Shown here: one piece after another, positions 1 to 64,000 of the stretch
Layout of the letters: every line of letters starts with the position of its first letter
Position numbering within the stretch: the first letter of the stretch is position 1
Source: an uncultured Alphaproteobacteria bacterium
GTDB taxonomy: Bacteria > Pseudomonadota > Alphaproteobacteria > RF32 > CAG-239
Assembly (NCBI GenBank): GCA_944390315.1
Contig: CALXPO010000024.1
Span: forward strand, 778-64,777
Direction of reading: 5' to 3'
Length of the DNA: 64,000 nucleotides
Notes under the pieces: generated by a model
What the model was told of the DNA's origin: nothing
The model's input: the letters and a program-made list of their open reading frames with translations, nothing else
Databases searched by the model: none
Translations under genes and position numbers: made by a program

Positions 1-1170
1 TATTTCAGCTACGGAAAAAATAATATCGATACCTCAAAACTTTCAAAAATCGGCTATGCCGGATTTAGACTGCATAACCAACTAAACACTAAAAAATATT
101 TTGACGAACTGGTTTCTTTTTTGGGTGCAAGTTATTTCAGAGCTTTGGGTAAAGGACAAAAATATGGTCTTTCCGCCCGCGGTTTGGCTATTGACACCGC
201 CGTTCAAACCGGTGAAGAATTTCCTATATTCAGAGAATTTTGGTTAGTACGTCCCAAAAGAAACGATAAATCCGCCACCGTCTACGCTTTACTTGACAGT
301 CCGAGTGCAACCGGAATATATACTTTTATAATTACTCCGGGCGAAAATACAATAATGGATATCGATGCCAAAATTTTTCCGAGAAAAGCTATAAATAAGC
401 TCGGAATTGCTCCGCTTACCTCTATGTATTTGTTTGGTGAAAATACGAAAAACAAATTTGATGACCACCGCCCCGAAGTGCACGATAGCGACGGATTGCT
501 CATCTTAAACGGAAATAACGAATGGCTGTGGCGACCGCTGGATAATTCAAAATATCTCCGTATCAGTGCTTTCGTTGACGAAAACCCCCAAGGCTTCGGG
601 TTGTTACAACGTGATCAAAACCCTGCTCATTATCTCGATTTTGAAGCTAATTATGAGCAACGTCCAAGTGTTTGGGTCGAACCTATCGGTGATTGGGGAA
701 AAGGATGGGTCGAATTGGTGGAAATTCCTTCTCTACAAGAAATTCATGACAATGTTGTCGCTTATTGGGTTCCGAAAGAAAAAGTCATACCGCAAAAACA
801 ATTAAATTACAAATATCGCTTATACTGGTTTAAAAAACTTCCCGTCAAAAAAATTCCGGGCGACATTACCGCTACCTATACCGGTATCGGCGGCGTATCC
901 GGAATGTTGGAAGAACATAAACGTAAATTTGTTATAGATTTTGATATTCTCAATATGGAACGCGAAGTTGAAAAAGGAATTGCCACTTTGGAAGTTTCCA
1001 CCAGTGAAGGAGAAATTGTCGGAAAACACTTAATGTATAATCCGGTTACAAAAGGCTTGACAGCTTATATAGACTTTAAGCCAAACGGCAAAACTTCCGA
1101 GCTACGTGCTTCCGTCGTCAAACGCGGTAAAAATATTTCCGAAATATGGAGTTACCAATGGTTGCCATAA
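1..1170 (+). CDS. opgG: Glucans biosynthesis protein G (OpgG/MdoG), 5'-truncated by window edge. The frame is open from nt 1.
   Basis: Translation (FRALGKGQKYGLSARGLAIDT... EFWLVRP...) matches the OpgG/MdoG periplasmic glucan biosynthesis family. The frame upstream of the first Met is open to position 1. Confidence 0.85.
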   Translation, partial: YFSYGKNNIDTSKLSKIGYAGFRLHNQLNTKKYFDELVSFLGASYFRALGKGQKYGLSARGLAIDTAVQTGEEFPIFREFWLVRPKRNDKSATVYALLDSPSATGIYTFIITPGENTIMDIDAKIFPRKAINKLGIAPLTSMYLFGENTKNKFDDHRPEVHDSDGLLILNGNNEWLWRPLDNSKYLRISAFVDENPQGFGLLQRDQNPAHYLDFEANYEQRPSVWVEPIGDWGKGWVELVEIPSLQEIHDNVVAYWVPKEKVIPQKQLNYKYRLYWFKKLPVKKIPGDITATYTGIGGVSGMLEEHKRKFVIDFDILNMEREVEKGIATLEVSTSEGEIVGKHLMYNPVTKGLTAYIDFKPNGKTSELRASVVKRGKNISEIWSYQWLP

Positions 1171-1580
1171 AAATTTTGAGTAAAGAAGATGTCATTGCCG
1201 CTTATTTGTGCAGCTTGAATTTTCCTGTTTCGCATATTGATACTTTAGTTCATCTTCTCAAAAACAAAATAAGTTTGAACTCAGATGATGCAAACGACCT
1301 CATTAAAGAAATTGATTGCCTGTTGCTAAATATGGCACGAAAAGTATTTCCAAATACTAAACTTAGCAATGAACAATTATTAACCCAGTTTAAACTTCAG
1401 TTCATTCTTAATAATGGGGCAAAACAATGTGTTAAAAACGGCATCAAAAATTTTGAGCTGCCGACACAGCTTGTTGAAAACATGCGTGCAAACTTATTTT
1501 TTAGTGCTCCCTCTTATCATTACAGCGAGATGAAACCGCAAAAAATTGAAACCTTCGGCTCTAAAAGGAAAAAGAAATGA
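1146..1580 (+). CDS. Hypothetical 144-aa protein wedged between opgG and opgH. It overlaps both (ATGA overlap with opgH).
   Basis: ORF only. No recognisable motifs. Spacing suggests translational coupling with opgH. Confidence 0.35.
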   Translation: MELPMVAIKILSKEDVIAAYLCSLNFPVSHIDTLVHLLKNKISLNSDDANDLIKEIDCLLLNMARKVFPNTKLSNEQLLTQFKLQFILNNGAKQCVKNGIKNFELPTQLVENMRANLFFSAPSYHYSEMKPQKIETFGSKRKKK

Positions 1581-3628
1581 GCTCTTATTTTACACCGATT
1601 TCAGCTAAGCAAATTCGTCACAGAAGACTGTGGATTTTCGGATTAATGTTTTTCAGCACACTAATGGCAACCTTAAAATGGATTACCGTTATACCAAGTA
1701 GTTCTGCTCTGATAACTAAGTGCTTGATGGTTAGTTTATTTATCTTAACTTTTGCATGGATTGCTCTATTCTTTTGGTCGAGTATTTTTGGTTTTTGGCA
1801 ATTGCTGCGTAAGAAAAAAGTTCTGGGTGTACATTGGCCGGAACAAAATTTTGACTTAAACACAAAAACAGCCATACTAATGCCTGTTTATAATGAATCT
1901 CCGGTTAATGTATATGCTAATTTGTTGGCCATGGCTCACCAACTGGAACAAACAGGGCAAATGTCAGCCTATGACATTTTTGTTTTAAGTGATACCACCA
2001 ATCCCAAAATTTGGGTAGAAGAAGAATATATGTGGAATGAAACCCGTAAATTGATGCCGCAAGGTATGAACATCTATTATCGTCGCCGTCCTCAAAATAC
2101 AGCTCGAAAAAGCGGCAATATCGAAGATTTTTGCAACAAGTGGGGAACACTCTATGATTATATGATTATACTTGATGCCGATAGTTTGCTTGACGGACAA
2201 ACAATGGTTACCATGTCCAGACTTATGGAAATCAACCCACAAGCAGGTATCATTCAGGCTCCGCCGATGTGTATTAACCGTAATTCTTTATTTGCAAGGA
2301 TTCAACAATTTGCCGGAAAAGTCTATGGGCCGATTGTATCTGCCGGTTTAGCCTATTGGCAAGTCGGTGACAGTAATTATTGGGGACATAACGCCATTAT
2401 TCGGGTTAAGGCCTTTATGGACTGTTGCAAACTGCCTGTCTTGGAAGGAAAAGCACCGTTCGGCGGTTATATTCTCAGTCATGATTTTGTTGAAGCGGCC
2501 CTTATCCGCCGCGGAGGTTGGAATGCTTGGTTACTGCCCGAACTTAAAGGAAGTTATGAAGAATGTCCTCCGTCAATGATTGATTTTGCCGTACGCGATC
2601 GGCGTTGGTGCCAGGGAAATATGCAACATATTAAAGTTTTGTTTTCAAAGGGGTTGCATCCGGTCAGCCGCATTCATTTTACCATCGGCATCATGTCTTA
2701 TTTATCCTCACCGATTTGGTTGTGCTTTTTGCTGGTTGGTCTTGCCGTTGCACTCGGGCGAAATCTCTTTCCGCCGGAATATTTTCCGACAACCTATACT
2801 TTGTTTCCGACCTGGCCCATTTTTGATAAAATAGGCACCATCAGCTTGTTTATTATCTCTATGTTTATGCTTATCTTTCCGAAATTTTTGGGCTTGATTA
2901 TATACCTCACTCAAAATAAGTGGAAAAAAATCGGCGGCTTTTTCGGGGCCTGCAAAAGTGTTTTGGCCGAAATTGTATTTAGTGCCTTAAATGCACCGAT
3001 TATGATGATGTTTCAGAGTAAATTTGTATTTGACATCTTCGCCGGAAACGATGCCGGATGGAATACGCAAAACCGTGATGAAACGGGAACGTCATTCAAA
3101 GAGGCCTTCCTCCGCCATCGTTGGCATACTTTACTCGGCATTGCAACAACAATTATTGTGTGGTTTTATGCCCACAGTTTGTTTTGGTGGATGCTGCCGA
3201 TTACACTCGGACTTATGCTGTCAATTCCTATTTCGATATTTTCTTCACGAGAAACGGTAGGGCAAAAAGCCAAAAAAGCTAATTACTTTATTATTCCCGA
3301 AGAAAATGATAAACCTGAAGTTTTAAAGCGTTCTCTGGCTTTTCGTAAAAAATTTGAAGAAATTCATCAAAATAAAGTTTTTGGTGTCGAAATCGTTACG
3401 GATGATACCGTTATGAACCTTTTACATCTTATGATGCTTCCGGTAAATGGTCCGGCTCCCGAATTTGGCACAAAAGCCTTGGAAATTGCAAAAATAAAAT
3501 TGGAAAACTATGTCAACCATGATTTGAAAATGGATTTGTCCAAGGAAGAAGAAATTGCTTTGCTGTACAGCCCAAATACGCTTAAAATAGCAAATTTAAT
3601 CAGACAATTGAGCAAAATCAAAAAATAA
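1577..3628 (+). CDS. opgH: Glucans biosynthesis glucosyltransferase H (OpgH/MdoH), GT2 family, multi-pass membrane protein.
   Basis: Shows ILDADS...QAPP...RWCQGN motifs typical of OpgH/GT2 and multiple TM segments. Sits adjacent to opgG. At 683 aa it is shorter than E. coli OpgH and lacks the long N-terminal cytoplasmic domain. Confidence 0.9.
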   Translation: MSSYFTPISAKQIRHRRLWIFGLMFFSTLMATLKWITVIPSSSALITKCLMVSLFILTFAWIALFFWSSIFGFWQLLRKKKVLGVHWPEQNFDLNTKTAILMPVYNESPVNVYANLLAMAHQLEQTGQMSAYDIFVLSDTTNPKIWVEEEYMWNETRKLMPQGMNIYYRRRPQNTARKSGNIEDFCNKWGTLYDYMIILDADSLLDGQTMVTMSRLMEINPQAGIIQAPPMCINRNSLFARIQQFAGKVYGPIVSAGLAYWQVGDSNYWGHNAIIRVKAFMDCCKLPVLEGKAPFGGYILSHDFVEAALIRRGGWNAWLLPELKGSYEECPPSMIDFAVRDRRWCQGNMQHIKVLFSKGLHPVSRIHFTIGIMSYLSSPIWLCFLLVGLAVALGRNLFPPEYFPTTYTLFPTWPIFDKIGTISLFIISMFMLIFPKFLGLIIYLTQNKWKKIGGFFGACKSVLAEIVFSALNAPIMMMFQSKFVFDIFAGNDAGWNTQNRDETGTSFKEAFLRHRWHTLLGIATTIIVWFYAHSLFWWMLPITLGLMLSIPISIFSSRETVGQKAKKANYFIIPEENDKPEVLKRSLAFRKKFEEIHQNKVFGVEIVTDDTVMNLLHLMMLPVNGPAPEFGTKALEIAKIKLENYVNHDLKMDLSKEEEIALLYSPNTLKIANLIRQLSKIKK

Positions 3629-3652
3629 AGATTGTTTTTGCATTGAATGCTA

Positions 3653-3681
3653 TTGACAAAAATCATGTCAACTTGTAGCAT
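3653..3681 (+). promoter_or_regulatory. Putative sigma70-type promoter (TTGACA-N17-TAGCAT) upstream of the hemolysin-family gene.
   Basis: Hexamers read directly: TTGACA at 3653-3658, a 17-nt spacer, and TAGCAT at 3676-3681. Confidence 0.3.
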
Positions 3682-3725
3682 GTCCTTTGTTTTAAATAGT
3701 TGTGAGGTCTGAAAATTAATTTATC

Positions 3726-5063
3726 ATGAGTCCCGTATACACTTACGTCGTCAATTTATTTTTTGTTTTTTTACTTGTCTTTGCTAACGCTTTTTTTGTA
3801 GTTTCCGAGTTTGCCATCGTCAAAATTCGACGTACAAAATTGGAAGAATTGGCTCATTTTGGAAATAAAAAAGCCAAAATAGCTCTGAAAATTACGGAAA
3901 ATCTTAACACCTATCTCAGCGCCATTCAATTGGGAATCACTTTGGCTTCTCTGGGACTGGGCTGGATTGGTGAACCTGCCGTTTCAAAACTTCTTGAAGA
4001 TTTGTTCAGAGATTTTTTTGCCGACAATAAAGTATTGTTACACTCAATCAGCTTCAGCGTGGCTTTTGGATTGATTACCCTGCTCCACGTTGTCTTGGGA
4101 GAATTGGTACCAAAATCTTTGGCTATTCAAAATACCGAAAATTTTGCCCTGATTATCGCCAAACCTCTTTATGTCTTTAAACATATTTTTGCTCCCTTTA
4201 TTTGGGTTTTTGATCAAGTAACCGCCGGTATCTTGCATCTTATGGGAATTCAACAATCAAACGAAACCGACGATGCTCACTCTGAAGAAGAAATTAAACT
4301 GATTATCGATGCTTCGCAAAAAGGCGGCGTCATTGATGATACAGAAGGTGAAATTATTCAAAACGCCATTGATTTTTCAGAAATTTTTGCTCACGAAATT
4401 ATGATTCCACGGCAAGACATGAAATGCCTTTATCAAAATTACACTTTTGAACAAGCCATGGATTTTGTTAAAAAGAATAATCATACACGTTTTCCTTTGT
4501 GCAACAAAGATAAAGATCATGTTATCGGAATGTTGCATATTCGTGATTTGTTGGAATATGAAGGTGACGGAAAAGATAAAGATGTTCTGACAAAATTAGC
4601 ACGCAAAATTTTATTTGTTCCTGAAAACAAATCCATTTCCGAAATTTTGCACCAAATGATGTCGCGTCATATCCATTTGGCTATTGTGGTCGACGAATAT
4701 GGCGGTACCGCCGGTTTGCTCTCTATGGAAGATATTTTGGAAGAACTTGTCGGAGATATTATGGACGAACATGACGACGCAACAAATGAGCCTATTAAAA
4801 AAATTAATGAAAACATGTGCGAATTTGACGGCGTAGTTTTGGTTGAAGATGCTTTTGACAGTATGGATTTGCCTGAATGCGAACACGAAGAAAGCACAAT
4901 GGGCGGTTATGTCTTCGGTTTGCTCGGACGCTTACCAAAAGTCGGCGATAAGGTCGAAGATGTTTACTGCGAATATGAAGTTATCGGTGTGGATAATATG
5001 CGCATCACTCGCATTAGAGCCAAAATAAAACCTTTTAGGACGGACAATGATGAAGAACAGTAA
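3726..5063 (+). CDS. tlyC: Hemolysin-family / CNNM-type transporter-associated protein (DUF21 TM domain + CBS pair + CorC_HlyC), TlyC-like.
   Basis: N-terminal 4-TM DUF21-like region, central CBS-like region, and a C-terminal CorC/HlyC transporter-associated motif. Confidence 0.8.
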   Translation: MSPVYTYVVNLFFVFLLVFANAFFVVSEFAIVKIRRTKLEELAHFGNKKAKIALKITENLNTYLSAIQLGITLASLGLGWIGEPAVSKLLEDLFRDFFADNKVLLHSISFSVAFGLITLLHVVLGELVPKSLAIQNTENFALIIAKPLYVFKHIFAPFIWVFDQVTAGILHLMGIQQSNETDDAHSEEEIKLIIDASQKGGVIDDTEGEIIQNAIDFSEIFAHEIMIPRQDMKCLYQNYTFEQAMDFVKKNNHTRFPLCNKDKDHVIGMLHIRDLLEYEGDGKDKDVLTKLARKILFVPENKSISEILHQMMSRHIHLAIVVDEYGGTAGLLSMEDILEELVGDIMDEHDDATNEPIKKINENMCEFDGVVLVEDAFDSMDLPECEHEESTMGGYVFGLLGRLPKVGDKVEDVYCEYEVIGVDNMRITRIRAKIKPFRTDNDEEQ

Positions 5064-5421
5064 TACCGTGTCTTTATTGGTCGGTCTGTTTATGCTTTCT
5101 TATTCCGATACGTATGCCGGTTGCTTAGATTTGCCTCAACCTCAGGCAAGGCAGGCTTTACAAATTTTAAGCACGCAAGATATGATTGTCGAATATTGCG
5201 AAAAATGTTCCGACAATATTCATCAAATTATTGGCATACGTTCAACAGGCATTGTTTGCGATAATAAGAATATGTGTCGTATTTTGATAAACGGTCAAGA
5301 AGCGGATATGTCCCGTCTCTTTGCTCAAAATGCCGATGGTAAAGATGAAAATATTGCATATGCCATACATTGTCCCGATGCCCTGCTTTATAATCCTCGT
5401 TTTTTAGATTTTAACAAATAA
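5047..5421 (+). CDS. Hypothetical small secreted cysteine-rich protein (signal peptide, possible lipobox YAGC).
   Basis: N-terminal hydrophobic signal-like segment. Eight Cys in 124 aa. Overlaps the tlyC stop by 17 nt. Confidence 0.4.
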   Translation: MMKNSNTVSLLVGLFMLSYSDTYAGCLDLPQPQARQALQILSTQDMIVEYCEKCSDNIHQIIGIRSTGIVCDNKNMCRILINGQEADMSRLFAQNADGKDENIAYAIHCPDALLYNPRFLDFNK

Positions 5422-5427
5422 AAACTG

Positions 5428-6219
5428 TTGCTTACTGTTTTTAATGATTATATAACAGTTATGAGAATTAACATCAAAACGGAAAACATCATGGAAAAAA
5501 TTATCAATTATATTGCTAAAGGTCAGGGTTTAGGCATCAAATATTTACTTCTTTTTGCCTTAATCGTAACGATTATTTTTAGCATTAACATCAAGTTAAT
5601 CGGCGAAGATATTATGGTGCCCAAGGCTCAAGAAATTGCTAATCAATTTTTACCTGTCAAAATTGAGAACGGCGAAATTGTAGAACCTATCAACATCGTA
5701 AAAAAGCATACAATCATCGTCGGTGAGGGTGAAAGCGCTCAATCTTTCGATATCCTTATGGATACAACAACGTATAATCTTGATCCGACGGAATTAAAAG
5801 ATGGCATCTATATTACACGCTCCGCTGTTTATACCGTTAATGACGGTGAAGCAAGAGTCCATAAATTAGAAGATTCTTTAGACCTGCCGAGCGGCGACTA
5901 TACTGAATTGTTTACCTCATTTTTGAATTGGGGAATTTTTATTTTCGGCATTTTTGCATTCTTAGGTTTGGCGCTGTTCTATTTTATAGCTGTTATTTTT
6001 TATGCGACCTGCTCTTACCTCATTTCGCTGATTATGCGTAAGAAATATAACTACGATTTAAGAATGAGATTAAGCACATTAGCTTTCATCGTGACATATA
6101 TTGTCTTTTCTATTCTCGAGCTATTCGGCTTTGGCAGCAACCTTATCTTTTTCTTAGCTGTTTTAGCTTTGCAAAGTTTAGTTATGAAAGACATTCCGAC
6201 CCAAGAAGTAAATCAATAA
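5428..6219 (+). CDS. Hypothetical integral membrane protein (DUF1189-like architecture: N-terminal TM, soluble domain, C-terminal TM bundle).
   Basis: ORF with clear TM segments at both ends. Followed by a rho-independent terminator. Confidence 0.5.
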   Translation: MLTVFNDYITVMRINIKTENIMEKIINYIAKGQGLGIKYLLLFALIVTIIFSINIKLIGEDIMVPKAQEIANQFLPVKIENGEIVEPINIVKKHTIIVGEGESAQSFDILMDTTTYNLDPTELKDGIYITRSAVYTVNDGEARVHKLEDSLDLPSGDYTELFTSFLNWGIFIFGIFAFLGLALFYFIAVIFYATCSYLISLIMRKKYNYDLRMRLSTLAFIVTYIVFSILELFGFGSNLIFFLAVLALQSLVMKDIPTQEVNQ

Positions 6220-6237
6220 TCTTGAAAGTATGATTTC

Positions 6238-6264
6238 GGCCTCGCTTCGGCGAGGCTTTTTTTG
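6238..6264 (+). terminator. Rho-independent terminator (GGCCTCGC-TTCG-GCGAGGC + T-tract).
   Basis: GC-rich stem-loop followed by TTTTTTTG, read directly. Confidence 0.55.
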
Positions 6265-6345
6265 TCTACTATCCATAACTATTCTACGGTAGATAATGCC
6301 AAATTATATTTACATTATTTATTTTTTATGTTACATTAGACAAAA

Positions 6346-7344
6346 TTGTTCGAAAGGGTTAATATGAAAAAAAATTCGCTATGGCAAAAAATAAAAGATA
6401 AATTTTGTCACAAATTTATCAAATTGGCTATACTTTCACTTCCCATACTCGGAACAAACGCCGGCGAAAATACTTCACCGCTACCTTCCTCGGATATTGC
6501 CAAGAATAAAGCCTTAACAGAAAAGAGCGTCTCTCCTTCTCGGCAAAATAACTTTGTCCCCCTCAATTCCGATGAAATCATTGCTCAAAAACTTCTTTCC
6601 GAAAAACAAAATATTATCGGAAATTTTAATTTGAACGACAGAGAATTTTCTGCCGAAGATTTGTCACGAATACAACAATGTCCCCTAAACGAACAAATCA
6701 TTAAAACTGCAAAAAAAAATGCCAAACGAGGCGTCCCCGGCTCCGGACAACAAACATACTGTCTCGGCGCCGTTAAGGAATTTTATAGCGCCAACGGAAT
6801 AATTATCGACGCTCAACGTTTTGCATACCGCGCCGTTGATAGTTTGCAGACAAATTCAAACTTTACGGAAATAAACGTTAACATATCAGACTTTGCAAGC
6901 ATGCCTGACGGCGCTCTGATGGCATGGGAAAAAGGCACGACACGCTATGGACATATTGCCATGAAAATCGGCAATAGAGAATATTGCGACTATGTTTATA
7001 ACCTTCATACCAATAATCGCCGCGGAAGAACAGGACAACGTTATGGCAAAGCCCATGTTTTTCTGTTGAAACAAATGCCTCTTACCGAAGATTTTACTCG
7101 TAAATTGATTGCGGAAGGACGGCTGAAAGATGATGTCAGAAAAAGAATTGAAGCTAAAATCAAAACAGATGATATGTATGCCAGATTGAAATATCACCCG
7201 CTAAAAACTTTTGATGTTGCAGATTCTGCTTTATTTCAAAGAAATTCGGCGTCCGTCGAAAGTCCAACTTCGCATTCCCAAAAATATGCGGGAAACCAAT
7301 TTGATATAAACATGATTAAAAAAACAAAAGAGAAATCACGTTAA
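6346..7344 (+). CDS. Secreted hypothetical protein with a putative CHAP/NlpC-P60-like Cys...His motif pair (YCLGAV ... YGHIAMKIG). Candidate amidase or peptidase effector. The start may be Met7 at 6364.
   Basis: Signal-peptide-like N-terminus. Cys and His motifs resemble the CHAP catalytic dyad. Low GC. Confidence 0.45.
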   Translation: MFERVNMKKNSLWQKIKDKFCHKFIKLAILSLPILGTNAGENTSPLPSSDIAKNKALTEKSVSPSRQNNFVPLNSDEIIAQKLLSEKQNIIGNFNLNDREFSAEDLSRIQQCPLNEQIIKTAKKNAKRGVPGSGQQTYCLGAVKEFYSANGIIIDAQRFAYRAVDSLQTNSNFTEINVNISDFASMPDGALMAWEKGTTRYGHIAMKIGNREYCDYVYNLHTNNRRGRTGQRYGKAHVFLLKQMPLTEDFTRKLIAEGRLKDDVRKRIEAKIKTDDMYARLKYHPLKTFDVADSALFQRNSASVESPTSHSQKYAGNQFDINMIKKTKEKSR

Positions 7345-7436
7345 CTTTTGTCAATTGATTATTTGCATAAAAAAAACTGGATTTTAATTTTGAAAGTGAT
7401 ATACTAGACAGAAATAGACAATTAAGGCAAAGTAAA

Positions 7437-8780
7437 ATGGGAAAATTTTCAGCAGATAAAGATTATGCACCGCGCGTCTCAATGCATAGGGATTATGAAC
7501 AGCACAAAAAACGCGGCGAAGCCTTGAGTGCTCGAAAAAAACAAATTCTCAGTAAAAACAAACAGTCTGTCGATAAAAATCGTGTTACCGAACAAACCAA
7601 CATCAGTCAACCAACGCCAAGTAACGTCCCCTCTCTGACCGATGAACAAATTTATTCCAAATTAGAAGAATTAAGTGCAAAATTCAGAGCTACAAACGGT
7701 CAAACCGAAGAAGCCGAATTAAGAAAATTTGCCGAACAATACCACCTCAATTTACGCGTTACGTCCGCTGTTTCAAAAACAGACAAAAGTGCCATTGCTC
7801 GTATGGTCTTTAATGGTGGTGTTGAAAAACCAATGATCGGTTACTCTCCAAAATTCGCCGATATTGCAAATTATCCTTTTAAATATTCCGTAAATCCTAA
7901 AAATCCAGAGGATTACAATTTGGATGATTCTACAATTTGGCAGGCTATGGCCGAAGAACCAAGACTCTTTGAAATGAAAGATAAAATAAAATCGGCTCTC
8001 GCTAAAGCCGGCGTTCCAAAAGAGATTCTTCCCGATATGAATCTAAATGATTTTAAGTACCTCATGTTTAATTATTGCGGTGCTCAGAAAGGTCTCGGTT
8101 TTACGAAGCTGTTTCAGGCAAAAGATGAGAATGGAACACCTCTTACCTATAAAGACAGAAACGGAAGAGATGTTCCTATATGCACCAGCGCAAAACAAGA
8201 AAATGTAATGCGTTTTATGCGCGAAAATCCGCAATTTAAGACCATGCTTATGAAAATGCCCGGCATTAACAGAGCTTATGTCGATACCTTAACCAAAAAA
8301 ATGTCAGAAACGGGGCTGACTGATATGTCCAAAGAACTCGAGCGCCACCCGGAATGGGCAAACCAGCCCGCAATTGACGTACATCATATCATCAATATCA
8401 AAGATTGTCGTTTGCTGGAAGAACAAGGAAAATCTTATGCTGCCGTTAATAATTACGAAAATATGTGTATTGTCAGCAATGGTACTCTGCTCGATGCCGT
8501 TAGTCGCGCCAGAAAAATGTCTTCGGAAAACAAAAATACTTCCGTTCATGCCGGTATTCATACTGCCGACGTTGTCTTCAGCGATAAGACAGATAAAGGT
8601 GATATTAAGCGGACAATGGCACGCCTTGAACCCCAACCCGGAGTTAGATGCATGCTCGGATTTAATGACGATATGATTATTATGGATTCAAATTATCAAC
8701 AGCAAACTAATACTCAATCTAACAATAACAATTCGCAAATGTTTTTCATAAAGCAAAATAACGGAGCCGCAAGAGCATGA
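7437..8780 (+). CDS. Putative polymorphic-toxin-like protein. The C-terminal region carries an HNH/AHH-like nuclease motif (DVHHIINIKD ... NNYEN ... HAGIH).
   Basis: HH dyad, downstream Asn, then an HxxxH-like His, consistent with HNH-superfamily toxin domains. ATGA overlap with a downstream SUKH immunity gene. No match to a housekeeping family. Confidence 0.5.
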   Translation: MGKFSADKDYAPRVSMHRDYEQHKKRGEALSARKKQILSKNKQSVDKNRVTEQTNISQPTPSNVPSLTDEQIYSKLEELSAKFRATNGQTEEAELRKFAEQYHLNLRVTSAVSKTDKSAIARMVFNGGVEKPMIGYSPKFADIANYPFKYSVNPKNPEDYNLDDSTIWQAMAEEPRLFEMKDKIKSALAKAGVPKEILPDMNLNDFKYLMFNYCGAQKGLGFTKLFQAKDENGTPLTYKDRNGRDVPICTSAKQENVMRFMRENPQFKTMLMKMPGINRAYVDTLTKKMSETGLTDMSKELERHPEWANQPAIDVHHIINIKDCRLLEEQGKSYAAVNNYENMCIVSNGTLLDAVSRARKMSSENKNTSVHAGIHTADVVFSDKTDKGDIKRTMARLEPQPGVRCMLGFNDDMIIMDSNYQQQTNTQSNNNNSQMFFIKQNNGAARA

Positions 8781-9193
8781 CTATTCAGGAATTAATTGAT
8801 TACATCAAACAAAATGACGAGGTCGGATGCAATAAAGCCACTTCTGATGTAAAAATCGCCATCGGCGTTCTTAAATTAAAAGAAGCCGGTCTTCCCGAAC
8901 CCAGTACCGATTATTATAAGCTGTTGCGACAATTCAACGGTCTTTCAAATAACGGTGGCTATGTTATGGGAATTAATCCTGAAAGTACTTTTTTTCCAAA
9001 TCTTATTGACTATAATCTAAAAGAAAAAGAAAATCTTAATACGGGTGAGATTATTCTTGGCTATGATGATGATTATTGGCTAATTTATAACCAAAATAAT
9101 AAAAATTATAAAATTGTGGATCCTGATGACGGTTCCGAAGAAGGGACATCAAACAACTTAGCCGATATTATTCCTTACGTACTCCATATATGA
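8777..9193 (+). CDS. SMI1/KNR4 (SUKH-1) family protein, putative immunity protein for the upstream toxin.
   Basis: About 138 aa with YYKLLRQFNGLSNNGG...ILGYDDDYWLIY motifs characteristic of SUKH/SMI1-KNR4. Translationally coupled to the toxin gene. Confidence 0.6.
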   Translation: MTIQELIDYIKQNDEVGCNKATSDVKIAIGVLKLKEAGLPEPSTDYYKLLRQFNGLSNNGGYVMGINPESTFFPNLIDYNLKEKENLNTGEIILGYDDDYWLIYNQNNKNYKIVDPDDGSEEGTSNNLADIIPYVLHI

Positions 9194-9200
9194 AGGATAT

Positions 9201-9392
9201 TTGATTATGATGGAATATATAAAACGAAAACTTTGCAGATTAGAAGAAAAAAACGATTGGCGTAAAAAAATCCCGTTTCCGCATTATTATGAAGAAAACG
9301 GAAAAATCGTAAAAGAAACGGCTGACGGGAAAAAATATGTTGTTACTTTAGACGATGCTTATAATGAAGTGATTGTGGAGCAAATAAAATGA
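9201..9392 (+). CDS. Small 63-aa protein, putative epsilon-like antitoxin. ATGA overlap with the zeta-family gene.
   Basis: Position and size immediately upstream of the zeta-toxin-family gene, overlapping it. No sequence motif. Confidence 0.35.
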   Translation: MIMMEYIKRKLCRLEEKNDWRKKIPFPHYYEENGKIVKETADGKKYVVTLDDAYNEVIVEQIK

Positions 9393-10243
9393 GAATGAAA
9401 AAACCTTGGATGGTTGTGATTGCCGGACCAAACGGCGCAGGAAAATCGACTTTTTATGATTTGGTCATTAAAGACGATCCTTTAATGAAAAATGCTCCTT
9501 TTATCAATTTGGATAATATTGCAAGAGATATATCCGAACCTCAGGATAATCCAAACAACAACATGATTAGTGCCGGAAAAATTGCCTATCAAGAAGTGGA
9601 AAAACACATTATCGGTAAAAAAAGTTTTGTATATGAAACGACGTCGTCGGGAAAAGTACACTTGCGCTTTATGGATGAAGCCAAAAAAAGAGGTTTTAAA
9701 GTTGCAACAATATTTATAGGTCTTTCGACACCCATGTTATCTTATTTGCGTGTTAAAGACAGAGTAACAAAAGGCGGACATGATGTCCCGACAAAAGATT
9801 TAAGACGTCGATATCCTAAAATAATGAAAAACTTTCCCGATATGCTAAAACGCAGCGATATCGCCGCTGTTTTTGATAATTCGGGCGATAAACCTTTCAA
9901 ACTTATTTTTCTCATGGACGATAAGGCTTTTCGCATTTTTTATAAATATCCTAAATGGCTTGAGGAATCTATCAAAGAACGCAAAACCCGCAAAGACATG
10001 ATTATGGTAAGAAATTCTCCTTCTGTTCATCAACTCAGCGATGAACAATTGCGCGAAATTTCAAATCAAGCCCTTAGCGCCGTAGCCGGTCTTAATAACG
10101 AAGCTATTCCGAATATTGTCGGTTCGGCCGATACCATCCCCGAAGATGCACGTGAACTTCCTAATCTACTTGAAGAAAATCAGGAAAAAAGCCGTAATGC
10201 AGCTCAGTGGATAAAAAGAATTAAAGAAGAAAATCAAAAATAG
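9389..10243 (+). CDS. Zeta-toxin family P-loop kinase (UNAG-kinase-like) with a C-terminal extension.
   Basis: N-terminal Walker A (VIAGPNGAGKSTF) followed by an INLDNIARD-type motif, as in zeta/PezT-family proteins. Low-GC island context. Confidence 0.65.
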   Translation: MRMKKPWMVVIAGPNGAGKSTFYDLVIKDDPLMKNAPFINLDNIARDISEPQDNPNNNMISAGKIAYQEVEKHIIGKKSFVYETTSSGKVHLRFMDEAKKRGFKVATIFIGLSTPMLSYLRVKDRVTKGGHDVPTKDLRRRYPKIMKNFPDMLKRSDIAAVFDNSGDKPFKLIFLMDDKAFRIFYKYPKWLEESIKERKTRKDMIMVRNSPSVHQLSDEQLREISNQALSAVAGLNNEAIPNIVGSADTIPEDARELPNLLEENQEKSRNAAQWIKRIKEENQK

Positions 10244-10750
10244 ACATTTCAGCCAAACCGAGGGGTGCTGTACAACCAGTAACTGGTGACTTTACTCACT
10301 CAGTTGAATTTGTAAATTGTCAATCTGATTTCTATACAACCTGCAAATTTGTGACTTGACTAACCTTTCTGACAAGACACCGTATTGTTTTCTCAGCGCA
10401 TTGAACTTCAGCCTCAAATAAATACCCCATTTTGTGAGAACCAACTTGTAGAAATAACTTAAGATTATTCTTTCATTTTTTGTCGGTCTGCTCAATATAT
10501 GGCATAATTGCTGTTTTTTACAATATGATATGCATGATTGACTTAATGTGTATGAGATTTAACTTTCCGACGAAGCGGTTAATATGAATATATGTAACTT
10601 ATTTATCTTTTTGCTTTTAAGCAATAAACTTAAATTAAGTTGGTAGAATTTATCAATAACTGAACAAGCTATATCTTTTATCTTTCAGCATAAAACTTGG
10701 GTACATAATTTGAGTGCATAACTTAGAATTTTGAAATTGCTTACAAAATT

Positions 10751-11374
10751 CTAGTAATTCCCATCATAATTATCACTCGATGGAGGATATTCATTATATT
10801 CGCTATATCCGTTTTGTTGTTCTCTCAAGCGTTGTTGCTGCTCATAATAACGCTGTTGACGACTTCTGGCTTCCTGCTCTGCCGCGGCTTCATAAATTGC
10901 GGTTATAATTGTATCACGAAATTCACGGGGATGGGCAATATCTCGGATAACCATACTACTTTCATCGTTTCCGACTTGAACAATGGCATCACCTGCTCCA
11001 AACAATCTCTGAATTAAACTTTGGACTATCTGCACATCGTTTATTTTTGCCAACGGAATATCTTTTTCTTTTATATTAATAATACCCCTGCGTACGTAAA
11101 CACGCTGATTGGTCACGGCATAGATTTTTAATTTATTATCAATTCTGCGATATATGTACGGGATAAACAAAATACCACCGATAAACGTTAAAAGACCTGC
11201 CACGGAATAAATATGTCCCAGCACATTAAAATGCTCTCCTTTACCGACACCGCTCCATGCTGCTAACATCATCAATATCCCGATAGACATTAATAAGGTA
11301 GGAATAACAAAAACTTTATAACTAAAATGCGCCTCGATTTTTACATATTCGTTTGGACGTAGTGCCAATGTCAT
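10751..11374 (-). CDS. Membrane protein with a bacterial PH domain (bPH_2/YdbS-like) and a Q/Y-rich C-terminal tail.
   Basis: Two N-terminal TM helices followed by a PH-like domain pattern. Low-complexity C-terminus (YEQQQRLREQQNGY...). Confidence 0.55.
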   Translation of the reverse strand: MTLALRPNEYVKIEAHFSYKVFVIPTLLMSIGILMMLAAWSGVGKGEHFNVLGHIYSVAGLLTFIGGILFIPYIYRRIDNKLKIYAVTNQRVYVRRGIINIKEKDIPLAKINDVQIVQSLIQRLFGAGDAIVQVGNDESSMVIRDIAHPREFRDTIITAIYEAAAEQEARSRQQRYYEQQQRLREQQNGYSEYNEYPPSSDNYDGNY

Positions 11375-11519
11375 TTTGCAGGACTCCTTTATGTCTTTTT
11401 GTTTGCGATTATAATTTAATTTTTTCAGAAAGACAATACGGATATTTTAATTGTAAATTAATAAAAGCAAGATTACTCTGGTATAGAGATTATTATAACT
11501 ACGATGAAAGGAGAATATT

Positions 11520-12680
11520 ATGACAACAAAACGTTTTATTTTAAACGAGACCAGTTACCACGGACAAGGAGCCATTTCGGCTATTGTTGATGAAGTCAAG
11601 ACACGAGGTTTTCATAAAGCTCTGATTGTGACTGATGCCGGTTTGGTAAAGTTCGGAGTTGTCAAAAAAGTTACTGATTTGCTTGATGCTGCCGGATTAA
11701 AATATGAAATTTTTGACGGCGTAAAGGCCAATCCGAGTGTCAATGTAGTTAAAAGCGGCGTTGAGGCTTTTAAAAAGGCCGGAGCTGATTATATGATTGC
11801 CATCGGCGGTGGTTCACCACAAGATACGGCAAAAGGAATCGGCATTATTATCAATAATCCGGAATTTGCCGATGTTGTTTCCTTGGAAGGCGTTGCTCCG
11901 ACCAAACATAAAAGCGTACCGGTCATTGCCGTTGCCACAACTGCCGGAACTGCCGCAGAAACAACTATCAACTATGTTATTACCGATGAAGAGAAAAGAC
12001 GCAAATTTGTTTGTGTCGACCCTCATGATATTCCTGTTGTCGCCGTTGTCGATCCCGACATGATGGCCTCTATGCCCAAAGGTTTGACTGCAGCTACCGG
12101 AATGGACGCCCTAACCCATGCCATTGAAGGTTATACGACCCTAGCTGCTTGGGAATTAGCCGATACCCTCAATCTTAAAGCCATTGAAATTATTTCCCGC
12201 TCCCTGAGAAAATCTGTTGCCGGTGATGCCAAAGCCAGAGAAGATATGGCTCTTGGTCAGTATGTAACCGGTATGGCTTTTTCAAACGTCGGCTTGGGTG
12301 TTGTTCATGGTATGGCTCACCCTTTAAGCGCTTTTTATGATACGCCTCACGGGGTTGCAAATGCCGTACTTTTGCCTTACGTTATGGAATTTAATGCACC
12401 TTATACCGGTGAAAAATTCCGTGAAATCGCTCGAGCCATGGGAGTTAAAAATGTTGATAATATGTCACAAGAAGAATATCGTCAGGCAGCTATCAACGCC
12501 GTACGACAATTATCAAAAGATGTAAATATTCCTCAAACCCTAAAAGAAATCGGCGTTAAAGAAGAAGATTTGGATGCTTTGGCAGAAGCAGCCATGGCTG
12601 ATGTCTGCACCGGCGGCAATCCGCGCCCCTGCACCAAAGAACTGGTCTTAGAAGTTTATAAGACTGCTTTCGGTAAATAA
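11520..12680 (+). CDS. fucO: Iron-containing alcohol dehydrogenase (lactaldehyde reductase FucO-like).
   Basis: Near full-length similarity to group III Fe-ADH: GGGSPQDTAKG, metal-binding His motifs, and a FucO-like N-terminus MTTKRFILNETSYHGQGA. Confidence 0.8.
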   Translation: MTTKRFILNETSYHGQGAISAIVDEVKTRGFHKALIVTDAGLVKFGVVKKVTDLLDAAGLKYEIFDGVKANPSVNVVKSGVEAFKKAGADYMIAIGGGSPQDTAKGIGIIINNPEFADVVSLEGVAPTKHKSVPVIAVATTAGTAAETTINYVITDEEKRRKFVCVDPHDIPVVAVVDPDMMASMPKGLTAATGMDALTHAIEGYTTLAAWELADTLNLKAIEIISRSLRKSVAGDAKAREDMALGQYVTGMAFSNVGLGVVHGMAHPLSAFYDTPHGVANAVLLPYVMEFNAPYTGEKFREIARAMGVKNVDNMSQEEYRQAAINAVRQLSKDVNIPQTLKEIGVKEEDLDALAEAAMADVCTGGNPRPCTKELVLEVYKTAFGK

Positions 12681-12743
12681 AATATGGCGGCTGGCTTCAA
12701 AAAAAAATGAACCTCATAAAAAATATCTCGTTATAGCCTATGT

Positions 12744-13028
12744 ATGGAGGGAAAAATGGACGATATATCAAAATTGCTACAAGAAGCCAAGCCGCTTTAT
12801 TTTGCCCGCAAAAAACGGAACAACCAAATTAAAGCCGTTCTTTGTATGGCATTATTTGCTATCGGACTAAATTGGAGCATTCTTTCTTATAAACCTACTT
12901 ATGAAGGCTATGAAAATAATGTTTTGGTTTCGATGCTGGAACAGCAAACTTCTTTGACCGACCAAGAAACGGTTATTGAGCAAATGGGGCTTCCGGTTGA
13001 CGATTACGGTTTATTGATGATTGGATAA
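12744..13028 (+). CDS. Hypothetical small single-pass membrane protein immediately upstream of the ECF sigma factor (possible cognate regulator).
   Basis: ORF with one TM segment. Stop is 4 nt before the sigma factor start. Confidence 0.35.
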   Translation: MEGKMDDISKLLQEAKPLYFARKKRNNQIKAVLCMALFAIGLNWSILSYKPTYEGYENNVLVSMLEQQTSLTDQETVIEQMGLPVDDYGLLMIG

Positions 13029-13031
13029 AAG

Positions 13032-13529
13032 ATGAAAGAAATAATTGCCGGAAACAAAAGTTTGGTACGTGCCATCATCAGAAAAATTACCGGTTCTTAT
13101 AACGAAGACATAGAACAGGAAGTTTATATCAAGACATGGCGTAATTTGGATAAATATAAAGAGGAAGGCAAATTTCGCCAGTGGCTCGGAACATTGACAG
13201 CTAATGTTTGCCGCGATTATTTCAAATCCAAACGCTATATTCAAAGCCGCGTTGAAACCAGCGACGAAGAAATACTTGAAACACCTTGTGTCTCTTCTTC
13301 TCCCGAAGAAATTATCGACAGCAAAAATCGTCAAAAAATTATTTTGAATGCCGTAAATCATCTTCCGGCAAAAATGAAAAAAGTTGTTGTACTTGCCGAA
13401 TTTGAAGGTTGGTCACAAGAACAAATAGCCACTAAGCTCGGTATTCCTGTCGGAACCGTTAAATCTCGTCTGTTTAATGCCAAAAAAATACTAAGCGAAC
13501 AGTTAAGCTTTTTAATTAAAGGAGAATAA
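13032..13529 (+). CDS. ECF (sigma-70 family, group IV) RNA polymerase sigma factor.
   Basis: Region 2 (DIEQEVYIKTW) and region 4 (VVLAEFEGWSQEQIATKLGIPVGTVKSRL) signatures. Confidence 0.85.
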   Translation: MKEIIAGNKSLVRAIIRKITGSYNEDIEQEVYIKTWRNLDKYKEEGKFRQWLGTLTANVCRDYFKSKRYIQSRVETSDEEILETPCVSSSPEEIIDSKNRQKIILNAVNHLPAKMKKVVVLAEFEGWSQEQIATKLGIPVGTVKSRLFNAKKILSEQLSFLIKGE

Positions 13530-13530
13530 C

Positions 13531-14118
13531 ATGAATAAAAAATTTTTAACATTAGCTTTGGCCGCTCTGCTCATCAGCGTATCTTCCGCCAATGCCGCGC
13601 CAAAACCACGTCCGATGGATGATCCCAAACGTCCGTCTCCGGAAATGATGGAAGTCAAATTGATTGAACAATTAAAACTGACACCCGAACAATATAATAC
13701 CATTCAGGAACGCCGCAAACTCGATAGGGAAAAAATGAAACCCCTGATGGATCAAATGAAAGAATTACATCAACAAATGAATGAAATTCGCAAAGCTAAT
13801 ATGAAGGCTTTTGAAGATATTTTGACCCCTGAGCAAAAGGCTGAATTTGATAAAATCAAAGCCGAACGTAAAGCTCGTCATGAAGAAAGAATGAAAAGAC
13901 ATCCGGGACCAAAAATGAAAAGAGGACATTTGCCGCCGGAACATATGAAACGCCCGCCGTTACCGGAACATCACCTTGCTGCACCGGCACCTAAAGATGC
14001 TCCTGCTCCGATGCCTGAAGATATACTGGCACCAATGCCTGAAGATGCCCCTGCTCCAATGCCCGAAGCACAACCGGCTTCCGAAACTCCGGCACCAAAG
14101 CCTGAGCCGGCAAAATAA
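13531..14118 (+). CDS. Periplasmic Spy/CpxP-family (LTXXQ motif) protein with a Pro/Ala-rich repetitive C-terminal tail.
   Basis: Signal peptide. Two LTPEQ motifs. C-terminal APAPMPED repeats. Confidence 0.7.
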   Translation: MNKKFLTLALAALLISVSSANAAPKPRPMDDPKRPSPEMMEVKLIEQLKLTPEQYNTIQERRKLDREKMKPLMDQMKELHQQMNEIRKANMKAFEDILTPEQKAEFDKIKAERKARHEERMKRHPGPKMKRGHLPPEHMKRPPLPEHHLAAPAPKDAPAPMPEDILAPMPEDAPAPMPEAQPASETPAPKPEPAK

Positions 14119-14127
14119 GCTAAGACA

Positions 14128-14274
14128 AATAGATGCCCCCAGTTTACTGGGGGTTCTATAACAGCTGCAAACCTTACGGTTTGACCACGCTCGTTGGCGT
14201 GGAGCGGTGTTGTTCCAACACCTTGGCATTCGGCCCCGAGTAAACTCGGGGTTTTCTGTAAGGCAACTAATAAA
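14128..14274 (+). repeat. Copy 1 of a roughly 146-bp structured dispersed repeat with four hairpins. Sits between convergent genes next to a bidirectional terminator hairpin (14279-14300).
   Basis: Near-identical (inverted) copy at 30003-30148 and a degenerate copy at 46463-46596. Internal palindromes: CCCCAG-TTTA-CTGGGG, CCACGC-CAACGA-GCGTGG, GGTGTTG-GAA-CAACACC, CCCCGAG-TAAACT-CGGGG. Confidence 0.8.
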
Positions 14275-14300
14275 AAAATCTCCGTTTATACGGAGATTTT

Positions 14301-15422
14301 TTATTGTTTCCACCATTTCAAAAAATTATCCCAAACCGAACTCGTCTTGGTCGGTATTGCTTTTTCAGAGTATTTGTTCGCCGGTAACGGAAAAATCTCT
14401 TTACCGTAAGGCGTTAAAACCTGCTTGATATATTCCGTACTGACGCGGCAAGTATGTATTCTTTTAAGCGAAGATTGACAAATATTAAGCCAAGCATCAC
14501 CTTGGGAAAACAAAAATAAAGGATTTTTTGATTTTAAAAATATCTTTGAAAACTCCGTCGGCTGAGATTGAAAGACCAATACCGACAAAAAATCACTTCG
14601 CTGCAAAAAAGAAATTTTTTCATAGTCATTATCCGAAGTCGACAGGACTAAAAAAATTCCACAAGCACCACCTTTTTGCAGCAATAAAGACATATAATTT
14701 TTAATCATAGATTCTTGTTGCATTAGACTGAGAAATTCATCTAAAACAACAATAATATACGGCAATTGTCCGACATGATTATGATAATCTCTGATATGGC
14801 GGCTGCCGCTTTTTTGAAAAAGCAACCGACGCCGTTCCGTTTCTTCGCATAACCAAGCCAAAGTCTCATGAACCTGCTCCGGTGTATTTAAAACCGGTGC
14901 CAACAAATAACTTTGCTGATTATATATATCAAACTCTCCATCGGCATTGAACAGAATGAACTTTATTTCATCTATGTTTTTCTTTAGAACCAAAGACAAA
15001 ATCAACGCCTTCAATGCCGATGTTTTGCCGCAGCCGCTTGTACCTAAAAGCAACAAATGTCGCATTTGATACAAATCAAATACTTGCGGAATACCGCTTA
15101 CATCGGTTCCAAAACAGACGGGCAATAAGGCGTGCGTCTTTTTAAATACTTCACCGGCTGACAAGGTTTCAAAATCAAGGGGGCTTTCCTGTTCAGCCGA
15201 AATTTCCAACAATAAGTTTTCAGTTTCGGGAAGATTCTCGCTAATAACTGACTTGCATCCCAGCTCTTCCATCATTTGCGGAATAATTTTTTCCAGCTCA
15301 CGGCTTTGATTTTCATCTATCCATACCAGCTCGGCCAACTCACATCTCGGTCCGCGACCTTGATGAATCATCTTGACTTTTAACCCGTGGACGTTCAAGT
15401 AATTTGCAACTTGCGATATCAC
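14301..15422 (-). CDS. FtsK/SpoIIIE-like P-loop ATPase. Motor-domain core only: no membrane anchor and no gamma domain.
   Basis: Walker A (LLLGTSGCGKTS), Walker B (YIIVVLDEF) and a GIFLVLSTS block align with the FtsK alpha/beta motor. At 373 aa it lacks the terminal domains. Confidence 0.65.
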   Translation of the reverse strand: MISQVANYLNVHGLKVKMIHQGRGPRCELAELVWIDENQSRELEKIIPQMMEELGCKSVISENLPETENLLLEISAEQESPLDFETLSAGEVFKKTHALLPVCFGTDVSGIPQVFDLYQMRHLLLLGTSGCGKTSALKALILSLVLKKNIDEIKFILFNADGEFDIYNQQSYLLAPVLNTPEQVHETLAWLCEETERRRLLFQKSGSRHIRDYHNHVGQLPYIIVVLDEFLSLMQQESMIKNYMSLLLQKGGACGIFLVLSTSDNDYEKISFLQRSDFLSVLVFQSQPTEFSKIFLKSKNPLFLFSQGDAWLNICQSSLKRIHTCRVSTEYIKQVLTPYGKEIFPLPANKYSEKAIPTKTSSVWDNFLKWWKQ

Positions 15423-15430
15423 CTTTTATC

Positions 15431-16000
15431 CTATAATTTTGCCAATTTTTGAGCTATTTGCAAAGCCAACTCATTAATCAACTTACTCTGCACTTCGGTT
15501 AAAGATTCAAAATCTGCTCCGAGCTCTGCCGATTGTTTACTTCTTTGTCTGTAAATGACGTCACCGTTTTTATATACCGTCCACCAAATATCCGTTTCCA
15601 TTTTTTGACCTAACACGGCACTCCAATTATTAATTTCGATTGTGACCGTATAAACAAAACTTTCCGAGCTCAAAGTTTTAAATTTTACGACTGACTTCGG
15701 CAAATATAAAGATATGTCATCGGCCAAAACCCGTGAAAATGAACTTGAGAGAGGTTCTGCCCAGCGGTTGAACTCAGATACTTTTAATTCTGCCGTTCCC
15801 GCTTCGGCGGTCACGATTTGCGGTCTGTCCAAATATTTCGGAACAAAGGCCTCTTCCACACCGATATCCATACGGCGGTTACTCACGGCTTTTACATTTG
15901 TATCGGCAACCTGCAACTGATAAAAACGAGATTGATTGGTACTTCCGAAAAAGCAGCCGCTCAATAAAAACATCACGGCCAACAATACTATTTTTTTCAT
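15431..16000 (-). CDS. ABC-type transport auxiliary lipoprotein (PqiC/YmbA, DUF330-like) of the Mla/MCE system.
   Basis: Lipobox LLSGC. Sits directly downstream of the MCE (MlaD) gene. Confidence 0.6.
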   Translation of the reverse strand: MKKIVLLAVMFLLSGCFFGSTNQSRFYQLQVADTNVKAVSNRRMDIGVEEAFVPKYLDRPQIVTAEAGTAELKVSEFNRWAEPLSSSFSRVLADDISLYLPKSVVKFKTLSSESFVYTVTIEINNWSAVLGQKMETDIWWTVYKNGDVIYRQRSKQSAELGADFESLTEVQSKLINELALQIAQKLAKL

Positions 16001-16001
16001 C

Positions 16002-16766
16002 TCAGTAACCTTCCTTTCCTCTTAACAATGCTTCGGGATGTCTTTCGATATAATCGGCGAAGTTGCCTAACGATTTGGCGGCTCCCGAGATATTATTCAT
16101 CGCCCGATTAAAATTACGCAGGGTTTCGGGAATTTCCTTTGTCTGTTGCGGAATTTTTGCGAAATCCGTTAATACCGTATTGAGTTGCGGCACGATTTTT
16201 TCATTCAGCGAATCCAAAAATGTATTCATTTTTACCACGGTTTGTTTAAGCGGTATATCCTGAAAATCTCGAGAAAGAGCGGCCAATGGCGATAGTACGG
16301 TCGGAATTTCGGGGACATTGCCTATTGTTTTATGATAAACTAACGGCGTATCCGGCAACATTTCAAGCTCTATCATCAGCTGTCCGGTTAGATAATTTTG
16401 TGTATTCAGTCTTGCACGCAAACCTTTATCGACCAATTGGGTCAAAACTTGCTGTCTGGTTTCGTTCGGCAATGACGGATTAAAGTTTTGACGATTGAAC
16501 GATACGTAAACGGGAATACTGAATTCGCTGTCTTTTAAGTTGGTTATCAAATCTATTTTAGATACGCGCCCGATATTCACCCCTTTGAACACAACCGGAG
16601 AACCGACATCCAAACCTCTTAGGGATTCCGAAAAATACATAACCACCATACTTTGATTCTGCAAGGTAATTTTTTCGGCAACAAACATGCCTATGACGGC
16701 ACCAAACATTAAAACGCCGCAGACAATAAACAAGCCTATCAATTTGCTGTTTGGTTTCTTACGCAT
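16002..16766 (-). CDS. mlaD: MCE-family protein (MlaD-like substrate-binding component).
   Basis: N-terminal TM plus MCE domain (VGSPVVFKGVNIGRV). Confidence 0.8.
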   Translation of the reverse strand: MRKKPNSKLIGLFIVCGVLMFGAVIGMFVAEKITLQNQSMVVMYFSESLRGLDVGSPVVFKGVNIGRVSKIDLITNLKDSEFSIPVYVSFNRQNFNPSLPNETRQQVLTQLVDKGLRARLNTQNYLTGQLMIELEMLPDTPLVYHKTIGNVPEIPTVLSPLAALSRDFQDIPLKQTVVKMNTFLDSLNEKIVPQLNTVLTDFAKIPQQTKEIPETLRNFNRAMNNISGAAKSLGNFADYIERHPEALLRGKEGY

Positions 16767-17520
16767 TTTTTGCTTCTCCTCTGGTTAAAAAATTGTAGAC
16801 TTTTTCATTCGGCGGATTTTTCAACATTTCTTTGGGATTGCCGTATCCCATAATCGATTTGCTTTCACCGTCCAAAAAAATTGAATTGCTCCCGATAGCA
16901 AAGATAGAGGCCAACTCATGCGTAACGACCACGATGGTTGTCCCCAAATTGTGATTTATATCCAAAATCAGGTCATCCAGCAATTTTGAGCTGACCGGAT
17001 CAAGACCGGCTGACGGTTCGTCAAAATAGACGATTTCGGGATCCAGGGCCAAAGCTCGTGCCAAGCCTGCTCTTTTTTTCATACCGCCGCTGATTTCGGA
17101 AGGATAAAATTCTTCAAATCCGGCCAACCCGACCAAGGCTAATTTGAGCGATACCAACTCATTAATTTCTTGCTCGGAATAAGTGCTATACTGTTGCAAC
17201 GGCAAAGCTATATTTTCTGCCAAAGTCATTGAGCTGAATAAAGCGCCGCTTTGATATAAAATACCGCATTTGCGCATAATGTCATCGCGGACTGACGGTT
17301 TGGCTTTGGTAAAATCAATACCGTCAATCATAATTGTTCCTTTTTGGGGCATAACCAAACCGGTTAAGGCTCTCAGCATTGAACTTTTGCCGCAACCGGA
17401 ACCGCCCATAATGATAAAAACATCACCTTTGTTGATGTTATAATTCAAATTTTTAAGCAAAACGAAATCACCATAACCTATGGTTAAATCTTTAACCGCT
17501 ATTTGCACTTCTTTTGTCAT
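16759..17520 (-). CDS. mlaF: ABC transporter ATP-binding protein (MlaF-like).
   Basis: Walker A (GGSGCGKSS), ABC signature (LSGGMKKR) and Walker B (IVYFDEP). Confidence 0.85.
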   Translation of the reverse strand: MTKEVQIAVKDLTIGYGDFVLLKNLNYNINKGDVFIIMGGSGCGKSSMLRALTGLVMPQKGTIMIDGIDFTKAKPSVRDDIMRKCGILYQSGALFSSMTLAENIALPLQQYSTYSEQEINELVSLKLALVGLAGFEEFYPSEISGGMKKRAGLARALALDPEIVYFDEPSAGLDPVSSKLLDDLILDINHNLGTTIVVVTHELASIFAIGSNSIFLDGESKSIMGYGNPKEMLKNPPNEKVYNFLTRGEAKNA

Positions 17521-18650
17521 ATTCCGATTACCTCACAAATAACGGTTATAAATCCGGTCATAACAATCATCCACACTATTGCCGAAACAACGGCTTTAGT
17601 CGTTGCCACGCCCACGCTGTCGGCATTGCGACCGCAATAAACACCGTAGTAACAGCCGCAGACGGCAATAACTATTCCAAAAATAAATCCGTGAAATATG
17701 CCGACCATGAAATTATTAAAACTGATGGCATCTATCGACATATCCCAGTATTTTTGCAAAGGAATATCCAACATGGTCACACCGACAAAACCACCACCGA
17801 GCATTCCCATAAAATCAGACCACATCGTCAACAACGGCATCATCAGTACCAGAGCCATCATTCGCGGTAAAACCAAAAAATCGCCGACAGGGATTCCCAT
17901 TGTTTTTAGGGCATCTATTTCTTCATTGACCTGCATGGTGCCGATGGTCGCCGCGTAGGATGCCCCTGTTCTGCCGGCCATGATAATTCCGGTCATAATT
18001 GCCCCCATGATACGGGTCATACCGATAGTTACCAAACTGGCCACATATATTTCGGCACCGAAAGTTTTGAGTTGAACCGCACCGACAAAAGCCAAAATCA
18101 ACCCCACCATAAAACTGATTAATGATACAATCGGCAAAGCCTTGTAGCCGCAGTCTTCCAATGCAAACAAAAAATCGACCTGCCGCATAACCGCGCGTCC
18201 GCCGAGATACCGTCCGAAAGACTGCAACGCCTTTACTAAAAAGCCATATCCTTTTTTAACACCGACGGATACGGCTATTCCCCAATTACCGATACGTTCC
18301 AAAAAAGATGCTTTTTTTATTTCTTCGGTAACGGGTTTGCGGTCTACCGAAAAAGCCAAATCAAGCATCTGCTTTACTCCTGACGGAGCTTGATTAAGAG
18401 AAAAATTCTGTTGGTTTTGGGTGGCCGATTTTCGAAGATTATACAAAATAACCAACAGAGAAGAATCCCACTTTTGGAGCTCTGAGGCATCAATTATAAT
18501 GGATTTTATGGTTGTTTTTTGAGCAAGGGCATATAAGCGGCGAATGGTTGCTTCGTCGTCAAAGCTGGTATAATTTCCGCTCAACTTGATGCTGAGGGTT
18601 TCTTTTTCCTGTTCAAACTTCAGTATATTGTCCATTATTTTTCTTTTCAA
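17517..18650 (-). CDS. mlaE: MlaE-family ABC permease with an N-terminal fused STAS (MlaB-like) domain.
   Basis: C-terminal roughly 260 aa is a multi-TM MlaE/YrbE-like permease. The N-terminal roughly 110 aa shows STAS-like alternation (IIIDASELQKWDSSLLVIL). Confidence 0.8.
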   Translation of the reverse strand: MKRKIMDNILKFEQEKETLSIKLSGNYTSFDDEATIRRLYALAQKTTIKSIIIDASELQKWDSSLLVILYNLRKSATQNQQNFSLNQAPSGVKQMLDLAFSVDRKPVTEEIKKASFLERIGNWGIAVSVGVKKGYGFLVKALQSFGRYLGGRAVMRQVDFLFALEDCGYKALPIVSLISFMVGLILAFVGAVQLKTFGAEIYVASLVTIGMTRIMGAIMTGIIMAGRTGASYAATIGTMQVNEEIDALKTMGIPVGDFLVLPRMMALVLMMPLLTMWSDFMGMLGGGFVGVTMLDIPLQKYWDMSIDAISFNNFMVGIFHGFIFGIVIAVCGCYYGVYCGRNADSVGVATTKAVVSAIVWMIVMTGFITVICEVIGI

Positions 18651-18801
18651 ATCTTTTGCTTAGTTTAGCACTTGGAGACACAAGGTCAAGGAGATTGCGA
18701 CTTTATTTGCAGATATAATCTTTTTATTAGAAAATACCAGTATGCCATTTTAAAATAGCAAAATACCTCAAGTCGGTAACTTGAGGTATTTTCTTATTAC
18801 A

Positions 18802-19194
18802 TTATTTCAGTTTTGTTATTTTGAGATGGCGAATAATATCCGTGTCTGCCGGCGGAAATTCATAATTATCCAAATCTTCGGGCGCAACCCAAGCAAATTT
18901 TTGATGAACATTGAGCTTGGGTTCGGCATTTTCGGGAAAATAAGTCCGATAAAGATTAATTTTGAACTCGCCGTTCGGATAACTGTAAGTCGTATCCATA
19001 ATAAAATCGCCGACTTCAACATCAAGGCTCAGTTCTTCCTTTATCTCTCTTTTCAGGCACTGTTGAAGGGTTTCGCCCTCCTCCAATTTTCCTCCCGGAA
19101 ATTCCCACAGATTAGGCAGCGGTTTTCCCTCGGGACGCTGAGCAATAAAAATTTTTCCCTCTTTAATCACCAAAGCCGCACTGACTTCTTTCAT
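18802..19194 (-). CDS. mutT: NUDIX hydrolase (MutT-like 8-oxo-dGTP diphosphatase).
   Basis: Nudix box GGKLEEGETLQQCLKREIKEELS. Confidence 0.8.
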   Translation of the reverse strand: MKEVSAALVIKEGKIFIAQRPEGKPLPNLWEFPGGKLEEGETLQQCLKREIKEELSLDVEVGDFIMDTTYSYPNGEFKINLYRTYFPENAEPKLNVHQKFAWVAPEDLDNYEFPPADTDIIRHLKITKLK

Positions 19195-19196
19195 CT

Positions 19197-20639
19197 CTAG
19201 GCTCCCAATTTAGCCAAAGCAGCTTGGACACGATTTAAGGTTTCTTGCTTACCCAAAATTACGGCAATTTCGGTTGCACCGCCGGCCGTGGTTTCTTTGC
19301 CGCTTAAGGCTATACGCAACGGATATAAAATCTGTCCGTTTTTCAGGCCGTTTTCTGCCGCCAGATTTTTCAAACATTCAAACAGGTTCTCATTCGTCCA
19401 ATCCGCAACCGTCGGCAATACTTCTGCTGCCAATTTCAAAGTATTTTGAGCAACCTCGGCATTGGTTTTCATCTTTTTATTTTCATAAAACGACAAATCA
19501 TATTCAGGTACGTTTTCTAAGAAATCGGTTTGGGAAACAATATCAGCCAAAGTTTCAACACGCGGTTGCAAAACCTTGCTCAAAAACTCTAAGTTAAGCG
19601 GACGTGTCAGATATTTTTGGTAGTAAGGCATAGCCAGTTCGTGAAATTTTTCGGTCGGCAGTTCTCTGATATAGCAACCGTTCATCCAAGTCAGCTTAAC
19701 TATATCAAAAATCGCCGGTGATTTGTTAAGGCGAGAAATGTCAAACACTTTTTCCAACTCGGAAAGTGAGAAGATTTCTCTGTCATCGCCCGGATTCCAA
19801 CCAAGCAATGCAATATAATTCAAAATGGCTGCGGGCAAATAGCCTTTGGCGACCAAATCTTGGAAAGAAGCGTCACCGTTTCTTTTTGATAATTTATGCT
19901 GAGCATCTTTCATAACTTGCGGAACATGTACATAAATCGGCGGCGTCCAACCAAAAGCCTCATAAATCAAATTATACTTCGGCGTGGAAGAAATATATTC
20001 GTTTCCGCGGACGACATGGGTAATGGCCATCAAATGGTCATCAATCACATTGGCAAAGTTATAAGTCGGAAAACCGTCGGTTTTAAGCAAAACACCTTCA
20101 TCCAAATCGTCATAATCGATTTCAATATCGCCGTAGACTTCATCATGAAAATGAGATTTTCCCTTTTTATTGATGGTTTGACGAATGGTATAAGGCTCTC
20201 CCGCCGCAACTCTGGCTTTAGCTTCTTCCAAGCTCAGATGTTTGCAGGGATCTTGAAATTTGGTCGGAACGGCTGCTTCTTCACCGTCTTCGCTCTCGGT
20301 TTCTTCTTTTTGTGAACAGAAGCAGTAGTGGGCGCCACCCAACTCTACCAATTTGTGCGCATATTCGGCATAAATCGCTTTTCTTTCCGACTGAATATAA
20401 GGACCGTAATTGCCGCCGATATCCGGACCTTCGTCCCAATTCATTCCTACCGTTTTCAAAGTTTGGTAGATAATATCGGTTGCTCCTTCGACATAGCGTT
20501 TTTGGTCGGTATCTTCAATACGTAACAAAAAATCACCGCCGGTAGATTTGGCGATTAAATATTCATATAATGCGGTACGTAAATTTCCGATGTGCATATA
20601 GCCGGTCGGAGAAGGAGCAAATCTGGTTCTTGCTTTCAT
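19197..20639 (-). CDS. gltX: Glutamate--tRNA ligase.
   Basis: HIGN (class I HIGH) motif, KLSKR (KMSKS) motif, full-length similarity. Confidence 0.9.
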   Translation of the reverse strand: MKARTRFAPSPTGYMHIGNLRTALYEYLIAKSTGGDFLLRIEDTDQKRYVEGATDIIYQTLKTVGMNWDEGPDIGGNYGPYIQSERKAIYAEYAHKLVELGGAHYCFCSQKEETESEDGEEAAVPTKFQDPCKHLSLEEAKARVAAGEPYTIRQTINKKGKSHFHDEVYGDIEIDYDDLDEGVLLKTDGFPTYNFANVIDDHLMAITHVVRGNEYISSTPKYNLIYEAFGWTPPIYVHVPQVMKDAQHKLSKRNGDASFQDLVAKGYLPAAILNYIALLGWNPGDDREIFSLSELEKVFDISRLNKSPAIFDIVKLTWMNGCYIRELPTEKFHELAMPYYQKYLTRPLNLEFLSKVLQPRVETLADIVSQTDFLENVPEYDLSFYENKKMKTNAEVAQNTLKLAAEVLPTVADWTNENLFECLKNLAAENGLKNGQILYPLRIALSGKETTAGGATEIAVILGKQETLNRVQAALAKLGA

Positions 20640-20735
20640 GTTTTCCTCTTTTTATCAAAAAATCAAATTTTTACGAATCTATGTTTGAGAATATCCCAAT
20701 TTTAAATTTTAACAAGCCTTTTATCTGTGCATGAT

Positions 20736-22400
20736 TTAAGCCGACAACAAAACTTTTGCCGCCGCTCTGGCTTCGTCGGTAATGTGTTCGCCGGCAAGCA
20801 TTCTGGCAATTTCTTCGTGTCTTTCCTCGGGGCTTAACTCACGGACATAGGTCGTGGTTACATTATCGACCGTTTTCTTTTCAACTTTGTAATGATGCTT
20901 TCCGCAAGCGGCAACCTGTGGGGAATGAGTTACCAGCAAGACTTGTACATCTTGCCCCAAACGCGCCAATCTTTCTCCCACCGCCTGAGCCGTAGCTCCG
21001 CCGACACCGGCGTCGACTTCGTCAAAAATCATTGTTTGGCAACCGCCGCAAGCCGCCAAGTTAACTTTGAGCGCCAGCATAAAACGTGCCAACTCACCGC
21101 CTGAGGCAATTTTGTTGAGCGGACCTTGCGGAGAGTTCGGGTTGGTTGAAACCGTGAAGGTTACACTGTCAAAGCCTTGCTCGTTCCATGCGCTTTCGGG
21201 CAATTTTTCGACCTGAGTCACAAAACGAGCCTTTTCCATTTTCAAAGGCGGCAATTCGGCCATAACTTTCCAATCCAAATCGGCGGCGGCACGGCGTCTT
21301 TTTTCACTCAGAGCCTCGGCTGCCTTCACATACTCGAGCTTTGCCTGCTCTTCTTGTTTGAGCAATTCGTTCAATCCGTCTTCGCCTAACTCAATCGTGG
21401 ACAGTTTTTGGCGCATTTCTTCCAAGACCAAAGGCAAATCGTCTATTCCGACTTGATGTTTGCGTGCGGCGGCTCGCAGAGCAAACAAGCGTTGCTCAAT
21501 ATTATCAATTTCACTTTGGCTCAAACTGACGGAAGAACTGGCTTCTTCAATTTGTCGTAAACTTTCATCGGCATTAATCAAAGTTTGTTCCAGACTTTCG
21601 GCCAAAATATCAAACTTGCCCTGAACAAGGCGGTTGGCTCTTTCTATGGCCGCCTGTGCGTGACGAACGGCAGAAACGACATCTGCCGACTGAGTCAGGC
21701 TGACATAGGCCGTATTTAGGTTTTCCAGTAATTTTTCGGCATTCATCATTTCGGTTCGACGGGCAGACAATTCCTCTTGTTCGCCTGCAACCGGTTTAAG
21801 TTTTTCCAACTCGTCAACCCAACAACGTAAATTTTCTTCCTCTTGTTTGGCCTCGGCCAAATTTTTTTCCGTATCCTGACGTTTTTGGACCGCCTGTTTA
21901 TACAATCTATATTTTTCCGCAACCGTATTTTGTTCGGCTTTATATTGTCCGTAACCGTCCAAAATTCCGCGATGCAACGTTGGGTTAAGCAAGCCCTGAT
22001 TATCGAATTGGCCGTGCACTTCAACCAAAAAGCGCCCCAGTTCTTTAAGAACTTTTAACGATACTTGCTGGTCGTTAATAAATATTTTGCCTTTACCGTT
22101 TGTATCCAAAGTGCGTTTTATGATGATTTCGTCTTCCAAATCCAAATCATATTCTTTAGCAAAATCGAATAATGGATGACCTTGTTCAGGCAAAGAAAAA
22201 ACCGCGGTAACGCTCAACTTGTCTTCGCCTTTACGAATCAACGACGTTTCGGCACGATTTCCTAAAGCCAAGCCCAGAGAATCGAGCAAAATTGATTTAC
22301 CGGCACCGGTTTCGCCGGTCAACACACTCAACCCCGAAGAAAACTCCAAATCGAGTTTGTCTATCAAAACCACATTGCGAATGGAAAGAGAACAGAGCAT
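20736..22400 (-). CDS. recN: DNA repair protein RecN. Start taken at Met16 (MLCSLSIRN...) to avoid the bamD overlap.
   Basis: SMC-like N-terminal Walker A (GETGAGKS), coiled coil, and C-terminal signature and Walker B. Confidence 0.9.
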   Translation of the reverse strand: MLCSLSIRNVVLIDKLDLEFSSGLSVLTGETGAGKSILLDSLGLALGNRAETSLIRKGEDKLSVTAVFSLPEQGHPLFDFAKEYDLDLEDEIIIKRTLDTNGKGKIFINDQQVSLKVLKELGRFLVEVHGQFDNQGLLNPTLHRGILDGYGQYKAEQNTVAEKYRLYKQAVQKRQDTEKNLAEAKQEEENLRCWVDELEKLKPVAGEQEELSARRTEMMNAEKLLENLNTAYVSLTQSADVVSAVRHAQAAIERANRLVQGKFDILAESLEQTLINADESLRQIEEASSSVSLSQSEIDNIEQRLFALRAAARKHQVGIDDLPLVLEEMRQKLSTIELGEDGLNELLKQEEQAKLEYVKAAEALSEKRRRAAADLDWKVMAELPPLKMEKARFVTQVEKLPESAWNEQGFDSVTFTVSTNPNSPQGPLNKIASGGELARFMLALKVNLAACGGCQTMIFDEVDAGVGGATAQAVGERLARLGQDVQVLLVTHSPQVAACGKHHYKVEKKTVDNVTTTYVRELSPEERHEEIARMLAGEHITDEARAAAKVLLSA

Positions 22401-22402
22401 AA

Positions 22403-23149
22403 TTACTTTTTGTCCTTTACGATTTTGGCGGCTTTGGCGGTCCAATTACCCTTGGGATAATTATACTTTAAGACATCGTAAGCCGTTTTAGCTTCCGTCG
22501 GCAAGCCCAAAAGAGTATAAATTTCGACCTGACGGTACAGAGCTTCTTCAATGTATCCGGTTTGACTGTAATTGGTCACCACGACCGAAAAACGATTGAG
22601 AGCCGAAAGATAATTTTTGCGCTCCAAATAATAGCGACCGACTTCCATTTCTTTGCCGGCTAAATTATCACGAGCCAAGACCATTTTTTGACGAGCATCG
22701 GCGGCATATTTGCTGTTCGGAAAACGAGCGACCAACTGATTGAACGCCTCTAAAGCCTGTCGGGTTTCGCCCTGCTCACGATTAACATCCGAAATTTGAT
22801 CATAATAGCAGATGGCTTTCAAATAGTAAGCATAGGCAACATTTGGATTACCGGGATGAAAACGGATAAATCTGTCCAGAGCCATAATCGCATCGTCATA
22901 ATTTTCATTTTTGTAGTAGGCATAGGCGCCCATAATTTTTGCCTCGGTCGCCCATTTGGAATAAGGATATTCCAACTCAACTTTTTCAAAAGTCTCCGCC
23001 GCTTTTTTGTAGCGAGTTTCCGCCAAATAATTATGAGCCTGATTGTAGAGCTCCTCGGCGCTCATTTTTTCCAAATCGACATTATCAGCGGCACAACCGA
23101 ACAAAAGTACCGAACAAAACAACAAAGACAATAACTTATATTTTTTCAT
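22403..23149 (-). CDS. bamD: Outer membrane protein assembly factor BamD (lipoprotein, TPR repeats).
   Basis: Lipobox LFGC and a TPR-rich BamD/ComL-like sequence. Confidence 0.85.
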   Translation of the reverse strand: MKKYKLLSLLFCSVLLFGCAADNVDLEKMSAEELYNQAHNYLAETRYKKAAETFEKVELEYPYSKWATEAKIMGAYAYYKNENYDDAIMALDRFIRFHPGNPNVAYAYYLKAICYYDQISDVNREQGETRQALEAFNQLVARFPNSKYAADARQKMVLARDNLAGKEMEVGRYYLERKNYLSALNRFSVVVTNYSQTGYIEEALYRQVEIYTLLGLPTEAKTAYDVLKYNYPKGNWTAKAAKIVKDKK

Positions 23150-23151
23150 CG

Positions 23152-24006
23152 CTATACCAATTCATAATTAGAGTTATCGGAAAACAAGACTTTCAACAAT
23201 TGATTATTATGGAAGTGTCCTGTTTTGGAAGCATTTAATTCTCCCAAAATATGATAGCCTGAGGTATACAAATCACCGATGGCATCCAAAACTTTGTGAT
23301 TGACACATTCGTGCTCGTTTCGCAAACCTCCGGGATTAAGAACTTTTTCGCCGTCCAGGACAACGGCATTCTCCAAACTTCCGCCTTTAATCAGACCGAT
23401 GGATTGTAAATAATCAACCTGATATTTTTCGCAAAAAGTGCGGCAAGGTGCAATTTCTTTGACAAACAATTGCGGGGTAATTTCTCCCTCAAACACCTGA
23501 TGACCGACAATTTTTGAAGGAAATTCGATTTCAAATTTAATTTTCAATCCCTTATCATAAGGATTGAGACTGACTCGGTTGCCTTTGTCATCAACAAACG
23601 AAATCTCCTTTTTGACTTTGAGATATTTGCGCGGAGCTTCCTGTTCTTTCAGTTCAACCTGCTCCAAAGCCTTATACAATACTTCGGCGCTGCCGTCCAT
23701 AATCGGCAGTTCGGGATTGTTCACTTCCACCAACACATTATCAACACCGCGAATATAGAGGGCGCTCATCAAATGCTCAATTGTGCTGACAATGTTTTTA
23801 TCTTTATCTCCCAGACAAGTACAATTTCTGGTATCAACCACATTTGACCACAAAGCCGGTATTTGCGGTTTACCTTCAACATCAGAACGGCAAAAAACGA
23901 TACCGCTGTTTACGGGCATTGGCTTAAACACCATTTTTGATTTTAGACCGGAATGCAAGCCGATACCTTCGATTTCAAATCCGCGTGCGATTGTTTGTTG
24001 TTGCAT
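23152..24006 (-). CDS. lpxC: UDP-3-O-acyl-N-acetylglucosamine deacetylase.
   Basis: Full-length LpxC similarity (MQQQTIARGFEIEGIGLHSG...). Confidence 0.9.
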   Translation of the reverse strand: MQQQTIARGFEIEGIGLHSGLKSKMVFKPMPVNSGIVFCRSDVEGKPQIPALWSNVVDTRNCTCLGDKDKNIVSTIEHLMSALYIRGVDNVLVEVNNPELPIMDGSAEVLYKALEQVELKEQEAPRKYLKVKKEISFVDDKGNRVSLNPYDKGLKIKFEIEFPSKIVGHQVFEGEITPQLFVKEIAPCRTFCEKYQVDYLQSIGLIKGGSLENAVVLDGEKVLNPGGLRNEHECVNHKVLDAIGDLYTSGYHILGELNASKTGHFHNNQLLKVLFSDNSNYELV

Positions 24007-24034
24007 TATAAACCTCCTAAAATAAAAAGCAGGC

Positions 24035-24440
24035 AGTCTGTAAGCCGGGTTCTGTATCGCAAAATATCGGTAAATATTTCAACGATTGATAGCCATTCAT
24101 CTTGGCGATATGTTACCACATCGCTCGGTGCGACCTACCTCTGGAGAGAAGTGGAAACGCTTCTTATGATTGGTAAAAACCAAACCTCCTAACTTGGTCT
24201 TGCTTCAAACAGGGTTTACCTTGCCAAAATCGTTGCCGATTTTGCGGTGAGCTCTTACCTCGCCTTTTCAACCTTACCGGAACTTGTCCGGCGGTAACTT
24301 TCTGCGGCACTTTCCCTTGGATTGCTCCAGCCGGACGTTATCCGGTGTTCTGTTTCCACGAAGCCCGGACTTTCCTCATCAATGGATTTTCCTTTCCTTG
24401 ACGCGGCTATCCGACCGCCTGCCCTTAGAAAGGTAATATT
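24035..24440 (-). ncRNA. rnpB: RNase P RNA (bacterial type A). Ends are approximate.
   Basis: Minus strand contains the universal GAGGAAAGUCCGGGC, GGGAAAGUGCC.CAGAAA and ACAGAACCCGGCUUA motifs in the correct order. P1 pairing between 5' GGCAGGCGG and 3' GACUGCCUGC. Confidence 0.8.
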
Positions 24441-24749
24441 ATCCCAAAATAAAAGCAAGCAAAATATAGTTGCGCTCCACAGAATCCGATTCTGTTTTTA
24501 AATATTTTTTTCGGCTGGAAAAAAATCCCATTTGGATATTTTGTCAACATATCGGCAAAAAAATACATTTTTTTCTAATATTCATATAACTCTTGCAGGA
24601 TATAGCTTTAGGACAAAAAAAAATTTCTTTTCGACAGAACAAACATTGAACAGTTAAGATTTTACTAAAAATTCCCATTGATTCCCATATTTTCCCATGT
24701 TATACCATAAAAATCAGAGCGCGATGAATAAAATATGAGGTAATAACGG

Positions 24750-25223
24750 ATGAGAAAAACTTTTCTCTTTATGGATACGATATCCAACAAGGTGGACGCC
24801 AAAGGGCGCGTCTCCCTGCCGTCAGATTACCGCGCAATCGTTAAAGAATTATCAACCGAAATCGTTTGTTACCGCAGTCTTACTTCCCCCTGCATCGAGG
24901 GCTGCACCGAAGAACTTCTCGAAAAACTCGCTTCCGATATGGAAAATTCGCTCGACTTTTTCTCTCAAACCCAAGACGATCTCACCAATTTGATTTTTGG
25001 TGACGCGCGCCGTTTTACCTTTGACAGTACCGGTCGAATTTCGTTATCGGAAAAACTTCTTAAACATGCCCAAATTACCGATACCGCCGTTTTTGTCGGT
25101 AAAGGTCGCAAATTCCAAATTTGGAACCCCGAAAATTGGGAAAAAGAAGAGGCTCGCATCCGTGCCGAAGTTCTCAAAAACAGACCGTCTTTACGCATAA
25201 ACGGAGGGCAAAATGAACAATAA
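24750..25223 (+). CDS. mraZ: Transcriptional regulator MraZ.
   Basis: Duplicated MraZ fold motifs (KGRVSLP / TGRISL). Confidence 0.9.
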   Translation: MRKTFLFMDTISNKVDAKGRVSLPSDYRAIVKELSTEIVCYRSLTSPCIEGCTEELLEKLASDMENSLDFFSQTQDDLTNLIFGDARRFTFDSTGRISLSEKLLKHAQITDTAVFVGKGRKFQIWNPENWEKEEARIRAEVLKNRPSLRINGGQNEQ

Positions 25224-26142
25224 GCCCAAACATATTCCCGTTATGCTTACCGAAGTCCTTGCCGCATTATCACCTGAAGCAGGCAAAACTTATGTTGACG
25301 CCACATTCGGCAACGGCGGCTACAGCGAAGCCATTCTTAAAACGGCAGACTGTAAGGTTATTGCCATTGACCGCGATCCCAATGTTAAACCTCGTGCCGA
25401 TGAAATGAAGGCTTTATACGGCAATCGCTTTGATTTCAGAGCCGGCTGCTTCGGCGACATTGCCGAATTGATTGATTTTCCGGTTGACGGCATTGTGTTT
25501 GACATCGGTGTTTCTTCCATGCAAATAGACCAGGCCGAACGCGGCTTTTCTTACAGCAAAGATGCTGCTTTGGATATGCGTATGTCTTGCAAAGGAACTT
25601 CTGCCGCCGATATTGTCAATTCTTATTCGGAAAAAGAATTGGCCGATTTAATATATCGTTTCGGCGAAGAAAGAAAATCACGTCAAATTGCCGCCAAAAT
25701 CATCGCCGCCCGTAAAGTTGAACCGATTACAACCACTAAACAGTTAGCCGAAATTATCTATCAGGTTATTTTCAAAAAACCCGGTCAACCCGATCCGGCA
25801 ACCCGCACTTTTCAGGCCTTGAGAATCGCCGTTAATGATGAACTGGGTGAACTTGAACGCGGCCTTGACAACGGTCTTAAAATCTTAAAAGACGGCGGTC
25901 GTATGGTCGTGGTCACTTTCCATTCTTTGGAAGACAGAATTGTCAAAAACTTTTTCAAACAAAAAGCAGGAAAAGATACCAACGTTTCCCGCTATTTGCC
26001 CCAAAAGAACTCTGACGAGAACAAAGAACTTTCTTTTTGTTCAAAAGCCGTTTTACCGACTGAGCTCGAGATAGAAAACAACTCTCGCGCACATTCGGCC
26101 AAACTTCGCTACGCCATTAAAATTAATAAGGAGACAGAATAA
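25213..26142 (+). CDS. rsmH: 16S rRNA (cytosine1402-N4)-methyltransferase RsmH.
   Basis: HIPVML...DATFGNGGYS SAM-binding motifs. Confidence 0.9.
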   Translation: MNNKPKHIPVMLTEVLAALSPEAGKTYVDATFGNGGYSEAILKTADCKVIAIDRDPNVKPRADEMKALYGNRFDFRAGCFGDIAELIDFPVDGIVFDIGVSSMQIDQAERGFSYSKDAALDMRMSCKGTSAADIVNSYSEKELADLIYRFGEERKSRQIAAKIIAARKVEPITTTKQLAEIIYQVIFKKPGQPDPATRTFQALRIAVNDELGELERGLDNGLKILKDGGRMVVVTFHSLEDRIVKNFFKQKAGKDTNVSRYLPQKNSDENKELSFCSKAVLPTELEIENNSRAHSAKLRYAIKINKETE

Positions 26143-26531
26143 TGAATACAACAAAATCTGCCGCTATCTGCCTGTGGGCAGCCTTAACTGTTTTAACTGC
26201 CGTGATTTTTGCTACTTTCATTATGAAAAACAGAGTACAATCTCTCGAAAAAGAATTAGCCGGCATCAACCGCAGCATCAATGAAGACATGAAAACCATT
26301 CATATTCTCAAAGCGGAATGGAGCCATTTGAACAATCCCGAAAGATTGCGCAAACTGGCTCAGGAACATACCAATCTTAATCCTATTAAAGCCGAACAAA
26401 TCATTAGTTACGCTGCTCTGCCGTTTGATTTTGAAAACGGCGATAATCGCAAAATGCTTGCCCGACAAAACCTCAATAATATTGCCAACCGCAATAAAAA
26501 ATTGCGCCGCTTAGCCAAAGCCGAAAGATAA
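26142..26531 (+). CDS. ftsL: Cell division protein FtsL (small bitopic).
   Basis: Position between rsmH and ftsI. Single TM plus coiled coil. Confidence 0.65.
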   Translation: MNTTKSAAICLWAALTVLTAVIFATFIMKNRVQSLEKELAGINRSINEDMKTIHILKAEWSHLNNPERLRKLAQEHTNLNPIKAEQIISYAALPFDFENGDNRKMLARQNLNNIANRNKKLRRLAKAER

Positions 26532-26551
26532 TCAAGGATATTTATCATAAA

Positions 26552-28288
26552 ATGGTTAAACTTTGGGCAAAAAACAAAAAAAGCAAATTTTATCTTCCGG
26601 GGGAAGAAATCAAGGTCAACCGGACATTTGCCTTTTCGGGTTTCGGAATTGAAAAAGATCCGCTGCAAGGTTGCAAAAGCAGAATGTTGCTTGCTATTTG
26701 CGCTTTTATGCTCATCTATTTTATCATTGCCGCACGAACTTTCGGAATTTGCTTAAGCGGTTTTTCATCTTCCGATAATCGATCCGAACCTGAAATGCCT
26801 CAACTCAAAATCAACAATCCGATTACCCGCGCCGACATTACCGACAGAAACGGCACTATTATTGCCACCTCATTGCCGACTTCCAACCTTTTTGCTCATC
26901 CGCGCAAAGTTAAAGATAAAGAAAAAGTCGCAGCAAAACTCAGTGAATATATCCCCGATATGCTCTACGAAGATATCTTGGCTTTATTGGAAAGAAATAC
27001 TAATTTTGTTTATATCAAACGCAATCTTTCTTTGGCCCAAAAATACCAAATTTATGCTCTCGGTATCCAAGGACTGGGTTTTGAAGATGTCGAAAAAAGG
27101 GTATATCCTCATAAAAATCTCTTCTCCCATATTTTGGGACGAACAAACATTGATAATATCGGAATTTCCGGTATGGAAAAACAACTGGACCAACGTCTGA
27201 CCAGTTCCGATGTTCCTTTGGAACTCACTCTTGATTTGGGCATTCAAGATACTATCAGACGCGAATTAGCCAAGGCCGTAAAAAAATTTAACGCTAACGG
27301 GGCTTCTTCTATCTTGATGGATGTTAACACCGGAGAAATTATCGCCATGGTTTCACTTCCGGATTTTGACCCTAACCAAAGTGTTCAACCTGACGAAAAA
27401 AGTCAATTCAATTTTACGACCAAGGGACTTTATGAACCAGGGTCGGTATTCAAAATTTTTAATGCCGCAATGGGATTGGAAAGCGGAAAAATTAAACTTT
27501 CCGACCGATTTGACGCAACAAAACCTCTCAAACTAAAATATAACATTATTAAGGATTATCGCGGCAAAAATAAGTGGTTGGATTTGCAAGAAATTCTTAT
27601 CTACTCATCTAATATCGGCTCTGCCCAGATAGCCCTTAAAGTCGGCAAAAATGAACAACAAAAATTTTTAAAACAAATTAAATTGTTTGACCCTATAACT
27701 TCTTTTGAAGTCGCCGAAAAAGCAAATCCGAGTATTCCGCCTCGTTGGGGAGAATCTACCGTTGCTACCGTCTCTTACGGCTATGGAATTTCAGTTACGC
27801 CTCTGCATATTATCTCCTCTTTTGCCGCTGTCGTTAACGGCGGTATTTACCATACGCCAACACTAATTAAAGGAAAACATCAGCAAGGACAACGTGTCTT
27901 ATCCGAAAAAACTTCAGCCACCATGCGCAAATTGTTACGCCATGTGGTTACCGAAGGCTCAGGCAAAAGAGCAAATGTCGTCGGTTATGAAGTTGCCGGA
28001 AAAACCGGTACTGCAAATAAACTTGTTAACGGAAAATACAAAGATAAAGTTGTCCGCACTTCTTTTGTTGCGACTTTCCCTGTTTCCAAGCCCAAATACG
28101 CCTTCTTTTTGATGATGGATGAACCCAAGGCGACCGAAGATACCGCTTGGTTTGCCACGGCCGGTTGGAATACGGTACCGACCGCAGGTGATATTATTGC
28201 CGCAATCGCACCGCAACTTAATATCAAAGCAAACTATGATTTAGATGAAAAACGGGCACAATTAATTGAAGCCTCATACTCTAACTGA
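26552..28288 (+). CDS. ftsI: Peptidoglycan D,D-transpeptidase FtsI (PBP3).
   Basis: PBP dimerisation domain plus transpeptidase motifs SVFK, SSN and KTGT. Confidence 0.9.
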   Translation: MVKLWAKNKKSKFYLPGEEIKVNRTFAFSGFGIEKDPLQGCKSRMLLAICAFMLIYFIIAARTFGICLSGFSSSDNRSEPEMPQLKINNPITRADITDRNGTIIATSLPTSNLFAHPRKVKDKEKVAAKLSEYIPDMLYEDILALLERNTNFVYIKRNLSLAQKYQIYALGIQGLGFEDVEKRVYPHKNLFSHILGRTNIDNIGISGMEKQLDQRLTSSDVPLELTLDLGIQDTIRRELAKAVKKFNANGASSILMDVNTGEIIAMVSLPDFDPNQSVQPDEKSQFNFTTKGLYEPGSVFKIFNAAMGLESGKIKLSDRFDATKPLKLKYNIIKDYRGKNKWLDLQEILIYSSNIGSAQIALKVGKNEQQKFLKQIKLFDPITSFEVAEKANPSIPPRWGESTVATVSYGYGISVTPLHIISSFAAVVNGGIYHTPTLIKGKHQQGQRVLSEKTSATMRKLLRHVVTEGSGKRANVVGYEVAGKTGTANKLVNGKYKDKVVRTSFVATFPVSKPKYAFFLMMDEPKATEDTAWFATAGWNTVPTAGDIIAAIAPQLNIKANYDLDEKRAQLIEASYSN

Positions 28289-28347
28289 ATATGAGACCTA
28301 ACTGAATATGAGACTTGGGGGCAATATCTTTTAAAATTTTACCATTG

Positions 28348-29040
28348 CTATTGTTGAGCGCAAACCGTGCTTTCAAAACGATAATTTTCGGTATTATCAA
28401 GTTTTTTTTGCGATTTGAGCATTGTTGCCTTAAAACTTTCAACCAACGGAGCTATCATTTTTATATATTCGTCGTTCATTTCGGCGGTAGCTCTGTCCGT
28501 TTGAGACAAAGAATTGACATTTTGCGGAGAAACCTTGGCTAAGTTTTGCATTATTTGCTCACGAATGCGGGGAATAAAATATTCCAACGCCGCAATACTT
28601 ATTTGTTGATGTTGATGCTCGTGGCGCAAAACCAGTTTATATTGACAACTGTTTTTATCCAATGTTTTATCTATGTAAATCGTCGGTTCCTGATAACCTA
28701 TAAAAACGTCAAGGCTCGCCGGAATAACGCAAATGCTGTTATCTTTAGCCACGCGTACCGTTGTGTTTAGAGTTACCGACCAATCAATTCCGAACAAAGA
28801 TAATCCGGAAGCATACATATTTGGCTCTATCAACCCATATTCTTGTCCCAGTTGTGTCAATGACTCACGATCATAATCGTAATTATACGACAATTTGCCA
28901 TATGAGGTTGTCATATTCAAACGCGGTGAATAGTCAAATTCGCCGCAAGGATTAATCGATACAGAAGCCTCTTGAGCCGCCATTACCGGATTTATAATTG
29001 CAAAACTGCAAAATATTGATGTCAAATACCATTTTTTCAT
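28348..29040 (-). CDS. Secreted hypothetical protein, possibly DUF922-like (HEHQH motif).
   Basis: Signal peptide. LRHEHQHQ could be a metal-binding motif. Family assignment is tentative. Confidence 0.45.
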   Translation of the reverse strand: MKKWYLTSIFCSFAIINPVMAAQEASVSINPCGEFDYSPRLNMTTSYGKLSYNYDYDRESLTQLGQEYGLIEPNMYASGLSLFGIDWSVTLNTTVRVAKDNSICVIPASLDVFIGYQEPTIYIDKTLDKNSCQYKLVLRHEHQHQQISIAALEYFIPRIREQIMQNLAKVSPQNVNSLSQTDRATAEMNDEYIKMIAPLVESFKATMLKSQKKLDNTENYRFESTVCAQQ

Positions 29041-29084
29041 GTATGTTAGTATATCATCATATTAGTTAAGATTAGGTTATAGAT

Positions 29085-29744
29085 ATGAAAAAATTTATCC
29101 TTTGTTTGACAACGGCTTTAATTACGGCTACATCTGCACAAGCTCAATATGTACGCAAAGTCGTACGCCCTAATTTTTTTATCCCCGAGCAAGAATTTAA
29201 TCGTGCAGAAAAATTACCCCCTTTCCCTCAATATGAAAATGAATATGATAAAGATATCAATTATGTCATTCCGGCCAAACAAAAACAGCGCCAAAAAATT
29301 AAAAAAGTCCAACCTGCAACGGAAACACAGGCCGTAAATGTTCAAACTTCTCCTCAAGAAAAAATTGAAAGTACACAAACCGATATTCAATCAACAACTA
29401 CGGCAAAACAAGAACCGACTCAGCTTATGCGTTGGAACTTATACCAAGAAGAACAATCTCAATCGGTTGAAAACAAAGTTGATTCCTCGGTAGCCATGCA
29501 ACCTTCACAAAAATTAGATTTACCTGTTGTAGACGAACGTGTCTTGCCTGATATGTCAACGGCAAAAGTTGATGACAATTTTGAGCAAACAGATGAATAT
29601 AAACAAATTGCACAAGAATATGCAAATGATATCAATACTCTTGCTCAAAGCGGACAACTGCCCGAAAATAAAAATATTTCAGATGCTTTGAGCAAAATGA
29701 TATCCGATGATGCTGTTTGGGTTGATGAAAATTTCGGCAAATGA
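29085..29744 (+). CDS. Secreted hypothetical protein, Q/E-rich.
   Basis: Clear signal peptide (ALITATSAQA-Q). No recognisable domain. Confidence 0.5.
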   Translation: MKKFILCLTTALITATSAQAQYVRKVVRPNFFIPEQEFNRAEKLPPFPQYENEYDKDINYVIPAKQKQRQKIKKVQPATETQAVNVQTSPQEKIESTQTDIQSTTTAKQEPTQLMRWNLYQEEQSQSVENKVDSSVAMQPSQKLDLPVVDERVLPDMSTAKVDDNFEQTDEYKQIAQEYANDINTLAQSGQLPENKNISDALSKMISDDAVWVDENFGK

Positions 29745-30002
29745 AAATATGTTGATTGGATAACATAGTTTTTTCTATGCTCTGGCAGCAATATTTTTTG
29801 TGACCTTTCACAAGCAAGTTTTTTGTTTCAAAATCAATCCACCTGTCCATATTTGCTGGGCATAGGTCTTTGCTGATTGATAGGTGTAAATTTTATTCGT
29901 CTGTCGCAAAGTTTTTTACGGTAGTTATGACGGCATCTCTTGGCTTATGTTGTCCGGAGATAATTTAACCATAAAAAAAACTCCCGATTAAGGGAGTTTT
30001 TT

Positions 30003-30148
30003 TATTAGTTGCCTTACAGAAAACCCCGAGTTTACTCGGGGCTGAATGCCAAGGTGTTGGAACAACACCGCTCCACGCCAACGAGCGTGGTCAAACCATA
30101 AGGTTTGTAGCTGTTATAGAACCCCCAGTTTACTGGGGGATATCTATT
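30003..30148 (-). repeat. Copy 2 (inverted orientation) of the roughly 146-bp structured dispersed repeat. Adjacent to a terminator hairpin (29979-30002).
   Basis: Reverse complement is about 97% identical to 14128-14274. Confidence 0.8.
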
Positions 30149-30162
30149 CTTTGTTGTTTTGC

Positions 30163-31242
<1,080 letters not shown>

Positions 31243-31256
31243 TTATAACATAACGC

Positions 31257-32225
31257 TTATTTGTGCAACATTTTATATTCTTTTTTAACACAATTTATAA
31301 TTTGCGACTGTCCCGTATAACATTCGTTTAAGACAATATCGGCATTTAATTTATTACGAAACCACGTCAGTTGCCGTTTGGCATATTGTCGGGTATGAAG
31401 TTTGGCATTTTCCACCGCCTGATTAAAACTGATTTCCCCATTCAAAAACGCGGCTAAATCGGGTACACCCTGCGCTTTCATTATCGGTAATTGCCAAGAA
31501 AGATGTTTTTTAAGCAAATTTTCTACTTCTTTTAAGGCTCCTTGAGCCATCATAATATCAAAACGAAGATTGCAACGTTTATCAAGTTCAGCTTTCGGCG
31601 GCAACAATTTTATCACAAAAAATTTGGTATCGGGAAGTCTCTTTATCAACGGACGTTTGAACCATTCGGCAATCGAAACTCCGGTGGTCATAAAAATTTC
31701 ATAAGCACGGCGTACGCGGGTACTGTCGTTGGGATTAACCAAAGCGGCGCCCGCAGAATCAATTTTTTGCAACCTGTCATAAAGTCCGTCGCTGCCGATT
31801 TTTTCAACCAGCATCAATGCCTGTTTTCTTATCTCGGGATTGACTTCGGGAATGGGGGTCGTGCCGTTAATCAAATTATCCAGATACAGTCCGCCGCCGC
31901 CGACAATTATCGGTGTTTTGCCTTGTTGCCACACTTCTTTTATGGCCTTGACGGCTTCTTCCAGCCACATCACCACATTGCCGCTGACTTCGTCCTCAAG
32001 ATATTCGTACAGCATATGCGGCACCGTTTGCTTGTCTTTGGCATCGGGCGAAGCGGCGATAATCGGAATGGATTTATAAACTTGACTGGCATCGGCGTTG
32101 ATAACCACGCCGTCAAACGCTAAAGCCAAATCTATGGCCAATTGCGATTTTCCGGAAGCGGTCGGACCGCCGATAACTATCGGGATATTTTGCGACACTT
32201 GGCTTCCTCCACCAAAATTCGACAT
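31257..32225 (-). CDS. miaA: tRNA dimethylallyltransferase MiaA.
   Basis: P-loop GPTASGKS plus MiaA-wide similarity. 49-nt overlap with the ddl 3' end. Confidence 0.9.
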   Translation of the reverse strand: MSNFGGGSQVSQNIPIVIGGPTASGKSQLAIDLALAFDGVVINADASQVYKSIPIIAASPDAKDKQTVPHMLYEYLEDEVSGNVVMWLEEAVKAIKEVWQQGKTPIIVGGGGLYLDNLINGTTPIPEVNPEIRKQALMLVEKIGSDGLYDRLQKIDSAGAALVNPNDSTRVRRAYEIFMTTGVSIAEWFKRPLIKRLPDTKFFVIKLLPPKAELDKRCNLRFDIMMAQGALKEVENLLKKHLSWQLPIMKAQGVPDLAAFLNGEISFNQAVENAKLHTRQYAKRQLTWFRNKLNADIVLNECYTGQSQIINCVKKEYKMLHK

Positions 32226-33091
32226 AATTCTTCGTAACTGCCGCCCATATGCTTAAACTGCTCGGGAACAAGCGAAAGCGGCGTCATTCCGGGGTTGGTA
32301 TTGATTTCCAAAACAACCACACCGTCTTTTTCGTTATAGCGCATATCGGTACGCGAAACCGTATGGCATCCCAAAGCCTGGTGCAGCATTTCGGCATAAG
32401 CCAGTGCCGTTTCAAAAGCAGCTTTAGGCAATTCTGCCGGAATGATATGATCGGTCATACCATCGGTATATTTTGCCTTATAATCATAGAATCCGCTTTT
32501 GGGGCGCATTTCGGTAACGGTCAAAGCCTTACCGTTTAAGACGCTTACGGTCAACTCTTTGCCCTCGATATATTCTTCAATTAAGATTTCGCGGTCTTTC
32601 TCACTGTCATCGACCGCCGACAAATCTTGCACATCTTTAATGATATAAACGCCGACGCTTGAACCGTCGCTGACCGGTTTAATAACGTATGGCATAGAAA
32701 TTTTTGTTCCATGTTCGCGCAGATTTTTTAAAGCCGTTTTTTCGCCGTTTGCAACTTTTATGCCGCAAGAACGACAGACCATCTTGGTTAAATCTTTATC
32801 CATTCCCACCGCCGATGCTTTCAGACCGGAATGGGTATAGGGAATTTGCAACAAATCGAGCAAGCCTTGAATTTCGCCATCCTCACCGAAATTGCCGTGC
32901 AATGCATTAAAAACGACGTCGGGACGATTATCTTTTAATTCCTGAACCAAAGCCCACACATCGGTCAAATCAAATGTTTTGACGTCATAGCCCGATTTTC
33001 CGAGAGCCTCTGCCGCACCCTGCCCCGTAACCAAGCTGACTTCCCGTTCAGCGGAAAAGCCTCCCATCAGCACCAAAACTTTCTTTGACAT
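32177..33091 (-). CDS. ddl: D-alanine--D-alanine ligase.
   Basis: ATP-grasp Ddl motifs (LHGNFGEDG..., EINTNPG). Confidence 0.9.
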   Translation of the reverse strand: MSKKVLVLMGGFSAEREVSLVTGQGAAEALGKSGYDVKTFDLTDVWALVQELKDNRPDVVFNALHGNFGEDGEIQGLLDLLQIPYTHSGLKASAVGMDKDLTKMVCRSCGIKVANGEKTALKNLREHGTKISMPYVIKPVSDGSSVGVYIIKDVQDLSAVDDSEKDREILIEEYIEGKELTVSVLNGKALTVTEMRPKSGFYDYKAKYTDGMTDHIIPAELPKAAFETALAYAEMLHQALGCHTVSRTDMRYNEKDGVVVLEINTNPGMTPLSLVPEQFKHMGGSYEELCRILVEEAKCRKISR

Positions 33092-33168
33092 TTTTTTAAA
33101 ATCCCTATATTAAGTGTACTTAATTCGGGTTTGGAATATAACAAATAAATTTTAAGAAAGTCATAAAA

Positions 33169-33951
33169 TTGATAAAATATTTTTTCGCGACAACTCTGTT
33201 TTTATTCGCTTTTGCCTCAAAGGCTCAGGCGCTTAGCGTTCGTCACGATTTTACCGCTTTTATCGGGCCGTTCAACGCCAGCACCGCCGAATTTGAATAT
33301 GACCTGCAACCCCAAAATTATGCCGTTCGTTCAACCGTGCGCACCAACGGAACTTTTAACGTTTTATATCCGTTTGAGGCAAAATATTTTACCGGCGGCA
33401 AAATTGAAAATGATTTTTTGGAAACCTCCGCTTATCACTATACTTCACAATCTCGTTTTAACAAACGGACCAAAGAAATGATTTATAACGATAAGGGGCA
33501 ACCGGTTTTTTCCATCAGCACCAAAAACGGAAAAGAAAAGAAAAAAGAAATCGAACCCACGCCCGAAACCGAAGATACCACAAACCTACAGACGGTTTTG
33601 GCCGCCATTGCCCGACAATATAACAATTTACGTTTTTGTGACTCTCGTATTCCGATAAAAAAAAAAAAAAAACGTTATGACGTCATCTTTCGTGATGAGG
33701 GTACCGAACAATTACCCAAAAGCAAATATTCTCCTTTCAGCGGCAAGGCCGCCAAATGCTCCATGTATATTGACAAACTCGGAGCCGAAGGGGACGATTT
33801 GCTATGGCAGCTGTCTTCCGACCGACCGATTTATTTTTGGATTATGGAAGACGAAAAAGCCAAAGCGCCGTTTATTGCCCGCATAAAAATTAATGAAACC
33901 CCCCTCGGGGAAATGAATGTATATACCACCAACATTGAGGTCAAAGAATAA
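33169..33951 (+). CDS. Secreted hypothetical protein (DUF3108-like). Contains an internal A15 homopolymer.
   Basis: Signal peptide. Overlaps the downstream U32 peptidase by 1 nt. Confidence 0.45.
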   Translation: MIKYFFATTLFLFAFASKAQALSVRHDFTAFIGPFNASTAEFEYDLQPQNYAVRSTVRTNGTFNVLYPFEAKYFTGGKIENDFLETSAYHYTSQSRFNKRTKEMIYNDKGQPVFSISTKNGKEKKKEIEPTPETEDTTNLQTVLAAIARQYNNLRFCDSRIPIKKKKKRYDVIFRDEGTEQLPKSKYSPFSGKAAKCSMYIDKLGAEGDDLLWQLSSDRPIYFWIMEDEKAKAPFIARIKINETPLGEMNVYTTNIEVKE

Positions 33952-35342
33952 TGAAATCGGAATTGCTCTTGCCCGCCGGCGATTTAGTCAAACTCAAAAC
34001 CGCAATTTTGTACGGTGCCGACGCCGTTTATGCCGGAACACCGGATATGAGTTTGCGCACTCAGTCAAAATTTTCGCTTGAAGATATTAAAGAAGGTATT
34101 GATTTTGTTCATCAAAAAGGCAAAAAAATATATCTGACGCTCAACCTTTACACCCATAATAAAGACATTGAAAAGCTGCCGCATTTTGTAAATACTCTGC
34201 GTGAGCTTAAACCGGACGGGGTTTTGATTGCCGACCCCGGCGTTTTCCTGTATTTGAAAGAAAATGCTCCCGAGCTTAAACGTTTTGTTTCAACTCAGGC
34301 CAATATCTGCTCTTATCAGACCGTCAAATTTTGGCAAAGTTTGGGAGCGACGCTTTGTGTTTTGGGAAGAGAAGTTTCTTTTGAAGAAATGAAAGAAATC
34401 AGACAACAATGCCCCGATATTATGCTCGAAACATTTGTTCACGGCGCAATGTGTATGTCTTATTCGGGACGTTGTTTGATTTCCAATTTTTTGGCCGACC
34501 GCAGCGCCAATCAGGGCAAATGCGCCCATTGTTGCCGTTGGCACTACAAACTGCACTTGCGCTTAAAAGACGGTACAATCAAAGATTTGGAAATCACCCC
34601 CGAAAACAAAGATATGTTTGAATATCTGGTCAAAGAAGATTTTCGTCCCGACGAACTCTACGAGATTGTCGAAGATGAACACGGCGCTTATATTATGAAC
34701 TCCAAAGATTTGTGCCTGATGCCCAAACTCAATCATATTTTGGATATCGGCATGCACTCGCTCAAAATCGAAGGACGCAATAAAACCGAATATTATGCCG
34801 CTATCACTGCCCGCAGCTATCGTCAGGCAATTGACGCTTATTATAAAAATCCCGAAAACTGGTCGCCCGATGTTTATATGAAAGAACTTTATACTTTGCA
34901 AAACCGCGGCTACTGCTTGGGCTTTTACGACGGACACCTAACCAATTTGAGCCAAAACTATGAATATACCCGCACTTTGGGCGACTGGCTGTTTGCCGGT
35001 TCCATTGTCGAATGGCAAGGCGATGATATTATTTTTGAATTGAGAAATTATATCGAATCAGGCGAATTTATTGAATTTTTGCTGCCGAACTCTCTTGAAA
35101 ACATTCGTTTGACTTTGCAAGAATTTCAAGATGCCGAAACCGGCGAAATCAGCGCAAAAGTTTCTGCCGGACAAGGTAAAAAAATTCGTATTCCGGCAAG
35201 TGCTTTCGGAATGAGCGCTGACAAGGTCAAGGAAATGCTGCCGCAATATTGCATTGCCCGCAAACCGGCAAAGCTCAAAGAAAGCGACCAAATCATGCTT
35301 AATCACAAAAAGAATGAATTTGATATTTTGTGTCAAAAATAA
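33951..35342 (+). CDS. Peptidase U32 family protein (YegQ/RlhA-like, possible 23S rRNA hydroxycytidine synthase).
   Basis: U32 signature (FVHGAMC.SYSGRCLIS) and a Cys cluster (CAHCCRWHY). Confidence 0.85.
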   Translation: MKSELLLPAGDLVKLKTAILYGADAVYAGTPDMSLRTQSKFSLEDIKEGIDFVHQKGKKIYLTLNLYTHNKDIEKLPHFVNTLRELKPDGVLIADPGVFLYLKENAPELKRFVSTQANICSYQTVKFWQSLGATLCVLGREVSFEEMKEIRQQCPDIMLETFVHGAMCMSYSGRCLISNFLADRSANQGKCAHCCRWHYKLHLRLKDGTIKDLEITPENKDMFEYLVKEDFRPDELYEIVEDEHGAYIMNSKDLCLMPKLNHILDIGMHSLKIEGRNKTEYYAAITARSYRQAIDAYYKNPENWSPDVYMKELYTLQNRGYCLGFYDGHLTNLSQNYEYTRTLGDWLFAGSIVEWQGDDIIFELRNYIESGEFIEFLLPNSLENIRLTLQEFQDAETGEISAKVSAGQGKKIRIPASAFGMSADKVKEMLPQYCIARKPAKLKESDQIMLNHKKNEFDILCQK

Positions 35343-35391
35343 TTTTTTGAATTAAAGTAAAAGCCTTGAAATTTTCAAGGCTTTTACTTTT

Positions 35392-35604
35392 TTATTGTAT
35401 ATCCAGATGAAGTTCTTTGCCATAGCATTTCAGCAATTTTTCATAGACGTCCCAATTTTTGAGCGAACCGATTTCCAGCGCATCTATTTGCTGCCAGTCC
35501 ACACCGCTTTGTTGGGAAATGTTATGAATACTCAAACCATGAGCGCAACGATACTCACGCAAGATTTCTCCCAATTGTTGTTTAATTTGTTTTTTTAGTT
35601 TCAT
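35392..35604 (-). CDS. XRE-family helix-turn-helix transcriptional regulator (70 aa).
   Basis: HTH pattern LREYRCAHGLSIHNISQQSGVDWQQIDALEIG. Confidence 0.55.
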   Translation of the reverse strand: MKLKKQIKQQLGEILREYRCAHGLSIHNISQQSGVDWQQIDALEIGSLKNWDVYEKLLKCYGKELHLDIQ

Positions 35605-35642
35605 CGGTCTAAACTCCCTTTTGTTTTGTTTGTTATTTTTGG

Positions 35643-35818
35643 TAAAACAAAACCGCCTTAAAAAATCTCAAGGCGGGGAGTTGACAACTGCACAAGAACA
35701 GTCTGGGTTATTCGCTGTACTTAAAAAAAAGAATACACTTATATCCCCAGCTCCCCTTAAAAGGAGTTGTTCTTTCTTGTGAGGAGCTGTCACACTCCGC
35801 CTCCGACCTCTCGGAGGC
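35643..35818 (-). ncRNA. Putative sRNA, copy A (about 176 nt). Minus-strand promoter TTGCCA-N17-TAATAT (35854 to 35826) and an intrinsic terminator (stem CCGCCUU/AAGGCGG + U-tract) ending near 35643.
   Basis: Perfect-spacing promoter and terminator bracket a structured RNA with several unpaired CUCC (anti-SD-like) motifs. No protein-coding potential. Confidence 0.4.
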
Positions 35819-35899
35819 AAAAGCCATATTAAAAAAATCCTGTTCGATTGGCAAGTCTTTTATTATACTTTCTCCCCTTTGTTTTGTTCATATTTTAGG

Positions 35900-36073
35900 T
35901 AAAACAAAACCGCCTTAAAAAATTTCAAGGCGGGGAGTTAGCAACTGCACAAGAACAGTCTGGGTTATTCGCTGTACTCCAAAAAGAATACACTTATATC
36001 CCCAGCTCCCCTTTAAAGGAGTTGTTCTTTCTTGTGAGGAGCTGCTACACTCCGCCTCCGACCTCTCGGAGAC
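35900..36073 (-). ncRNA. Putative sRNA, copy B. It is a paralog of copy A and has the same promoter (TTGCCA-N17-TAATAT at 36109 to 36081) and terminator.
   Basis: Same as copy A. Promoter, stems and terminator are all conserved between copies. Confidence 0.4.
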
Positions 36074-36207
36074 AAAAGCCATATTAAAAAAATCTTGTCC
36101 GATTGGCAAGTCTTTTTATCTCGTTTGAATATATCAAAACATGTTGAATAAAAAATATGAACGGCTATACTTTTAACATCCATTGCTAACTCAGAGGAAA
36201 TACCTAC

Positions 36208-37218
36208 ATGAAAAAAATTGCAATTTACGGCGCCGGACAAATCGGTACACAGGTCATGACTTATTTGCTCACAACTTGCAAAACCGAAGCCGAAGTTATT
36301 ATGTTTTCACCCCATAATTTTAAAAGAATTGAAGGGGCTTATGAAGATCTTAAAGATGCCGTCGCTCTCACAAATCAAAATACAATCTTACATTTTAAAC
36401 CAACAAACAATATTGTCGATTTAGCCCAATCCGATATTGTCTTTTTCTGTGCCGGAATTTTTCCCAAACCCGAAGAATATGAACAAGCTCTTCAAAAAGG
36501 AATTGATGATCGCTTGTTGCAAGCCGTCAAAAATACCGAAATACTGGACGCTTTTTGTCTTGCCGTCAATCAGGTTTGCCCCAAAGCTAAAATCTTTATT
36601 ATTACAAATCCGGTAGATCTGATGACAGAAATAGCGCGAAAAAAACTCCCCGATGCCGAAGTCTACGGATTGGGATGCTATCTTGATACGGCACGTTTCA
36701 AAAGAGAATTTGCCGAAATTATGCAACAAAACGGAACAAATCTCCGAATTGAAGATATCCACGCTTGGATACTCGGACATCACTCGGGAACCATGTTTTT
36801 GCACCAAGCCGATTTCACTTTTAAAGGACAAGAACTTTATCAACATCAAAACTTAAACAATCTTATGATGCAGGCTTTAACCAAAACCAGACAAAGAGGG
36901 CTTTTTATAACAAAACTAAACTGTGCTTCGCAAACACAAAAACTAAATAACGGCGCCTACTTTGCACCGGCAATGATGGTGTTTAATATTATAAAAGCAT
37001 TTCTCGAAAACCAAACAATTTTATTGCCGCTAAACCGAACATTTTATCCTCAGGACAATTTTAATTGCGAAGGAGCCGCTCAACTGCTCTGCAAAATTCA
37101 AAACGGAAATATTTATCCTGTTTTTTTGCAAAATACGCCGGAAGATATTAAAAATATGCAAGATAGCCTTGCCGAATACGAAATTGGAAAAAAGGCTTTA
37201 GCCGAATATATAAAATAA
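36208..37218 (+). CDS. Lactate/malate dehydrogenase family protein (divergent).
   Basis: N-terminal GAGQIG Rossmann motif, ITNPVD signature, and LDTARF and ILGHHSG active-site-like motifs. Confidence 0.6.
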   Translation: MKKIAIYGAGQIGTQVMTYLLTTCKTEAEVIMFSPHNFKRIEGAYEDLKDAVALTNQNTILHFKPTNNIVDLAQSDIVFFCAGIFPKPEEYEQALQKGIDDRLLQAVKNTEILDAFCLAVNQVCPKAKIFIITNPVDLMTEIARKKLPDAEVYGLGCYLDTARFKREFAEIMQQNGTNLRIEDIHAWILGHHSGTMFLHQADFTFKGQELYQHQNLNNLMMQALTKTRQRGLFITKLNCASQTQKLNNGAYFAPAMMVFNIIKAFLENQTILLPLNRTFYPQDNFNCEGAAQLLCKIQNGNIYPVFLQNTPEDIKNMQDSLAEYEIGKKALAEYIK

Positions 37219-37261
37219 CATATTTTTACAAAAATCCCTGTCTTTTTCGACAGGGATTTTT

Positions 37262-37555
37262 TTAGATTATTTCAAACTTACCGAGCGTTATCTCCGGCAA
37301 AAAACCTTTTATTACAGGCGGCATAAATTGTACGCGGTCCACTCTGGCCGTCAACGGTCCTTTGTGGCAGGCCAAAATCAATTTATCAAGCACATCTTCT
37401 TCGGCACAGGCAAAAACTTCAACACTTCCGTCTTCACAATTGCGTACCCAACCCGAAATATTGCCGATATTCAAGGCCTGCCTCCTCGTCCACCAACGAA
37501 AACCAACACCCTGAACCCGACCGCTGATTTTTAAATAAACAGATTTTTCACTCAT
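37262..37555 (-). CDS. acyP: Acylphosphatase.
   Basis: ISGRVQGVGFR and GWVRNCEDGSVEV signatures. Confidence 0.8.
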   Translation of the reverse strand: MSEKSVYLKISGRVQGVGFRWWTRRQALNIGNISGWVRNCEDGSVEVFACAEEDVLDKLILACHKGPLTARVDRVQFMPPVIKGFLPEITLGKFEII

Positions 37556-38048
37556 TCAAAAATTGTTCTATATCACAAAGTTCTTTTTTCATACTTTGAC
37601 GTTTTTGTTCCGAGATATCTTCTTTGCCCCAGTGTTCCGCTTGCCAAAGCTCTTCCAAATTAGCCGCATCAAATGCTTGTTCCGCACTGATATGTCCTTT
37701 GACTAAGGCCGCTGCCAATAATTCCGACTTCATATTCAACGAAGCCAAATAAAATGCCGCTAACTCTTTGTCTGACAAATTACTGATAAAATTTTTAAGA
37801 TTATTTAGTGAATAAGGATTTTGTTCCGGTACATTTAAATCTTTTGTCGTAATGTATTTGGCATTGATTTCTTGGTTTGCCCAACTTAAAATCGGATTCC
37901 AAAGTTCTTCTTGCTTCTTTATCAATTCATCATTATTTGCCCAAAACAACAGCGAATCCGTCGGGGCAAATTGAACTAATTTGTCTATCACATCTTCCCG
38001 ACAATTTTTGATTTCTCCAACGGCTTGTTCTAATTTTTCTCTAGTCAT
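37548..38048 (-). CDS. ATP12-family F1-ATPase assembly chaperone. Used here as an alphaproteobacterial marker.
   Basis: ATP12/ATPAF2-like sequence across the full length (FWANNDELIKKQEELWNPILSWANQ...). Confidence 0.7.
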   Translation of the reverse strand: MTREKLEQAVGEIKNCREDVIDKLVQFAPTDSLLFWANNDELIKKQEELWNPILSWANQEINAKYITTKDLNVPEQNPYSLNNLKNFISNLSDKELAAFYLASLNMKSELLAAALVKGHISAEQAFDAANLEELWQAEHWGKEDISEQKRQSMKKELCDIEQFLNE

Positions 38049-38092
38049 ATCTTAGTTCCTTTTTCAACAAATTTGCCTTTGTTGTATACAAA

Positions 38093-40351
38093 TTATTTTA
38101 AAAAGTTATTAAGTAATTTCCTGGCACCACTTTCTAACATCTTTGCCGTATCCTTAGCCGCATTTTTTCCCATGTCATAACCGCTCTGGACCGCATCTTT
38201 ACCCAAATTATATCCTCCTTGTGCCACATCTTTACCTATATTATAGCCGTCCTGAACCGCACCCTTGGCTGCATTTACTCCGTCACTGACCATATCTGAT
38301 GCCCCTTGGTAGGTTTGATATGCGGCATTCCCTACGCCGCTCGGTTTAGAAAAATAATTATCAAATGATGTCCCTTTCAAAGCTGTATAACACGGAGCCG
38401 GATCCCTATCCAAAAACATTTGAGCTCCCGTATACGCCGGTCCGGCCATCAATCCAGCAATCGTTTTGACGGCATTTCCCGTATCCAACCCGATTTTCGG
38501 TTGTTGTAATGTCCCCTTAATTTCTACCAAATTGGTCAAGGCTTGTACAATTCCGGCATCGGCAATTCCGTTGCGATAAGCATTTAACGATAAAGACAAT
38601 TTGTCATCGGGTAAATTTACCGAACCGTTGCTGACTAATGTCATTTTATCGCTGTCAACGGCTATGCCTTTTGGAAAATTAATCTTTCCTTTATTGATAT
38701 CGGCACGAACAACTGCGCATTTTAAAGAAACTTCTTCAACTTTTTTGGTATCTATTTTTAGTGCGCTTAGAAGCTGCGACACGAAATTGCCGTTCAAAAA
38801 GCTCAATTCTCCGGTTTGAAGTTCGGATTGGTTAACAATAGCAATCACTTGTCCCGTCATCGAATCGGCCAGACTTCTATATGTAGCGCCTTTGCCTTGC
38901 AAGTCGGCAAATATTTCGCTTTTTCCGCCCGAAACTATCCCGAAATCTTTATTACCTTTAACGGCAAATTCCTGATGCAGTTGTTGCAAAATCAAATCTT
39001 TGGTATTGACTTTCAAGGTTAAAGATTGAGCTGCGGCATTAACGGTTGCATTCACGTTAATCGTTCCGTCACCGATACGCAATTGTAACGGTTCTATATT
39101 CAAATTACCGTTTTTGAGTTGCCCTTTCAAATTCAAATCATTTATCGTCATTGCATCATTGACAATCAATGTCTTAACCGCCAGTTTTAAGTCGGCGTCG
39201 GCGGTCTTTAGCAAATCAAAAGGTATCCTATCATTCGGCACATATGTGCTCGCCTCGGCGGTGCTTATCAGCGACGGCAGCTTTGATGCCAACGGACTTT
39301 GCGGAGTTAAGGTGCGCAAATCGATTTTGTCACTTGTCAAATCGGCGACCGCACTCGGAATTTTGCCGCTGATGTCGGCGCTCACGCTTCCTTTGATAAG
39401 ATTGTCGGCAACATTTAAGCTCGAGATATTCAGCGCAACCGTCTGCAAATCGGCTTTACCGTCGGCAATCAATGTGGTTTCGGGAGCATTAAAGTTTCCG
39501 GCCGGATTATAAACATTAAAACTAAATTTGGCACGAAGTTTATTCATGATATCGTATAAATCGGCCTTAACCTTGGCTTTAACATTTAATGCCTCAATTT
39601 CGGCATCAACCGGCCAAGGTGATTGGCTGTCAAAAAGTCCTGCCAATGAACCTGTTATCGCCTGACCTTTAGAATTCATTCCGTCTATCGACACATCCCA
39701 GCTGACATTCATCGGACTGTTGATGCTTTGAGTTGAAAAAGTCAGCGAATTAATGGTCACAATCATCGGTTTTGCCGAGGCTGCCTCGTATTCAACCGAG
39801 CTATCGCTAATGCTTACCGAATTAATACTGATATCGGACAAAGTTCCCAAAAAAGCAGGAGCTTGCGTTTCGACCTCAGCCGCGTTTGCACTTGAAATTA
39901 GCCAACCACCTGAGACAAAACTCGTTTTAACCTCATTGCTTTTCGGTGCGGCAACCGGAGTAAAAGTCCAGTTATTCTCTCCTGAGCTTGTTGTTTGCAA
40001 ATAAATTTTTGCATTGTTCAACACAACTTTATCAACCACAATCTGCTTTTTGAGCAACGGCATAATCGAAATCTTTAGCTCCAAAGAACCGATTTCGGCC
40101 ATATTGGGATGACTTGCCCAGTCGGCATTGGCAAAGGCAACATCATTTATAACCAAAGTCGGAATTAAGGAAATACCCAAATTAGCTTCACCGTTAATGC
40201 TCAGTTTGCGTCCGGTTTGTTCATAGGCGATTTTTTCGACCAGCGACTTGTACTTATTCAAATCAAACGTTTTCAAAAAGATAAATCCGCCGACTAATAC
40301 GGCGACGACCAAAATTAAAATTATTCCCAGCAACCACTTAAAAAAACGCAT
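38093..40351 (-). CDS. asmA: AsmA-family outer-membrane biogenesis protein.
   Basis: N-terminal TM anchor plus an AsmA-like repetitive beta-rich domain. Confidence 0.8.
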   Translation of the reverse strand: MRFFKWLLGIILILVVAVLVGGFIFLKTFDLNKYKSLVEKIAYEQTGRKLSINGEANLGISLIPTLVINDVAFANADWASHPNMAEIGSLELKISIMPLLKKQIVVDKVVLNNAKIYLQTTSSGENNWTFTPVAAPKSNEVKTSFVSGGWLISSANAAEVETQAPAFLGTLSDISINSVSISDSSVEYEAASAKPMIVTINSLTFSTQSINSPMNVSWDVSIDGMNSKGQAITGSLAGLFDSQSPWPVDAEIEALNVKAKVKADLYDIMNKLRAKFSFNVYNPAGNFNAPETTLIADGKADLQTVALNISSLNVADNLIKGSVSADISGKIPSAVADLTSDKIDLRTLTPQSPLASKLPSLISTAEASTYVPNDRIPFDLLKTADADLKLAVKTLIVNDAMTINDLNLKGQLKNGNLNIEPLQLRIGDGTINVNATVNAAAQSLTLKVNTKDLILQQLHQEFAVKGNKDFGIVSGGKSEIFADLQGKGATYRSLADSMTGQVIAIVNQSELQTGELSFLNGNFVSQLLSALKIDTKKVEEVSLKCAVVRADINKGKINFPKGIAVDSDKMTLVSNGSVNLPDDKLSLSLNAYRNGIADAGIVQALTNLVEIKGTLQQPKIGLDTGNAVKTIAGLMAGPAYTGAQMFLDRDPAPCYTALKGTSFDNYFSKPSGVGNAAYQTYQGASDMVSDGVNAAKGAVQDGYNIGKDVAQGGYNLGKDAVQSGYDMGKNAAKDTAKMLESGARKLLNNFLK

Positions 40352-40371
40352 TATTATCTCCTGATTTTATT

Positions 40372-41301
40372 TTATTCCGTCATTGACAATCCGGCAGCCT
40401 GCAAACTGCTTTTGAAATGTTGCGGCAGCGGTGCGGTAATGATTGTCTTCTTACCATATAGTGATGACAAATCTATTTTATAAGCGTGCAGATGCAGTTT
40501 ATCACTAAATAAATTAAACTTTTTGCGTTCCGGACCGAAATAGCGGTCATCGCCGACAATCGGACAACCGATTGATTCCAAATGCGCACGAATCTGGTGG
40601 GTACGTCCCGTCAGCGGGGAAACCTCTATCAGTGCAAACTTTTCACCGACGTTATCCACCACTCTGTACACCGTACGTGCACTTTGCCCTTGCGGCGAAA
40701 CCATCATTTTTTCACCGATTTTTTCCAGTGGTGCTTTAATTTCACCGCTTAATTGCTTGGGACAGCCGATTGTCAAAGCCAAATAAGTCTTTTGCAGTCC
40801 GTGTTCTCTAAAGGCTTTGGTCAGAAGTTCGGCATATTTGCGATTTCGCGCCAACAACAAAATTCCGCTGGTATCCTTATCAATGCGATGTACCAACTTC
40901 GGACGGTCTTCCAATTCAAACTTCAGACCATCAAGCAGACCGTCAACGTGAAAATGGGTATTCGTGCCGCCTTGTACCGCTAAACCCGAAGGTTTGTTTA
41001 TGGCTATGATGTTTTTATCCTTAAAAATGACTAAACTGCGGATAAAATCTATTTCTTTTGCCGTTAATTCCGGATTTTTTTCGCTACCTGTTTCCGTATC
41101 TCTTAAAGGGGGAATCCGAATTTCTTGTCCAGCCGACAATTTCAAACCGGCTTCCGCCCTTTTGCCGTCAACCTTAATTTGTTTGGTTCTGAGCAATTTT
41201 TGCAAACGCCCCAAAGTCAGATTTGGATAATATTTCAAAAACCAACGGTTAAGCCGCATTCCGTCATCGGCTTCTTTTACCTTTACTAATTCTACCGACA
41301 T
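40372..41301 (-). CDS. rluC: RluA-family 23S rRNA pseudouridine synthase (RluC/RluD-like with S4 domain).
   Basis: S4 motif plus the catalytic HRIDKDTSGILLLA motif. Confidence 0.85.
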   Translation of the reverse strand: MSVELVKVKEADDGMRLNRWFLKYYPNLTLGRLQKLLRTKQIKVDGKRAEAGLKLSAGQEIRIPPLRDTETGSEKNPELTAKEIDFIRSLVIFKDKNIIAINKPSGLAVQGGTNTHFHVDGLLDGLKFELEDRPKLVHRIDKDTSGILLLARNRKYAELLTKAFREHGLQKTYLALTIGCPKQLSGEIKAPLEKIGEKMMVSPQGQSARTVYRVVDNVGEKFALIEVSPLTGRTHQIRAHLESIGCPIVGDDRYFGPERKKFNLFSDKLHLHAYKIDLSSLYGKKTIITAPLPQHFKSSLQAAGLSMTE

Positions 41302-41307
41302 GATAAT

Positions 41308-42114
41308 CTACTTTCTTCCCATCATTTCTCTTTTTAATGCCATTAGGTTGAGAACATCATCTTCGCGCCAAGCCGCGTTTGCTCGTTGGGTTAATTTTTC
41401 ACAACGTTTTATATGCTCCTCCATAGGTATTAATTCTATATTCTCTATAAATTTGTCAAAATCATCACCCGTCTTAAATGAGGGCTCTTTTTTACCAAAC
41501 TCGTATATCTCAATCGGATAGTTCTTTTCTATTGCTTGACGAACAAAATCTTCTACCGCTACCGAAACATTTAGCGAAACACTAGGCTTAACCGCCAGCG
41601 GATTTCCCGTCGGATAGCCAAACTTTTCTCTTAATGCTCTGTGCTTAGTGAAAGCATCATCCATATCCATTTTACGTTCAACAACATTCATCGCTGCTTG
41701 ATACTCATCGGCTAGAACGACTTTTGTCTTAGTCTTATATCCCATATTCTGCATATGCTCTATCATTTTTACCGTATTTTGAATAACCGAAGTATCATAA
41801 ACAATATCCATATGTTTTTTCACGGCCGCTTTATAAATTTCATTTGAAACTTTGGTCGCGAATCGACTTATATCCGAATCATAAAAATCATCCCTGATAT
41901 CGTAACCAAGCATTCTGACGTATTCGGCAATGACGTTATCCGAAGAGATAACCACCGCATTTTTGATACCTGCCGCTAAAGTTGATTTACCTGACCCCGG
42001 CGCACCGACCAAAGCATAAAATGTCGGATCCGTCGACGGTGTTTTTCCGGCCAAGGCTTTTTGCACCATTTGTTCGGTAAAGGCTTGTTGTTCATCTTCG
42101 GCTAATTCCAGCAT
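41308..42114 (-). CDS. P-loop NTPase / zeta-toxin-like kinase family protein. The start was chosen at MLELAEDEQ, 1 nt after the rarA stop. The longest ORF extends to 42198.
   Basis: Walker A (LVGAPGSGKSTLA) and zeta/AAA_33-like organisation. Translational coupling to rarA. Confidence 0.5.
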   Translation of the reverse strand: MLELAEDEQQAFTEQMVQKALAGKTPSTDPTFYALVGAPGSGKSTLAAGIKNAVVISSDNVIAEYVRMLGYDIRDDFYDSDISRFATKVSNEIYKAAVKKHMDIVYDTSVIQNTVKMIEHMQNMGYKTKTKVVLADEYQAAMNVVERKMDMDDAFTKHRALREKFGYPTGNPLAVKPSVSLNVSVAVEDFVRQAIEKNYPIEIYEFGKKEPSFKTGDDFDKFIENIELIPMEEHIKRCEKLTQRANAAWREDDVLNLMALKREMMGRK

Positions 42115-42115
42115 T

Positions 42116-43456
42116 TCAGTCCTCCTTGGGTTTATTTTTATTTTTTTCATAACGGAGTTTTTCAAAATACTCCACTCTTTTTTTGACTTCTCTCTCAAAT
42201 CCTCTTTCGACCGGATAGTAGAGTTTTTGACGGCTTATACCGTCAGGAAAATAATTTTGTCCCGAAAAGCCGTCTTCCAGATCTTGATCATAAATATAGC
42301 CTTCGTGATAGCCCAAATTTTTCATTAATTTGGTCGGAGCATTCAAAATATGTTTCGGCGGCATCAATGAACCTGTCTTTTTTGCCAAATCAAACGCTTT
42401 GTGCATTGCTTTGTATACACCTGCCGACTTGGGCGCCGTCGCCAGATAAACCGTCAGCTGCATCAAAGCCAAATCACCTTCGGGCGAGCCTAAACGCTCA
42501 TAAGTCTGCCAACAAGAGATTGCTTGCGTAACCGCATTGGGGTCAGCCATTGAAACATCTTCTACCGCAAATCGGGTTAAACGGCGAAAAATATATTTCG
42601 GGTCCTCCCCCGCATCTATCATCCGCGCTACCCAATACAGCGCCGCATCAACATCGGAACCTCGCAGAGACTTATGAACCGCCGATATTAAATTATAATG
42701 CCCGTCTCGTCCTTTATCGTATATCGGAGCTCGTGAACGAATAATTTTTAACAAGGCTTCTTTATCAAAAATTTCGCCTTCTTTGGCATAATTAAATACA
42801 CTTTCCGCTAAATTTAAGATATATCTGCCGTCACCGTCGGCGGTTGCTTTCATCAATTCACGAGCTTCGTCATCAACAGGCAATTTACGCCCGACTTCTT
42901 TTTCGGCACGTTTGAGCAATTCTTCAAAATTATCGGAACTTAATCTATTGAGTACAAAGACCTGACAGCGTGATAAAAGCGCCGCATTGAGTTCAAAGGA
43001 TGGATTTTCGGTAGTTGCACCGACCAAAATAATCGTACCGTCTTCAACATAAGGCAAAAAACCGTCTTGTTGGGACTTGTTAAAACGATGAATTTCATCA
43101 ACAAATAACAACGTCCCCTGTCCCTGATTGGCACGTCTGTCTTCAGCGTACTGAAAAACCCTTTTTAGATCAGCTACCCCGGAAAATACAGCGGAAATTT
43201 GTTCAAAATATAGATTGGTATGCTCGGCAATCAATCGTGCAATCGTCGTTTTGCCGCAACCGGGAGGTCCCCATAAAATAAATGAAGTTATTTTTCCAGA
43301 TTTTAGCATTCTTCCCAAAGGTGCATCCGGACCGACAACTTGGTCTTGACCGACGACTTCGCTTAAATCCTTCGGACGTAATCTGTCTGCCAGCGGACGC
43401 TTTATTTTTTGTGAAAATAATGTCTCTTCCATCTTCCACCTATCTCTGATATCCAC
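42116..43456 (-). CDS. rarA: Replication-associated recombination protein A (RarA/MgsA AAA+ ATPase).
   Basis: Walker A (GPPGCGKTT), Walker B (LFVDEIHRF) and a MgsA C-terminal domain. Confidence 0.9.
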   Translation of the reverse strand: MDIRDRWKMEETLFSQKIKRPLADRLRPKDLSEVVGQDQVVGPDAPLGRMLKSGKITSFILWGPPGCGKTTIARLIAEHTNLYFEQISAVFSGVADLKRVFQYAEDRRANQGQGTLLFVDEIHRFNKSQQDGFLPYVEDGTIILVGATTENPSFELNAALLSRCQVFVLNRLSSDNFEELLKRAEKEVGRKLPVDDEARELMKATADGDGRYILNLAESVFNYAKEGEIFDKEALLKIIRSRAPIYDKGRDGHYNLISAVHKSLRGSDVDAALYWVARMIDAGEDPKYIFRRLTRFAVEDVSMADPNAVTQAISCWQTYERLGSPEGDLALMQLTVYLATAPKSAGVYKAMHKAFDLAKKTGSLMPPKHILNAPTKLMKNLGYHEGYIYDQDLEDGFSGQNYFPDGISRQKLYYPVERGFEREVKKRVEYFEKLRYEKNKNKPKED

Positions 43457-45068
43457 CGCGGTCGCGAGAAGTTATCATATCTTGATTCTCTTTCTGGCGT
43501 CTTTTATTTTCTAAAACTCGACGCTTGCGTTCTTCTATAACACTGCGCAATTCTTCTTTATTGGCTCGGTTCTGCTCTCTGATTTTTGCCAAAGCCTCTT
43601 CATCCGTCGCAGGACCTTTGTCCCGTTTTTGATGTTTAAAAACTTTTTGACCTAATTTAACTAAGTTATCAACATCCATTCCCTTAAAACCACCGACGTT
43701 ATAAACACCGAAATTGCGTGCATCCCCTAAGAATAAGTCGGTAAAATCAATTCCTTTCATGCCGCCTTTGCGTGTTTTTTTCTTCGGAGCTAAAATTTGT
43801 TTTATTTCCATGGCCGAAGGTACGCGTCCCAAGGCTTGAGCAATTTGCTCGGGCGTAATAATACATTCACTCAAATCAAGTTCGGCAATATTAACACCGG
43901 TAAAATCTACTCCCGTAAAATCAACACCGCGTAAATTGAGCTTGCTTAAATCTATTTTTTTCAAATCCAGCAAAGTCAGATTAATGCGGCTCAGATTAAG
44001 TTTGTGCGGATAGTAGGTTGCCAAATATTCTATCAGTTTTTGCAGCTCTTCAAGACTGATTTCGTCCATCGTTATGTCAAGTAAAATGGCATCTTGGAAA
44101 TAGACATCAGTCAGAACAACATTATCCATTTTGGCACCGGTAAAGTTGGTACCTATCAATTGTGCGCCGGCAAAAACCGCTCCCGTCAAATCTGCTCCCG
44201 AAAGATTGGTGTTGGTCAGATTGGCTCCAGAAAAATCAGCTCCGGACAAATTGGAACCCGAAAAATTAACCCCTGACAAATTGGCTGCCGAAAAGTTGGC
44301 ATTAGACAAATCTTCGTGATCAAACTCACCGTTTTCCAAGTTTTTGCCGTTAAATTCAATATTTAATATCGGCAAATCATCTTCGGGACGACGTGATACG
44401 GCATGCCATGGATCAGGATCCCCATCGTCATCATCAGGTGGCAAAGACTTTTTATCTTCTTCATCATCGCTACCTTCGTCACCATCATCTTCTTCATCAT
44501 CGCGACGATGGTAATCGTCATCTTCATCATCATCGCTACCTTCATCACCATCATCATCTTCATCATCGCGATGGCGGTAATCGTCATCTTCTTCATCATC
44601 ACGACGGCGGTAATCATCATCTTCTTCATCATCGCGACGACGGTAATCATCATCTTCTTCATCACCTCTGCGGCGGCGGCAATCATCATCTTCTTCATCA
44701 TCGCGGCGGCGGTAATCATCATCTTCTTCATCATCGCGGCGGCGGTAATCGTTACCTTCTTCATCACCTCTGCGGCGGCGGTAATCGTTACCTTCTTCAT
44801 CACCTCTGCGGCGGCGGTAATCGTTACCTTCTTCATCACCTCTGCGGCGGCGGTAATCATATACTTTGTTATGAGCTTTCTTGCCTTCAGCCGCTTCATA
44901 TTGTACTTTTTTTCTTTTTATTCTTGATTTCTTTTTTTCGCGCGCTATTTTTTCTTGCTCTTCATCACAAATAGCAAAAGCATAATCATCGCCGCTTGAT
45001 TGCATAGCGGCTCGCGTTCTGTCCCTAATTGCTTTTAGAGCGGCAATTTTTTCTTCGTCCGTTGCCAT
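43440..45068 (-). CDS. Pentapeptide-repeat protein with an N-terminal array of highly charged 12-aa tandem repeats (DYRRRRGDEEGN / DYRRRDDEEDDD). Candidate secreted effector.
   Basis: Two blocks of A(D/N)LSG-type pentapeptide repeats. A 36-bp DNA tandem array encodes the charged repeats. Confidence 0.7.
   Translation of the reverse strand: MATDEEKIAALKAIRDRTRAAMQSSGDDYAFAICDEEQEKIAREKKKSRIKRKKVQYEAAEGKKAHNKVYDYRRRRGDEEGNDYRRRRGDEEGNDYRRRRGDEEGNDYRRRDDEEDDDYRRRDDEEDDDCRRRRGDEEDDDYRRRDDEEDDDYRRRDDEEDDDYRHRDDEDDDGDEGSDDDEDDDYHRRDDEEDDGDEGSDDEEDKKSLPPDDDDGDPDPWHAVSRRPEDDLPILNIEFNGKNLENGEFDHEDLSNANFSAANLSGVNFSGSNLSGADFSGANLTNTNLSGADLTGAVFAGAQLIGTNFTGAKMDNVVLTDVYFQDAILLDITMDEISLEELQKLIEYLATYYPHKLNLSRINLTLLDLKKIDLSKLNLRGVDFTGVDFTGVNIAELDLSECIITPEQIAQALGRVPSAMEIKQILAPKKKTRKGGMKGIDFTDLFLGDARNFGVYNVGGFKGMDVDNLVKLGQKVFKHQKRDKGPATDEEALAKIREQNRANKEELRSVIEERKRRVLENKRRQKENQDMITSRDRGGYQR
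44484..44862. repeat. In-frame 36-bp tandem repeat array of about 10 units. The last three units (44736-44843) are perfect copies. The array lies inside the pentapeptide-repeat gene.
   Basis: Direct reading: GCGGCGGCGGTAATCGTTACCTTCTTCATCACCTCT occurs three times exactly, with progressively diverged upstream units. Confidence 0.85.
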
Positions 45069-45137
45069 TTTTCACCTTTGCAATTTTTATCTGACAATTT
45101 TATATTCTAGCTTATTAATTCGTATTTTACAAATATT

Positions 45138-45695
45138 TTATATATTTTCGTCAAAAAAATCGCCACCGATAATTTTTTGAACAATATCATACCCAAAGCC
45201 TGCCCGAAGCATTGTCCTTATATCTTTCACGCGATAAAGTTTACATTGCTCTTCATCTTTACGATACGGGCCTATTTTCTTCTTACGTGCAAAATTCATT
45301 GCCGCGGCTTCTTCATCTATTTCCGAGGCTGATAATATTTTGTCAACAATTCCCTTATCAATACCCTTTTGTATCAGTTTTTGCCTAATGTAAAACTCTG
45401 ATTTTCCGGCCGCCAAATAATCCGCAATTTTTTGCTCAGCATATCGATTGTCATCAAGATATCCCCAACGTTCAAAATCATTAATAATTTCTTCAACCCA
45501 AGCAAATGCCGTTTGGCTGGAAAAATCTGAATTTTTGTAACCATATTTCAATATCCGTCTCTTTAACACGTCTCTCAAATTTTCTTTTGAAGAATCAAAG
45601 CGTTGCAAATAATATAAAGCTATATTTTGTAGCCGCTGCCGCGTCATTTTCTTTTCTCGATTGGCAAAATCACTCTTTTTTTGTTCATTTTCCAT
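45138..45695 (-). CDS. recX: Regulatory protein RecX (tentative).
   Basis: Three-helical-repeat pattern (ALYYLQRFDSSKENLRDVLKRR...) resembling RecX. Confidence 0.6.
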   Translation of the reverse strand: MENEQKKSDFANREKKMTRQRLQNIALYYLQRFDSSKENLRDVLKRRILKYGYKNSDFSSQTAFAWVEEIINDFERWGYLDDNRYAEQKIADYLAAGKSEFYIRQKLIQKGIDKGIVDKILSASEIDEEAAAMNFARKKKIGPYRKDEEQCKLYRVKDIRTMLRAGFGYDIVQKIIGGDFFDENI

Positions 45696-45797
45696 TGCAT
45701 AGAACCTATTTTTACTTGATTTTTATATTAAGGACATGTTAAACAATATAATAGATTTTACAAGTATAAACCGTATTAACAACTATGGATTAATAAC

Positions 45798-46415
45798 ATG
45801 ATTAAAAAAATTCTTTCTATATTTTGCGCCGCTGCTCTCGTTTCTACCCTTGCCGCTTGCGCTTCTACGGACGAAGCCGTTCCTCAAAAATACAATGAAC
45901 CGCGTTTTAATACCGATGGCGTAGTCAATCTTAAAGTTAATAAAGTTGAAGTTATCTCCGAATTTACTCCTTCTTTTACTCGTCCAAATGTTGAGCATTT
46001 GTTCCCCGTCTCTATTGAAAAAACTGCTAAACTTTGGGCTACTGATCGCCTCAAAGCCGTAGATTTTTCCTCCGATAAGCAAGCTACTTTTATCATTAAA
46101 GATGCCAGCGTTACCGAAGAAGTTGTTAAATCTGACAAATTATTTGAAAAAGACAGCTTGAAATATCGCGCTAAATTGTCTGTCGTTTTGAAGATTAGTG
46201 ATCCATACAATTTTTCTAGTGCCGAAACTTCTTTGGAAGCATGGCGTGAATTAACTATCCCTGTTGACACTTCTATTGAAGATAAAGAAAAATACTGGAA
46301 CAGTATGGTCGAAAAATTATTTGAAGAATTTAATGCTCGTATGCAGATGAATATTAATAAATATTTGAATATGTATATCGCAGATTCTGAACATGTAGAA
46401 GTTTACGACGAATAA
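45798..46415 (+). CDS. Hypothetical lipoprotein.
   Basis: Lipobox LAAC after a signal peptide. Terminator hairpin at 46440-46465. Confidence 0.55.
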   Translation: MIKKILSIFCAAALVSTLAACASTDEAVPQKYNEPRFNTDGVVNLKVNKVEVISEFTPSFTRPNVEHLFPVSIEKTAKLWATDRLKAVDFSSDKQATFIIKDASVTEEVVKSDKLFEKDSLKYRAKLSVVLKISDPYNFSSAETSLEAWRELTIPVDTSIEDKEKYWNSMVEKLFEEFNARMQMNINKYLNMYIADSEHVEVYDE

Positions 46416-46462
46416 TTAAAACTTGTATATCTTATAAAACCCGCTTACTTAAGCGGGTTTTT

Positions 46463-46596
46463 TTATTGCTTGCCGTAAAACCACGAGTTTACTCGAGACG
46501 AATGCTAAGGTATGTCGCTAGGCACTGCTCCACGCCAACGAACGTGGTCAAACCGTAAGGCTTGTCGCTATTATAGAACCCAGTTTACTGAGTGAT
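46463..46596 (-). repeat. Copy 3 (degenerate) of the structured dispersed repeat. It is followed by a further decayed partial copy (46597-46700).
   Basis: Alignable to 30003-30148 with the core CCACGCCAACGA(A/G)CGTGGTCAAACC conserved. Sits next to a terminator hairpin. Confidence 0.6.
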
Positions 46597-46913
46597 ACCT
46601 ATTGCTTACCTTACAAAACGCCAATTTGTTCTGTGCTGAATACTAAACTGTTGGATAAGAAAACATTCCACACCAACGAGCCTGTCATCGCTAAATTTGA
46701 GCAGCTTTTGCTCTCTGAAGCTCTCTATACTTCAAACGTAACCGCCTCATTTTCATAACGAATATAGACATATCCGCATCAGATTCTCAGAGTTTTTGCA
46801 CTCGTCCGAAAAAATCATAATATTATGTTCTTATCTTTACCAAACACAATTTAACTCAAAAAAAATCCCCGCTTTTGCAGAGATTTTTAACTGATATCTT
46901 TATTACTTTAAAA

Positions 46914-47333
46914 TTAGTTCAAAATGCTTCTTTGTTGCAAACCTGCATCAAATTTTAATATTGGCAAACTGATATTTTCGGCAATTTTGGCTGCACCTTT
47001 TAATATTTTGCAACTTCCATAGAAAACCGCATGAGCTGCTTTCAGGGGAGCCGTTGCGCTAAATTCAAAACATTCTCCGGGCTCAAGCTCAGGAATTTCT
47101 CCGCTGAACCCTTCCGAGCTGTCATTATAGCTTTGACCGCTTTCATCGGTAATATTCCAATCTTTACCGAGTAACGTTATTTTTTCATCCGAATTATTTT
47201 CAATACAGAAATAATATCCCCATAAGAATTCAGTATCAGCATGGTGCGACGCCTCTACCAATTCCGAAGCTGCGGTAATAATCAAATCACCGTTCTCCAT
47301 AACGACCATGTCTTCTGTATCTTGCATTATCAT
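46914..47333 (-). CDS. apaG: ApaG-domain protein.
   Basis: ApaG-like pattern LLGKDWNITDESGQ...GEIPELEPGECFEFSA. Confidence 0.7.
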   Translation of the reverse strand: MIMQDTEDMVVMENGDLIITAASELVEASHHADTEFLWGYYFCIENNSDEKITLLGKDWNITDESGQSYNDSSEGFSGEIPELEPGECFEFSATAPLKAAHAVFYGSCKILKGAAKIAENISLPILKFDAGLQQRSILN

Positions 47334-47713
47334 TTACCTTTTGTTAACATTTATTAACCAAAGGTTAGCGTGAGTCCTAAAAAATTGCAATTCATGAATC
47401 CATTTGTTCACAAAGTTATACACATCTTAATTTTAATCTTTTATTAACCTTTGAATCTATGAGAAAAAATTTTTAATCTCAGACACGTATAAAAATATTT
47501 TTTCTTAAAATCTGATTTTTTTTATAATTTTTTTTATCTTTCTCATAGAATCGACAAAATGTGTAAATGGAAATTTTCAGTAAAACATGGGCTTCTCGTT
47601 TGCTTGACTCGTTTAGGGCAAAGGATATTCAATCTTCAACAAACTCGGGAATAATTTTATCACTAACAAAAAAAAAGCGGCCGCTAAGCCGCTTTTTTAT
47701 TGCACTAATAAAA

Positions 47714-48235
47714 TTACTTTTCCGCAGAACTTGCCGCTAAAATATCTAATAATTTTTTCGTGGCATCGCTTGAACTCATATGATTGCAAATTGCATATTC
47801 ATTTGACAATCTATCCAGAGCTTGCTCATAAATTTGGCGTTCGCTGTATGACTGTTCGGCCAAATTTTCACGTCTGTACAAATCTCTGACAACTTCGGCA
47901 ATGGCTACCGGACTCCCGGAGTTTATTTTATTTTCATATTCTTGTGCACGGCGTGACCACATAATTTTTCTCACTTTGGCTTTGCCTTTCAAAACACCGA
48001 GAGCCTCATCCATTGTGGAAGCCTCCGATATTTTGCGTAAACCGACACTTTCTGCTTTACTTAAAGGAACACGTAAAGTCATTTTATCTTTATCAAAATT
48101 AACAACAATAAGCTCCAACTCTGTTCCTGCTATTTTTTGTTTCGTGATATCGGCAACTTTACCGACCCCATGCGCCGGATAAACGACAAATTCTCCAGAA
48201 TTGAATGCAATCTTTGCTGTTGTTTTCTTGTTCAT
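47714..48235 (-). CDS. carD: CarD/CdnL-family transcriptional regulator (RNAP-binding).
   Basis: N-terminal RNAP-interacting domain (FNSGEFVVYPAHGVGKV). Confidence 0.85.
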   Translation of the reverse strand: MNKKTTAKIAFNSGEFVVYPAHGVGKVADITKQKIAGTELELIVVNFDKDKMTLRVPLSKAESVGLRKISEASTMDEALGVLKGKAKVRKIMWSRRAQEYENKINSGSPVAIAEVVRDLYRRENLAEQSYSERQIYEQALDRLSNEYAICNHMSSSDATKKLLDILAASSAEK

Positions 48236-48461
48236 TACCTATCTTCCCTCTTTGCTAAAATACTAAAATTAGGCCCTGTTTTATACAAAACAGAGCCTAA
48301 TATACCATATTTTTCGAACCAAATCCAGTACAAATTTTATATCTTTATAGTGCAATCCCAAAATATTGTCCAAATATTTTTTGCTATTATCTAAAATTTA
48401 GTTTATATTGACAAACAGATTTAATTATTAAAGATACGTTTTACTTAAAAATATTATTATA

Positions 48462-48833
48462 ATGAAAAAAATCACTTTTATTGTCTGCTTTTTAGCAATT
48501 GCAGCTGTTGTTTTGTGCGCCACCACAAAGAATGAAATACAACAAAAATCTTTATCTGACAATGAAGCCGCCATCTCTGAACAATCTCAAAAAGTAGTGG
48601 CTTGTTTTGTTGCAAACGGCATTTGGGAAACGGAACCAACCGCATATTCAGCCGCAGCTGCTTCCGTATCAGTCGCATACCTACTTCTTGATAACGATGA
48701 AGTGGTCATTATTTATCCCAAAATCCCTAATATCAGATACGCTGACGCCTGTCGATTTTTACCTCCTTTTTCTAAAGAAGAAGCTAAAATAATTCTTAAA
48801 GCGCAAATGGGACAACAGCCACTTTTTCACTAA
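48462..48833 (+). CDS. Hypothetical secreted protein.
   Basis: Signal peptide. No recognised domain. Confidence 0.45.
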   Translation: MKKITFIVCFLAIAAVVLCATTKNEIQQKSLSDNEAAISEQSQKVVACFVANGIWETEPTAYSAAAASVSVAYLLLDNDEVVIIYPKIPNIRYADACRFLPPFSKEEAKIILKAQMGQQPLFH

Positions 48834-48931
48834 AAATTGCGTAAAAAAAACACCTGACAGTATAATACACTGTCCGGTGTTTTTTTAGAGTTATATCATT
48901 TAATAAGTTTTAATACAAACTTTGTCTTACT

Positions 48932-49399
48932 CTATTTAGGAAACAATCCCGTTTGTCGTAAAGCCTCGCCTAAAACCATTGTTGCCGATACCGCTACATT
49001 GATTGAACGAGCGGCTTCCGTCATCGGTATGGTTAATCTGGCATCTACCGTATCATGCACAATTTCAGGAACACCGGCGCTTTCTCGACCTACCAACAAG
49101 ACATCATTGGGACGGAATTCAAATTTATAATAAGGTACCAGCGATTTTGTCGTCAGCAAAATAATTCGACCATATTCTTCAGGATGAGAATAAGCATAGT
49201 TGCAAAAATCATCCCAAGAATTGTGACGGCGATATTTCACTAAGTCCAAATAGTCCATCCCATAACGGCGCAATGCGCGCTCGTCGAATACAAAACCGCA
49301 AGGCTCTATAATATCGACTTCGACGTTAACACAGGCACCAAGCCTAAGCATGGTACCCGTGTTTTGCGGCATATCGGGTTGAAATAAAGCCAAACGCAT
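48932..49399 (-). CDS. trmL: tRNA (cytidine34/uridine34-2'-O)-methyltransferase TrmL (SpoU family).
   Basis: SPOUT motifs and TrmL length. Confidence 0.85.
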   Translation of the reverse strand: MRLALFQPDMPQNTGTMLRLGACVNVEVDIIEPCGFVFDERALRRYGMDYLDLVKYRRHNSWDDFCNYAYSHPEEYGRIILLTTKSLVPYYKFEFRPNDVLLVGRESAGVPEIVHDTVDARLTIPMTEAARSINVAVSATMVLGEALRQTGLFPK

Positions 49400-49400
49400 C

Positions 49401-52400
49401 TTATGCTCCTTTTTTCAAAACTTCGACATCAAAGTTCAGAACAACGCCTTCAATTTCGCCTTTGGTTCCGCCGGCGCATATTTCGACAACTTTCTCGCTG
49501 CTCGGAACTAAAACCTGAGATTTAATGTAGTCTTCGTTTTCTCTCAAAGCCTCTCTCAAAGTTTCATCTTCGGTCTGCCAGCAAAGTTTGATGCGGTCGG
49601 AAATATCAAAATCTTTTTCTTTACGCAGATTTTGAACCAAACGAACAAAATCACGAGCCATACCCTCTTTAGCCAGAGCCGGTGTTACCTCGGTATCAAG
49701 AACGACAACGGCTTTGTTATCGGCAAAAGATTTACCGGCCTTACCGCCCAAAATTTCCAAACGTTCTTCATACAAATCAGGTGAAAGTTCAATATCGGCA
49801 ATAACGATACCATCACCTTTTTCTTGCCAGCATACTTCACCAGACTTTTTATATTGATTATAGGCAGCCATGACTTTTCCCATGTCTTTACCTAACTTTT
49901 TACCCAAAAGCGGTGTGTAAAGGTATAAAGAACGGGCAGCATAGTTGGCAACATTTTCATCAATATTGACAGCCTTGACATTAAGTTCGTCTTTGATGAT
50001 TTCCTGATACTGCTGATTTAAAAATCCGAGATTTGAACCGGCGACGGTCAGGCTGGCCAAAGGCAAGCGGTTGCGCAAATTCTTTTCTTCACGAATAAAT
50101 TTGGCTGCCGAACACAAATCTTGAACAAAATCCATCTCACGAACTAAATCGTCATCAGATTTAATATCTTCAAGCAACGGGTAGTCGGTTAAATGTACCG
50201 ATGATTTGGCATCAACCAAAGCCTGATATACGTATTCGGTCGTAAACGGCATTAGCGGAGCCATAATCTTGCACAAATTAACCAAAACGGTATACAAAAC
50301 ATCAAAGGCCTGTTTGTCACCCTCCCAGAAGCGATCACGCGTACGACGAATATACCAGTTGTTCAAAACTTCCATAAACGAAGCAATTTCGTTACAAGAA
50401 TGCGCAACGTCATAAGTTTCAAGTCCATTCTTCACTTCAAAAGCCAACTTTTTCAGTTTTGCTAAAATATAATTATCCAAAAATTCACTCGATGAGCTGA
50501 CTTCTTTTGCTTTATAACCTTCTGCATTAGCATAAAGTGTGAAGAAATAAAAAGCATTCCACAACGGAATTTGTGCTATACGGGCGGCCTTGACAATTTC
50601 TTTACCTTCTTTATCCACAGCCACACAACCGCCTTTCAATACAGGCGATGAAACTAAAAACCAGCGCAAGGTGTCGGAACCTATTTTATCCAAAACTTCG
50701 TTCGGATCAGGATAATTTTTCAAACGTTTGGATAATTTTTGTCCTCCCTCTGCCATCAACAAGCCGGTACAAATACAGTTTTTGAATGCCGGTTTATGAT
50801 GCAAAGCCGTTGATAATACGGTCAAAGTATAGAACCAACCACGGGTCTGATCCATAGCTTCGACGATAAAATCGGCAGGAAAATGTTTTTCAAACCATTC
50901 TTTATTTTCAAAAGGATAGTGAATTTGTGCATAAGGCATTGAACCGGATTCGAACCAACAGTCAAATACGTCAGAGACACGGCGCATCATGCTTTTACCG
51001 GTCGGATCTTTTGAGTTGGGATAAACCACTTCGTCAATATACGGCTTATGCAAATCGGTTACTTCTATACCTGTTTTTTCTTTGATTTCGGCGATAGAAC
51101 CGAAAACATCAATATTCGGATATTTCGGATCATCTGATTTCCATACCGGAATCGGCGTTCCCCAGAAACGGTTACGAGATATAGACCAATCTCTGGCACC
51201 TTCCAGCCATTTTCCGAATCGTCCGTCTTTGATATGTTCGGGCACCCAATTGATTTGTTGATTGAGTTTGACCATTTCATCTCTGAACTCGGTAACTTTT
51301 ACAAACCAAGAAGACATCGCTTTATAAATCAGCGGTGTATCCGTACGCCAACAGAAAGGATAAGAGTGGGTGTATTGCTCTTTTTTGACCAATAAGCCGT
51401 TTTGCTTTAACCACTGCATAATCGGTTCATTTGTTTCAAATACCTGTTTGCCTTCATAATCCGGAACTTCCGAAGTAAATTTACCTGCCTCGTCAACAGG
51501 GCATACAATCGGAAAGTTTTCGTCATAAGCGCGGCAAGCCTCAAAGTCGTCTTGACCAAAACCGGGAGCAATATGAACAACACCGGTACCGTCTTCGGTA
51601 GATACAAAATCGCCTGCCAAAACTTTGAAGGCTCCTTTCTCTTTTAAATGTTTAAAGTAAGGGAACATCGGTTCATAACTTAAACCGATTAAATCGGCGC
51701 CCTTTATTGTGCCAACTCTTTGAGCATGCTCGAGTTGTTTTTTATAGCGACCTAGCAAGGCTTCTGCCAAAATATATTTTTGACCGTCCTCTTCCATAAC
51801 GGCATAGTCGATATCTTTACCAACGGCCAACATAAGATTTGAAGGCAAAGTCCAAGGTGTGGTTGTCCAGACCAAAATATTCATACCGTTTTCGAGCTTA
51901 AACATAACGGTAATGGCATTATCGGTTTTATCCTGATATCCTTGATTGACCTCAAAGTTTGAAAGCGGTGTTTCGGCTGCCCAAGAATAAGGCAACACTC
52001 TAAAATCTTCATAAATCAAACCTTTGTCGTATAAATCCTTGAAATTATGGATTACACTTTCCATAAAAGACAAGTCCATGGTTTTATAGTCGTGAGAAAA
52101 ATCGACCCAACGACCGATGCGCTTAAACATATCGACCCAAATACCCGAATATTTGAGCACATCCTGACGACAGAAATTATTAAATTTTTCGACACCGAAC
52201 GCTTCTATTTGCTTGCGCCCCGAAACGCCCAGTTGTTTCTCGGCAGACATTTCGGCCGGCAAGCCGTGACAGTCCCAACCTAGACGGCGGTCGACCTTTT
52301 TGCCGTTCATGGTTTGAAAACGAGCGACAACGTCTTTAACATAGGAAATCATAATATGACCGTAGTGCGGGGTTCCGTTGGCAAACGGAGGACCGTCGTA

Positions 52401-52538
52401 AAACACAAATTCGGCCGCACCGTCTCGGTTATGCACCGATTTTTCAAAAGTTTTATCTTCTTCCCAAAATTTGAGAACATTTTTTTCCATTGCGGCAAAA
52501 TCCGGCTTTGCCTGTTGCTCAGCATAATGTTTTGTCAT
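49401..52538 (-). CDS. ileS: Isoleucine--tRNA ligase, eukaryote-like type 2.
   Basis: PPFANGTPHYGH (HIGH region, type-2 flavour) and KLSKRL (KMSKS). 1045 aa. Confidence 0.95.
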   Translation of the reverse strand: MTKHYAEQQAKPDFAAMEKNVLKFWEEDKTFEKSVHNRDGAAEFVFYDGPPFANGTPHYGHIMISYVKDVVARFQTMNGKKVDRRLGWDCHGLPAEMSAEKQLGVSGRKQIEAFGVEKFNNFCRQDVLKYSGIWVDMFKRIGRWVDFSHDYKTMDLSFMESVIHNFKDLYDKGLIYEDFRVLPYSWAAETPLSNFEVNQGYQDKTDNAITVMFKLENGMNILVWTTTPWTLPSNLMLAVGKDIDYAVMEEDGQKYILAEALLGRYKKQLEHAQRVGTIKGADLIGLSYEPMFPYFKHLKEKGAFKVLAGDFVSTEDGTGVVHIAPGFGQDDFEACRAYDENFPIVCPVDEAGKFTSEVPDYEGKQVFETNEPIMQWLKQNGLLVKKEQYTHSYPFCWRTDTPLIYKAMSSWFVKVTEFRDEMVKLNQQINWVPEHIKDGRFGKWLEGARDWSISRNRFWGTPIPVWKSDDPKYPNIDVFGSIAEIKEKTGIEVTDLHKPYIDEVVYPNSKDPTGKSMMRRVSDVFDCWFESGSMPYAQIHYPFENKEWFEKHFPADFIVEAMDQTRGWFYTLTVLSTALHHKPAFKNCICTGLLMAEGGQKLSKRLKNYPDPNEVLDKIGSDTLRWFLVSSPVLKGGCVAVDKEGKEIVKAARIAQIPLWNAFYFFTLYANAEGYKAKEVSSSSEFLDNYILAKLKKLAFEVKNGLETYDVAHSCNEIASFMEVLNNWYIRRTRDRFWEGDKQAFDVLYTVLVNLCKIMAPLMPFTTEYVYQALVDAKSSVHLTDYPLLEDIKSDDDLVREMDFVQDLCSAAKFIREEKNLRNRLPLASLTVAGSNLGFLNQQYQEIIKDELNVKAVNIDENVANYAARSLYLYTPLLGKKLGKDMGKVMAAYNQYKKSGEVCWQEKGDGIVIADIELSPDLYEERLEILGGKAGKSFADNKAVVVLDTEVTPALAKEGMARDFVRLVQNLRKEKDFDISDRIKLCWQTEDETLREALRENEDYIKSQVLVPSSEKVVEICAGGTKGEIEGVVLNFDVEVLKKGA

Positions 52539-52846
52539 TATTCCAATACCCTAAAACTTGATAAATAAATTTTTACAAATTACAAATGAATGTGATTTTA
52601 GATTTTTTTTGAATTTTATGTGCACAAATATAATCCCCTTAGGGGATAATAATCGAGAAGAAATGTATAAAATTACTGCACATATTGCTTTTTCCTATTA
52701 TCATCTTTCGGCATGGTAATTTAATACATTCGTCCAGCCGAGTCAAGCACTTATAATTTTCTTTTACCATTAACAAAGCCTTTTATATTTTATGCAAAAA
52801 AAAGAGCATCAAACTGATGCTCTTTTTTTTGCACTACCGCTGTCTT

Positions 52847-53422
52847 TTACTTGCGAGCAAATTTTCCGACTTTTTTTTGCTCGTCTTTTTTAGCTCGCAT
52901 TTCTCCGTAATACGGGGGCAGGAACGGTACCAACTCGTTATTGAACTTCATGTTCACACGCCAACCATGCTTATCTTGCGGATTGGGATTGCCGGCATGC
53001 CGTTCTTCGCGGATGGTCATATATTCCGAAATCGGAACAAACTCATCCATGTCGACATACATTCCTTGAAGTGTATTGGGAACATATGTCATGCGCGGCA
53101 TTAACGACTGTGTCAGAAGAGCGTTTACCGGACCGAAGAAGGTAACGACGGCTCCGTCGGGAACTTTGTCTTTTACTTCGTACTTATACCCATTAACCGT
53201 GATAAACTTCAGACCATCGGATTCGATATATACCGATGTTTTGTTCTCTTCATGATGCAGGTCGACCAGAGTAAATTGTCCGTCCTCTTCTTTGCCTTCA
53301 ATGCGCCAACGTTTACCATCAAGATTTTTCATCTTGTATAACAGCACCTTCGTTGTTTGGGTGATGTTAAAGTAAAAAAAGCTGGTGGCTGTTTTTTCTC
53401 TTTGTTCTACTAGATTGTTCAT
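52847..53422 (-). CDS. Hypothetical protein (191 aa).
   Basis: ORF with a bidirectional terminator downstream (52795-52832). No domain recognised. Confidence 0.45.
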   Translation of the reverse strand: MNNLVEQREKTATSFFYFNITQTTKVLLYKMKNLDGKRWRIEGKEEDGQFTLVDLHHEENKTSVYIESDGLKFITVNGYKYEVKDKVPDGAVVTFFGPVNALLTQSLMPRMTYVPNTLQGMYVDMDEFVPISEYMTIREERHAGNPNPQDKHGWRVNMKFNNELVPFLPPYYGEMRAKKDEQKKVGKFARK

Positions 53423-53521
53423 AAAGCATATAATTTTTAGTACTAAAATAATTTTTTGATATTATGATATTACATGTAAATTTTCTTTTTATCAAGCATT
53501 TTTGTCAAATTTTCGGAAAAA

Positions 53522-54319
53522 TTATTCAAAATTTATAACAACGATTTCGGGAACGGCAAAAAAGCGTATCGGCAGCACGCTGGTGCCCAGTCCGACACTT
53601 ACAATCATATTTTTCTTTCCTTCCTTTATGTGTCCCCGCAAATATTTTTGTCCGAAACGTGAATTGGAAATCGGCGCGCCCAAAAAAGGAATATAAATCT
53701 GCCCGCCGTGCGTATGACCGGCTAAAGTCAGCACGACATTATCCGGTACTTCGGCAAAAATATCGGGAGAATGAGAAAGCAAAATTATCGGCTCTTGCGC
53801 ATTTTGCAGTGTTCGGGGCAAATTCGGAGTTCCGGTTTTAATATCCTCCACCCCGCCGACATAAAATTTTTTATTATTAAAACTCAGCTCCAGTCCGGAA
53901 TTGGCAAAAACCCAAATACCTGCCCATTTTAAGCACTGTTTAACGGTTTTCTTGTCATAATAAGAATCGTGATTACCCATTACGGCAAATACACCGAGCG
54001 GAGCTTTAATCTGCTCTAAGCTTTTTCCTATCTCCAAAATGTTCATGGAGCGCTCGGGCCAGTGCCCGCAAACATAATCTCCGCCCAAAAACACAATATC
54101 TGCTTTTTGAGCATTGATAACCTCCACTATTTTATCAAGCCTTTTTTGCTCATTAACGCCGATGTGAAAATCGGAAGCAAACACCGCTTTCAGTCCCTTA
54201 AGTTCGGAACAGGCGACATTGTATGTTTTGACTTTCAATCGTTTGGGCTCAACCCCAAATCCCCAAAACAAGATTATCAAAGGCAATAGGGTACATATCA
54301 TCAACAAATTTTGCATCAA
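53522..54319 (-). CDS. Calcineurin-like metallophosphoesterase with an N-terminal TM anchor.
   Basis: GDYV, GNHD and GHTHGGQ phosphoesterase motifs. Confidence 0.8.
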   Translation of the reverse strand: MMQNLLMICTLLPLIILFWGFGVEPKRLKVKTYNVACSELKGLKAVFASDFHIGVNEQKRLDKIVEVINAQKADIVFLGGDYVCGHWPERSMNILEIGKSLEQIKAPLGVFAVMGNHDSYYDKKTVKQCLKWAGIWVFANSGLELSFNNKKFYVGGVEDIKTGTPNLPRTLQNAQEPIILLSHSPDIFAEVPDNVVLTLAGHTHGGQIYIPFLGAPISNSRFGQKYLRGHIKEGKKNMIVSVGLGTSVLPIRFFAVPEIVVINFE

Positions 54320-54464
54320 AAAGATCTTTCTGTTCCTGTCATTTAAAAAAAATTAGCAGTTCAAACGAATAAAAGCAACCGCTTTTCAGCCTAAATGTAA
54401 AAAATGATGACTTTTTCAAAATTTTAGTTTATAATGCTGCGAGTTTCAACAAAGATGAGTCATA

Positions 54465-55106
54465 ATGAAAAAGATTGTATCGGCCGAAGTTGCCGGAAAA
54501 CTTATTAATGAAAATGATACCGTAATGATTGGCGGTTTTTTACGTTGCGGTGCACCGGTAAAAGTTATTGAGGAAATTATAAAAAACAAAATCGGAAATT
54601 TGACTCTTATAAGTAATGATACAAGTTTTCCTGATCATGACCGCGGCAAATTAATCGTCCACAAGCTCGTTAAAAAAGCCATCGTCACTCACATCGGCAC
54701 CAATCCCGAAACCTGTCGACAAATGAACGCCGGTGAGTTGGAAGTTGAACTGGTACCGATGGGCACTTTAATTGAACGTATTCGCTGCGGCGGCGCAGGT
54801 TTGGGCGGTGTTCTGACTCCTACCGGTGTCGGAACATTGATTGAAAAAGGTAAAACCATCATTGAGCAAGACGGCAAAAAATATTTGTTAGAAAAACCGC
54901 TTACTGCCAATGTTGCCATTGTTTACGCTACCAAAGCCGACAAATTCGGTAATTTGTTTTTGGACGGCACAACCCGTAATTTTAATACCATTATGCCGAC
55001 CGCTGCCGATGTAGTCATTGCCGAAGCCGACGAAATTTGTGACGAACCGCTTAATCCCGCCGAAATTAATGTACCGGGAATTTTTGTAGATTATATCGTT
55101 AAGTGA
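54465..55106 (+). CDS. scoA: 3-oxoacid CoA-transferase subunit A.
   Basis: CoA-transferase family I alpha subunit (MIGGF...). Confidence 0.8.
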   Translation: MKKIVSAEVAGKLINENDTVMIGGFLRCGAPVKVIEEIIKNKIGNLTLISNDTSFPDHDRGKLIVHKLVKKAIVTHIGTNPETCRQMNAGELEVELVPMGTLIERIRCGGAGLGGVLTPTGVGTLIEKGKTIIEQDGKKYLLEKPLTANVAIVYATKADKFGNLFLDGTTRNFNTIMPTAADVVIAEADEICDEPLNPAEINVPGIFVDYIVK

Positions 55107-55112
55107 GGAAAT

Positions 55113-55775
55113 ATGCTGACCAAAGAACAATCTCGCGAAATTATCGCGAAAAGAATTGCCAAGGAACTAAAAGACGGAGATGTAGTGACTTTGGGTATTG
55201 GATTACCTACCGAAGTTGCAAACTATATCGACCATAATGTCCATATTATCTTTCAATCCGAAAACGGCATGACCGGCGTTTGGACAAAAGATAGCCAGCC
55301 CTCGCTTAATCCAAAAATCACAAACGCCGGCGGCATTCCCGTATCCCCAAAGCCAGGAGTTTGTTTTTTTGATACCCAAATGTCCTTTACCATGATTAGA
55401 GGCGGTCATGTTAATGCGACTGTACTTGGAGCCTTGCAAGTTGATGCTCAGGGAAATTTGGCAAATTGGATGATTCCGGGAGCTTTTGTTCCCGGTATGG
55501 GCGGTGCCATGGATTTGGTTGTCGGTGCCAAAAAGGTGATTATCGCCATGGAACATACCAACAAAGGTGAGCCTCGCATTTTGGAAAAATGCACATTGCC
55601 TTTGACCGCCGCCGGTGAAGTTAATTTGATTGTTACCGAACGCGCCGTTATTGAAGTTACGCCGCAAGGTTTACTCTTAAAAGAAATTAATCCGCTGTTT
55701 TCCTTAGATGAAGTTATCGCTTCGACTGGAGCTAAGCTGATTATTGACGATGCCTTAATCCAAAAAGCCGCTTAA
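55113..55775 (+). CDS. scoB: 3-oxoacid CoA-transferase subunit B.
   Basis: SENG catalytic glutamate motif plus family-wide similarity. Confidence 0.8.
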   Translation: MLTKEQSREIIAKRIAKELKDGDVVTLGIGLPTEVANYIDHNVHIIFQSENGMTGVWTKDSQPSLNPKITNAGGIPVSPKPGVCFFDTQMSFTMIRGGHVNATVLGALQVDAQGNLANWMIPGAFVPGMGGAMDLVVGAKKVIIAMEHTNKGEPRILEKCTLPLTAAGEVNLIVTERAVIEVTPQGLLLKEINPLFSLDEVIASTGAKLIIDDALIQKAA

Positions 55776-55846
55776 ATTTTATCGTAACTAAATTGTTTAA
55801 AAAGCAAAGAGCTTGTTCCAATCAGAAACAAGCTCTTTGCCTACGC

Positions 55847-56272
55847 CTAATAAAGCTTAGTCTTAGCCAGACCTTCACTCCACCAAGAAGTAAAATAGAT
55901 ATCGGCTATATAGCTTTTAGGCTTTACCAGTCTTCTGCCGTTTTCACCGATAAAGATGAAATCCTTACCTTCGGAAAAGCGACTGGCTTCAATCGTTTCG
56001 CGCTTGATGATGCCTGTCGAAAGCTCAGAAAAAATGCGACGTTCGGCAATATCAATGTATTTGTCGGAACGCCCGATTTTTGCTCCCAGACGATAATCAA
56101 TTCCGTCTGAAGTTGTTTTCTGAATGATGCACCACCTTAAACTCCTGCACTTGGGGATGTTGAAATACTTCCGCAAGAACAGGTACGAATTGAAATAACG
56201 ATTATTATTCATAAAAATAAATAAATTATAATATTTACATAAGAATTTTACATCTTTTTTCCTTAAAGTCAA
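55847..56272 (-). CDS. Hypothetical protein. The N-terminal roughly 20 aa may be spurious and extend into the AT-rich promoter region.
   Basis: ORF only. Terminator-like hairpin at 55806-55843 downstream. Confidence 0.3.
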   Translation of the reverse strand: MTLRKKDVKFLCKYYNLFIFMNNNRYFNSYLFLRKYFNIPKCRSLRWCIIQKTTSDGIDYRLGAKIGRSDKYIDIAERRIFSELSTGIIKRETIEASRFSEGKDFIFIGENGRRLVKPKSYIADIYFTSWWSEGLAKTKLY

Positions 56273-56364
56273 GCCGCTTTTGTCATATTTTTGTACAAAA
56301 TGTTGACAGTACCTTAATTATCTAATATCATATATTATATACAGTTTATCAATGGAGACAAAAA

Positions 56365-57987
56365 ATGGTCGCTAAATCAGTCAAGAAAAAGCCCTCCCAC
56401 AAAAATTTATCTTTAGAAACAAGAATTATTACAACTTTTGCTCTTATCGAATTTTTTAAAACCGATGCCAAAAATATTAGTGGAAATGATTTGCAAGAAA
56501 TCCTTGATAAAATTAATCAGCTAACTCAGCAAGCCTATGATAATGACGATATGCAAGCCTTTGATATTCTTCGTGAGCATAATCTTGACGGCATTAGCAA
56601 TATTAGTGAACTTAAAAGCAAAATCCACCGCAATCGAGTCATAAATATGTACAAACAACTCGGCTACTTCGGATTATCTCAAGGTACTACCAAAGAATAC
56701 CAAATGTCATCCATTGAAACTTTAGCAACCATGATGTATGTTGCTAATGTAAAAAATGCCGATGAAATCGCAGAAAAACTTGTTACTAAAACTTTAACCG
56801 ATGAGGAAGCCGAGCTCTTACAAGCAAATATTTCCGGAGGATTGGGAAATCTTAAAAAATGCCTTATTAAAGACTTTGAAAGATATAAATATAAAAATCA
56901 AGCCAATCCTATAATCTCAGAAATAGCTAAAGATATTGAAGAGTATGTTTTTGATGAAAATAAAAAAATCCAAGTATCTTATAAAGTAAAAGATTCCAAA
57001 AAACCTTTTCGAAAAAAATTACGCGAAAATTTTAATACTTCCTCTAAACCTGAATTTCTCAAACTTATCGGTACTATGCTTACAGAAGGCAAAAATGCGG
57101 CTCAAGCAAGTTCTCGTGCTTCAAATTATAACCAATTTTGCCAGATTTTATCTAATCAATATCCTCAAAAAGATATTAATAAACTTGTGGACAATGCTCT
57201 CGGAATATCAATATCAGAAGCCGATAAAGAAAAAGCTGAACAACTCCGAATCGACGCTTACAGAAAAAAATGCGAAAATCTTTATTTCAAAACCGTGGCC
57301 GGAATGCTCTCACAAAAATATGAATATAATCAAACTCATAAAATTCAAACCGACTATGATGTCTACTTAAAAATTATAGATTCTCGCTATATAAAGGATT
57401 TGTGTGACGGTAAAAACAATGTTTATATGCTAGCTTTTCAGGATCCTGACTATCAACAACAATACGAAAATATGGCTGCTGAAAAAAAACTTAATAAAGA
57501 ATTCAGAGATGACACAGCCGAAAAACAACTGATTTCTGTTCATCATAATACCGTGACCATAGGATCTGCATACGATTTTTGCAGTAAATTTTTTCCTACC
57601 TTTGACGAGGAACAAAAAATGCAAAAATGCACCGAGTTGGCAAATATTTTCGGAAATTTCACCTATGTTATAGGACAAGATGTACACCAATCCCTTGAAC
57701 CTCAAGGTACAATCGAAATCGGCGCTACTCCTAAGTCTATGCTCATGGCTACCAACATTGACCCTCAGGCCTTAAAAAATATATCACCTGCATTACCAAA
57801 GTACATGCAAGAAGGATTAAAACAACGTTTTAAATTCAACAATAATGATATCAATAAAAGAAGAGTATATGAATATATGCAACTTCCCGAAGCCAAAGAT
57901 ATTACTTTCTTACGGCAAAATGTTATTAAAGATAAACAACATGTTTCTGCCATGCAAAAATTCACTCGTTATAATAAAGAATATTAA
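56365..57987 (+). CDS. Hypothetical 540-aa orphan protein in a low-GC island. No signal peptide. Candidate effector.
   Basis: Long uninterrupted ORF with a plausible RBS. GC is markedly below flanking core genes. Bidirectional terminator at 58090-58126. Confidence 0.5.
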   Translation: MVAKSVKKKPSHKNLSLETRIITTFALIEFFKTDAKNISGNDLQEILDKINQLTQQAYDNDDMQAFDILREHNLDGISNISELKSKIHRNRVINMYKQLGYFGLSQGTTKEYQMSSIETLATMMYVANVKNADEIAEKLVTKTLTDEEAELLQANISGGLGNLKKCLIKDFERYKYKNQANPIISEIAKDIEEYVFDENKKIQVSYKVKDSKKPFRKKLRENFNTSSKPEFLKLIGTMLTEGKNAAQASSRASNYNQFCQILSNQYPQKDINKLVDNALGISISEADKEKAEQLRIDAYRKKCENLYFKTVAGMLSQKYEYNQTHKIQTDYDVYLKIIDSRYIKDLCDGKNNVYMLAFQDPDYQQQYENMAAEKKLNKEFRDDTAEKQLISVHHNTVTIGSAYDFCSKFFPTFDEEQKMQKCTELANIFGNFTYVIGQDVHQSLEPQGTIEIGATPKSMLMATNIDPQALKNISPALPKYMQEGLKQRFKFNNNDINKRRVYEYMQLPEAKDITFLRQNVIKDKQHVSAMQKFTRYNKEY

Positions 57988-58134
57988 AATATTTGTATAT
58001 CAGTCTACACACTCTGTATTTGATATATGGCTTTTACCGGAAAATAACATTTTCTATCAGTTTATCAGTCGGCATCAGAGCAAGGAATTTAACAAAAAAC
58101 CCGACGATTACTTGCCGTAATCATCGGGTGTTTT

Positions 58135-58410
58135 TTACTGTGGACCGACAGGCTTGCCGTTCAGACGAATGTCCGTAACTAGGGTGCCGTCTTTATCCTT
58201 GGATTGAAAAATAGAGAAACTATCTCCCGCCTTCGGACGTCCAGAATGCTTAAAATAGCTCTTATATATCTCTATCTTTGTTCCATCTTCGAAAAACAAA
58301 GTATAAAGATAATTGCTTGTCATGACTTTTTTAATTTCTGCCTTGATAAGTGCCATAATAATAAAATTTAGTGTATTCAGTTTATCGCCATATAGCACTT
58401 TTGTCAACAA
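58135..58410 (-). CDS. Hypothetical small protein downstream of tyrS.
   Basis: ORF only. Overlaps the tyrS stop by 7 nt. Confidence 0.35.
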   Translation of the reverse strand: MLTKVLYGDKLNTLNFIIMALIKAEIKKVMTSNYLYTLFFEDGTKIEIYKSYFKHSGRPKAGDSFSIFQSKDKDGTLVTDIRLNGKPVGPQ

Positions 58411-59663
58411 GCCTGTTTAATCAAACCGAATTTCTTTTTGCCTTGGGCTATTTTTACTTGGCCGTTTACAACGTCCTCGGCACTCAAAACATAGTTTTCG
58501 TCACTTATCGCGCGGTCGTTGACCTTGATTCCGTTTTGTTTAATCAAGCGACGAACTTCACCTTTGCTGGCACAAAAACCGATTTCGACAAAAGCATCCA
58601 ATACCGACAAACCGACCACGTTGTCTTTAATCAAGGTCGGCAATTCTCCGCCGATACCGCCCTGCTCAAAAGTTTTGATTGCGGTTTCTTCGGCAGCCTT
58701 GGCTTCGGCTTCGCCGCGGCAGATTTTGGTAGCCTCAAAGGCCAAAATCTTTTTGGCCTCGTTTATTTCTTGGTCTTTTAAGGCCTCCAAGCGACGAATT
58801 TCGTCCATCGGCAAATCGGTATAAATACGCAGGCACTTACCGACCTCGGCATCACCGATATTACGGAAGTATTGGAAATAATCGTAAGCGGGAAGTTTTT
58901 CTTCGTTAATCCAAACGGCGTTGCCTTCGGATTTACCCATCTTTTTGCCTGCCGAATCGGTAATAATCGGGCTGGTAAAGCCAAACAATTCGATATCGTA
59001 TTTACGACGACCGAGCTCCGTTCCCGAAGTAATGTTTCCCCATTGGTCGGAACCGGCAATTTGGGCGCGACAACCGTATTTTTGATATAATTCGCAGAAA
59101 TCATAGCCTTGGAGCAACATATAGTTAAATTCCAAAAAGCTCATCGGCTGTTCTCTGTCCAAACGGCTCTTAACGCTGTCCATGGTCAACATACGGTTAA
59201 CCGAATAATAGGTTCCGATATCTCTCAAAAAAGCAAGGTAATTGATATCTTTGAACCAATCCCAGTTATCAACCATAACCGCATCGTTTTTACCTTCGCC
59301 GAAACGCAAAAACTTGCTGAATGATTTTTTTAAGCCCTCGATATTGTGAGCCAAAGTTTCTTCATCCAAAAACGGACGCAGTTTATCTTTACCCGAAGGA
59401 TCGCCGATGCGTGCCGTGGCGCCGCCGACCAAAGTCAGTGGCTTATGTCCGCATTTTTGAAACCAACGCATCATCATTAAAGGCACGATATGTCCGACGT
59501 GAAGACTGTCGCCGGTTGGGTCGGAACCGAGATAGCCGACGGCGGGAACACCTTTTTGCTCACATTCTGCCAAATATTCGTCAAAACCGCTTTCGTTGGT
59601 GCATTGATTGTAAAAACCGCGTTCAACCATGATGTTGAAAAATTCTGATTTAAATTTACTCAT
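58404..59663 (-). CDS. tyrS: Tyrosine--tRNA ligase.
   Basis: HVGH (HIGH), KMGKS (KMSKS) and a C-terminal S4 domain. Confidence 0.9.
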   Translation of the reverse strand: MSKFKSEFFNIMVERGFYNQCTNESGFDEYLAECEQKGVPAVGYLGSDPTGDSLHVGHIVPLMMMRWFQKCGHKPLTLVGGATARIGDPSGKDKLRPFLDEETLAHNIEGLKKSFSKFLRFGEGKNDAVMVDNWDWFKDINYLAFLRDIGTYYSVNRMLTMDSVKSRLDREQPMSFLEFNYMLLQGYDFCELYQKYGCRAQIAGSDQWGNITSGTELGRRKYDIELFGFTSPIITDSAGKKMGKSEGNAVWINEEKLPAYDYFQYFRNIGDAEVGKCLRIYTDLPMDEIRRLEALKDQEINEAKKILAFEATKICRGEAEAKAAEETAIKTFEQGGIGGELPTLIKDNVVGLSVLDAFVEIGFCASKGEVRRLIKQNGIKVNDRAISDENYVLSAEDVVNGQVKIAQGKKKFGLIKQAC

Positions 59664-59758
59664 CGTTCCTTTCTTTCCTTGCTTTTATAATAAATTCTTA
59701 ACGCATATTAGCATATAATTTGCAGAGTGCAACCTGTTATAACTTTTTTGTGTAACCG

Positions 59759-60868
59759 ATGAATAATATTAAAACTCTAACTTCTTTGGGAATTGCCGGT
59801 TCGACCTCTCTCGACGGGCTTGGATTGGCTTTGATGGAAACCGACGGTGTCGATATTTACAGTCAGGGAACGACCTTAATCGTTCCTTATGAAGAACCTT
59901 TACTCGAAAAAATAAGAAGTGTTTTAGGCAAACGCGCAGACTCTCCCGAACACGCCGTCCAAATTCGTGAAGCCGAACTGGCTTTCAGCGAATTTGCCGC
60001 ACGAACGGTCAACGAATTTTTGCAAGAAGAAGAACTTAAACCCGATGTTTTGGGATTTGCCGGTCACACCATTTGCCACCGTCCGACTGAGCATTATACG
60101 CACCAAATCGGTGACGGACAGAAATTAGCCGATTTAACGGGAATTAAAACCGTTGCCCGATTTCGCAATGCCGATATTTTGGCCGGCGGTCAAGGAGCTC
60201 CCTTTGCTCCCGTATTTTATCAGGCTTTGACCGCACATCTTGAGCATCCGTTGGCTGTTATTGATATCGGCGGCACCTCCGAAATTGTCTGGTTTGGGTC
60301 AAACGGCGAAATGACAGCCTTTGTCAGCGGTCCGGGAAATGCCGTTATCAACGACTGGACGCAAAAACACGGCGGAATGCATATGGATTATAACGGTAAA
60401 CTGGCTATTACCGGCAAAGTTGACAACAAAATTTTGAGTTCGCTTATGCATCACAAATATCTGGCGCTTAATCCGCCTAAAGCCTGCGACCGTACCATCT
60501 TCACCGAAAAGGCCGAACACTTGGAAGGCTTATCTTTAGAAGACGGAGCGGCGACCGCTACCGCTTTTGTCGCCGAATCCATCGCCTATTCCATGGCCCT
60601 TTATTTGCCAGAACCGCCCAAAGAAGTCATTGTTTGCGGCGGCGGTGCCAAAAATCCGACTTTAATGCGCTTTTTGCGACAACGTTTACCTGAAGCAGAA
60701 GTTAAAACAGCCGCCGCCGTCGGTTGGAAATCCGAGGCTATCGATGCTCAGGAAGCCGCTTTTTGGGCGGTGCGGCGTTTGCATTTTCTGCCGCTGAGCT
60801 TTCCGTCCACAACCGGAGTTTTTGAACCCGTCATCGGTGGCGAAATTTTTGAGCCCGCAAAAATTTAG
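59759..60868 (+). CDS. anmK: Anhydro-N-acetylmuramic acid kinase.
   Basis: N-terminal GxxSGTSLDG-type motif plus AnmK-wide similarity. Confidence 0.85.
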   Translation: MNNIKTLTSLGIAGSTSLDGLGLALMETDGVDIYSQGTTLIVPYEEPLLEKIRSVLGKRADSPEHAVQIREAELAFSEFAARTVNEFLQEEELKPDVLGFAGHTICHRPTEHYTHQIGDGQKLADLTGIKTVARFRNADILAGGQGAPFAPVFYQALTAHLEHPLAVIDIGGTSEIVWFGSNGEMTAFVSGPGNAVINDWTQKHGGMHMDYNGKLAITGKVDNKILSSLMHHKYLALNPPKACDRTIFTEKAEHLEGLSLEDGAATATAFVAESIAYSMALYLPEPPKEVIVCGGGAKNPTLMRFLRQRLPEAEVKTAAAVGWKSEAIDAQEAAFWAVRRLHFLPLSFPSTTGVFEPVIGGEIFEPAKI

Positions 60869-61871
60869 TCGACTGCTGTTGTGTATTCTTAAAACTTATT
60901 TTGATGCCGCATATCTTAATTATATGCTTGTTTCCCTTTTGTGTTTGTGAAAAAAGAAAATTTAACAAATGGTTCTTACGCCCAAAATACGCCTTGAAAT
61001 ATTCAATCGGCAAAAATTGATATATTTTTTGCCGTAATTTCATTTTTTGCTTCCAAGATGCCAGTTTATATTCCCAAAATAAAGAGCGGACGATACACTG
61101 ATAAAAACTATCCGATAACTGGCTCCATTTTTCTCTTTTCATTAATTCTCTACGAACATAATCTGCGGCGAGCAATGAATTTTCGGCATATTTGCCTCGA
61201 TTGGACGTAATATTACCTTTTGCATTATACCTATATACATAGAGGCTTTCGGAGACAATACCTATCCTTTTAGCCTCAGACAATGAAATCAGGCAAAAAG
61301 CAACGTCATTGCATGATGAAAGAGGCTGGAAGCGAAGTTTTTTACTAAGAACAAAATCTTTGCGATACAACTTGTTCCATACCGTAAAACTGGTAAAAGA
61401 AAAATCATTTACCATATCTAGTGAAAAGTCATTAATAAATTTAATTTTCTCCCATGCCAAGGAGATGGACATTTCACTTTGCTTGTTGCCAATATCTATG
61501 ATATCCGCCTTACATACAACAATATCGTTATTGTGGCTTTCTCCGTAATTATATAATTTTTCTGCCATTTCGAGAGAACATAAATCATCTGCATCCGCAA
61601 ACCACAGCCATTTTCCTTTGGCTTTCTCTATACCTTTATTTCTGGCTAATGCTGCGCCGCTATTTGCCTGATTTATGATTACGAATCTACTGTCAGATTG
61701 AGCATAATTTTCTAAAATTTCTTGTGATCTATCGTTTGAACCATCATTAATCGCAATTATCTCTATTTCTTGTAAAGTTTGGTGACACAAACAATTTAGA
61801 CAGTCCTCAAGATATTTCTCTGCATTAAAAACAGGTACAATAATACTTACTTTTATGTTCCCGTTAGTCAT
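60831..61871 (-). CDS. Family 2 glycosyltransferase.
   Basis: SIIVPVFN...INDGSND, DAD and GT-A motifs. Confidence 0.8.
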   Translation of the reverse strand: MTNGNIKVSIIVPVFNAEKYLEDCLNCLCHQTLQEIEIIAINDGSNDRSQEILENYAQSDSRFVIINQANSGAALARNKGIEKAKGKWLWFADADDLCSLEMAEKLYNYGESHNNDIVVCKADIIDIGNKQSEMSISLAWEKIKFINDFSLDMVNDFSFTSFTVWNKLYRKDFVLSKKLRFQPLSSCNDVAFCLISLSEAKRIGIVSESLYVYRYNAKGNITSNRGKYAENSLLAADYVRRELMKREKWSQLSDSFYQCIVRSLFWEYKLASWKQKMKLRQKIYQFLPIEYFKAYFGRKNHLLNFLFSQTQKGNKHIIKICGIKISFKNTQQQSTKFLRAQKFRHR

Positions 61872-62084
61872 TCCCCACGTTCTCCAAAGAAACTTTTAAG
61901 ATTATGAGTTGTAACTTTTGCAAAAACATTTCTTTTAATTGACCTTTTTATAACGAATTTGTTGTATAAACAGTCTTGTTTGCATCTAACCTGCTTAAAA
62001 TGTCTTATTTCATTCATCACATTTTATAAAAAAAAATGCAAAAAATTCATATTTATAAAGATATTATTTTCTTTTGATTAAATG

Positions 62085-62843
62085 TCAAATGCTTTTTATG
62101 TTCTCGTCCAGGGCTTTAACCGGATTGAGCTGTTTTCCCAATTTAATATGCCAAAACAGGTGATAATTTTTCTTAAAATAATCATAAGCTGTTTTACCTT
62201 GACAGTCTTTTAGAGTTTTATCGGCACCAAAAGCCAAAAGTTTTTTGATATTAGCCGCACTTTTGCCCATGTTGGCCGCTGCTATTAACGCCGTTATACC
62301 TTCATAATTTGTTGCATTAACGTCGGGACAAATTTTTTTAATATCATCCAGCAAAACCGGTCGATGATAAAAAGTGGCAGCTATTGTCAGCAAATTTGAA
62401 CCATCATTTAAGCAAATTTTTGACACATCGCTCCTACTTAGCAATTCTCTGACAACCGGTAACGAATTGCGACGAGCTATGGCTGCAATCAACGGATTTT
62501 TCATACTGTTATTTTCAGCATTTAAATGAGCTCCGGCTGCAATTAATTCTTTTATAACTGCCAGAGAACGTTTCTGATAAACCGCTACAATTAAAGGTGT
62601 TGCGCCAAATAAGCCGATTTGATTGACATCAGCGCCCTCATCTAACAATTGTTTTACCACTGAAGCTCGCAAAAAATGTAAATTTTTAAGCGCACAATGC
62701 AAAGCCGCTGTCTTATTTTTCTCTTTTAGCAAGGCATGAGCGGCCAATTCATCCATCACAAACGTTAGCATGAGTCCTAATAAAAAGGTGATTCCAAATA
62801 AAATTACATAAAACATTTTTGCCCCATAAAATATAGTTGCCAA
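62085..62843 (-). CDS. Ankyrin-repeat protein with an N-terminal TM anchor.
   Basis: At least four ANK repeats (G.TPL..A...L..GA..N). Confidence 0.8.
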   Translation of the reverse strand: MATIFYGAKMFYVILFGITFLLGLMLTFVMDELAAHALLKEKNKTAALHCALKNLHFLRASVVKQLLDEGADVNQIGLFGATPLIVAVYQKRSLAVIKELIAAGAHLNAENNSMKNPLIAAIARRNSLPVVRELLSRSDVSKICLNDGSNLLTIAATFYHRPVLLDDIKKICPDVNATNYEGITALIAAANMGKSAANIKKLLAFGADKTLKDCQGKTAYDYFKKNYHLFWHIKLGKQLNPVKALDENIKSI

Positions 62844-62904
62844 TTTTTGTGCAATATTGTATCTTTGGTTAGATTATTTAATTATTAACAAAAAATATTA
62901 TCTT

Positions 62905-63450
62905 ATGAAGAAATTAATTATTTTCAGACATGGAGATTATGAGCTAGACGCTAACAAGCAGCTGACTATAAAATCTGCAAAAGAAGTTTATGCTCGCGCC
63001 AAACTTATCTCCGATATTATGGGAAAGGCCGATTTGATTTTGACCTCGCCCGTGTTGCGTGCCGTTCAGACGGCTGACGTCATTGCCAAAGCAATGGATA
63101 TTAAACAAATTAATGAAGAGCCGATGCTTGCGGAAAGATATGACGCTAATAAAGAGCTTATGAAAGAAGCAATCATTAATAAGGCTCTTGACCTTAAAAG
63201 CCAGATTTTAGTGATTATTACTCACTATCCTAATATTAAGCAAATCTTTAATATAAGTTTAGAACCCGGAATGGAAATTATATTGGAAGCTGATGAATGG
63301 AAGAACATTTTTAATGCTCGTCCTTCAACTCTATTGACAAAGTTTTCAATTAAAACACCGGAACTTATTGAACAATATTTTTGTCCGACATCTTCAGAAA
63401 GAGATCTACAAGAACTAAATGAAATAGATTTTTTACACGGACGTCTTTAA
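62905..63450 (+). CDS. Histidine phosphatase superfamily protein (SixA-like). Start taken at MKKLIIFRHGD. The longest ORF begins at 62857.
   Basis: RHG catalytic motif at the N-terminus. Confidence 0.65.
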   Translation: MKKLIIFRHGDYELDANKQLTIKSAKEVYARAKLISDIMGKADLILTSPVLRAVQTADVIAKAMDIKQINEEPMLAERYDANKELMKEAIINKALDLKSQILVIITHYPNIKQIFNISLEPGMEIILEADEWKNIFNARPSTLLTKFSIKTPELIEQYFCPTSSERDLQELNEIDFLHGRL

Positions 63451-63573
63451 CCCTTTCAATAAGTGTTTTTCCGTTGTCTGAACGAATATTTGCCGCACGA
63501 GCCCTCATTTTTTGAACTCGTAATAATAAAAAAACTGCGTAAGAAATACGCAGTTTTTTTATTATTTAATAAG

Positions 63574-63945
63574 TCAGGCGTTTTTTTGCTCTTGCATTTC
63601 CAAGGCAGAAAGTAACGTCCTAATACGTTCAATAAAGACCGAACTTGTCTCTATTTTTTTTGACAAAGGAACATTGCCATCGTTCCATAATACCTTCAGT
63701 CGACACTCGTAACGATCCAAAATAATTTGAATATCCTGTTCTTCAAGAATGTTGTGAATATACCAACCTCGGTTTACCGGAGACAATCTCCAGAAAAATT
63801 TGTCAAACTCGGCAGAATCAGCTTTAATGGGGTTTTGTAACCATTTTTTGCGCCAATACCGATCACGCAAATAGCCGTATACAGAGCTAAGGACAAATAT
63901 ATCAACAACAATCCACACCAGAAGAGAAATCGGCATGGGTAACAA
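63574..63945 (-). CDS. Hypothetical membrane protein.
   Basis: ORF with an N-terminal TM. Terminator hairpin at 63528-63560. Confidence 0.35.
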   Translation of the reverse strand: MLPMPISLLVWIVVDIFVLSSVYGYLRDRYWRKKWLQNPIKADSAEFDKFFWRLSPVNRGWYIHNILEEQDIQIILDRYECRLKVLWNDGNVPLSKKIETSSVFIERIRTLLSALEMQEQKNA

Positions 63946-64000
63946 CTTAAAGCACAGAGCGCCCGAAACAGCGACGAAAAGCAGGGAAATTATTCCTATT

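Follow-up and report, generated by a model that had tools for sequence, protein, structure and literature searches.

We consider it likely that the interval between a DUF1189 operon and a gene for a PH-domain protein is a long-resident, plastic site for conflict genes, stocked by three independent modules, and not a recent island. The clade that carries this site consists of uncultured gut Alphaproteobacteria ('Azospirillum sp. 51_20'-like MAGs). In the window (i.e., the whole 64,000-nt stretch of DNA analysed here), the five genes of the site, co-oriented as the earlier note had said and all on the plus strand, are three separate modules: g1, a predicted cell-wall amidase; g2-g3, a candidate nuclease with its putative inhibitor; and g4-g5, a zeta-family kinase with a putative small partner (Table 1). 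Among these modules, only the nuclease family of g2 is truly uncharacterised. A 124-aa open reading frame and the DUF1189 gene, not tlyC, lie directly upstream.

Table 1. Features of the site, in positions of the window
Feature	Positions	Strand	Remarks
Terminator of upstream DUF1189 gene	6238-6264	+	Hairpin, then T-run
g1	6364-7344	+	326 aa; alternative TTG start at 6346
g2 promoter and 5' leader	7368-7436	+	Conserved between species
g2	7437-8780	+	447 aa
g3	8777-9193	+	138 aa; YrhA/SUKH-like
g4	9207-9392	+	61 aa; TTG at 9201
g5	9389-10243	+	284 aa; Pfam Zeta_toxin family
Spacer, g5 to PH-domain gene	10244-10750	none	507 bp; non-coding

At least eight related species have orthologues of these genes in the same interval, bounded by DUF1189 and the PH-domain gene. 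Four relatives (L006, L007, L009 and L010) carry g2-g3(-g4-g5) downstream of DUF1189, and two further species (L048 and L050) show the same gene order at this site. In the distant L015, g2-g3 is flanked by DUF1189/DUF308 on one side and by the PH-domain gene on the other; in L016, g2-g3 is followed by a gene for a homologue of the PH-domain protein (65% identity). The island genes have diverged to 47-77% identity, inside the 45-91% spanned by the flanking genes. Contigs from the same species share 99.7-99.99% identity, and the island shows no excess of variation among them. At the site these genes are not core, and gene content differs between species: g1 is absent from L006 and L011; L011 lacks g2-g3 and has g4-g5, while L015 and L016 keep g2-g3 and lack g4-g5 (in L028, too, g2-g3 occurs without g4-g5); and L010 has a restriction-modification insertion. 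Opposite-strand DUF308 and HAD genes, which the window species has lost, sit between g1 and g2 in relatives. Because gene content varies in this way between species, we regard the locus as a long-lived, plastic site, at which g1-g5 may have been transferred within the clade. The claim that this is a conflict-type locus is supported.

By its motif and predicted secondary structure, the C-terminal part of g2 is an xHH His-Me-finger nuclease (HNH/EndoVII-type). The motif residues (H316, H317, N338/N342, H371 and H375) form an HH...N...H...H set that maps to a predicted strand-strand-helix and is kept across 61 members of the family (14-42% identity). By analogy, one histidine of the H316-H317 pair would bind metal and the other activate water, the metal site being completed by two helix histidines (H371 and H375). 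Individual members weakly match AHH, HNH_2 and Col-Pyo_DNase, and the family profile matches the nuclease tail of E. coli YhhZ (p ~1e-6); by motif and profile match, the earlier designation of g2 as a toxin stands in the form of a nuclease toxin candidate, which would act as a toxic DNase. The remainder of the protein consists of a disordered, basic segment (residues 1-65) and a folded body (~66-300), and these N-terminal ~300 residues have no solved structural match in the PDB, Hcp included; a confident model of g2 found no PDB match at all. The family is narrow and unannotated, and it is the whole protein that is conserved, not the toxin tip alone. Broken natural alleles of g2 (by frameshift or deletion) occur in a relative, and all of them have the nuclease part destroyed; the sole allele without g3 has lost the C-terminus of g2 as well.

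The g2-g3 pair would be transcribed from its own conserved, extended -10 promoter (TG at 7397-7398, TATACT at 7400-7405). The leader further holds a direct repeat (TAGACA-N4-TAGACA, 7405-7420) and a ribosome-binding site. It is 74-76% identical in L007, L009 and L010 (blastn) despite a different upstream gene there, and TGnTATAAT is kept in a seven-species alignment that includes L015 and L016. The start of g3 overlaps the stop of g2 by 4 nt, and g3 would be translated by coupling to g2. The description of g3 as SUKH proves apt in the sense of YrhA/SUKH-like: g3 matches the NCBIfam YrhA family at E 4e-12, which is under the curated cut-off, and Pfam SUKH_6 weakly, and the YrhA family is matched by seven of seven g3 orthologues and by the L028 copy. 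A g3 homologue follows g2 relatives in each of the 24 metagenome loci long enough to show it, and in L015, L016 and L028; a distant relative of g2 (P0265, in L032) has no g3-like neighbour. Most likely, g3 binds and blocks the g2 nuclease in the producing cell.

We find it slightly more likely that g2-g3 is an intracellular toxin/inhibitor pair of the addiction or defence type than an exported weapon, because no export domain is recognisable (we see no PAAR, Rhs, Hcp, VgrG, LXG or signal peptide in g2 or beside it), because the whole of g2 is conserved, and because relatives of the pair sit among housekeeping genes. It is unlikely that the locus is instead a single interbacterial-weapon operon, in which a secretion system encoded elsewhere would deliver g1 (as a Tae-like amidase) and g2 into competitors as effectors, g3 would provide immunity, and the N-terminal body of g2 would serve as a loading or trafficking domain of a new kind. 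Such an operon would agree with the correspondence of the g2 motif and g3 to E. coli YhhZ-YrhA, where YhhZ has an Hcp N-terminus; T6SS effectors in which Hcp is joined to an HNH-DNase are a proven type (PMC6730261), and secreted HNH toxins have SUKH proteins as their classic partners for immunity (PMC3113570). It would also agree with the fold of g1, whose nearest solved structure is the type VI effector Tae3, followed by CHAP/NlpC-P60 enzymes, with matches to Tse1, Ssp1 and Tae4 as well. Against it, we see no secretion-system gene in g2 or next to it, the toxin end is constant in the family rather than swapped as in polymorphic toxins, and there is no within-species diversification. Moreover, g1 and g2 are parted in relatives by unrelated genes on the opposite strand, and g1 has a signal-like N-terminus of its own and no adjoining Tai-like immunity gene that we could find.

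In architecture, g1 has at its N-terminus a hydrophobic, signal-like helix, which a disordered linker joins to an NlpC/P60-CHAP-like core, and it shows no sequence-level membership of any family in the libraries searched. We predict that it is a papain-fold peptidoglycan amidase or endopeptidase (catalytic residues Cys133 and His197), probably Sec-exported via its own signal sequence, that would have the cell wall as its target, either periplasmically or extracellularly.

The zeta assignment of g5 is sound at the level of the Pfam family, with 40.1 bits against PF06414 (cut-off 22.3). Its 1258 relatives are called 'zeta toxin family protein' by their sources and are of the COG4185 type ('predicted ABC-type ATPase'). 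Invariant in the family are the Walker A motif (G13-K19), D42, E83, R121, R125, H131 and R140, whereas the C-terminal extension is variable. Four of the five domain guesses of the earlier note hold in this way, the exception being g4 as an epsilon antitoxin: g4 has no match in Pfam, the other libraries searched or the PDB, and belongs to a small family of its own. In L020 and L023, where the genomic contexts are unrelated, homologues of g4 (58-59 aa) share a 4-nt overlap with the start of a g5 homologue, and the g4-g5 cassette also occurs elsewhere in other Alphaproteobacteria without g2-g3. We infer that g5 is a toxic P-loop kinase neutralised by g4, a conserved small partner and putative antitoxin encoded just upstream, which would hold it in check.

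An alternative that we judge improbable is that all of these are housekeeping genes, with g1 a wall-remodelling hydrolase, g2-g3 a DNA-repair or recombination nuclease with its regulatory subunit, and g5 a kinase of nucleotides or small molecules. Such genes would show what we see here, namely long vertical residence, a native composition and little variation within species; the longest PDB matches of the g5 profile are to polynucleotide-kinase-type P-loop kinases, and the signal-like N-terminus of g1 without an immunity gene, like the distant g2 relative without g3, points the same way. But the genes are dispensable (g2-g3 is gone in L011, g4-g5 in L015 and g1 in L006), several natural alleles of g2 are broken, g3 is of an immunity-type family and has its translation coupled to that of g2, g4-g5 behaves as a movable two-gene cassette, and the site in L010 has collected a restriction-modification system.

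With regard to its origin, the region as a whole has a GC content of 0.366 versus 0.402 in the remaining window, a deficit of 3.6 points that places it at the 2nd percentile of sliding windows of equal size; because these overlap, they are not independent. This deficit comes mainly from the tail (i.e., the spacer downstream of g5) and the small genes g3 and g4. The claim that all five genes are lower in GC than tlyC and fucO holds only in part: three flanking genes, tlyC (0.380), the PH-domain gene (0.383) and DUF1189 (0.346), are no higher than g1 (0.385) or g2 (0.398), and fucO alone (0.444) is clearly higher. Relative to 61 window genes, the four island genes scored (g4 was too short) have z-scores of -0.2 to -1.7 for GC, -0.5 to -1.6 for GC3, and 0.0 to +1.2 for synonymous-codon fit, the last being typical or better. 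GC and codon usage of g1-g5 are ordinary for the window, and the GC3 of each orthologue tracks that of its own host genome over a range of 0.20 to 0.70.

A strong terminator had been noted upstream, and a terminator-like hairpin is present (6238-6257; eight pairs, six of them G-C, with a TTCG loop: GGCCTCGC-TTCG-GCGAGGCT, then T7). It does not mark an island border: a G+C-rich hairpin with a T-run follows DUF1189 in most relatives examined (L006, L007, L011 and L015; L010 is less clear), at the same place and with a different sequence in each. This is the ancestral intrinsic terminator that ends the upstream DUF1189 operon.

At the other end, where g5 and the PH-domain gene converge, the gene-free tail is real, in that we found no credible gene in it. 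Its suggested origin as a decayed integrase or tRNA received no support: ARAGORN detected no tRNA in the window, the tail has no Rfam match and no Pfam domain in a six-frame scan, nucleotide and tblastx comparisons with other species found no similarity, the repeat search gave no flanking repeats beyond chance, and searches for phage or plasmid relatives were empty. Excess RNA structure is likewise absent from the tail (folding z-scores -0.2 and +0.4). Its length resembles that of other convergent spacers in the window (498, 418 and 416 bp), and its GC (0.316) that of pooled intergenic DNA (0.331). The corresponding interval measures 82 bp in L011; L006, L007 and L009 have unrelated stretches of about 500 bp there; and in L048 and L050 it reaches 1.4 kb and holds a split, decaying Fe-ADH gene. 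The tail is ordinary, fast-evolving, species-specific intergenic DNA.

Recent horizontal acquisition of a 4.5-kb island, inserted as one unit and ending in an integrase or tRNA attachment-site remnant, is thus very improbable and already largely refuted: the low regional GC, the variable gene content with its restriction-modification insertion, and the variable interval after g5 could be taken to favour it, but the same genes occupy the same place in many related species with host-like GC3 and native codon usage, the modules differ in history, and both borders are as described above. The earlier note had named conserved gene order and uniform composition as the pattern that would speak against acquisition, and this is largely what we observe, although the order is not kept in all relatives.

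Tae3 and other type VI amidase effectors, as well as NlpC/P60 and CHAP hydrolases, resemble g1 in fold but not at the level of sequence families; instead of being a bare effector domain, g1 carries the signal-like N-terminus and a long linker, and it lacks a neighbouring Tai-like immunity gene.

The epsilon/zeta and PezAT toxin-antitoxin systems (UDP-GlcNAc kinases) share with g5 the Walker A motif, the Pfam family and a small, translationally coupled upstream gene, and the catalytic Asp of zeta toxins is matched in position by an invariant Asp ~23 residues after Walker A. In contrast, g5 has no sequence match to the solved zeta, PezT or related chains, even by profile, and the 61-aa g4 shows no relation to epsilon or PezA. 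For the COG4185-type group, we know of no tested substrate.

The AHH, LHH and WHH nuclease toxin domains, which belong to SUKH-associated polymorphic toxin systems, have an HH dyad and two helix histidines (Zhang, Iyer and Aravind 2011, PMC3113570). As in g2, the dyad ends the first strand, the two histidines lie on the next helix, and a SUKH-superfamily gene stands directly downstream. They differ in that g2 scores just under the gathering cut-off of AHH (PF14412), which two of the 61 family members hit; in the residue preceding the dyad, which in the g2 family may be V, I, M, C or G and is only rarely A; in the two short helices inserted between the strands; and in that the g2 N-terminus is constant and unrecognised and its toxin end is not polymorphic.

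The yhhZ-yrhA pair of E. coli K-12 differs from g2-g3 at the N-terminus, which is an Hcp tube domain (type VI) in YhhZ and distinct in the first 300 residues of g2; direct similarity of g3 to YrhA is weak, their likeness running mainly via the shared NCBIfam model. We take YhhZ to be the published 'Hcp-ET1' class, i.e., type VI effectors of the HNH-DNase kind whose immunity genes lie downstream. In both pairs the second gene encodes a YrhA-family protein and its start overlaps the preceding stop by 4 nt, and the nuclease motifs are alike: NVHHK...NDFENL...PYH in YhhZ, DVHHI...NNYENM...VHAGIH in g2, and VHHK...NHFENL...PYH in the g2 relative P0220.

The earlier note took five plus-strand genes, g1 (amidase-like), g2 (a nuclease candidate), g3 (YrhA/SUKH-like), g4 (a small partner gene) and g5 (a Zeta_toxin-family kinase), for a low-GC island most likely acquired by horizontal transfer. 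What it observed is largely real, in that the genes are co-oriented, a terminator stands before them and a gene-free spacer follows, and its domain guesses were mostly right, but its evolutionary interpretation was wrong. The genes did not arrive recently as one unit, and three independent modules make up the locus, a plastic site for conflict genes that has persisted for a long time.

Features of the locus, of its surroundings and of equivalent sites in relatives (L numbers, loci or contigs of relatives; P numbers, g2 alleles)
Feature	Sequence	Positions	Strand	Remark
DUF1189 gene	window	5428-6219		upstream flank of the five-gene locus
Terminator hairpin	window	6238-6257		followed by a T-run
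g1	window	6364-7344	+	
g2 leader	window	7397-7420		extended -10, then directly a TAGACA-N4-TAGACA direct repeat
g2	window	7437-8780	+	
g3	window	8777-9193	+	
g4	window	9207-9392	+	
g5	window	9389-10243	+	
Spacer	window	10244-10750		
Promoter-like site	window	10480-10508		upstream of the 20-codon ORF
20-codon ORF	window	10584-10646	+	in the spacer
Bacterial PH-domain gene	window	10751-11374	-	convergent with g5
FtsK/SpoIIIE-type ATPase gene	window	14301-15422	-	373 aa
ORF	window	18781-19200	+	
ORF	window	18802-19194	-	
DUF308 and HAD genes	L007	14565-16477	opposite	between g1 and g2
DUF308 and HAD genes	L010	12142-13715	opposite	between g1 and g2
DUF308 and HAD genes	L031	2368-3987	opposite	between g1 and g2
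Three extra genes	L010	8391-11631	-	between g1 and DUF308
Interval lacking fucO	L011	14650-14808		between the PH-domain gene and small ORF/sigma-factor genes
Second Fe-ADH-family gene	L048	6983-8014	-	between g5 and the PH-domain gene
Second Fe-ADH-family gene	L050	6949-8111	-	between g5 and the PH-domain gene
P0030, P0034				frameshifts at the HH motif or immediately 5' of it
P0036				deletion and frameshift
P0051				in-frame deletion; g2 N-terminus fused to g3
P0031	L031	4127-5515		g2 C-terminus removed together with g3

The compositional foreignness of the 4.5-kb region is only weak: its GC content is 0.366 against 0.402 in the rest of the window (2nd percentile of overlapping windows of the same size), and g1 (0.385) and g2 (0.398) equal or exceed tlyC (0.380), DUF1189 (0.346) and the PH-domain gene (0.383). 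Scored against 61 genes of the window, g1, g2, g3 and g5 (g4 being too short) had GC z-values of -0.2 to -1.7, with both GC and GC3 inside 1.7 standard deviations, and a synonymous-codon fit (z 0.0 to +1.2) that is average or better for the window. The GC3 of each orthologue tracks its host genome, from about 0.20 (L011) to about 0.70 (L006, L007 and L009). The proposed check of GC and codon usage did not show the scored genes to be atypical.

Equivalent sites were obtained from seven related species by way of tlyC, and further loci by way of g2 relatives. In the L007/L009 type and many metagenome contigs, the order is DUF1189, g1, DUF308 (-), HAD (-), g2, g3, g4, g5, a spacer of about 500 bp, PH (-) and fucO. 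L048 and L050 have this order with a split second Fe-ADH gene added between g5 and the PH-domain gene, and L010 has it with a C5-methyltransferase-containing insertion 3' of g1; L006 lacks g1 and differs in its downstream flank; L011 has only DUF308 (-), g4 and g5, the last lying 82 bp from the PH-domain gene; and the distant L015, whose g2 is 41% identical, reads DUF1189, DUF308 (-), g2, g3, PH (-), fucO, with neither g4-g5 nor the spacer. Most related species and every conspecific contig thus carry locus genes at the site, their content being variable but not absent; the synteny comparison that had been proposed did not find the locus absent from close relatives.

Identity to the window is 47-77% for the locus genes, which lies within the 45-91% range of their flanks. 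Among conspecific contigs identity is 99.7-99.99%, and differences are not enriched in the locus, which is itself identical or near-identical in MAG GCA_949286285.1 and several metagenome contigs (the nearest named relatives being MAGs labelled 'Azospirillum sp. 51_20' or 'uncultured Alphaproteobacteria'). The hairpin and T-run 3' of DUF1189 in the window make a good intrinsic terminator, and a terminator also stands 3' of DUF1189 in most relatives examined (L006, L007, L011 and L015). Shared synteny, flank-like divergence, host-tracking GC3, conspecific near-identity and the terminator in relatives together indicate that the genes are old residents, gained and lost piecemeal, and their native codon choice likewise speaks against recent horizontal acquisition.

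Several differences among relatives illustrate how the site changes. Because the genes for a DUF308 (HdeD-like) membrane protein and a HAD-family hydrolase, which lie between g1 and g2 in relatives, have been lost in the window species, g1 adjoins g2 there across a gap of 92 bp. Of the three genes inserted in L010, one encodes a C5 cytosine DNA methyltransferase (PF00145, E 1e-81), and the products of the other two, 463 and 211 aa long, are unannotated; the insertion is probably a restriction-modification system, which would mean that the site collects defence genes. The FtsK/SpoIIIE-type ATPase gene 4 kb downstream, which PADLOC matches to SspH (E 7e-13) and mad8 (E 1e-11), may be another variable defence-related gene; it is missing at the equivalent place in L011, the low-GC relative that also lacks fucO, and is 33% identical in L015. 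Farther along, the plus-strand ORF at 18781-19200 has very aberrant codon usage (z -4.6; GC3 0.54) and is more likely a shadow ORF than a gene, since it overlaps a minus-strand ORF almost completely.

The 507 bp 3' of g5, which had been suspected of being a decayed integrase or tRNA, contain no credible gene, and nothing points to either origin. Their GC content (0.316) compares with 0.331 for pooled intergenic DNA, and their length does not stand out among the convergent spacers of the window (498, 418 and 416 bp). A tRNA search of the whole window found none, no Rfam family matched the spacer at E <= 1, and a Pfam scan in all frames gave no signal. The spacer has no similarity to equivalent spacers of other species at the DNA or translated level, nor to the Fe-ADH gene that occupies its place in L048 and L050; folding detected no excess of RNA structure (z -0.2 and +0.4), and a search for flanking repeats yielded nothing meaningful, the 23-nt repeat D4 being absent in relatives. 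The spacer may be eroded DNA of some kind. The Fe-ADH gene of L048 and L050 is an apparent pseudogene, because it is split into pieces of 290-294 and 71-72 aa in different frames. The 20-codon ORF within the spacer encodes a hydrophobic peptide, MNICNLFIFLLLSNKLKLSW, and has a start region (CGAAGCGGTTAATATGAA) like that of g1 (6351-6368); it recalls small type I toxins and is not conserved beyond the species.

Searches of four family libraries gave no match for g1, and its 23 relatives all fall within this clade. Cys133, His197 and Cys208-Asp209 are invariant, and the AlphaFold model, with a confident core at about residues 70-260, has the papain-like amidase fold and catalytic Cys-His of Type VI amidase effectors. 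Its N-terminus consists of a basic stretch, a hydrophobic helix (residues 5-22) and a disordered linker, and would serve as a Sec signal or anchor. Tae effectors, in contrast, lack a signal peptide and come with an adjacent Tai gene and T6SS linkage; g1 is adjoined by g2, or in relatives by DUF308 and HAD, and no T6SS gene is near. Because of its own predicted export signal and the lack of a neighbouring immunity gene, g1 more closely resembles an exported cell-wall hydrolase than T6SS cargo.

The g4-g5 pair fared less simply under the earlier guess of an epsilon/zeta system. For g5 the guess stood: it scores 40.1 bits against Pfam Zeta_toxin (PF06414; gathering score 22.3), and its 1258 relatives carry source names such as 'zeta toxin family protein' or 'predicted ABC-type ATPase'. 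Across 25 sequences, the Walker A motif (G13-K19) and D42 are invariant, as are Glu83, Arg121, Arg125, His131 and Arg140 within the family. A g5 profile had no sequence link to solved zeta/PezT chains, including UNAG kinases, and its longest PDB matches were polynucleotide-kinase-type P-loop domains. For g4 the guess of an epsilon antitoxin failed, in that no family in Pfam, NCBIfam, PADLOC or PHROGs matched and a profile search of PDB sequences returned nothing relevant. It is nevertheless a small upstream gene, coupled to the kinase gene by a 4-nt overlap (and separated from g3 by 13 nt) and co-inherited with it: homologous pairs occur in L006, L007, L011, L020 and L023. In three or more distinct genomic contexts, a g4 homologue of 58-61 aa overlaps the beginning of a g5 homologue; the two genes therefore form a cassette, which is most simply read as a toxin-antitoxin pair.

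For g2 and g3, the guesses of a toxin and a SUKH protein are supported, in that g2 is a candidate nuclease toxin and g3 is YrhA/SUKH-like. A search of 5.8 billion proteins (at word-index sensitivity) recovered 54 g2 relatives, all full-length and none annotated by Pfam, and a profile search run exhaustively over 1.84 billion representatives found 158 family clusters (73 at E <= 1e-10), comprising proteins of 400-1000 aa without Pfam domains. H317 never varies among 61 family sequences (14-42% identity to g2), and for each of H316, N338, H371 and H375 conservation reaches 90% or more. In the structural model (pLDDT 81, pTM 0.75), strand 311-317 ends with the HH pair and is followed by strand 343-350, and helix 370-377 carries both later histidines, spaced by one turn; g2 therefore has the conserved HH, the Asn between strands and the helix His of a His-Me finger (HNH/EndoVII). 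For residues 1-300, no Pfam or NCBIfam domain and no structural match was found. The distant relatives P0227, P0232 and P0221 end in a K/R-rich tail with a G-x-G-R-x(2-5)-G motif (e.g., RGMGRPNYKGLGNHG, GTMGRPNNRGLGKFGG and RGIGRYGKSA), which the window's g2 lacks.

The g3 gene, directly downstream of g2 with a 4-nt overlap, matches NCBIfam NF038335 (YrhA) with 46 bits (E 4e-12), short of the curated cut-off of 55 bits; the same family is matched by all seven g3 orthologues (best E 1.9e-12, below the cut-off) and by the partner in L028, and the match to Pfam SUKH_6 is weak (E 0.015-0.03). A g3 homologue lies 3' of g2 in 24/24 metagenome loci of sufficient extent, among them those of relatives with 31-35% identity, and 3' of g2 relatives in L015, L016 and L028, the last a 584-aa protein encoded between pepA and sua5; the exception is a 900-aa relative (L032) without a g3-like neighbour. 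The promoter of g2, TGnTATAAT, is its own, being conserved across species irrespective of the upstream gene. The direct repeat in its leader may function as an operator or leader element; it recurs as TAGACA-N3-5-TAGACT in L006, L007, L009 and L010, while L015 and L016, which are more distant, lack it.

The well-sampled L007-type species contributes five broken g2 alleles, some of which join the g2 N-terminus in frame to g3 or g4, and the nuclease part is destroyed in all; L052 may carry a further allele in which both g2 and g3 are damaged. None of the alleles in this small sample lacks g3 while keeping an intact nuclease domain, a pattern that is consistent with what a toxin-inhibitor pair would predict.

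These results carry a warning for annotation: slightly low GC and a long AT-rich spacer do not by themselves make a row of toxin-like genes a recent island; the genes here co-evolved with hosts whose GC3 ranges from 0.2 to 0.7. In the g4-g5 cassette, the large COG4185 branch of zeta-like kinases gains a candidate family of antitoxins. The element most worth further work is the g2-g3 family, a small and wholly unannotated family in abundant uncultured human-gut Alphaproteobacteria in which an unrecognised 300-residue domain is combined with a predicted YhhZ-type His-Me nuclease and a putative YrhA/SUKH inhibitor; finding whether this domain serves in export, targeting or regulation of the nuclease would enlarge the set of known toxin-immunity architectures. 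A bolder and rather doubtful reading is that the conserved, confidently modelled N-terminal body (about residues 66-300), which has no solved counterpart and always accompanies the xHH nuclease and usually the inhibitor, defines a new class of nuclease system. In gut Alphaproteobacteria without known effector architectures, it might be a new kind of domain for delivering or loading the toxin in interbacterial killing; it might instead belong to a new chromosomal nuclease-inhibitor module for defence or addiction, sensing a trigger such as phage infection and releasing the nuclease.

Judged by its conserved residues and gene pairing, the g2-g3 family appears to be a new variant of SUKH-guarded His-Me nucleases with an unrecognised N-terminal domain. 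The AHH, LHH and WHH toxin domains of the HNH/EndoVII fold have an HH dyad on the first strand and two helix histidines (PMC3113570), and g2 resembles them in both features. It falls just short of membership in Pfam AHH (PF14412; 22.0 bits, gathering score 22.3), which matches 2/21 and 2/61 family members at E <= 0.01, and isolated members match HNH_2 and Col-Pyo_DNase equally weakly. A nearly absolute A-H-H tripeptide is not seen: HH is conserved, and the residue preceding it, mostly V, I or M, is V/I/M in close relatives and V/I/C/G/A in distant ones. Unlike a polymorphic toxin system (Zhang et al. 2012, PMC3482391), g2 has no recognisable N-terminal trafficking or secretion domain, and its toxin end is constant, all full-length relatives examined keeping the xHH domain and variants with other C-termini being frameshifts or deletions. 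The arrangement is like that of E. coli K-12, where yhhZ ('putative endonuclease') is overlapped by yrhA by 4 nt; the YhhZ N-terminus is an Hcp domain, and its C-terminus (NVHHK...NDFENL...PYH) is matched by the g2-family profile (p ~1e-6), in register with HH...N...H.

Follow-up and report, generated by a model that had tools for sequence, protein, structure and literature searches.

Two adjacent genes in the 64,000-nucleotide stretch of DNA analyzed here (the window) probably form a nuclease/inhibitor module of the toxin/immunity kind. The first encodes a 447-aa protein (below, the toxin) with the catalytic motif of a His-Me finger nuclease near its C-terminus, and the second encodes a 138-aa partner that is predicted to have a SUKH fold. 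The two genes overlap, are found together in all 28 related genomes and in three of four more distant lineages, and resemble the Escherichia coli pair YhhZ/YrhA.

Gene structure and products

The toxin gene (7437..8780, 447 aa) and the partner or "immunity" gene (8777..9193, 138 aa) lie on the + strand, as do all features given below, and each open reading frame begins with an ATG. Both frames are as given in the preliminary description, and so is the ATGA at 8777..8780, in which the TGA stop codon of the toxin gene overlaps the ATG of its partner. The same 4-nt overlap occurs in 11 related loci, and the arrangement supports the earlier suggestion that the two genes are translationally coupled; a GGAG lies 10–13 nt 5′ of the partner's ATG. 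The motifs that had been quoted are all present: DVHHI (residues 314–318), NNYEN (338–342) and HAGIH (371–375) in the toxin, and FNGLSNNGG and GYDDDYWLIY in the partner. The window matches MAG GCA_949286285.1, and identical copies of the 447-aa protein are found in NCBI, ENA and Logan assemblies.

The toxin appears to be a two-domain, nuclease-like protein (AF2 model: pLDDT 80.7, pTM 0.75). Its first 65 residues (7437..7631) are basic, with a pI of 10.1, and are mostly modeled with low confidence (pLDDT <50 at residues 1–19 and 42–64, with one helix predicted at 20–40); their N-terminal end is conserved, the motif MGKFS..KDYA.RVSMHRD.EQHKKRG being kept in relatives with >60% identity. There follow a novel N-terminal domain (residues 66–296; 7632..8324), the His-Me finger (HNH/AHH-like) domain (residues 297–425; 8325..8711), which scores at the border of Pfam AHH and has an hhalign match to YhhZ (see below), and a variable, poorly conserved, Q/N-rich disordered tail (residues 426–447 plus the stop codon, 8712..8780; pLDDT <50 at 427–447).

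The predicted C-terminal nuclease domain

In the AF2 model the HH dyad (H316–H317, codons 8382..8387) ends a predicted strand (residues 311–317), N338...N342 of NNYEN (codons 8448..8462) stand directly before a second predicted strand (343–350), and the putative metal ligands H371-x3-H375 of HAGIH (codons 8547..8561) are placed at a predicted helix (370–374), which is the order expected of an HNH domain. H316, H317, H371 and H375 are invariant in 40 of 40 superfamily segments (alignment A6) that share only 13–47% identity with the window's segment. Among the 27 orthologs the HH dyad, N338 and N342 are invariant, the N338 column is also at least 90% conserved superfamily-wide, and a HAGIH-type motif is found in every ortholog but that of locus L010, where it is deleted. 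In the AHH, LHH and WHH families strand 1 ends in an HH dyad and there are two helix histidines (PMC3113570); the conservation of HH, N and HxxxH fits this description and so counts for the nuclease reading.

AHH is the top-scoring Pfam model for the domain, whose gathering threshold is 22.3 bits; residues 302–420 alone score just above it (22.9 bits), and the full-length protein just below (22.0 bits). Weak AHH matches also turn up elsewhere, in 8 of 20 members of the family and in 4 of the 40 superfamily segments. The weak Pfam matches that recur in more than one member are all to His-Me finger families (AHH, HNH_2 and HNH), and AI2M-like HNH and DUF2380 were matched in single members. Sequence and profile searches of the PDB (toxin; profiles A2, A5 and A6) gave nothing significant, the sole HNH match being LtrA with E 2.8, and this was counted against the nuclease reading. 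The HNH/AHH-type C-terminus of the preliminary description is thus upheld by motif residues that are invariant or nearly so and by scores that border the AHH threshold, and we conclude that, to judge by its sequence, this is a His-Me finger (HNH-type) domain and a predicted nuclease.

The N-terminal domain

Residues 1–296 have no match in Pfam, NCBIfam, PADLOC or PHROGs, and the domain at residues 66–296 has no relative in the PDB. The 447-aa protein has no hydrophobic segment (its 19-residue Kyte–Doolittle average peaks at 0.41), and these database and hydropathy results agree with the earlier statement that it has no signal peptide, RHS, PAAR or LXG element. Trafficking domains were also absent from the ten long remote relatives and 80 further members that were scanned, and the scanned relatives of 820–1050 aa have no RHS, PAAR, VgrG, Hcp, LXG, FHA or signal peptide. 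Clustered at 50% identity, the family comes to at least 138 clusters; in the 138 representatives recovered with its profile, the N-terminal domain is followed by the same HH...HxxxH domain wherever the sequence runs on far enough. The ~230-aa domain is novel and a constant companion of the nuclease domain.

The SUKH-fold partner

The partner was modeled with high confidence (AF2, pLDDT 95.7), and the top 18 PDB matches of the model by Foldseek are all SUKH-type, with TM up to 0.71. The best of them are SMI1/KNR4 proteins and YobK: 3d5p (E 3e-5) comes first and YobK (2prv; E 1.5e-4, TM 0.71) second; further matches are 2icg, Knr4 and 2pag and, lower, Syd and FBXO3. We take 2icg and 2pag to be SUKH-type proteins. 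On the strength of this model the 138-aa protein has a SUKH fold.

By sequence the partner lies nearest the NCBIfam YrhA family (NF038335), for which it scores 46.2 bits (E 4e-12; cut-off 55 bits). The partners of relatives score 43.0, 47.1, 54.2 and 56.4 bits (one of them above 55), and E. coli YrhA scores 125.5; one orthologous partner is named "YrhA family protein" by NCBI, and hhalign matches the partner family to intact E. coli YrhA at 80% (E 1.4e-5). The 138-aa protein is below the gathering thresholds of the Pfam SUKH models, SUKH_6 giving E 0.028 and SMI1_KNR4, the model that had been named for it, a sub-threshold E 0.14. Among 15 orthologous partners SUKH_6 is matched in six, SMI1_KNR4 in five and SUKH_5 in two (best E 0.001–0.03), and the immunity profile A3 has no significant match among PDB sequences. 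Of the earlier SUKH-1 assignment, then, the SUKH fold is borne out by AF2 and Foldseek, and the SUKH-1 label gives way to YrhA-type, the closest by sequence.

Partners in the family are 134–139 aa long and acidic (pI 4.3 for the window's protein, 4.2–5.2 in the family). The window's partner is a single SUKH domain, and Pfam, NCBIfam and Foldseek gave no HTH, RHH or AbrB match. No functional account of YrhA was found in the literature. The AHH, SUKH and YrhA scores of the window proteins are at or below the curated cut-offs, and this was counted against a toxin/immunity module.

Conservation of the pair

Species-representative genomes supplied 28 related loci, some as little as 27% identical, and in every one of them (28 of 28) the two genes sit side by side with order and strand unchanged; their pairing is therefore not a matter of chance. 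Gaps and overlaps are small, and overlaps the commoner, in the 26 loci in which both gene ends could be placed, among them the 11 with the 4-nt overlap. In the distant lineages with readable downstream DNA the pair is present in three of four (L035, L040 and L043). Pairwise identities of toxins and partners co-vary (r = 0.89). In the close relatives L003–L010 and L012, no two of which come from the same species, identity to the window is 59–68% for toxin and partner, against 81–91% for the flanking CNNM, Fe-ADH and bPH genes in the same genomes; the pair thus diverges faster than its neighbors, which is the pattern expected of conflict genes. Taken together, these comparisons indicate that toxin and partner form an obligate pair, as in nuclease toxin/immunity systems. 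One lineage, P0166 (815 aa; 83 sequences clustered at 90% identity), retains HH/HxxxH and has no SUKH gene within 18 kb, which is awkward for an obligately self-toxic enzyme.

Locus and host

The locus is syntenic core chromosome and not a variable island, and at least two paralogous lineages are vertically inherited at fixed sites beside housekeeping genes. IMG/VR viral contigs hold no relatives, and none were found among INPHARED phages or PLSDB plasmids for the remote member P0178; a mobile-element origin was rejected on these grounds. In both respects, one syntenic site kept from species to species and no relatives in the searched collections of phages, plasmids and viruses, the pair is unlike a typical toxin/immunity cassette. 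Neither protein is matched by PADLOC or PHROGs, so the pair is not classed as a known defense system or phage gene. A six-frame HMM scan of the window found one toxin and one immunity gene and no orphan cassettes, and no secretion system or signal was found in the window (annotated with Pfam except at 40.4–46.4 kb) or in the gene tables of the loci looked up. Directly downstream of the two genes lies a zeta-toxin-like pair, which was counted for the toxin/immunity module.

The relatives are all MAGs of uncultured Alphaproteobacteria, several of them labeled "Azospirillum sp.," and to judge by their isolate and contig names they come from the gut of humans and mice and from the rumen. The source is likewise a gut MAG, and the premise of an intracellular symbiont, on which the preliminary description had drawn, found no support. 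The window encodes an envelope and division set (LpxC, MraZ, PBP, Mla and MreB), and an ankyrin-repeat gene is present elsewhere in it.

Proposed function and alternatives

We propose that the 447-aa protein would act as one integrated enzyme, with a basic N-terminus and the novel ~230-residue domain ahead of the C-terminal His-Me finger. Colicin-type and AHH/LHH/WHH nucleases suggest roles for the conserved residues: H316 together with the H371-x3-H375 helix as the putative site of a divalent metal, H317 as the residue that would activate water for cleavage of the DNA backbone, and N338 and N342 as likely braces of the hairpin. The overlapping partner gene would be co-translated to give a small, strongly acidic YrhA-type protein with a SUKH fold, which may bind the putatively toxic nuclease 1:1 and block its DNA-binding or active site, so that the producer is protected. 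The novel N-terminal domain would occupy the position that Hcp has in YhhZ. In contrast to classic polymorphic toxins, the pair is neither modular nor mobile; it is chromosomal, evolves fast, is passed on vertically and has several paralogous lineages among the Alphaproteobacteria of gut and rumen. As to its use, we lean, tentatively and with somewhat less than even confidence, toward an antibacterial weapon exported by a putative route over a purely intracellular toxin–antitoxin or defense role.

The latter role is possible, if rather unlikely. The nuclease would then stay inside the cell as part of a toxin–antitoxin or abortive-infection module, restrained by a labile or displaceable SUKH antitoxin until stress or phage frees it to degrade DNA. 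Such a role would suit a chromosomal, vertically kept pair that lacks a signal peptide, any known trafficking domain and neighboring secretion genes and that lies directly upstream of the zeta-toxin-like toxin–antitoxin pair, apparently in one operon; the pTM of 0.75 also suggests a compact two-domain enzyme and not beads on a string. It fits less well with a toxin gene that precedes its inhibitor, with the absence of an antitoxin DNA-binding domain, with the failure of PADLOC defense models to match either protein, and with the absence of relatives from the searched phage, plasmid and viral collections. Moreover, SUKH proteins have been described as the immunity proteins of secreted toxins (PMC3113570), and YhhZ/YrhA, the sole named relative tested, carries Hcp, the tube protein of the T6SS.

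With less confidence still, we suggest that one of two things may be true of the family: either the ~230-residue N-terminal domain is a new self-contained delivery or target-recognition module in Hcp's place, or the pairs, once domesticated, now serve the cell as a nuclease/regulator system that is specific to the lineage and inherited vertically. If the domain is such a delivery or recognition module, the family would represent antibacterial nucleases of a new class in gut Alphaproteobacteria, stand-alone and non-polymorphic, for which a recognized secretion system is unneeded.

That the 447-aa protein is no toxin at all, but a cellular nuclease peculiar to this lineage that acts, say, in the repair, uptake or degradation of DNA and is regulated by the SUKH-fold partner, we consider improbable. 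Vertical inheritance in at least two paralogous lineages at fixed sites by housekeeping genes, the persistence of family members in small genomes (on contigs of ~1.79 Mb), and the P0166 lineage, with its catalytic residues kept and no adjacent SUKH gene, all speak for it. It is opposed by the much faster evolution of the pair than of the flanking housekeeping genes, by a partner that is of the YrhA immunity type and nearly always translationally coupled, and by the fact that the detectable relatives of the nuclease domain are toxin domains (AHH and YhhZ).

The preliminary description had called the pair polymorphic-toxin-like, that is, an exported toxin whose N-terminal trafficking region is conserved and whose C-terminal tips are exchanged by recombination, with immunity cassettes to match. 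An HNH-type C-terminus followed by a SUKH gene is indeed a hallmark neighborhood of such toxins (PMC3113570; PMC3482391), the immunity gene is directly downstream of the toxin, and the C-terminal domain alone reaches the Pfam AHH threshold. No tip swapping was seen in the 138 cluster representatives, where enough sequence follows, no known trafficking domain was found, the scanned 820–1050-aa relatives included, the locus is syntenic core chromosome, and the window has no orphan cassettes. For the defining features tested this reading is already largely refuted, and we regard it as very improbable. The idea, also suggested earlier, that an intracellular symbiont directs the toxin at its host and protects itself with the second gene is scarcely credible: nothing specific favors it beyond the ankyrin-repeat gene, the 447-aa protein has no eukaryote-like domain or known effector signal, the window's envelope and division set is the full set of a free-living cell, and the source and all relatives are MAGs, with relatives labeled as from gut, rumen and similar samples.

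If the toxin/immunity module is correctly identified, it would add to the nuclease-toxin/SUKH-immunity systems a sizeable branch without Pfam coverage (at least 138 clusters at 50% identity), hosted by Alphaproteobacteria of gut and rumen that are uncultured, little known and small in genome size. This branch would depart from the usual rules in having no trafficking domain, no tip swapping, a fixed chromosomal site and several paralogous lineages. It would also suggest an immunity role for E. coli YrhA, a protein of unknown function that ~70% of complete E. coli genomes encode, and it raises the question of how a YhhZ-type DNase functions when Hcp is replaced by an uncharacterized domain; the N-terminal domain is a new object for structural and functional study.

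Comparison with known systems

Type II toxin–antitoxin systems have a DNA-binding antitoxin that is usually encoded upstream, whereas here the toxin comes first and the partner has no DNA-binding domain. In Bacillus subtilis, YobK is the immunity protein of YobL, an LXG toxin, and YobK is the second-best structural match to the 138-aa protein; YobL, in contrast, is an LXG/T7SS RNase of Gram-positives and is unrelated to the 447-aa protein. The deeply divergent HNH toxin Tox-REHH (bioRxiv 10.64898/2026.09.22.753552) was considered and set aside as a different family (STox_30, Imm22).

Colicins E7 and E9 and the S-type pyocins share with the toxin an outline of flexible N-terminus, central domain or domains and C-terminal HH...N...HxxxH DNase, and are also alike in having an acidic partner, an immunity gene directly downstream and no dedicated secretion machine. 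The toxin has no significant sequence or fold match to these DNases; Col-Pyo_DNase is faintly matched in 3 of 80 remote members and not in the 447-aa protein. Colicin immunity proteins have the Im-type four-helix fold and not the SUKH fold, and colicins and pyocins are plasmid-borne or strain-variable, whereas this pair is chromosomal and conserved across species. There is no lysis gene beside the pair and no GTTCN7GTTC (alphaproteobacterial LexA) box at 7345–7436 upstream, and an SOS-regulated bacteriocin was rejected for lack of that box.

In Tox-AHH (PF14412) with Imm-SUKH, from polymorphic toxin systems (Zhang et al. 2011 and 2012), as in the window's pair, strand 1 ends in HH, an Asn and two histidines on the helix are conserved, and the next gene encodes a SUKH protein. 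The Tox-AHH signature has been tabulated as [AG]HH, N, H, H, Y, and the AHH family is largely restricted to polymorphic toxins (PMC3482391). Here, V, I or M precedes the HH in orthologs, A or G does so in just 2 of the 40 segments, and the conserved Tyr is not evident after the second His, so that the toxin departs from the [AG]HH/Y signature; its AHH scores are at threshold level, and the trafficking domains and polymorphism of Tox-AHH systems were not found.

The one named relative tested is E. coli YhhZ/YrhA (b3442/b3443), an Hcp-domain protein with a C-terminal HNH extension and the downstream yrhA. YhhZ matches T6SS_HCP and TIGR03344 and has both an Hcp domain and an HNH region; the 447-aa protein matches neither model, and in place of Hcp it has the novel ~230-aa domain after a basic, largely low-confidence tail. 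The nuclease domains are homologous, with the common pattern VHH...N.FENL...PYH: hhalign of the broad profile A6 against YhhZ residues 312–360 gave a probability of 94% (E 1.4e-7), a clear match obtained with A6 only, the close-family profile A2 matching weakly (E 0.058). YhhZ is a T6SS tube-protein fusion, whereas no T6SS context was seen around the window's pair, and YrhA, at 164 aa, is longer than the partners found here. Gene order and the 4-nt overlap are nevertheless as in the window's pair, and the partner belongs in or beside the NCBIfam YrhA family. By architecture alone, YhhZ can in turn be likened to the experimentally studied HNH-DNase effector Hcp-ET1 of STEC, with its partner ETi1 (PMC6730261; PMC6099711).

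Gene pair and its operon neighbors

The preliminary description proposed two ORFs joined by an ATGA overlap, and the coordinates bear this out. On the + strand of the window the 447-aa ORF runs from 7437 to 8780 and the 138-aa ORF from 8777 to 9193, the stop codon of the first overlaps the start codon of the second in ATGA, and GGAG lies 10–13 nt 5′ of the second gene's ATG. The motifs quoted there are also all present, DVHHI (residues 314–318), NNYEN (338–342) and HAGIH (371–375) in the large protein, and FNGLSNNGG and GYDDDYWLIY in the small one. After a 7-nt gap comes a 63-aa ORF with no family match (9201–9392), which overlaps by 4 nt the gene of a 284-aa Zeta_toxin-family P-loop protein (9389–10243; PF06414, 40.1 bits, E 3.6e-10). 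Together these resemble an epsilon/zeta-like TA module, which would be the second pair in the operon, and they are present beside the nuclease pair only in the close relatives (loci L003–L010 and L012).

Directly 5′ of the nuclease pair is a 332-aa orphan protein (6346–7344) whose synteny is kept in relatives at 47–49% identity and which has no match in Pfam, NCBIfam, PADLOC or PHROGs. It carries a Cys...His pattern (TYCLGAVK ... YGHIAMK) that, judged by eye alone, is reminiscent of NlpC/P60-type hydrolases.

The predicted C-terminal nuclease domain

The C-terminus had been assigned to the HNH/AHH nucleases. Pfam AHH (gathering threshold 22.3 bits) gives 22.9 bits for residues 302–420 alone and falls short, with 22.0 bits, on the whole protein, and because this score is borderline independent support was sought. 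The catalytic set provides it: H316, H317, N320, K322, D323, N338, N342 and C344 are invariant in 27 orthologues, and a downstream H-x3-H motif is found in all of them except L010. In that locus (L010:6001–7326) a deletion takes the second His of HxxxH and ~16 residues beyond (…SIHGSTKRTMVRL…); this orthologue may be an inactivated copy, in which the SUKH gene is still kept.

A search of 1.84 billion representatives with the family profile returned a superfamily of 138 proteins. Among 40 divergent C-terminal segments (13–47% identity to the window's), invariance is confined to the HH dyad and the HxxxH histidines, and one Asn is conserved in at least 90%. In the AHH, LHH and WHH families the HH dyad ends the first strand, with its first His a metal ligand and its second activating water, and two helix histidines are metal ligands (Zhang et al., PMC3113570); the conserved set agrees with that description. 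In the model of the 447-aa protein HH ends strand 311–317, N342 immediately precedes strand 343–350, and HxxxH lies in helix 370–374. More distant orthologues pass from strand 2 to the helix without a gap (NMCFIVRHPQHDAMH), and the window's subfamily has an insertion of ~22 residues there. Weak Pfam matches shared by more than one of the 40 segments all point to His-Me finger families (HNH_2 in five segments, AHH in four, HNH in two); those confined to single segments are DUF2380, an AI2M-like HNH and a few unrelated one-offs.

The small protein

The 138-aa protein had been placed in SUKH-1. All sequence models are below threshold (SUKH_6, E 0.028; SMI1_KNR4, E 0.14), including the nearest family, which is not SUKH-1 but NCBIfam YrhA (E 4e-12, 46 bits, cut-off 55 bits); SUKH_6 is matched by 6/15 orthologues, SMI1_KNR4 by 5/15 and SUKH_5 by 2/15. 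An AlphaFold2 model built on a 45-sequence alignment (pLDDT 95.7) matches almost exclusively SUKH proteins in a Foldseek search of the PDB, namely the SMI1/KNR4 family entry 3d5p (E 3e-5, TM 0.66), B. subtilis YobK (2prv; E 1.5e-4, TM 0.71), 2icg, yeast Knr4 and 2pag, with Syd and FBXO3 ranked lower. Thus the structure decides the matter, and the SUKH fold was correctly called. The immunity family is acidic throughout (pI 4.2–5.2).

The N-terminal region

Residues 1–65 of the large protein are basic (pI 10.1), with pLDDT <50 at 1–19 and 42–64, one predicted helix at 20–40, and an extreme N-terminus that is conserved among close relatives. Residues 66–296 fold confidently (pLDDT about 90–97). 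Searches of Pfam, NCBIfam, PADLOC and PHROGs give no match for this stretch, and neither sequence nor fold comparison relates it to a PDB entry. The whole-chain pTM of 0.75 suggests that the two domains pack together.

The pair had been described as polymorphic-toxin-like, and this description is not supported. In about 120 further cluster representatives with the N-terminal domain, the HH...N...HxxxH domain comes next wherever the sequence is long enough, in some after a linker or insertion, so that the N-terminal domain is not a shuffled trafficking module. Long relatives (820–1050 aa) have additional N-terminal or internal sequence with no recognizable trafficking domain. Thus trafficking domains and varying C-terminal tips, both hallmarks of polymorphic toxins, were looked for and are absent; a third hallmark, orphan toxin or immunity cassettes, is missing from the 64-kb window as well.

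Two metagenome proteins join the partners, P0058 (587 aa) with toxin and immunity in a single ORF, and P0051 (398 aa) with the first ~262 toxin residues joined straight to the immunity domain, without the nuclease domain. They are either natural fusion/deletion variants or assembly/frameshift artefacts at the ATGA junction.

Chromosomal setting and inheritance

Identical copies of the 447-aa protein are encoded by MAG GCA_949286285.1 (contig CASEBZ010000028) and by metagenome assemblies in ENA. Relatives are from uncultured alphaproteobacterial MAGs, often labelled 'Azospirillum sp.', and their isolate and contig names suggest human gut, mouse gut and rumen origins. Where it could be annotated, the window has the content of an ordinary core chromosome (CNNM transporter, Fe-ADH, sigma factor, LpxC, MraZ/RsmH/PBP, Mla transport genes, RecN-like protein, GltX, MreB, Ddl, AsmA, IleS, TyrS and AnmK), and genes of secretion systems, phages or transposons were not observed there, 40.4–46.4 kb being without Pfam annotation. 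Neither its gene content nor its source gives any sign of the intracellular symbiont that had been suggested.

The pair resides on the chromosome and is inherited vertically. In closer relatives it is flanked by the same CNNM/DUF1189/332-aa genes on one side and bPH/Fe-ADH on the other; the family members of 594, 815 and 1032 aa, from three remote lineages, are each encoded between peptidase M29/M17 and Sua5; and searches of viral, phage and plasmid collections found no relatives. One 829-kb contig (JAISVX010000003.1) holds two paralogues (L030 and P0177; 484 aa and 437 aa), and its MAG, recorded as 'Lactobacillaceae bacterium', bears the sole non-alphaproteobacterial label among the loci.

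We also note that the toxin genes lie in a mild compositional dip despite the syntenic locus, with G+C ~0.37 across 4000–12000 vs 0.40–0.46 over most of the next 30 kb, and lowest in the immunity gene (0.34). Elsewhere, among housekeeping genes, are a 540-aa orphan without a Pfam match (56365–57987) and an ankyrin-repeat protein (62085–62843), neither matched by the toxin or immunity profiles.

Pairing, evolutionary rate and possible function

Pairing is obligate among the genome loci, with the SUKH gene directly 3′ of the nuclease gene in 28/28 and an overlap or few-base gap in the 26 where both gene ends can be placed. It is also 3′ in remote lineages (L035–37, L040, L043–44; hmmsearch 1e-9 to 4e-41, hhalign 98%). 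The pair evolves fast, being 59–68% identical to the window's proteins in L003–L010 and L012, genomes whose flanking CNNM, Fe-ADH and bPH genes are 81–91% identical; toxin and partner identities covary (r = 0.89, to which shared phylogeny contributes).

The best-supported reading is that the 447-aa protein would be a metal-dependent HNH-type nuclease, presumably toxic, which the co-translated acidic SUKH/YrhA-type protein would inhibit in the producing cell, binding it 1:1. The toxin-then-immunity order, the relationship to E. coli YhhZ (see below) and the fast evolution lead us to favor, tentatively, an antibacterial toxin that is exported and whose N-terminal region would serve for delivery. 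An intracellular TA or defence role, for which the fixed loci, the adjacent zeta-like pair and the finding of no signal or secretion context speak, we consider rather unlikely; a regulated cellular nuclease would fit those three observations too and is quite improbable.

Within the family, the P0166 lineage speaks most strongly against obligate self-toxicity of the enzyme. Its 815-aa protein (83 sequences clustered at 90% identity; L041:8001–10448 and L042:2038–4485) keeps HH and HxxxH, has a long Lys-rich C-terminal extension, and is encoded at the PepM17 | X | Sua5 site, which in other lineages includes a SUKH partner; here 89 nt separate the stop codon from the Sua5 start, and no SUKH homologue is found anywhere in the 18-kb (L041) and 12-kb (L042) loci.

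Comparison with E. coli YhhZ and YrhA

The YrhA match of the small protein led to comparison with E. coli yhhZ ('putative endonuclease YhhZ') and yrhA (L034:5864–8310; L045:665–2334), which overlap by 4 nt as the window pair does. YhhZ has an Hcp/TssD domain and a weak HNH match; the superfamily C-domain profile aligns with its residues 312–360 (hhalign probability 94%, E 1.4e-7), and VHH...N.FENL...PYH is common to both. Intact YrhA (164 aa) and the immunity profile align across 118 columns (hhalign probability 80%, E 1.4e-5), and superfamily partners score 43–56 bits on the YrhA model, one above the cut-off. The stretch from the yhhZ 3′ end to yrhA is present in 3790/5426 complete E. coli genomes; in K-12 IS1E splits yrhA. 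In several E. coli genomes RefSeq calls YhhZ merely 'type VI secretion system tube protein TssD', although the protein so named extends C-terminally by ~240 residues and carries an HNH-type motif in that extension.

Hcp-ET1, which we do not equate with YhhZ, is an Hcp-HNH-DNase fusion delivered by the T6SS as an antibacterial toxin, with a cognate immunity protein (reviewed in PMC6730261, PMC6099711). Given this precedent and the similarity to YhhZ/YrhA, the window's nuclease and immunity domains are of a known kind, here inside a sizeable superfamily not recognized before. The combination of HNH and SUKH domains is a textbook one and E. coli has a named relative, so in this respect the pair is more ordinary than the preliminary description held. 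It remains worth following for its N-terminal domain without known relative and for the delivery route to be found; what is new beside these known systems is that this novel domain is obligatory and that the genomics is non-polymorphic and vertical.

Follow-up and report, generated by a model that had tools for sequence, protein, structure and literature searches.

A divergent zeta-superfamily kinase and an overlapping 61-aa β-domain gene form a probable toxin-antitoxin-like module in a gut alphaproteobacterial chromosome

We analysed a pair of overlapping genes in a 64,000-nucleotide stretch of DNA from an uncultured alphaproteobacterium (the window). The pair joins a kinase of a known toxin family to a new type of antitoxin. 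It is probably a two-gene, translationally coupled toxin-antitoxin-like module, composed of an intact zeta-superfamily kinase and a 61-aa cognate inhibitor, that has a plasmid/T4SS ancestry and is now a fixed chromosomal resident. The features of the locus are the following.

7437–9193, + strand: neighbouring separate module (AHH-like and YrhA/SUKH-like genes), not part of the kinase pair
9207–9392, + strand: small antitoxin-like gene, 61 aa from the ATG at 9207 (ORF and ribosome-binding site)
9276–9389, + strand: β-domain of the small protein, residues 24–61, its conserved part, with the motif FPHYYEENGKIVKETADGKKYVVTLD...
9389–9392, + strand: ATGA start/stop overlap (kinase ATG 9389–9391, small-ORF TGA 9390–9392)
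9389–10243, + strand: P-loop kinase gene, 284 aa, Zeta_toxin superfamily, divergent Rv0366c-like ('predicted ABC-type ATPase') branch
9425–9451, + strand: Walker A/P-loop GPNGAGKST, residues 13–21 (invariance and alignment to canonical zeta)
9503–9529, + strand: INLDNIARD, residues 39–47, with Asp42 as the predicted catalytic base
9635–9652, + strand: ETTSSG, residues 83–88; Glu83 is conserved and the zeta GTXR position reads TTSS
9749–9781, + strand: lid segment RVKDRVTKGGH, residues 121–131, with R121, R125, G129 and H131 invariant
9989–10240, + strand: C-terminal extension of the kinase, residues 201–284 (alignment and AF2 model)

The sequence-only reading of this locus had described a 63-aa ORF that overlaps a 284-aa kinase by ATGA and had pointed out the Walker A and INLDNIARD segments of the latter; both ORFs and both segments are present at the stated positions. 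The 63-aa version (9201–9392) begins at an alternative TTG at 9201. As an AGGA ribosome-binding site lies upstream at 9195–9198 and the 61-aa version was called independently in relatives, we prefer the ATG at 9207. The 4-nt overlap is retained in L001, L004, L096, L098, L099 and L100, and it implies translational coupling of the two genes. The window has no second copy of either gene, and the 500-nt downstream spacer was negative in Rfam and tRNA scans.

A search with the Pfam Zeta_toxin model (PF06414), which the same reading had proposed, gave the kinase a score of 40.1 bits (E 3.6e-10; residues 4–154 on profile positions 14–175 of 199), above the gathering cutoff of 22.3 bits; a canonical zeta toxin scores 148 bits. 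Shikimate, gluconate and guanylate kinases were considered as housekeeping candidates and rejected, since they gave just P-loop-limited matches far under their cutoffs (no SKI or gluconate kinase match). No such family scores above Zeta_toxin, and the zeta-family assignment survives. Phmmer against PDB sequences and the PADLOC defence models also returned P-loop-limited matches only, and a literature search for 'COG4185' was without result. With 1258 database homologues of the kinase and purifying selection on the small ORF (see below), the signal of the pair is far above chance.

The earlier reading had also suggested an alignment to the catalytic residues of PezT; alignment to a canonical zeta toxin mapped the P-loop, Asp, Glu and Arg. 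GPNGAGKST aligns with GQPGSGKSS of the canonical toxin, and Asp42 with the Asp of its GDDFRK segment, equivalent to zeta Asp67 (whose role is described in PMC3062530) and PezT Asp66. K19, D42, E83 and R125 are thus the equivalents of the zeta Walker A Lys, D67, E116 and R158, while H131 corresponds to zeta Arg171 and Rv0366c His122. Across 49 homologues, G13, P14, N15, G16, K19, D42, E83, R121, R125, G129 and H131 are invariant. These alignments show the predicted catalytic apparatus (Walker A K19/S20, Asp42, Glu83, Arg125, His131) to be complete.

Beyond a family core of 170–205 aa, the kinase carries an extension of ∼84 aa, so that the unusual C-terminal extension of ∼80 aa noted earlier is real. 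Alignment divides it in two. Residues ∼201–232 also occur in 231-aa relatives from the gut alphaproteobacterial clade, and residues ∼233–284 are present only in the closest orthologues. This second part evolves fast and ends in a conserved amphipathic helix (…AAQWIKRIKEENQK); dN/dS is ∼0.09 for 201–232 and ∼0.26 for 233–284, against 0.04 for the core. The AF2 model has a pLDDT of 44–81 in the extension and predicts helices at 218–233 and 260–283. Pfam found no recognisable secretion or trafficking domain in it.

The small protein is predicted to consist of an N-terminal helix (MMEYIKRKL...) and a four-stranded β-meander (helix 2–14; strands 26–30, 33–37, 43–48 and 54–60), in an AF2 model of moderate confidence (pLDDT 73). 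It matches no Pfam or NCBIfam family, and its fold has a best Foldseek E-value of 0.46 against the PDB. A ParD-like HMM had no match in the window, and the small ORF itself has no ParD_like (PF11903) match; the β-domain aligned to the C-termini of ParD-like antitoxins at an hhalign probability of only 9–13%. With a helix and β-meander that match nothing in Pfam or the PDB, the small protein is not epsilon-, PezA- or ParD-like, and the earlier suggestion of an epsilon/PezA-like small ORF is abandoned. Unlike typical type II antitoxins, it lacks a DNA-binding domain.

Conservation of this gene in relatives, on which the earlier reading had depended, was clear. The 61-aa gene is found in at least four genomic contexts, each time immediately upstream of and overlapping the kinase; its orthologues, including those in other contexts, are 51–59% identical, and pN is 0.19 vs a pS of 0.66. 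Purifying selection acts on both genes. A tblastn search of plasmids with the 61-aa protein gave no match, and profiles were needed for the link to plasmid partners. With an HMM built from the window's clade only, a Glomeribacter partner was recovered at E 7e-4 among 12,143 ORFs, and a second round brought the β-domain partners to E 1e-10 to 1e-13. When the clade-only alignment served as the profile, an exhaustive search reached 29 clusters only; the family widened once type-B sequences were added. P25, Y28 and G41 are invariant or nearly so across the type-A and type-B partners.

Upstream of kinase homologues on plasmids and in T4SS loci the β-domain is found again. In P0241 a type-B copy forms a fusion with a VbhA antitoxin domain (PF18495, E 3.8e-11), which places the β-domain in an antitoxin architecture; orphan VbhA–β-domain fusions also occur on mobilisable plasmids without any kinase. 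Kinase homologues were found on 636 plasmids (PLSDB) and inside T4SS/relaxase loci with β-domain partners, and the type-B homologues lie within T4SS gene clusters adjoining Fic proteins. Among 80 sampled GTDB loci, 61 have a small partner beside the kinase homologue, in three architectures (14 with ParD_like upstream, 45 with a downstream partner and 2 with the β-domain upstream). In an NJ tree the kinases group by partner type, and the window kinase falls in a sister clade to the ParD-associated clade.

The surroundings of the pair do not resemble a mobile or addiction island, as had been proposed. A tRNA scan and a survey of flanking genes found no integrase, IS or tRNA around it; the flanking genes are housekeeping genes without mobility functions, and the GC content of the region (34–40%) shows no anomaly against the local background (35–44%). 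Synteny of the block is kept in L001-3, L007 and L095-97 and holds across relatives whose synonymous sites are saturated, with a core dN/dS of ∼0.04. The pair is an old, vertically inherited chromosomal resident.

Such strong long-term vertical conservation in a small genome is atypical of a purely selfish chromosomal toxin-antitoxin system; this counts against our preferred reading, and may point to a role that benefits the host or is not toxic. The kinase could be domesticated, no longer or never a poison with an antidote here, and carry out a regulatory or metabolic phosphorylation that benefits the host with the small protein as its regulatory subunit. The very strong purifying selection and the synteny over saturated synonymous divergence are consistent with this, as are the occurrence of the pair in many related gut MAG lineages, as seen in the homologue search, the housekeeping flanks without mobility genes, the absence of a DNA-binding domain from the antitoxin, and the conserved C-terminal extension, which suggests an added interaction. 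However, the pair occurs in at least four unrelated chromosomal contexts and therefore moves as a module, its relatives are enriched on plasmids and in T4SS loci, its nearest characterised relative is toxic, and the β-domain occurs joined to an established antitoxin domain. We consider domestication rather unlikely.

Immediately upstream lie two genes that plausibly form a toxin-immunity pair, judged from profile scores just short of their thresholds: a 447-aa AHH-nuclease-like protein (7437–8780; 22.0 bits, narrowly missing the cutoff of 22.3) and a YrhA/SUKH-like protein of 138 aa as the candidate for immunity (8777–9193; 46 bits, cutoff 55). This module ends 13 nt upstream of the small gene. 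It and the kinase pair had earlier been taken as stacked selfish modules; as the corresponding locus of L098 carries the kinase pair but lacks the AHH module, they are independent neighbours, and the AHH module is also absent from the other contexts of the kinase pair. A 200-nt spacer in L098 suggests that the kinase pair may have a promoter of its own. A functional unit of four genes was considered as well and rejected: in L100 the pair is preceded by a 137-aa gene, but this is not the immunity gene found at 8777–9193 (E 0.033).

The adjoining polymorphic-toxin-like AHH pair raises the question whether the kinase is itself a secreted or contact-delivered effector, exported against competitors with the C-terminal extension as signal or adaptor and the small protein as immunity factor. 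The T4SS clusters with Fic proteins around the type-B homologues would fit, the kinase-less VbhA–β-domain orphans on mobilisable plasmids resemble protective immunity genes, and the kinase tail does terminate in a conserved helix. Polymorphic toxin cassettes are usually toxin-first, whereas the order here is inhibitor-first. Moreover, no secretion system lies near the locus within the window, no domain for secretion or trafficking can be recognised in the extension, and the kinase pair is found without the AHH pair both at the same locus and elsewhere. An effector role is accordingly very doubtful.

The two remaining alternatives concern the substrate. The AF2 model of the kinase (pLDDT 84) matched CthPnkp, AvrRxo1, zeta and PezT in Foldseek, at E 2e-7 to 1e-6. 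The individual comparisons were to the C. thermocellum Pnkp kinase (4jt2/4gp7; E 2.3e-7, rmsd 3.5–3.7 Å over 165 columns), AvrRxo1 (4z8u; E 2.8e-7, TM 0.55) and ng_ζ1 (6epg; E 8.6e-5). By its predicted fold, then, the kinase is essentially tied between polynucleotide kinase, AvrRxo1 and zeta. In the alignment to canonical zeta, EGTFR is matched by ETTSS: the Glu is kept, and GTXR, the UDP-GlcNAc-binding motif (PMC6362051), is replaced by TTSS.

That the kinase is a canonical zeta of the epsilon/zeta (PezAT) kind, phosphorylating the 3'-OH of UDP-GlcNAc and poisoning MurA, with the small protein as an epsilon-type helical blocker of the ATP site, agrees with the Zeta_toxin match, with the antitoxin-first, overlapping order of the genes and with zeta and PezT being among the top structural neighbours. 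We nevertheless find it highly improbable: the score is 40 bits vs 148 for a true zeta, TTSS stands in place of the UNAG-binding GTXR, the small protein has no epsilon/PezA similarity and is predicted to be β-rich while streptococcal epsilons are three-helix bundles, and polynucleotide kinase and AvrRxo1 match the fold equally well or better. The UDP-GlcNAc phosphorylation assumed in the sequence-only reading can therefore not be transferred to this kinase. Equally improbable is a polynucleotide 5'-kinase that heals RNA/DNA ends or acts as an RNA-targeting toxin instead of modifying a small molecule: Pnkp1 is the best PDB profile match spanning the whole kinase domain (4xrp, E 1.6e-5), the C. 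thermocellum Pnkp kinase gives the best Foldseek matches (E 2.3e-7) and the kinase core is highly basic (net charge +14), but lysine richness is expected at a genome GC of 36–40%, Pfam assigns Zeta_toxin and not a PNK family, the zeta, AvrRxo1 and PNK scores are essentially tied, and the phosphatase, ligase or Hen1 partner that accompanies bacterial Pnkp is missing.

We return to the toxin-antitoxin-like module as the preferred reading. The 284-aa protein would be an intact ATP-dependent phosphotransferase of the divergent zeta branch that includes Rv0366c. By analogy with zeta and PezT, Asp42 would take the proton from a sugar hydroxyl on the substrate, and phosphoryl transfer would be stabilised by the Arg/His lid. 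Because GTXR is absent, the substrate is presumably not bound as zeta binds UDP-GlcNAc; it would most likely be another nucleotide-containing metabolite, with the 5'-OH end of a nucleic acid as a less likely candidate. As the cognate inhibitor, the 61-aa protein would bind the kinase through the conserved β-meander (PxYYEENG..KE..DG) and may block the nucleotide site with its N-terminal helix. As the small protein has no DNA-binding domain, dosage would be set by the ATGA coupling and upstream read-through and not by autorepression. The module would have descended from plasmid and T4SS-associated pairs and have long been fixed in the chromosome of this gut alphaproteobacterial lineage.

A wider reading is speculative, and we give it little credence. 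In it, a helix-plus-β-hairpin (PxYY..G..KE..DG) would be the universal inhibitor module of a large zeta-like branch that does not use UDP-GlcNAc, and would come in three forms: as a gene of its own upstream of the kinase, as an appendage of a ParD-like repressor, and as a gene that lies downstream or is fused. The kinases of T4SS loci would be transferred toxins, the orphan VbhA–β-domain fusions portable antidotes, and the window copy with its C-terminal extension a domesticated descendant with a host function in streamlined gut Alphaproteobacteria.

Zeta toxins are textbook toxins of toxin-antitoxin systems that kill through phosphorylation of a cell-wall precursor. The branch to which this locus belongs is widespread (the 636 PLSDB plasmids; many phyla), lacks the UNAG-binding motif and has unrelated, unannotated small partners; identification of its substrate would add to the targets known for kinase toxins. 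As a putative minimal inhibitor free of a DNA-binding domain, the 61-aa protein would be convenient for structural study of how the branch is neutralised. The small genomes of these gut Alphaproteobacteria retain the pair by strict vertical descent, which casts doubt on the 'selfish island' view and offers a test case for the domestication of toxin-antitoxin systems.

Among known systems, VbhA, the antitoxin of the Fic toxin VbhT (Bartonella), is linked to the locus through the type-B β-domain joined to a VbhA domain in P0241. The small protein of the window has no VbhA domain, however, and VbhA neutralises Fic AMP-transferases, not kinases. The bacterial PNK domains (C. thermocellum Pnkp, Capnocytophaga Pnkp1 and T4 PNK) give the best superposition (∼165-residue core, rmsd 3.4–3.8 Å). 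These occur together with phosphatase/ligase modules, either in one protein or as partners, and have no small inhibitor partner, whereas neither the kinase nor its neighbours contain a linked phosphatase/ligase domain or a Hen1 partner, and the kinase matches the Zeta_toxin Pfam model and no PNK family. AvrRxo1–Arc1 of Xanthomonas, a T3SS effector in a toxin-antitoxin-like pair, provides a top structural neighbour; AvrRxo1 is a zeta-superfamily NAD 3'-kinase that phosphorylates a nucleotide cofactor, not UNAG. It differs in being far larger, in its T3SS signal, in having its partner Arc1 downstream and in a sequence identity of 13–15%.

Streptococcal epsilon/zeta and PezA/PezT share with the window pair the Pfam family, the P-loop kinase fold, the Lys/Asp/Glu/Arg158 equivalents and a co-directional, antitoxin-first bicistron, here with an ATGA overlap. 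The epsilon/zeta (PezAT) organisation claimed earlier thus stands for family and layout and fails for the antitoxin, which is unrelated, and for GTXR, which is absent (40 vs 148 bits). Streptococcal epsilons are three-helix bundles, in contrast to the β-meander predicted here, and neither an HTH nor an omega-type repressor is present at the locus. A precedent is ng_ε1/ng_ζ1 of Neisseria gonorrhoeae, in which a zeta-family kinase has a changed substrate range, an additional C-terminal domain and a non-homologous antitoxin. ng_ζ1, however, is 401 aa long with an OB-fold C-terminal domain and a rewired topology, the bound ng_ε1 is an extended polypeptide, and neither has sequence similarity to the small protein or the tail of the window kinase.

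Rv0367c/Rv0366c of M. tuberculosis ('PezAT-Mtb', ParD_like–Zeta_toxin in TASmania) likewise has its antitoxin upstream. The window antitoxin differs from Rv0367c in its 61-aa length and in having no RHH/ParD_like domain, and the window kinase differs from Rv0366c in its extra ∼84-aa C-terminal extension. Compared by published positions and not by direct alignment, the two kinases share GPNGAGKS, Asp, Glu and Arg-x5-His (G13-S20, D42, E83, R125 and H131 in the window; G9-S16, D36, E75, R116 and H122 in Rv0366c); both lack GTXR and both have a short core of ∼190–200 aa. The ParD_like gene directly upstream in 14 of the 80 sampled homologues of the window kinase is a further link to the Rv0366c type. 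Two independent studies have found Rv0366c to be toxic and to be rescued by its upstream antitoxin Rv0367c.

Both ORFs that the sequence-only reading described beside a toxin-immunity pair, a small antitoxin-like gene and a kinase gene, were confirmed where it placed them. The features of the locus, together with the only Rfam gathering-level match in the window, were as follows:

6346-7344, 332-aa ORF directly upstream of the AHH-nuclease-like gene
7437-8780, AHH-nuclease-like gene (447 aa; VHH motif region 299-377)
8777-9193, overlapping YrhA/SUKH-like immunity candidate (138 aa)
9195-9198, AGGA, 8 nt 5′ of the small-gene ATG
9201, TTG, alternative start of the small gene
9207-9392 (+), small gene, 61 aa (ATG at 9207)
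9389-10243 (+), kinase gene, 284 aa
10244-10750, AT-rich spacer (∼500 nt) between the kinase stop and a convergent bPH_2 gene
10292-10495 (−), 67-aa ORF inside this spacer
24025-24422 (−), class A (bacterial) RNase P RNA, 288 bits

Initiation at the TTG would give a 63-aa small protein; independent gene calls in the relatives give a 61-aa product beginning MMEY. The small-gene stop (TGA, 9390-9392) overlaps the kinase start (ATG, 9389-9391).

The earlier assignment of the kinase to the zeta family was borne out by the Pfam search, where Zeta_toxin (PF06414) was its top family (40.1 bits; gathering score 22.3) and the remaining family matches covered the P-loop only or fell under the cutoff. 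A search of 5.8 billion proteins yielded 1258 homologues. The close ones (45–99% identity, 231–320 aa) come from uncultured gut Alphaproteobacteria, and the distant ones (34–44% identity, 170–205 aa), from many phyla, are annotated as 'zeta toxin family protein', 'AAA family ATPase' or 'predicted ABC-type ATPase'. The kinase carries GPNGAGKST at residues 13-21 and INLDNIARD at 39-47. Its catalytic residues are intact: G13, P14, N15, G16, K19, D42, E83, R121, R125, G129, H131, N164 and S165 are invariant in an alignment of 49 homologues. A canonical zeta toxin from L010, a Campylobacteraceae T4SS locus, scores 148 bits with the Zeta_toxin model. A profile–profile comparison of the kinase family with this toxin aligned D42, E83, R125 and the P-loop, and TTSS stood at the position of the canonical GTFR. 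The GTXR motif, which binds UDP-GlcNAc in zeta and PezT (Tandon et al., PMC6362051), is thus absent. Rv0366c of M. tuberculosis also lacks GTXR and keeps 9-GPNGAGKS-16, Asp36, Glu75, Arg116 and His122 (PMC6362051). Judged by these published positions rather than by alignment, the window kinase has the same motif set at matching spacing (G13-S20, D42, E83, R125 and H131), which suggests a link between the two.

The AF2 model of the kinase has a mean pLDDT of 84 (>90 for residues 1-180). Its top Foldseek neighbours in the PDB were nearly tied: C. thermocellum polynucleotide kinase (E 2.3e-7), AvrRxo1 (2.8e-7), Zeta (3.9e-7) and PezT (1e-6). When the kinase sequence profile was searched against the PDB, Pnkp1 (1.6e-5) came ahead of PezT (1.8e-3). 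By fold, the protein thus falls in the zeta/PNK/AvrRxo1 kinase clade, which alone leaves the substrate unspecified. A polynucleotide kinase, a less likely alternative, is favoured by the Pnkp1 match and disfavoured by the near tie of the structural scores. The canonical UDP-GlcNAc kinase activity carried over in the sequence-only reading has the Zeta_toxin match in its favour and is unsupported, as TTSS occupies the GTXR position and PNK, AvrRxo1, zeta and PezT are nearly tied as structural matches.

The C-terminal extension noticed earlier amounts to ∼84 residues beyond the 170–205-aa core, and the Pfam scan recognised no domain in it. Residues 201-232 are common to the 231-aa relatives; residues 233-284 are found in the closest orthologues only and evolve faster (dN/dS ∼0.26), and the tail retains an amphipathic helix at its end, in which a Trp is conserved (…AQWIKRIKEENQK). 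C-terminal additions of other kinds occur elsewhere in the family: four homologues of 307–347 aa (P0105-P0107 and P0116), for example, have KfrB (PF18790), and a separate KfrB protein adjoins the pair in L008 (Glomeribacter). This suggests that the kinase homologues are recurrently linked to plasmid Kfr functions.

The small ORF is kept in relatives, as the module proposed earlier would lead one to expect. Its orthologues are 51–59% identical, including one in another genomic context, and pN is 0.19 against a pS of 0.66 relative to an 80%-identical relative; it is a real gene. The small protein has no family in Pfam, NCBIfam or PADLOC, and an exhaustive search of 1.84 billion representatives gave only 29 clusters for its profile. 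Its AF2 model (pLDDT 73) shows an N-terminal helix and a four-stranded β-meander, for which the best Foldseek matches in the PDB were single propeller blades (E 0.46), whereas the epsilon antitoxins of streptococci form three-helix bundles (PMC5923241). The small protein is therefore no homologue of epsilon or PezA.

The suggestion of a mobile or addiction island fared no better. The surroundings of the pair hold no integrase, IS element or tRNA (the 64-kb window has no tRNA gene at all), and the GC content is unremarkable. The flanks are housekeeping, with MdoG/MdoH-like genes, CorC and DUF1189 on one side and a bPH_2 protein, Fe-ADH, an ECF sigma factor, an FtsK-like gene and the Mla transporter on the other. 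The block of AHH-like toxin, immunity candidate, small gene and kinase is syntenic in relatives (67–80% protein identity) with saturated synonymous sites (pS 0.65–0.78). Purifying selection acts on both genes of the kinase pair: dN/dS is ∼0.04 in the kinase core and 0.14 in the small gene, and the AHH protein has a value of 0.06. In L098, a more distant relative (∼52% identity), the same flanks surround the small gene and kinase alone, and the AHH toxin and immunity gene are absent from this otherwise syntenic locus (3619-3819). Three further lineages carry the pair in unrelated surroundings, one following ksgA, one close to a PHP-domain gene and one between xseA and dnaG. The kinase pair is therefore an autonomous two-gene module, occasionally relocated over deep time and stably inherited in the lineage of the window. 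The adjacent AHH pair was gained or lost independently in particular lineages, and the two pairs are not stacked modules of one island. A domesticated regulatory kinase could likewise be stably inherited under purifying selection; relatives of this kinase are found on mobile elements. The spacer 3′ of the kinase has no Rfam or tRNA match; it is also present in L095, and the equivalent gap is shorter in L001 (131 nt) and in L096 (73 nt). The 332-aa ORF has no Pfam or NCBIfam match, and ORFs of similar size (322–338 aa) occupy the equivalent position in L001, L007, L095 and L096.

Kinase homologues are present on 636 of 72,556 plasmids and in only 4 of 50,697 phage records. The homologue in L008 adjoins a relaxase and KfrB; in L010 and in L011 (Endomicrobium) the pair lies between VirB4 and TrbL, beside Fic. 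Each of these three kinases has an overlapping upstream ORF of 77–83 aa with a C-terminal GRPIYYCDD..FIREWPDGRRELISVD, similar to FPHYYEENGKIVKETADGKKYVVTLD of the window's small protein. An HMM built solely from the window's clade was run on the full set of 12,143 ORFs in 91 loci. It matched the L008 partner (E 7e-4), and its next-best, weak matches likewise lay immediately upstream of kinases; E-values reached 1e-10 to 1e-13 in a second round. Plasmids of Piscirickettsia and Cupriavidus have the same partner type beside kinase homologues. Combined with the window's clade, these partners form a family of at least 354 clusters, every one 'hypothetical'. Only P0241 has a Pfam domain: in it, the shared β-domain (residues 24-61 of the window's small protein) is joined to a VbhA antitoxin domain (PF18495, E 3.8e-11). 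The strongest indirect sign that the β-domain itself acts as a neutralising element is this fusion with a known antitoxin domain. The 113-aa P0241 fusion is encoded just after a TraD-like gene on small Mob/Rep plasmids (L101, 957-1298; L102, 4001-4342; L103, 2448-2789), with no kinase or Fic gene on these contigs, and may be a portable double antidote. Tandem zeta-type modules, a canonical pair (small ORF and 263–300-aa zeta toxin) followed directly by a second, divergent kinase pair, were seen in L010 (1690-3591) and on a Fusobacterium plasmid (L093, 1158-3166), where the partner is a different, all-helical protein of 57 aa.

Among 80 loci from GTDB species representatives, a small partner was identifiable in 61. 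A ParD_like (PF11903) antitoxin lies directly upstream of the kinase in 14, a β-domain partner upstream in 2, and a different small partner directly downstream in 45. In two of the latter, Dehalococcoidia and Latescibacterota MAGs, it is fused in frame to the kinase C-terminus (L032, 3962-4621; L051, 3971-4624). The downstream partner (…AALRRAA..AR…TGTPVVV.DGKIV.E) matched the β-domain profile over 22 columns (hhalign probability 81%, E 1.2e-5), and the β-domain matched ParD-like C-termini weakly (9–13%). A rough NJ tree, drawn without bootstrap, clusters the kinases by partner type and puts the window clade beside the clades with plasmid- or T4SS-borne β-domain partners and those associated with ParD.

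We favour, with moderate confidence, the proposal that the obligately paired genes encode a toxin of the Rv0366c-like branch, active as a phosphotransferase, and a 61-aa stoichiometric inhibitor. Asp42 would act as the base in phosphoryl transfer, the R125/H131 lid would stabilise the transition state, and the acceptor would probably be a sugar hydroxyl on a nucleotide-containing metabolite other than UDP-GlcNAc. The inhibitor, which would bind the kinase directly, would be made first through translational coupling; it lacks any repressor domain. A less likely reading is a secreted effector with the small protein as its immunity protein; it would fit the neighbouring AHH pair, yet the kinase pair also occurs without those genes.

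The toxin belongs to a known superfamily, and its relatives already bear a zeta toxin family name at NCBI. Apparently uncharacterised until now are the antitoxin type and the use of three partner architectures by this kinase branch. The ParD_like–Zeta_toxin pairing is that of Rv0367c/Rv0366c, flagged by TASmania as a possible new TA family (PMC6504116) and validated by toxicity and rescue (PMC6504116; PMC6362051). A 2023 review gives this non-canonical pairing as apparently confined to Actinobacteria; we observed ParD_like–kinase pairs in MAGs of Proteobacteria, Verrucomicrobia, Planctomycetota, Acidobacteria, Rokubacteria and Myxococcota (L017, L023, L034, L039, L044, L047, L050, L057 and others). 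In the 2023 survey of Zeta_toxin homologues (PMC10532202), whose E ≤ 1e-10 threshold the window kinase narrowly misses, many toxins were reported as 'orphans', and a characterised non-canonical antitoxin was assigned to one cluster only, ParD_like.
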